Positions 1 to 14,628 of a stretch of DNA of 14,628 bases are shown here, in pieces (position 1 is the first letter of the stretch; every line of letters starts with the position of its first letter). The DNA lies in contig CAXHAT010000197.1 in the NCBI GenBank assembly GCA_964014485.1, positions 1 to 14,628 on the forward strand. The letters are read 5' to 3'. The position numbers and the translations under genes were made by a program. The notes beneath the pieces were generated by a model. It worked only from the letters and a program-made list of their open reading frames with translations. It did not search any database and was not told the origin of the DNA. This DNA comes from an uncultured Deferribacteres bacterium (GTDB lineage: Bacteria; Zhuqueibacterota; Zhuqueibacteria; Zhuqueibacterales; Geothermadaptataceae).

Positions 1-78
1 CGGGACTCGACAAAAAACAAAACGTCATCTTCCCCGGAAGTGAACTTCCGGGCTATTTTCGACCGTCCCCGCTGGACT
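1..78. repeat. Right half of a REPIN-like nested palindromic repeat (TAGCC/GGCTA type), truncated by the window start
   Basis: Hairpin CCCGGAAGT-GA-ACTTCCGGG (33-52) ends in GGCTA. It is preceded by CGGGACT (1-7) and followed by CGTCCCCGCTGGACT (64-78). This is the same module order as the right halves of the repeats at 12818-13284. Confidence 0.7.
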
Positions 79-140
79 TTTAAAACAGCTTCTTAGCCTG
101 CCTTACGCAAAGTTTGAAAAGAATAAAAGGAGTCGTTGAT

Positions 141-932
141 TTGACAACTATTGGAAGTGTAGAAAGTTTATGGCGCTACCCGATTAAAAGTATGGGCGGC
201 GAGGAAGCGACCCAAGTTTTTATCGGTTTTTCGGGCGTCTACGGCGACCGCTGTTTCGCCTTCAAGAATTCAGCGTCACGCAAGGGCTTTCCTTATTTGA
301 GCGCAACCGTCCAGCAGAAAATGCTGTGCTACCGTCCAAAATTTCGCTATCCCGACAGAGCGGCAAAACCGCCGAATCTTGCTGAAGCGATGAGCATCGA
401 ACCTGGGGTCAATCCCGCCAACGCCGAACCGAACGACTTGATTTTGGACGTCGTGACGCCGTCAGGAGAAATCGTCGCTGTGGATGACCCGATATTGACA
501 GAAATGCTCTGTGAAGGATTGCGCGGTGAAAATAACCTGACGCTCGTTCGCTCAGACCGTGCGTTGACCGACTGCCGCCCGGTTTCATTGATTAGCCTGC
601 AAACCGTCCGACAGATCGAAGCGGAGTTGGGCATACCGATTGATAAACGACGCTTTCGAGCAAACATCTACCTTGATCTCACATCAGACAACGGCTTTGC
701 CGAAGATGCGTTGGTAGGGCGAAGATTGCGCATTGGCCCAAAGGCGGAGATTATGGTTTTGGAGCGCGATCCGCGTTGCAAGATGATTTCGCTCGATCCC
801 GACACTGGCGATCACAACCCGGAAGTTTTGCGCAAAGTCGCCCAAGCGCACGCCAATTTTGCCGGCGTCTATTGCGCCGTTCTGGTCGAAGGATTATTGG
901 CGAAAGGCGATTCAATTGAACTGTTGGACTAA
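141..932 (+). CDS. MOSC domain-containing protein (MOSC N-terminal beta-barrel plus MOSC domain)
   Basis: Motifs LWRYPIKSMGGE, GDRCFA, RRFRANI and RCKMISLDPDTG (conserved Cys). Start moved from 114 to the in-frame TTG at 141 because AGGAG lies at 128-132. Confidence 0.88.
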   Translation: MTTIGSVESLWRYPIKSMGGEEATQVFIGFSGVYGDRCFAFKNSASRKGFPYLSATVQQKMLCYRPKFRYPDRAAKPPNLAEAMSIEPGVNPANAEPNDLILDVVTPSGEIVAVDDPILTEMLCEGLRGENNLTLVRSDRALTDCRPVSLISLQTVRQIEAELGIPIDKRRFRANIYLDLTSDNGFAEDALVGRRLRIGPKAEIMVLERDPRCKMISLDPDTGDHNPEVLRKVAQAHANFAGVYCAVLVEGLLAKGDSIELLD

Positions 933-965
933 AAACACGAATTGAGCAAAAGATTAACCGTTTGT

Positions 966-1601
966 ATGTCACAATCCAGAAACGATATTCGGCGAGCCTA
1001 CGATTTGGCAAGCGGAGCGTACGCTCGTCAATTCGCCAATGAGCTCGAACACAAACCCGCTGACGTCACGCTGTTGCGACAATTTGCATCGTTGGTCGGC
1101 GACGGCGGCTTGGTCCTTGATCTTGGCTGCGGGCCGGGCCATACCACGGCGCATCTCGCTTCGTTGGGACTGCGACCGACCGGCGTCGATCTGTCTCCAC
1201 AAATGATCGCGCAAGCAACGCGCCTGTTTCCAAATGTAGATTTCAAAGTTGGCGATTTCTTGCAACTGCCGGATCAAGACGGCCCGGCCTCAGGCGTTCT
1301 CGCCTTCTACTGCATCGTTCATCTGCGCCCGGATCAGCTCGAGTCTGCGTTCAGCGAGATGTTTCGCGTGCTCAAATCCAGCGGCGTTCTTTTGTTGGCG
1401 TTCCATATTGGCTCAGACACAGTGTTCAAAGACAATTTTCTGGATAGCGGCGCCTCGCTTGAATTCTCGACGTTTCCCGCAGCAGAGGTTCAATCTGCAC
1501 TGCTTGCGGTTGGGTTTACAGATGTCGAGATTCACGAACGTCCGCCGTATGATACAGAATATCCAACGAATCGCTGTTACATCTTTGCACGCAAACCATA
1601 A
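966..1601 (+). CDS. Class I SAM-dependent methyltransferase
   Basis: Motif I VLDLGCGPG, GVDLSPQMI and EMFRVLKSSGVLLL. ATG at 966 preferred over TTG at 942. Confidence 0.92.
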   Translation: MSQSRNDIRRAYDLASGAYARQFANELEHKPADVTLLRQFASLVGDGGLVLDLGCGPGHTTAHLASLGLRPTGVDLSPQMIAQATRLFPNVDFKVGDFLQLPDQDGPASGVLAFYCIVHLRPDQLESAFSEMFRVLKSSGVLLLAFHIGSDTVFKDNFLDSGASLEFSTFPAAEVQSALLAVGFTDVEIHERPPYDTEYPTNRCYIFARKP

Positions 1602-1612
1602 GGAAAGAATTC

Positions 1613-1813
1613 ATGAAGCAGTACAAACTCGAGTCTCTCATCTACTACTCAAAAGTCACTTTGGACAAAGAACACATTATCAAATCGTCTTCTCGCGACA
1701 TCCAGGCCAAGCTTGATGAATACGCTGCGGACGGCTGGCGGCTGATTTCCACCGACGCGACTGATTTTGGCTTCGCCGTCTATTTTTATCTTTACTTCGA
1801 AAAGGACGCTTAA
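1613..1813 (+). CDS. Small DUF4177-like protein
   Basis: 66 aa with N-terminal YK, LDEYAADGWRLIS and C-terminal YFEK, matching the DUF4177 pattern. AAGGAA lies upstream. Confidence 0.75.
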   Translation: MKQYKLESLIYYSKVTLDKEHIIKSSSRDIQAKLDEYAADGWRLISTDATDFGFAVYFYLYFEKDA

Positions 1814-1948
1814 ATAAAAGCTTAATTCACGATTTGCCGCTTTTCCGCGATGCGTCCTGTCCCGACTTCGAAACAAACCCGAAATTTCAACAAGTCGCGA
1901 CGCCAGGTTTGACGGATAAAAATTCAAAAACCGAAGGGAGCGAGAGAA

Positions 1949-2527
1949 ATGTCTTCTGATGAAAAAACCTGCCAGATGAAAGTCGTTTTAAGGGGAAGCA
2001 AACCGCCGATCTGGAGGCGGCTGTGGGTCTCCCCGAGTTCAAGCTTGTTTGATTTGCACAAAATCATTCAGACAGCGATGGGCTGGGTAGGCGGTCATTT
2101 ACACCAGTTCACCATAGACGGCCAGGAGTACAGCATCCCCAGTGACGACGATTGGGAGCCCGTCATGGATGAAAGGCGAGTCCGGATTGCGGAAATTAGT
2201 CCGGTTGAGGGACGAAAATTCTTTTACCTCTATGATTTTGGGGACTCATGGGAACACGAAATCATCATTGAGAAAACCTTGCCCGCGGTTCCCAACGTTC
2301 AATATCCTTGCTGCGTAAAAGGGAAGCGCGCCTGCCCCCCGGAAGACGTTGGCGGCGTATGGGGTTTTGCGGAATTTTTGGAAGCCATGAACGACCCGGA
2401 ACACGAAGAGCACGAATCCTATCTGGAATGGTTTGGCGGAGAATTCGATCCGGAAGCGTTCGATCTGCAAGAAACGAATCTGGCTCTACGGCATATCGAT
2501 CAAAAGGAATGGTGGGAAGACATTTAA
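1949..2527 (+). CDS. Plasmid pRiA4b ORF-3 family protein
   Basis: Motifs KPPIWRRL, LHKIIQTAMGW...HLHQF, YLYDFGDSWEH, GKRACPPEDVGGVWG and FDPEAFD. GGGAG upstream. Confidence 0.92.
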   Translation: MSSDEKTCQMKVVLRGSKPPIWRRLWVSPSSSLFDLHKIIQTAMGWVGGHLHQFTIDGQEYSIPSDDDWEPVMDERRVRIAEISPVEGRKFFYLYDFGDSWEHEIIIEKTLPAVPNVQYPCCVKGKRACPPEDVGGVWGFAEFLEAMNDPEHEEHESYLEWFGGEFDPEAFDLQETNLALRHIDQKEWWEDI

Positions 2528-2875
2528 CCGACATTCCGCACGTTAATCGGCGCATTTGAAATCATTTGTTGACGGAATGCTTTTCCGACGATTTTGGCTT
2601 GTTTGCAATTTACAGGCGCACCTGATATGGTTTTGTTTTTCATTAGCCCCGGTTTTCAAGCCGGGGTTTTGGTAAAATCACTCCCATTTTCTCCCGCTGA
2701 GTTGACTCGGCGGGAGAAAAAAAAGAGCGTCCGACCGGCTCCACGCGCTGAAGCGCGCGGCTAATGAGACGTCCGGGCAGTCAGGACTGAACGATCCGGA
2801 ATTCGCCAACAAGTCTCCTAAAGGACGGTGCTAATAAGAAAAGGGAATTTTCAAATCTCGTATGCGGAATGTCGG
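2528..2875. mobile_element. MITE-like element A (348 bp) with perfect 13-bp TIRs, enclosing a REPIN
   Basis: CCGACATTCCGCA (2528-2540) and TGCGGAATGTCGG (2863-2875). Flanks ATTTAA (2522-2527) and ATTTGA (2876-2881) match 5/6. No credible ORF inside. Confidence 0.7.
2640..2767. repeat. REPIN-like doublet (TAGCC/GGCTA type) with central hairpin
   Basis: TCATTAGCC (2640-2648) pairs with GGCTAATGA (2759-2767). Each end carries a GC-rich hairpin (CCCCGGTTTTCAAGCCGGGG; CCACGCGCTGAAGCGCGCGG). Central stem TTTTCTCCCGCTGAGT-TG-ACTCGGCGGGAGAAAA at 2687-2720. Confidence 0.8.
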
Positions 2876-2908
2876 ATTTGAAGTCTCCAGCGGTAACTAT
2901 CTGAAAAT

Positions 2909-4342
2909 TCAGCGTTTCAAAAAGCTGTGCGCGTAGCCGCCAAATATTGTAACTGAAGCGCCGATAAGCACAAACCACGGCCAGGCAATCGCCGTCTCAC
3001 TCAGCCAAATAAAAAACATCACTGCAACGCCCGTGAACATGGCGGCAATAGCCATCGTTGCATCGACGTTTTTGAACCAGCGCGCTAAAAGGAAAATCCC
3101 GAGCAGCCCGCCGTAAGTGAAGCTCGCCACCGCCAACCCGGTCTCCAGAACATTGCCCCAACTGCCCGCGAAAATGGCGGTGACCACCAACAACCCTCCC
3201 CAAAAAATGGTGGATAAACGCGAAATTTTCAATTCCAACACCGCATCCCAACTTTGCGCCCAGCGCGTCGATTTTAGCCAATCGACAACGGTTGACGAGC
3301 CAAGCGCGTTGAGCGAAGAACTGAGCGTCGACATGGCGGCGGCAAAAATAGCGGCGATGATCAGTCCGCCGACGCCGGGCGGCAATTCGTTGGCGATAAA
3401 CAACGGGAAAATTTCATCATTTCGCGAGACGGACAATTTCTCTGGAAAAGCTTGATAAAAGGCAAAAAGCAAAACGCCCATAAATAGAAAAAATATAAAT
3501 TGCACGATGACAAAAACCCCGGAGCCGACGATGGCTTTTTGGCTGTCTCTCAAGTTGCGGCAACCCAAAAGCCGTTGCACCATAAGTTGGTCTATGCCGT
3601 GCGAGGCCAACCCAAAAACAGTTCCCCCGATAATCCCCGACCAAATAGTGTAGCTTTTTGAAAAGTCAAAATCAAAATCCAGCCATTCCAGCTTTCCCGC
3701 CGTTCCAGCGAGGCTCATCGCTTGATCCCAGCCGCCCGGAAGTCTGTCGACAATAATCAACATTGCGATTCCGGCTCCTGTGAGATAAACCAGGAACTGG
3801 ATCACGTCAAGCCAAACGACGGCTTTTAGCCCGCCGAAATAAGTGTATAAAATCGTGACCGCGCAGATTAAGCCGATGGAAACGGGATAGCTCAAACCGG
3901 TGAGAATTTTGAGCGGGATGGCAGTGGCGAAAAGACGAACGCCGTCGGCAAGCAAGCGCGTGACCATGAAAATGCCGGAGGACGCCTTGCGTGCATTGTC
4001 GCCGAAGCGTTGGTAAATAAAATCGTAGGCCGTGGTCGCATTTTGGGAAAAATAGCCGGGCAAAAAAATGAGCGCGACCAAAATGCGCGCCAGCAAATAG
4101 CCGAGCGTGATTTGTAGAAACATCAAATTGCTGCCGTAGGCCAGCGCCGGAATGCCGATAAACGTCAACGTCGACGTTTCAGTCGCAACGACGGACAGAC
4201 TAACGGCAAGCCACGGCAGTTCGCGATTGCCCAGAAAATAATCCTGTGAGGAGCGCTGCGATCTGGCAAAATAAAAACCGAGTCCGGCGCTGGCGCAAAC
4301 GTAGACGACGAAAATGAAATAATCTATTGTGGAAAAGCCCAT
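2909..4342 (-). CDS. Sodium:solute symporter (SSS/SLC5 family)
   Basis: Motifs DYFLGNRELPW, SVVATETSTLTFIGIP, YTYFGGLKAVVWLDVIQF, DQLMVQRLL and AAAMSTLSSSLN, with many TM segments. ATG 4342 (MGFSTIDY) chosen because the ORF-track start at 4387 lies inside a TIR. Confidence 0.95.
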   Translation of the reverse strand: MGFSTIDYFIFVVYVCASAGLGFYFARSQRSSQDYFLGNRELPWLAVSLSVVATETSTLTFIGIPALAYGSNLMFLQITLGYLLARILVALIFLPGYFSQNATTAYDFIYQRFGDNARKASSGIFMVTRLLADGVRLFATAIPLKILTGLSYPVSIGLICAVTILYTYFGGLKAVVWLDVIQFLVYLTGAGIAMLIIVDRLPGGWDQAMSLAGTAGKLEWLDFDFDFSKSYTIWSGIIGGTVFGLASHGIDQLMVQRLLGCRNLRDSQKAIVGSGVFVIVQFIFFLFMGVLLFAFYQAFPEKLSVSRNDEIFPLFIANELPPGVGGLIIAAIFAAAMSTLSSSLNALGSSTVVDWLKSTRWAQSWDAVLELKISRLSTIFWGGLLVVTAIFAGSWGNVLETGLAVASFTYGGLLGIFLLARWFKNVDATMAIAAMFTGVAVMFFIWLSETAIAWPWFVLIGASVTIFGGYAHSFLKR

Positions 4343-4373
4343 ATCCGAAACAAACGACGTTTTATAGTTATTA

Positions 4374-4545
4374 CTAACATTTCTCACTTCGTTTTAGATG
4401 CTATAAACTTCTATTTGTAATAACTTTAGACTCAGGCGTTCAGTGATAATCTTCGAACAATGCTTGAGCGTGACCCTGGTTTCTGTTTTTCATTCTTTGC
4501 CTGAAAAACTATGAATTAGCCTCAATTTGAAGTGAGAAATGTTAG
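4374..4545. mobile_element. MITE-like element B (172 bp) with perfect 17-bp TIRs and 6-bp TSD
   Basis: CTAACATTTCTCACTTC (4374-4390) and GAAGTGAGAAATGTTAG (4529-4545). TTATTA on both sides (4368-4373, 4546-4551). An 18-bp TIR with a 4-bp TATT duplication is an equivalent reading. Confidence 0.85.
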
Positions 4546-4555
4546 TTATTATTAA

Positions 4556-4731
4556 CTGATGTTACGCACGCCGAAAACATAAGGAGTGCAAAGCTTGCTT
4601 TGCCTTTCACTCGCCGCCGACAAGAAAAGCGGCGAATTCAGACTTCTTGGCGCAGAAGTTCGAAAATATCCGCAACTGAATAGCAAGGCAAGCCTTGCAC
4701 TCCATTTTCTGTATGATCCGCGTAACATCAG
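4556..4731. mobile_element. MITE-like element C (176 bp) with 12-bp TIRs and 7-bp TSD, enclosing a GGAGTGC-type REP doublet
   Basis: CTGATGTTACGC (4556-4567) and GCGTAACATCAG (4720-4731). TTATTAA at 4549-4555 and 4732-4738. Confidence 0.85.
4583..4703. repeat. REP doublet (GGAGTGC type), copy 1, inside element C
   Basis: GGAGTGCAAAGCTTGCTTTGC (4583-4603) inverted against GCAAGGCAAGCCTTGCACTCC (4683-4703). Each unit is itself a hairpin. Confidence 0.85.
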
Positions 4732-4754
4732 TTATTAATTGGAATGGCGGCAAA

Positions 4755-4859
4755 GAGTGCAAAGCTTGCTTTTCAAGCCGCCTGAAGAAAAAACACGGAA
4801 ATACTTGAACAAAAATATTCAAAGCCTTCAACGAATCAGCAAGGCAAGCCTTGCACTCC
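4755..4859. repeat. REP doublet (GGAGTGC type), copy 2, outside element C
   Basis: GAGTGCAAAGCTTGCTTTTC (4755-4774) and GCAAGGCAAGCCTTGCACTCC (4839-4859). The latter is identical to 4683-4703. Confidence 0.85.
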
Positions 4860-4887
4860 TTTTCCTGAGTTCCATTCGCAGCTTGAA

Positions 4888-5436
4888 TCATTCCTGCGCA
4901 ACATACCGCCCTTCAAAAAGCATAATATTTTGGTGCTCGCCTTCGCCGTAAACGCCGACGCCGTCGATGAAATATGTTCTTTTCCCGTTAATCACAGCGA
5001 CATATTCTTTGAATGATTCCTGCAGGTTTGATGCAGGAATTTTGCGCCACCAGGTCAGCCGCCCGGCATCGTACGTGCCGAAATGGGTCGTCTCTTCGCC
5101 GGAGCGTTTTTTCACCACGCAAAAAAGCGTATCGTTGCGCACGAAGTTTTGCGCGTCAGACATTTCAACCCGTCCGTCGCTGAAAGTATCGCTAAAAACG
5201 CCCTTTTGCACCTCGCCGTCCCACCAATATTTTTGATGTACAACGAGCGAATCGATAAACGTGCCGTCTTGCTTGTACATTTTAAACACGCCGCGCCACT
5301 CGCCGTCGAACGGGCCAAAAACCTCGCGCGCTCGCGTATCTTGCTGCGCTTGTGCGGAACACCCGAGCATCAGTGCAAAAATGAAAAGGCGAAAGATAAA
5401 AAATGCTTCTGCCCTTCCGAATTGGTCATGTCTCAT
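4888..5436 (-). CDS. Hypothetical exported protein, possibly a lipoprotein, beta-rich
   Basis: 182 aa ORF starting 1 bp after the upstream gene's stop. Hydrophobic N-terminus ends in LMLGC then AQA. FDGEWRG and alternating beta-strand patterns suggest a lipocalin-like barrel (inference). Confidence 0.7.
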   Translation of the reverse strand: MRHDQFGRAEAFFIFRLFIFALMLGCSAQAQQDTRAREVFGPFDGEWRGVFKMYKQDGTFIDSLVVHQKYWWDGEVQKGVFSDTFSDGRVEMSDAQNFVRNDTLFCVVKKRSGEETTHFGTYDAGRLTWWRKIPASNLQESFKEYVAVINGKRTYFIDGVGVYGEGEHQNIMLFEGRYVAQE

Positions 5437-5437
5437 T

Positions 5438-6304
5438 CTAAAATGTCAAAGCATTTAGGTGGTTGAAGCTCGCCTCAATGCTCGCGAACGGGTCTTCGGG
5501 GCGATCATGCTCGACAAAATAATGCGTCAATCCGGCTTGCTCAGACTTCGCGAAAATTTGCGAAAAGTCGATTTGCCCTTTGCCGACGTCAACCATATTG
5601 CCGTCTTCCGTCATGTCTTTGACGTGGCACAATTTAAAGCGCCCGGCATGTTCCTGAAAGTACTTGAACGGGTCGTGACCGGCTTTTGCAATCCAGAACA
5701 AATCGATTTCTATGTCGACAAGGGCGGCGTCCGCTTCGGCGAGCAAAATATCGAAAGGCAGTTGTTCTTCAACGGCTTCAAACTCAAAATCGTGGTTATG
5801 ATAGCCAAACCTCAATCCCGCTTCCCGGCATTTTTCCCCGGCTTTATTTAAATCAGCCGCGAGCTGCTTCCAAGAGTCAGCCGTCGCGAATTGCGCTATG
5901 TTGACCCAGGGACAAATCAAATATTTGTGTCCGACGATCTGCGCCGTCTCAATCAATTGATCGATATTATTTTGAACAGCCGGTAGTTGCACATGCACCG
6001 CCGGGGCCGTCAAACCGACTTCATCGAGCAACGCACGAACGTCTTCTGGTTTGCGATTGTAGTATCCAGCAAATTCCACTTCCTTGTAGCCGATCTCGGC
6101 AACTTTCCGAATCGATCCTTCAAAATCTTCCGCCATTTTGCTGCGGATCGTATAAAGCTGCACGCCAATTTTTTCAAGTTTTCGAGCCGTTTCTCCCGCA
6201 GCGTTTTGCGAGCCGGTTTCGCTGCTTTGGCAACCGACGTTCGCCAGATATACCCCGCCTGCAACGGCCGTCGCGGATTTTGCTAAAAATGTTCTTCTTT
6301 TCAT
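5438..6304 (-). CDS. Tat-signal sugar phosphate isomerase/epimerase (xylose isomerase-like TIM barrel)
   Basis: Tat motif KRRTFL; IGVQLYTIR, GYKEVEFAG, GYHNHDFEF, HVKD, VGKGQIDF and FVEHD. RBS GAGGGAG upstream. Confidence 0.92.
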   Translation of the reverse strand: MKRRTFLAKSATAVAGGVYLANVGCQSSETGSQNAAGETARKLEKIGVQLYTIRSKMAEDFEGSIRKVAEIGYKEVEFAGYYNRKPEDVRALLDEVGLTAPAVHVQLPAVQNNIDQLIETAQIVGHKYLICPWVNIAQFATADSWKQLAADLNKAGEKCREAGLRFGYHNHDFEFEAVEEQLPFDILLAEADAALVDIEIDLFWIAKAGHDPFKYFQEHAGRFKLCHVKDMTEDGNMVDVGKGQIDFSQIFAKSEQAGLTHYFVEHDRPEDPFASIEASFNHLNALTF

Positions 6305-6367
6305 TCTCCCTCACTCTCAAAAAATTTCCAAAACGTTCTTTCAAAAGCCCCGACAAATAAAACGCAT

Positions 6368-7357
6368 TCACGAAGAAGCACAAGGGGAATCCTCCGGTTT
6401 AGGCAAAGAAAAATCTTCATCTTGAGGCTTCGTTTTCGCTTTTGAAACGGGCTCCCGCATTTTCGGTTTGGAGGACAAAACGAGTATCACGGCAAGCACA
6501 ATCAGCCCCAACGCAACAAAAGAACTGGCCGAAACTTGCTCGTCCGCCAGCAGCCAGCCAAGGAAAACAGCGACGGCGGGATTGACAAATGCGTAAGTCG
6601 TCGCTTTGGACGCGCTCGTGTTTTGAAGGAGCCAATAGAAAGCGGAAAGCGCGACAACCGACCCAAAAACGATAAGATAGAGTAACGCCCAAAGCGATTC
6701 TTCGGAAACGTTGCTCCACGAAAATTGATCTGTTTCACCGACAACCAATCCGACGATAATGAGCAAAACGCCGCCGCAAATCATCTGTATTGCGCCGCTC
6801 AAAAAGCTCGATTTGGGCAGCGGCGCACGTTTCGAATAAATCGATCCGGCAGCCCAGAGCAGCGCCGCCAAAACAATCGTCATACTTCCGATGAAATCGG
6901 CGTTCCCCGCTTCATCGAAAGGGTTTAACAAGAGCAGCAGCCCGATCATGCCGAACACAATGCCCGCTCCGTTTTTCACGGTCAACTTTGCGCCAAGGAA
7001 CAGCCATTCCATAAAAAAAATCCACAATGGACTTGTCGCCACAAGCGTAGCCGCCAAGCCTGACGAAACGTATTTTTCCGCCCAGGAAACCAGGCCGTTG
7101 CCGCCGAGCAGCAGCAGTCCGCCTAAAATGAACGCGGTTTTCCAGTGTTGCGTCGTCAATCGTTCGGATGTTCGGCTGCGCATAAACAAAAACAAAGCTA
7201 CGCCCGCGACAAGGAACCGCACACCTGCCATTAAAAACGGCGGCAGCGTTTCGACGGCGAATCGGATCGCCAGGTACGTCGAACCCCAAATCACGTAAAC
7301 TGACGCAAAAGCGAGTATAAATTTTAGGCGTGGAGAATGATCAGCGGAAATACTCAT
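6368..7357 (-). CDS. yedA: EamA/DMT-family transporter, YedA-like
   Basis: VYVIWGSTYLAIR, PPFLMAGVRFLVAG, GGLLLLGGNG and YAFVNPAVAVFLG; about 10 TM segments. ATG 7357 with GAGG 6 nt upstream. Confidence 0.88.
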   Translation of the reverse strand: MSISADHSPRLKFILAFASVYVIWGSTYLAIRFAVETLPPFLMAGVRFLVAGVALFLFMRSRTSERLTTQHWKTAFILGGLLLLGGNGLVSWAEKYVSSGLAATLVATSPLWIFFMEWLFLGAKLTVKNGAGIVFGMIGLLLLLNPFDEAGNADFIGSMTIVLAALLWAAGSIYSKRAPLPKSSFLSGAIQMICGGVLLIIVGLVVGETDQFSWSNVSEESLWALLYLIVFGSVVALSAFYWLLQNTSASKATTYAFVNPAVAVFLGWLLADEQVSASSFVALGLIVLAVILVLSSKPKMREPVSKAKTKPQDEDFSLPKPEDSPCASS

Positions 7358-7380
7358 CAACAACCTCGCGAATTATTTCA

Positions 7381-7615
7381 CTGATGTTACGCGGCTGGCC
7401 AATAATGGATGCCGTAGATTGGTTTCCAGTTGCATCGAATACTGCAATTGAAAATAGAAATGCTTGACCCTCAAAAACGTTTTTCAAGGTCATTCCTGCG
7501 CAGGCAGGAATCCAGAAAATGGTGCACGGCCCCTGGATTCCTGCTTCCGGAAAAATGACGCGTAGAGCAAAGCTTTTAGTCAAATACCATATTATTGGCA
7601 AGCGCATAACATCAG
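7381..7615. mobile_element. MITE-like element D (235 bp), same TIR family as element C, 8-bp TSD, enclosing a GTCATTCC-type REP doublet
   Basis: CTGATGTTACGC (7381-7392) and GCATAACATCAG (7604-7615, 1 mismatch). The IR extends imperfectly through GCCAATAAT/ATTATTGGC. TTATTTCA at 7373-7380 and 7616-7623. Confidence 0.88.
7489..7559. repeat. GTCATTCC-type palindromic REP doublet
   Basis: GTCATTCCTGCGCAGGCAGGAATCCAG (7489-7515) inverted against degenerate CTGGATTCCTGCTTCCGGAAAAATGAC (7533-7559). Another unit occurs at 14548. Confidence 0.85.
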
Positions 7616-7732
7616 TTATTTCAGGTAAATTCTCAACTGTGACCGGATTAAGGCCGTTTTGTTCAACTGGTGCGAATTTAGCCCGGTTTAGCTGCAACAT
7701 CCACCCGGTTCTTGTGCATTCCGAATACTCTC

Positions 7733-7748
7733 GATTTAGCGCTAAATC
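7733..7748. promoter_or_regulatory. Perfect 16-bp palindrome, candidate transcription-factor operator
   Basis: GATTTAGCGCTAAATC in the divergent yedA/glycosyltransferase intergenic region. The central AGCGCT recalls LacI-family operators. The palindrome is observed; its function is inferred. Confidence 0.35.
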
Positions 7749-7875
7749 TTGAGATCGTCAGAATGAAAAGGCGCTTTTCCTTCTCTTCTCAGGTTTTATG
7801 CGAGCGGATGATTCCTGGAAAACGAATTCGGCGGGTCTCCCAAAAACATGGTCTCCGGATCACAGATTACGATTT

Positions 7876-7903
7876 GTAGGGGTTCAAAATTTTGAACCCC
7901 TAC
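7876..7903. repeat. GTAG-type REP, perfect 28-bp palindrome
   Basis: GTAGGGGTTCAAAATTTTGAACCCCTAC with GTAG/CTAC termini typical of RAYT-associated REPs. Confidence 0.85.
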
Positions 7904-8131
7904 GCAATGCTGCCATGAGCGATACAAACAATATGTTTTGGAATCTCTCCACCCTGCCGAACCCGTGGTCTTGACGTTCTTTATTTTTAAAAAACAATCA
8001 ATTAGCAGCATTCCCGTTTACACCGATTTTGCAGAGCTTGATTCTGCATACTTCATTTTTGTACGTAACCTCATAGACAACTTTTTCGAGAAGGGCGGCG
8101 ACGTCCGGCGTGGATTTATACGAAAACGAGA

Positions 8132-9292
8132 ATGTCGAAAATACGCATCGCACACTTGGTCAACCAGCTTTATTACGCGGGAAAAGAAGCTGGCATTATG
8201 AAGATTTCGTCCCGCATGGATTCGTCGCAATTTGAAGTCGACATCGTCGTGCTTGGAAAAATTGTCAAAAACCAGCAGTTCAACGCCGACCAATTGCGCA
8301 CGATTGAACTGAACAAAAAGCCCGGCAACGATCCGAAGATTCTACTCAAGCTGGCGCGGATTTTCAAAAAAAACCAGTACGATATTATTTACACCCACGC
8401 CTGGAACACGCTTCTGGAAGGCTACATTCCGGCGGTTCTGGCGCGCACGCCAGTCAAAATTCACGGCGAGCACGGCACCTTCGAGCGTTCGCCGAAAAAG
8501 GACAGATTGCAGCGTTCGATCTGGGGGCGGTTCGACGCGGTCACCGTCGTCGCGGCGGATTTGCAAAACAAGATGCGCGATCTGTTTGGCTACACCAAAG
8601 AAAACGTCACCGTCGTTTACAACGGCATCGATGTGACGAAACTGCATCCGTCGGCGGAAAAACGGCAAGCGTTTCGCGAAGCACACGGCTTGGCGGGAAA
8701 ATTCCTGGTCGGCACGGTTGGCCGTTTTCATCCCGTGAAAGACCACTTTACGTTGATTCGCGGCTTTGCCCGTTTTCGCGCCAGCGTACCGGAAGCGCGG
8801 CTGCTTTTCGTGGGGAAAGAGACGGACGATCTCTACCCGGAATACACAAAATTGATGGACGAACTGGGCGTCCGCGAAGACGTCGTCCTGGTTGATCCGA
8901 CGCCCGACGTAGACAAGATTTACGCCGCGTTGGACGTCTTTGTGCTATCGTCGATCAGCGAGGGCTGTTCGAACGTCATTTTGGAATCTTTAGGCTGCGG
9001 CGCGCCGGTTTTGGCCACGCGCACCGGCGGCAACCCGGAGCTAGTTCAGGAAAATATCAACGGTTTGCTTTTCAAAGTCGGGGACGACAAGGGGCTGGCT
9101 GATCGCTTGATGCAACTTTACAACGACGCCGCAATGCGCAAAGCGTTTGGCGCGGCGGGATCGAAATATATCCATGAACATTTCACCATCGAAAACACCG
9201 TTCGCAACTACGAGAACCTCTACAGAAAACTTTACGAGCACAAGCGCCGCGCCGGCGCAATCCCGGATATCTCCGTCGCATATGGACAATAA
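8132..9292 (+). CDS. GT4-family (GT-B) glycosyltransferase
   Basis: IHGEHG, VVYNGID, VGTVGRFHPVKDH, DVFVLSSISEGCSNVILE (EX7E motif) and TRTGGNPELV. Confidence 0.95.
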   Translation: MSKIRIAHLVNQLYYAGKEAGIMKISSRMDSSQFEVDIVVLGKIVKNQQFNADQLRTIELNKKPGNDPKILLKLARIFKKNQYDIIYTHAWNTLLEGYIPAVLARTPVKIHGEHGTFERSPKKDRLQRSIWGRFDAVTVVAADLQNKMRDLFGYTKENVTVVYNGIDVTKLHPSAEKRQAFREAHGLAGKFLVGTVGRFHPVKDHFTLIRGFARFRASVPEARLLFVGKETDDLYPEYTKLMDELGVREDVVLVDPTPDVDKIYAALDVFVLSSISEGCSNVILESLGCGAPVLATRTGGNPELVQENINGLLFKVGDDKGLADRLMQLYNDAAMRKAFGAAGSKYIHEHFTIENTVRNYENLYRKLYEHKRRAGAIPDISVAYGQ

Positions 9293-10310
9293 CGCATTTC
9301 AGGGCGTGCTGCATGAATTTGCCGAAACGCCCGAGTTCGAAAAGCTCGGCGCAGGTCGGTTTCAGCGCGCTGAAAAAGTCCGTGAATTCGAGCGCCGTTA
9401 CTCCAAATTGCAAGTGCATGACTTGCACGGCGACGGGCCGAAAAAAAGCGCTCGCGTTTATATCAAAATCTACAAAAACGTCTACAAGAAATCGCCGGAG
9501 AAGCTGCGCCTGTTGATTGAGCGCGAGTACGACTCCAATCTTTTTTGGGCGGACAACCTTGAAGCTTACGAAGAATTCAGCGCTATCCGCCCGCTGTTTC
9601 AGTCCGTGCCTCGGCGCGCGATCATCACCAAAGCGGAGATTGGCAAGAACCTCGGCGATCTGGTGCGCCGGCGCCTGCGTTACACGCGGTCACGGGAAAA
9701 GCACGAGAGCTTGCAGCGGCACATGTTCAACGTTGGGCGCTTGCTCAAAATTATGCAAGAATGCGAAGCGTCGGAAAAGCGGTTCGACTTTTCGGAACTC
9801 GTGGAAGACGTTGACTTGCGCATGAGAATTTTGGTCGATGAGCCAACCGCAAATTTCGGAGAGAATTTGCGGCGAAACGTGCTCAATTTTTACGAAAAAA
9901 ATATCCCGAAGCTCGAGCAAAATCCGCTGCCGATTTGCTACTTGCACCGCGATTTTATGATGGCGAATGTTTTGGTAAATCGCAGCAAAACGATTATCCA
10001 CGACTTCACCAAGATGGACGAAGGCTCGCGCATGTTCGACCTGACGCGATTTTACCATCACCTCGGTCTTCTCAAGTACAAGCCGACCTACCCGCGCGCC
10101 GCCGTGAGTCGATTGCAGGAGTCGTTCCTGCGCGGCTATGACTACGAAAGCGGCGTCGGTGACACACTATTCAATTTCTTTTTGCTCCGACACTACATGA
10201 CCCATTTCAAAGGCTTGGTGCGAGACAGTCGAAATTCCGTAAAAGCAAGGCTTTACAACAAATGGGTGATGAAGAATCACGTAGAGAATATTCAGCGCAT
10301 CGTCTTGTAA
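9282..10310 (+). CDS. Aminoglycoside-phosphotransferase/kinase-like protein
   Basis: VYIKIY (catalytic Lys strand), LHRDFMMANVL (HxDxxxxN), IHDF and MFDLTRF. ATG 9282 overlaps the upstream gene by 11 bp; the ORF-track extension to 9147 looks non-coding. Confidence 0.78.
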   Translation: MDNNAFQGVLHEFAETPEFEKLGAGRFQRAEKVREFERRYSKLQVHDLHGDGPKKSARVYIKIYKNVYKKSPEKLRLLIEREYDSNLFWADNLEAYEEFSAIRPLFQSVPRRAIITKAEIGKNLGDLVRRRLRYTRSREKHESLQRHMFNVGRLLKIMQECEASEKRFDFSELVEDVDLRMRILVDEPTANFGENLRRNVLNFYEKNIPKLEQNPLPICYLHRDFMMANVLVNRSKTIIHDFTKMDEGSRMFDLTRFYHHLGLLKYKPTYPRAAVSRLQESFLRGYDYESGVGDTLFNFFLLRHYMTHFKGLVRDSRNSVKARLYNKWVMKNHVENIQRIVL

Positions 10311-10323
10311 AGAAACATTAGAA

Positions 10324-10411
10324 ACCCACCCCTAACCCTTCCCAGGAGGGGACTCCATGCGACCGCGAAACGGTCGACCAATTCCCCTCCTGGGAGGGGT
10401 TAGGGGTAGGT
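10324..10411. repeat. REP-like long inverted repeat (CCCCTAACCCCTCCC type)
   Basis: ACCCACCCCTAACCCTTCCCAGGAGGGGA (10324-10352) versus TCCCCTCCTGGGAGGGGTTAGGGGTAGGT (10383-10411), 27/29 complementary. Inner hairpin CGACCG-CGAAA-CGGTCG at 10360-10376. Confidence 0.85.
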
Positions 10412-10448
10412 AAACACACGCACCAAAAAGCACTTACGTCCACCAAAA

Positions 10449-12797
10449 ATGCCAAACCTCGCAAAACTCAAGAAACTCTCCCACATGCCCGCCGGAGAAA
10501 TTGCTTCGCGCGCCGGAGAAGTATTCAAAGCCAAAGCGGAGCGTCGAAAATTCGACGATGAATTTGCGCGCGTGCAAGCTGAAAACTTCAACTTTTTTGC
10601 CGAGAACCACCGAACGCTTTTACAATCTTTGCAAAACGGCGGTCTCGAAGAAACCTTCGCCCGCACCGATTGGCGGCGGCGCTTTCCGATTCCGTTCGAC
10701 GGTCAAAAAGCCGAAGATTTTCGCAAAAAATTTTCCGGCGCGGTGAACACAAGCATCGCTCGCGCGGATGATTTTCTGGCGCACAAGTTCAAGTTTATGG
10801 GCGTGGAAATTACTTACCCGGAGAAGATCGATTGGCTGCACGACCCGCGCACCAACACGCCTTTCCCGGACGGATTTTATCGCGACATCAAGATTTTCAA
10901 AAACGTCAACGGCACGGACATCAAGCACATTTGGGAAGTTCATCGGCTGCAATTTTTGATTGAAATCGCGAAGGCGTGGTACGTCACCGGTGACGCGAAA
11001 TATCAGCAGGAAATCGACGCGATTGTCGAAGACTGGGTTGAAGCCAATCCCTATAAAAAAGGCGTAGCGTGGACGAGTGCATTGGAAGTCGGCGTGCGCG
11101 CTTTTTCTTTTCTGTGGACATTGAATTTTTATTTGGCCGCACCGGATCCGAACCCGAAAACGGTGAATCTGCTGCTAAAGTCGCTCTATCTCGCGGCCAA
11201 ATTTATCGATGAAAATCTTTCGATTTATTTCAGTCCTTACAACCATTTGATCGGCGAAGTCGCGGCGTTGTTTGCCATCGGCTATCTTTTCCCCGGTTTC
11301 AAGGAAGGCGATTTTTGGGCGCGAAAAGCCTGGAAAATTCTCGAAGAACAAGCGCCGAAACAGTTTCACCCGGACGGCTGCACCGTCGAGCAAGCGACGT
11401 TTTACCATCATTTCACGCTTGGATTTTATCTCCAGTGCATCAATCTGCGGCGCATCAACGGCGACGCCGCTTCGCCCAAAACGATGGGGATCGTTGAAAA
11501 AGCGCTGGAATTTCCGCTCGCGATGACGCGCCCCGACGGCACGCTGCCGTGGGTCGGCGATATTGACACGGCGCGTTCATTGTATTTTTCCGATCCGGCG
11601 CAGTGGAATTTTCGCGGTTTTCAAGCTTTCGGCGCGGCGTGGTTTCAGCGCAGCGACATGCGTTGGCTGGCAGGCAACAGTTCCGAAGAAGCGTTCTGGA
11701 ATCTCTCCCAAGCAGATTATAAGCTTTATGAAAATACGCCGTCAAAAATCCCCGGCGACAAGGTCACGCGATTGCGTGACGCGGGCTACGTTGTGATGCG
11801 CAGCGGTCGGACGAAGTCGGCGCATTACGGCATGATCGATTGCGGCCCAATCGCCCACGGCATACCGGAAGACGGCGCGTCTTCAGCGGCCCACGGTCAC
11901 GCGGATTTGCTGTCGATTGAGATCGCGCCTTTCGGCGAAAACATGTTGATCGATCCGGGATTTTCCAATTATCGCGGTGAGTACAATTGGCACAAATATT
12001 TTCGCGGCACGGCGGCGCACAACACGCTCGAAATTGACGAGCAGTCGCAGGCGGTGCAGAGCGGGATTCTGAACTGGAGCCATGCGCCGCGCTTTCGGGC
12101 GATTCAAACCTTTTCCGGCAAATTGGCGCAGGGATTCTGCGGCGAACATTACGGCTACCATCGTTTGGCCAACAAACCGACGCATCGGCGATACTTTGCT
12201 TTTGTCGATCAAGCGTTCTGGCTGACTTACGATTTGGTCTACCCAACGAAATCATCTTCGAGCGAGCAAACGCACTTGCTTAGACAACATTTTCATTTTG
12301 GGCAAAATATTGAAGTCACTCAGCCAGAGAATGGACAAGGTTTTTCGGCGGTTGGGGAAACGGCGCGCTTGGAAGGACGCATTTTTTACGCCGGGGCCAA
12401 GCCGGAAGCGCGCATTAAATCCGGCGGGCCTTATCCCGAAGAAGGCTGGATTTCGCCGACTTATCGCGAGCGTCGACCGGCGCCCGTCGCGTCTTTTGCT
12501 TTTGAAGAAAAACTGCCTTTTTCATGCCTAACGCTGTTTGTCCCGCGCAGAAAAGATTCTACGAATTCGGCGCCGGTCTTTGAAGTTGACGGCAAAACGA
12601 TCTCGTTTTCTTTCGATGAAAAAACGTATTCAATTACGCATCGCCAACCGACGACGTACGATTTTAAGCAAGACGCCGCCGCGGAATTGGCAGTAATCAT
12701 AGCGAAACATCTCGACAATCAAGCATTGCGGCTCCGCGCGGAACCAATGCATAACGATACGTTTTCCGAGCAGGTTTTGATGATTTCGGAAGATTGA
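10449..12797 (+). CDS. Heparinase II/III-family protein (alginate-lyase-like alpha/alpha toroid plus beta-sandwich)
   Basis: DIKHIWEVHRLQFL, NPYKKGVAWTSALEVGVR, NHLIGE, DGCTVEQATFYH, AHGHADLLS, LIDPG and YFRGTAAHNT. Confidence 0.92.
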   Translation: MPNLAKLKKLSHMPAGEIASRAGEVFKAKAERRKFDDEFARVQAENFNFFAENHRTLLQSLQNGGLEETFARTDWRRRFPIPFDGQKAEDFRKKFSGAVNTSIARADDFLAHKFKFMGVEITYPEKIDWLHDPRTNTPFPDGFYRDIKIFKNVNGTDIKHIWEVHRLQFLIEIAKAWYVTGDAKYQQEIDAIVEDWVEANPYKKGVAWTSALEVGVRAFSFLWTLNFYLAAPDPNPKTVNLLLKSLYLAAKFIDENLSIYFSPYNHLIGEVAALFAIGYLFPGFKEGDFWARKAWKILEEQAPKQFHPDGCTVEQATFYHHFTLGFYLQCINLRRINGDAASPKTMGIVEKALEFPLAMTRPDGTLPWVGDIDTARSLYFSDPAQWNFRGFQAFGAAWFQRSDMRWLAGNSSEEAFWNLSQADYKLYENTPSKIPGDKVTRLRDAGYVVMRSGRTKSAHYGMIDCGPIAHGIPEDGASSAAHGHADLLSIEIAPFGENMLIDPGFSNYRGEYNWHKYFRGTAAHNTLEIDEQSQAVQSGILNWSHAPRFRAIQTFSGKLAQGFCGEHYGYHRLANKPTHRRYFAFVDQAFWLTYDLVYPTKSSSSEQTHLLRQHFHFGQNIEVTQPENGQGFSAVGETARLEGRIFYAGAKPEARIKSGGPYPEEGWISPTYRERRPAPVASFAFEEKLPFSCLTLFVPRRKDSTNSAPVFEVDGKTISFSFDEKTYSITHRQPTTYDFKQDAAAELAVIIAKHLDNQALRLRAEPMHNDTFSEQVLMISED

Positions 12798-12817
12798 ACC
12801 ACCGTTCACGAAAAAGA

Positions 12818-13022
12818 ATGCTCCGAAGGAGCAAAACAACATAGCCCAGGGCAGTGCCCTGGGTTCAAAAACATACCAAGCTTCCCCCAAAGCCCTGAAA
12901 GGGCGGAACATGTGGGTGCATAAAAGTTTGTCTCGCCCTTTCAGGGCTTTAAAAATACAATTTGGGTTGCTCGTTTTCCAGGGCGTTGCCCTTCGCTATT
13001 ACATTCCGCCCCTTTGGGGCTG
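12818..13022. repeat. REPIN (AGCCCAGGGCAACGCCCTGGG / GCCCTGAAAGGGC type), copy 1
   Basis: Nested modules GCTCCGAAGGAGC, TAGCCCAGGGCAGTGCCCTGGG (12842-12863), AGCCCTGAAAGGGCG (12891-12905), then CGCCCTTTCAGGGCT (12934-12948), CCAGGGCGTTGCCCTTCGCTA and GCCCCTTTGGGGC. Confidence 0.9.
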
Positions 13023-13084
13023 GTTTTTGGATTGTTCAGGACTTCCAACCCGGTACGATCCAGATGATTTTTGAAGATCGATCT

Positions 13085-13284
13085 ATGCTCCAAAGGAGCT
13101 AAACAATACAGCCCAGGGCAACGCCCTGGGTTCAAAAACATCCCCGCCTCCCTTGAAGCCCTGAAGGGGCGGAACATGCGGGTGCGTAAAAATTTGTCCC
13201 GCCCTTTCAGGGCTTAAAATCTGTCTTGTTGCTGGTTACCCAGGGCGTTGCCCTGGGCTATGATATTTCGCCCCTTTGGGGCTG
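13085..13284. repeat. REPIN, tandem copy 2
   Basis: Same six modules in the same order as 12818-13022, with a similar central spacer (GGAACATGCGGGTGCGTAAAAATTTGTC). Confidence 0.9.
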
Positions 13285-13403
13285 ATTTTCGTTTGTTGCC
13301 GAAAATGTCATCCAGTAAGCGCCTATTTTGCCGAATTCACGGGGCAGGCAAAATAGATTCCCCCTGAATGCCATGAAACGGGACGAAAATCGACTGCGAA
13401 TTT

Positions 13404-13409
13404 AAGGAG
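13404..13409 (+). promoter_or_regulatory. Ribosome-binding site
   Basis: AAGGAG 6 nt upstream of ATG 13416. Confidence 0.75.
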
Positions 13410-13415
13410 TAGTTA

Positions 13416-14486
13416 ATGGCGAACGGCCAGTTAAAAGTTTTAGAAATTTCTTCCTATCCGCCGCCGTTGGCGGGCTGGGGGATGCGCGTTTTTGTGGTTA
13501 AGCGCGCGCTCGAAAGTCAAGGACACGTCTGCGAAGTTTTGAATATCGGCAAGGGCCGCTTTCTCGTCAACCGCGATTTCATCCCGGTTTTTGGCGCGAT
13601 TGATTATGCCAAAAAAGTGCTCAAACACCGCCTGAAAGGCTTCACCGTCCACATGCACCTCAACGGCGATTCGCCGAAAGGTTTTATGTTGACCACCCTC
13701 GCGCTGACGATCAGTCTGCTCACTTTCCGCAGGCCGGTGATCACGTTTCACGCCGGGCCTGTGCAAAAATACTTTCCGCAATCCGAAGCGCCGTTGCTTA
13801 CTCCATTGTATAAATATATTTTCTCCGCCGCGCGACACATCATCTGCAACAGCGACGCGGAAAAGAAGGCGATCATGGGGTACGGCGTTCCGGCGAAAAA
13901 ATGCCGGCCGATCCAGGCTTTTACAAAACAATATCTTGAGTTCGACAGAATCCAGCTCTCCGACGAACTCGAAGATTTCTATAAAAAGTATAAAAACGTC
14001 ATTTGCACCTACGTCTTCTATCGTCCGCAGTATTTTCTGGAAGAGATGATGGAAGGCTTGGGGATTCTTTTTAAGGAGCGCCCCGATACGGCGATGGTGA
14101 TGATGGGCCCCGATCGCGATCAGGGAGCAATCATCGATTTGCTGCGCAAAAACGGCATCGAAGATCGCGTTTTAATTATCGGCAATCAAGCGCACGACGC
14201 TTTTTTGACCGTCATGGCGAAGTCCAAGCTCTACCTGCGGACGCATTGGAAGGACGGCGTTTCGTCCTCCGTGCTGGAATCGCTGGCGCTGGGCGTGCCC
14301 GTCGTGGCCTGCGAAAATGACCGCCGTCCGCCGAGCACGGTGACGTTTGAAAACCAAAACGTCGACGAAATGGTCGAAAAGCTGCGCTACGTTTTGGACA
14401 ATCACCAAGAAGCCGTGCAAGCGATTCAAAAACCGGACATTCCGGACACGGTCACGGACGAAATCGCGGTTTTGGCGGGAGAATAG
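13416..14486 (+). CDS. GT4-like glycosyltransferase
   Basis: N-terminal VLEISSYPPPLAGWG, PVITFHAG and C-terminal DGVSSSVLESLALGVPVVA (D/EX7E motif of GT-B enzymes). Confidence 0.88.
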   Translation: MANGQLKVLEISSYPPPLAGWGMRVFVVKRALESQGHVCEVLNIGKGRFLVNRDFIPVFGAIDYAKKVLKHRLKGFTVHMHLNGDSPKGFMLTTLALTISLLTFRRPVITFHAGPVQKYFPQSEAPLLTPLYKYIFSAARHIICNSDAEKKAIMGYGVPAKKCRPIQAFTKQYLEFDRIQLSDELEDFYKKYKNVICTYVFYRPQYFLEEMMEGLGILFKERPDTAMVMMGPDRDQGAIIDLLRKNGIEDRVLIIGNQAHDAFLTVMAKSKLYLRTHWKDGVSSSVLESLALGVPVVACENDRRPPSTVTFENQNVDEMVEKLRYVLDNHQEAVQAIQKPDIPDTVTDEIAVLAGE

Positions 14487-14547
14487 GTGACCGGAGTAAT
14501 CTTTTTCATTTCTCAGTAATACGATCTGGACTTAGTCTCGCATTCAC

Positions 14548-14571
14548 GTCATTCCCGCGCAGGCGGGAATC
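14548..14571. repeat. GTCATTCC-type REP unit; any partner lost at contig end
   Basis: GTCATTCCCGCGCAGGCGGGAATC, homologous to 7489-7512. Confidence 0.85.
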
Positions 14572-14580
14572 TATGAGCGC

Positions 14581-14628
14581 CTGTCTCTTATACACATCTC
14601 CGAGCCCACGAGACTCCATTGCATCGCG
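14581..14628 (+). other. Sequencing artefact: Nextera/Tn5 adapter read-through
   Basis: CTGTCTCTTATACACATCT (mosaic end) + CCGAGCCCACGAGAC + 8-nt index-like TCCATTGC + ATCGCG (1 mismatch to the P7 start ATCTCG). Confidence 0.99.

Follow-up and report, generated by a model that had tools for sequence, protein, structure and literature searches.

Four short cassettes, A to D, lie in the window, the 14,628-nt stretch of DNA that was analysed, and three of them enclose REP-type hairpin repeats between inverted ends of the transposon kind. How REP doublets spread is described as unresolved in the accessible text of PMC3116915. Their terminal sequences mark the four cassettes as copies without genes that bear the ends of DDE insertion sequences from three different families. 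The hairpin doublet enclosed by each of A, C and D is likely a fixed passenger (probability about 0.8) when the matching transposase acts in trans. The features are as follows, none of them with an assigned strand.

2522..2527, left 6-bp target duplication of A (ATTTAA; family target N-T-W-W-A-N)
2528..2875, element A, IS1634-type MITE of 348 nt with 13-bp TIRs; its ends also delimit a 1757-bp IS1634 element whose duplication is 6 bp
2640..2839, cargo of A, TCATTAGC-type hairpin units and a central GC hairpin (fold z -4.5)
2683..2820, right half of a nested fourth MITE type, 'X', placed by similarity to the C23 cargo, boundaries approximate
2876..2881, right duplication of A (ATTTGA, one mismatch)
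4374..4545, element B, 172-nt MITE with the 16-bp TIRs of an IS4-type (NF049925) element, flanked by TTATTA
4546..4555, overlapping duplications between B and C, TTATTATTAA
4556..4731, element C, IS701-type (NF049921) MITE with 12-bp TIRs and the 7-bp duplication TTATTAA; member of a 13-copy subfamily
4583..4703, cargo of C, GGAGTGC REP doublet (RAYT-associated REPIN)
4755..4861, degenerate free GGAGTGC doublet beyond the right end of C, outside the cassette
7381..7615, element D, IS701-type (NF049921) MITE of 235 nt, flanked by TTATTTCA; member of an 18-copy subfamily
7489..7559, cargo of D, GTCATTCC doublet, an NTS/SRM (CGTC-type) repeat

The coordinates, ends and flanking duplications that an earlier note on this DNA had given for the four elements were all re-found, and its description of them as non-autonomous and IS-derived is borne out by the lack of a transposase gene inside and by the match of their ends to IS families. 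In keeping with MITEs, all four have TIRs and are shorter than 500 bp; the ORF list of the window contains no ORF of at least 70 aa wholly within any of them, and an Rfam search of A-D gave no match. The TIR pairs recur across the genome as predicted (A 20 pairs, B 9, C/D 164), with 19, 9 and 163 paired copies shorter than 600 nt, respectively, in this assembly (G000). Folding of the interiors revealed hairpin doublets in A (z -4.5), C (z -5.4) and D (z -2.9) and none in B (z -0.4). The REP content reported earlier thus stands for the doublets of C and D; the cargo of A is also a doublet, but A is no plain REPIN, as half of a nested element lies inside it. B, C and D are located upstream of or between genes, in arrangements other than that of A.

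The earlier proposal that the four ends form one related family does not hold, as they trace to three different transposase families. The 12-nt consensus on which it was based occurs nine times in the window against 0.48 expected, and eight of the nine are the eight ends themselves; this count is not independent, since the consensus was fitted to these very ends. The parents are distinct proteins of 350, 479 and 554 aa. Seven NF049921 elements of 1105-1192 bp in other genomes carry the C/D 12-bp end on both sides, three of them with exact 7-bp duplications, so that the full-length elements and the C/D cassettes share TIR, duplication length and target preference. The ends of A bound a 1757-bp IS1634 element (L418; NF033559, 344 bits) with the duplication TTATAG, a target match that is not independent of the search, whose pattern fixed part of the target. 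In another genome (G132), the end of B and the stop codon of an NF049925 transposase (479 aa) overlap. The right end of B is exact in L345/L474, where the contig stops before the left end, and L476 has a related end upstream of a fragment that is 57% identical; the putative link of B to this parent thus consists of a single right end plus a related left end from a different contig. Comparison of NF049925 with NF049921 proteins gave matches of E 1e-23 to 1e-28, below the cut-off, which suggests a possible distant kinship between the ends of B and those of C/D.

G000, an assembly of 465 contigs in which many ends point to contig breaks, yielded none of the three transposases. RAYT is present in G000, and the parent IS are found in other genomes. 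When the arms were compared with eight parents, homology beyond the TIR was detected at 0/320 ends in G000 and 1/234 ends outside, and the figure for G000 identifies C/D as a type II MITE with respect to the parents tested. Remnants of the transposase C-terminus were present in the arms of 0/160 elements in G000 and 1/117 outside. Among long TIR pairs of G000 considered as autonomous parents, those on C388 and C25 proved to be MITEs whose REPs had received insertions of other IS elements, and the apparent pair on C63 to be two separate MITEs. Viral contigs matched the A end 42 times and the B end 7 times, and in no case did a pair of ends enclose a transposase; these matches were taken as chance. 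The B-parent protein gave just two weak 19-residue matches there.

Element A follows its upstream neighbour directly, the duplication ATTTAA at 2522..2527 holding the stop codon of a pRiA4b-ORF3-like gene (1949-2527, + strand). Most copies of the A family measure 260-290 nt (about 287), and the window copy is longer (348 nt) because of the half element nested inside it. The segment 2683-2768 shares 94% identity with the cargo carried by a C-type element on contig C23. The X family comprises 44 ends and 10 pairs; its elements have their own TCATTAGC doublet inside, and their insertion sites are REP hairpins. The TCATTAGC pair is present in all 19 paired copies of A. In a relative (G005), a repeat related to the A cargo flanks a 140-aa Y1 gene, which rates as IS200-like at 82.7 bits and falls short of the cut-off for RAYT; the A-cargo repeat was not found at any of the Y1 loci listed for G000.

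The cargoes of C and D belong to separate systems. GGAGTGC doublets also flank a 181-aa NF047646 RAYT gene on contig C241, and 140 of the 195 matches to the motif lie outside shells, indicating free dispersal. The GTAG tetranucleotide at the hairpin foot is absent from the C cargo, in which GGAGT precedes the stem. The earlier assumption that the enclosed REPs are RAYT-linked fails for D, whose repeat belongs to the NTS/SRM type associated with Ssn GIY-YIG nucleases. Compared by eye, 25 of 28 positions agree with the NTS consensus of PMC11893778; on contig C343 the repeat flanks a 95-aa GIY-YIG gene whose product, from its size and context, is probably an Ssn member. The repeat is found within IS-derived ends in 256 of its 414 matches. 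The arms of D adjoin a TIR in 34/34 and 35/36 matches; the spacer of D occurs in both orientations, and some copies display swapped arms.

Element B provides the REP-free case. Its family consists of nine copies, each 172 nt long and 70-100% identical, with REP feet in 0/9; two of the nine adjoin a C-type end. Copies of B that are 100% identical and carry different duplications exist without any REP, and a REP is therefore not needed for movement. The possibility that B is a small coding element was rejected, with stops in 7/9 copies.

Joint movement of shell and cargo has been approached through the target duplications. Exact duplications flank 11/18 copies of A (6 bp), 7/9 of B (7 bp) and 67/163 of C/D (7 bp; preferred target TTANTAA), against shuffled means of 0.7, 0.7 and 1.4, and they comprise 11, 7 and 43 distinct sequences, respectively. 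Duplication length and target follow the shell and not the cargo, as TCATTAGC cargo is accompanied by 6-bp duplications when in an A shell and by 7-bp ones when in a C-type shell. Both REP feet lie at the consensus columns in 16/16, 38/38, 27/27, 17/18 and 13/13 copies (111/112 overall); a count of 'any REP foot' (159/163) employs a loose 8-mer and is inflated. Two copies of the C subfamily are 100% identical and have the duplications TTACTGA and TTAGGAA, and the copy of C on contig C40 is 98.8% identical with a different duplication. Identical or near-identical TIR+REP units thus occur at different loci with different duplications, which the earlier note had named as support for co-mobilisation. 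The fixed position of the cargo together with these composites suggests that shell and cargo likely moved together, and of the two roles proposed for the cassettes, that of REP vehicle is supported. Arms and cargo covary in the C subfamily (Mantel r 0.86, p 0.0005) and in cluster 0 (r 0.62), weakly in A (r 0.37) and cluster 1 (r 0.19), and not significantly in the D subfamily (r 0.13, p 0.11); beside this weak covariation, the cargo is partly rebuilt in place. Between 62 and 75% of the copies of three repeat families lie within DDE-type ends. The anticipated enrichment of REPs in shells was recorded for four REP families and is absent from two GTAG-type families (12% vs 11% background). No joint skipping a whole element was present among those listed for three runs of one study, and a close relative with the same gene order was not found; since empty-site alleles were not found, movement is inferred from the copies and their duplications. 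No RNA holding the elements was present among the matches listed.

The other role proposed for the cassettes, that of preferred landing pad, would have empty shells spread first and REP doublets inserted one by one by RAYT or Ssn. The free REP doublets of the genome, the second elements that do enter cassettes (nested X, IS4-type, Z and W in REP hairpins), the inverted spacers and swapped arms of D, and the A-type MITEs of other genomes, which are mostly REP-free (a long internal repeat in 2/12 clusters), agree with such a route. Against these stand the single cargo type at one position per subfamily and the identical composites with different duplications, and not one of the 19 paired A copies is without the doublet; the few short REP-poor C-type elements keep the family arms and resemble deletion products. 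As the main route it is largely refuted already, and it is regarded as unlikely. Even less probable is an excess of REP-filled shells through host selection, in which hairpins acting as terminators or RNA stabilisers would be retained and no special origin would be required. The place of A, directly after a stop codon and between convergent genes, fits this explanation, as do the transcription-linked roles proposed for REPs in the accessible part of PMC3733652; the other arrangements of B, C and D do not.

It is slightly less probable again that the REP's own enzyme, RAYT or Ssn, moves the composite, the TIRs being incidental or derived from a TIR-bounded RAYT/Ssn cassette. G000 does contain genes for RAYT and for small GIY-YIG proteins together with matching repeats, while the DDE parents were not found there, and TIR-flanked RAYT-like genes ('TIRtrons') are described in the accessible part of PMC3733652. 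The present cassettes do not match TIRtrons, as a RAYT/Y1 or GIY-YIG gene lies between these TIRs at 0/60 loci and at none of the seven Y1 loci of G000, and the duplications track the shell. Least probable of all is a single transposase family recognising all four related ends; the loose 12-nt pattern and the possible remote kinship of the B and C/D ends speak for it, but the three parents are distinct, A differs in duplication length and target, and the elements of the window are explained without any mixed-end pairs.

Under the passenger reading, each subfamily would derive from one capture event followed by amplification by transposition, and the matching transposase may since have been lost from the genome or left unassembled. 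Capture could, at roughly even odds, have fused the foot of a REP hairpin with an IS end by REP-triggered deletion or recombination. Once captured, the shared REPs would permit arm swapping and spacer inversion, and would draw further nested elements. In another genome (G047), the same cargo is fused at the foot of one hairpin to the resident IS, either to 93 nt of its left end (three copies) or to 36-39 nt of its right end (five copies), this junction case being one among the 117 elements outside; an appearance of two left ends in its 280-bp family is weak (18 vs 15 matching bases) and was not relied on. In about ten phyla, unrelated hairpin doublets are found between C/D ends. A tentative and rather doubtful extension is that REP hairpins might serve as a general MITE-making device, their feet joined to the ends of many unrelated IS families, so that genomes rich in REPs would continually give rise to REP-filled MITEs, and that DDE transposases might be a major, unrecognised multiplication route for REPs, including CGTC/NTS repeats, for which no transposase is known, in many phyla.

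The large share of repeats within DDE-type ends, together with the identification of parents, makes it possible to test directly, using a 350-aa transposase and a 12-bp end, whether a DDE enzyme spreads REPs. Caution is also indicated, as the interiors of MITEs account for some 'REP families' and structured-RNA calls. The component parts are of known kinds, and no claim is made here on host function.

The IS701-type (NF049921), IS1634 (NF033559) and IS4-type (NF049925) elements have the same terminal sequences as the cassettes, and the same duplication lengths for A and C/D; unlike them, the cassettes carry no transposase gene, and the parents were not found in this assembly. Type II prokaryotic MITEs, as characterised in the accessible part of PMC10969869, share the length below 500 bp, TIRs, direct repeats, AT-rich intergenic targets and parent conservation only in the TIR, but the interior here is the repeat of a separate HUH- or GIY-YIG-linked system. 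As with the REPINs and RAYTs in the accessible parts of PMC3116915, PMC3337134 and PMC6006769, the C cargo is a REP doublet in inverted orientation, found flanking a RAYT gene as well as freely dispersed; in contrast, part of the doublets here lie inside DDE-type TIRs with target duplications, and the GGAGTGC repeat has no GTAG tag. The D cargo resembles the NTS/SRM repeats of Ssn nucleases (PMC11893778, text seen in part) in its consensus and in flanking a small GIY-YIG gene. The accessible text of PMC3733652 describes CGTC repeats without a dedicated transposase and some REP dimers always within longer palindromes; neither it nor that of PMC11893778 places NTS/CGTC repeats in IS-derived shells, where most matches lie here. 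The BrickBuilt MITE of Porphyromonas gingivalis (PMC4596501, seen in part) likewise has another repeat kind inside, which is a tandem minisatellite and not a REP doublet.

The literature searched in full text, with subscription journals, ISfinder and supplements outside the search, yielded neither the C/D end sequence nor REP-filled MITEs as a general phenomenon, and MITE catalogues in supplements could hold these families. A term search of the available main text of the MITE survey PMC11602168 returned neither REPIN nor RAYT, and REP-filled MITEs are not described in the accessible portions of PMC3184786 and PMC4853749. A REP-containing MITE is already published, namely QMITE2 of Coxiella burnetii (PMC5896051). 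According to its accessible text, it is likewise a MITE, of about 190 bp, with TIRs, 7-9-bp direct repeats and a REP inside; this REP serves another IS as a target, forms consisting of the REP alone exist too, and the authors take free REPs as truncated MITEs. QMITE2 is a single family in one species, with no parent transposase in that text. What sets the present case apart from it is the occurrence of several REP families in the shells of three IS families with parents identified, one cargo also flanking its own RAYT gene.

Re-examination of the window (contig C197 of assembly G000, 8.4 Mb in 465 contigs) reproduced the coordinates, ends and duplications described in the earlier note for four gene-less cassettes, A to D, none of which matches an Rfam family. 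These and the smaller features of the window are:

2528-2875, cassette A, beginning directly 3′ of the stop codon of a pRiA4b-ORF3-like gene
4374-4545, cassette B, head to tail with C, upstream of a sodium:solute symporter gene
4553-4559, TAACTGA, spelled by target plus end, as at many C/D ends
4556-4731, cassette C, likewise upstream of the symporter gene
4755-4861, free GGAGTGC doublet just beyond the right end of C
4888-5436, minus strand, 182-aa ORF without Pfam match
7381-7615, cassette D, upstream of an EamA gene
7877-7903, single GTAG-type palindrome
10324-10411, ACCCACCCC-type hairpin doublet between two polysaccharide-cluster genes
12818-13289, two tandem units of ~266 nt composed of TAGCCCAGGG-type hairpins, one arm matching Rfam Acido-Lenti-1 (13239-13283)

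The single end consensus proposed earlier merges three IS families, since A, B and C/D have separate parents (IS with the same ends, for B one end) of three different families, of which only those of B and C/D are distantly related. The A end bounds elements of 1.73-1.76 kb coding for IS1634 transposases, including one of 1757 bp with a 6-bp duplication (L418). In genome G132, the gene for a 479-aa NF049925 (IS4-type) transposase has its stop codon overlapped by the B end, and the left end of this element is beyond the contig. For C/D, 35 genomes, of which 34 were picked because they hold such MITEs, were scored with the NCBIfam model NF049921, and 10 passed its cut-off; seven elements of 1105-1192 bp bear the 12-bp C/D end at each terminus, exact 7-bp duplications flank three of the seven, and other members of the clade have different ends. 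The search for autonomous IS with these ends yielded full-length A and C/D parents in other genomes and none in G000, where the transposases of all three parents were not found. For genome G041, the listing shows more than 40 dispersed copies of an NF049921 IS that contain two in-frame TGA codons, whose positions coincide in both copies compared (L159, L184); amplification of an inactive copy in trans may be one reading.

With one mismatch allowed, G000 contains 84 A ends forming 20 inverted pairs, 21 B ends forming 9 pairs (each 172 nt) and 620 C/D ends forming 164 pairs, confirming that inverted TIR pairs recur genome-wide; many unpaired ends face contig breaks. Exact duplications flank 11/18 A, 7/9 B and 67/163 C/D elements, as compared to reshuffled-flank means of 0.7, 0.7 and 1.4, respectively, and the target is N-T-W-W-A-N (6 bp) for A and TTANTAA (7 bp) for C/D. 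The 163 short C/D elements form clusters of 38, 27, 19, 18 (D), 13 (C), 6, 4, 3, 3, 3, 2, 2 and 2 with 23 singletons, and the clusters enclose differing hairpin doublets. C-type elements of just 43, 59 and 67 nt (L149, L150, L148) also carry duplications of 6-7 bp. The C end occurs 0-1 times per genome in 40 relatives and the A end 0-1 times per genome in 166 genomes of the phylum, while the B end is present in 19/166 genomes of the phylum, mostly of one family; the expansion in G000 is lineage-specific. The nine B copies share a length of exactly 172 nt, without any indel, though identity drops to 70%, and this constant length despite divergence suggests that the spacing of the two ends is constrained. 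The extra length of the window's A relative to its family comes from the right half of another REP-carrying element, lodged in the second hairpin of A.

The GGAGTGC doublets enclosed as cargo by C stand on both sides of a 181-aa RAYT on contig C241 (NF047646, 101 bits), and a repeat related to the A cargo flanks a 140-aa Y1 transposase gene in genome G005. The D repeat flanks a 95-aa GIY-YIG gene on contig C343 and, judged by eye, agrees at 25/28 positions with the NTS consensus in an excerpt of Chenal et al. (PMC11893778), which ties NTS-type repeats to Ssn nucleases. None of the nine B copies contains a REP.

A motif match was counted within a shell (the TIR-bounded MITE) when an inward-facing end lay within 260 nt. 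The enrichment over non-coding DNA that the earlier note proposed to test was found in G000 for TCATTAGC (224/298), GTCATTCC (256/414), CTCGTTCCC (89/126) and GGAGTGC (55/195), as compared to 431/4000 random non-coding positions; against this background two GTAG-type families showed none (32/269 and 16/133), and two small families never occurred in shells (0/12 and 0/8). These counts stem from the amplification of about ten founder composites rather than from hundreds of separate events. The GTAG-type palindrome of the window has 269 matches genome-wide, many of which belong to another TIR-bounded family, 116 nt in length (17 pairs). A near-identical copy of C likewise adjoins a free GGAGTGC doublet (C40:39662-39787); such a doublet stands beside 2/13 elements of C's subfamily and 5/150 of the others.

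In 111/112 copies from five subfamilies, the two REP feet occupy identical alignment columns. Co-mobilisation, in the form of identical TIR-plus-REP units with different duplications, is supported in C's subfamily, where two copies with 100% identity differ in their duplications and the window's C shares 98.8% identity with a copy that has another duplication. Distances of the arms (between TIR and cargo) and of the cargo are correlated in this subfamily (r 0.86) and in cluster 0 (r 0.62); the correlation is weak in A (r 0.37) and cluster 1 (r 0.19) and falls short of significance in D's subfamily (r 0.13, p 0.11). The D spacer is found in both orientations and an arm is swapped in at least one copy; thus in-place rebuilding of cargo occurs as well. 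Doublets of one type, TCATTAGC, are surrounded by 6-bp duplications in A shells and 7-bp duplications in C-type shells; the duplication therefore goes with the shell. Three runs of one study were searched for empty-site alleles, and none was among the joints listed.

Four more short TIR-bounded families of G000 carry REP-like hairpins (X, Y, Z and an IS4-type family with a full-length parent on contig C25), and copies of family W examined have none. Units similar to the TAGCCCAGGG tandem pair serve as X cargo. Full-length IS elements also lie within REP hairpins of C-type MITEs (C25:31228-33005, C388:410-3681).

C/D ends spaced 140-170 nt were sought across GTDB genomes, which gave at least 117 loci from about ten phyla (grouped from record titles). 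The 117 listed loci, with exact 7-bp duplications at 58, exact 8-bp at 12 and none at 33, fall into 72 unrelated clusters. Internal inverted repeats of at least 14 nt, counted irrespective of REP family, occur in 40/72 of these clusters, as compared to 0/72 shuffles, 2/72 flanks and 10/150 non-coding stretches of G000; they occur in 6/14 clusters of B-type shells in relatives and only 2/12 of A-type shells in other metagenomes. Beggiatoaceae are well represented among the listed loci, and an excerpt of PMC4853749 cites TAACTGA as a heptamer abundant in this family, a tie offered as a lead only.

A possible origin of the composites is illustrated by genome G047, the sole junction case among the 117 listed loci, in which a 1110-bp NF049921 element is present alongside REP-filled MITEs. 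One MITE form retains 36-39 nt from the right end of the IS (last codons) and another 93 nt from its left end (86/93 identical); the two forms share both the hairpin at whose foot the IS sequence ends and the doublet that follows, which is also found free. These junctions suggest repeated joining of IS ends to a REP foot. Parent homology is undetectable in the G000 arms, and no RAYT or GIY-YIG gene lies between these TIRs in 60 loci checked.

The four cassettes are real. The literature search returned no account of REP-filled MITEs as a general pattern or of the C/D end sequence; new here are the assignment of the four cassettes to three IS families, parents for A and for B, the quantitative co-mobilisation test and the IS-to-REP junction snapshot. 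REP dimers within longer palindromes have been reported (PMC3733652), as has a Coxiella MITE containing a REP, QMITE2 (PMC5896051).
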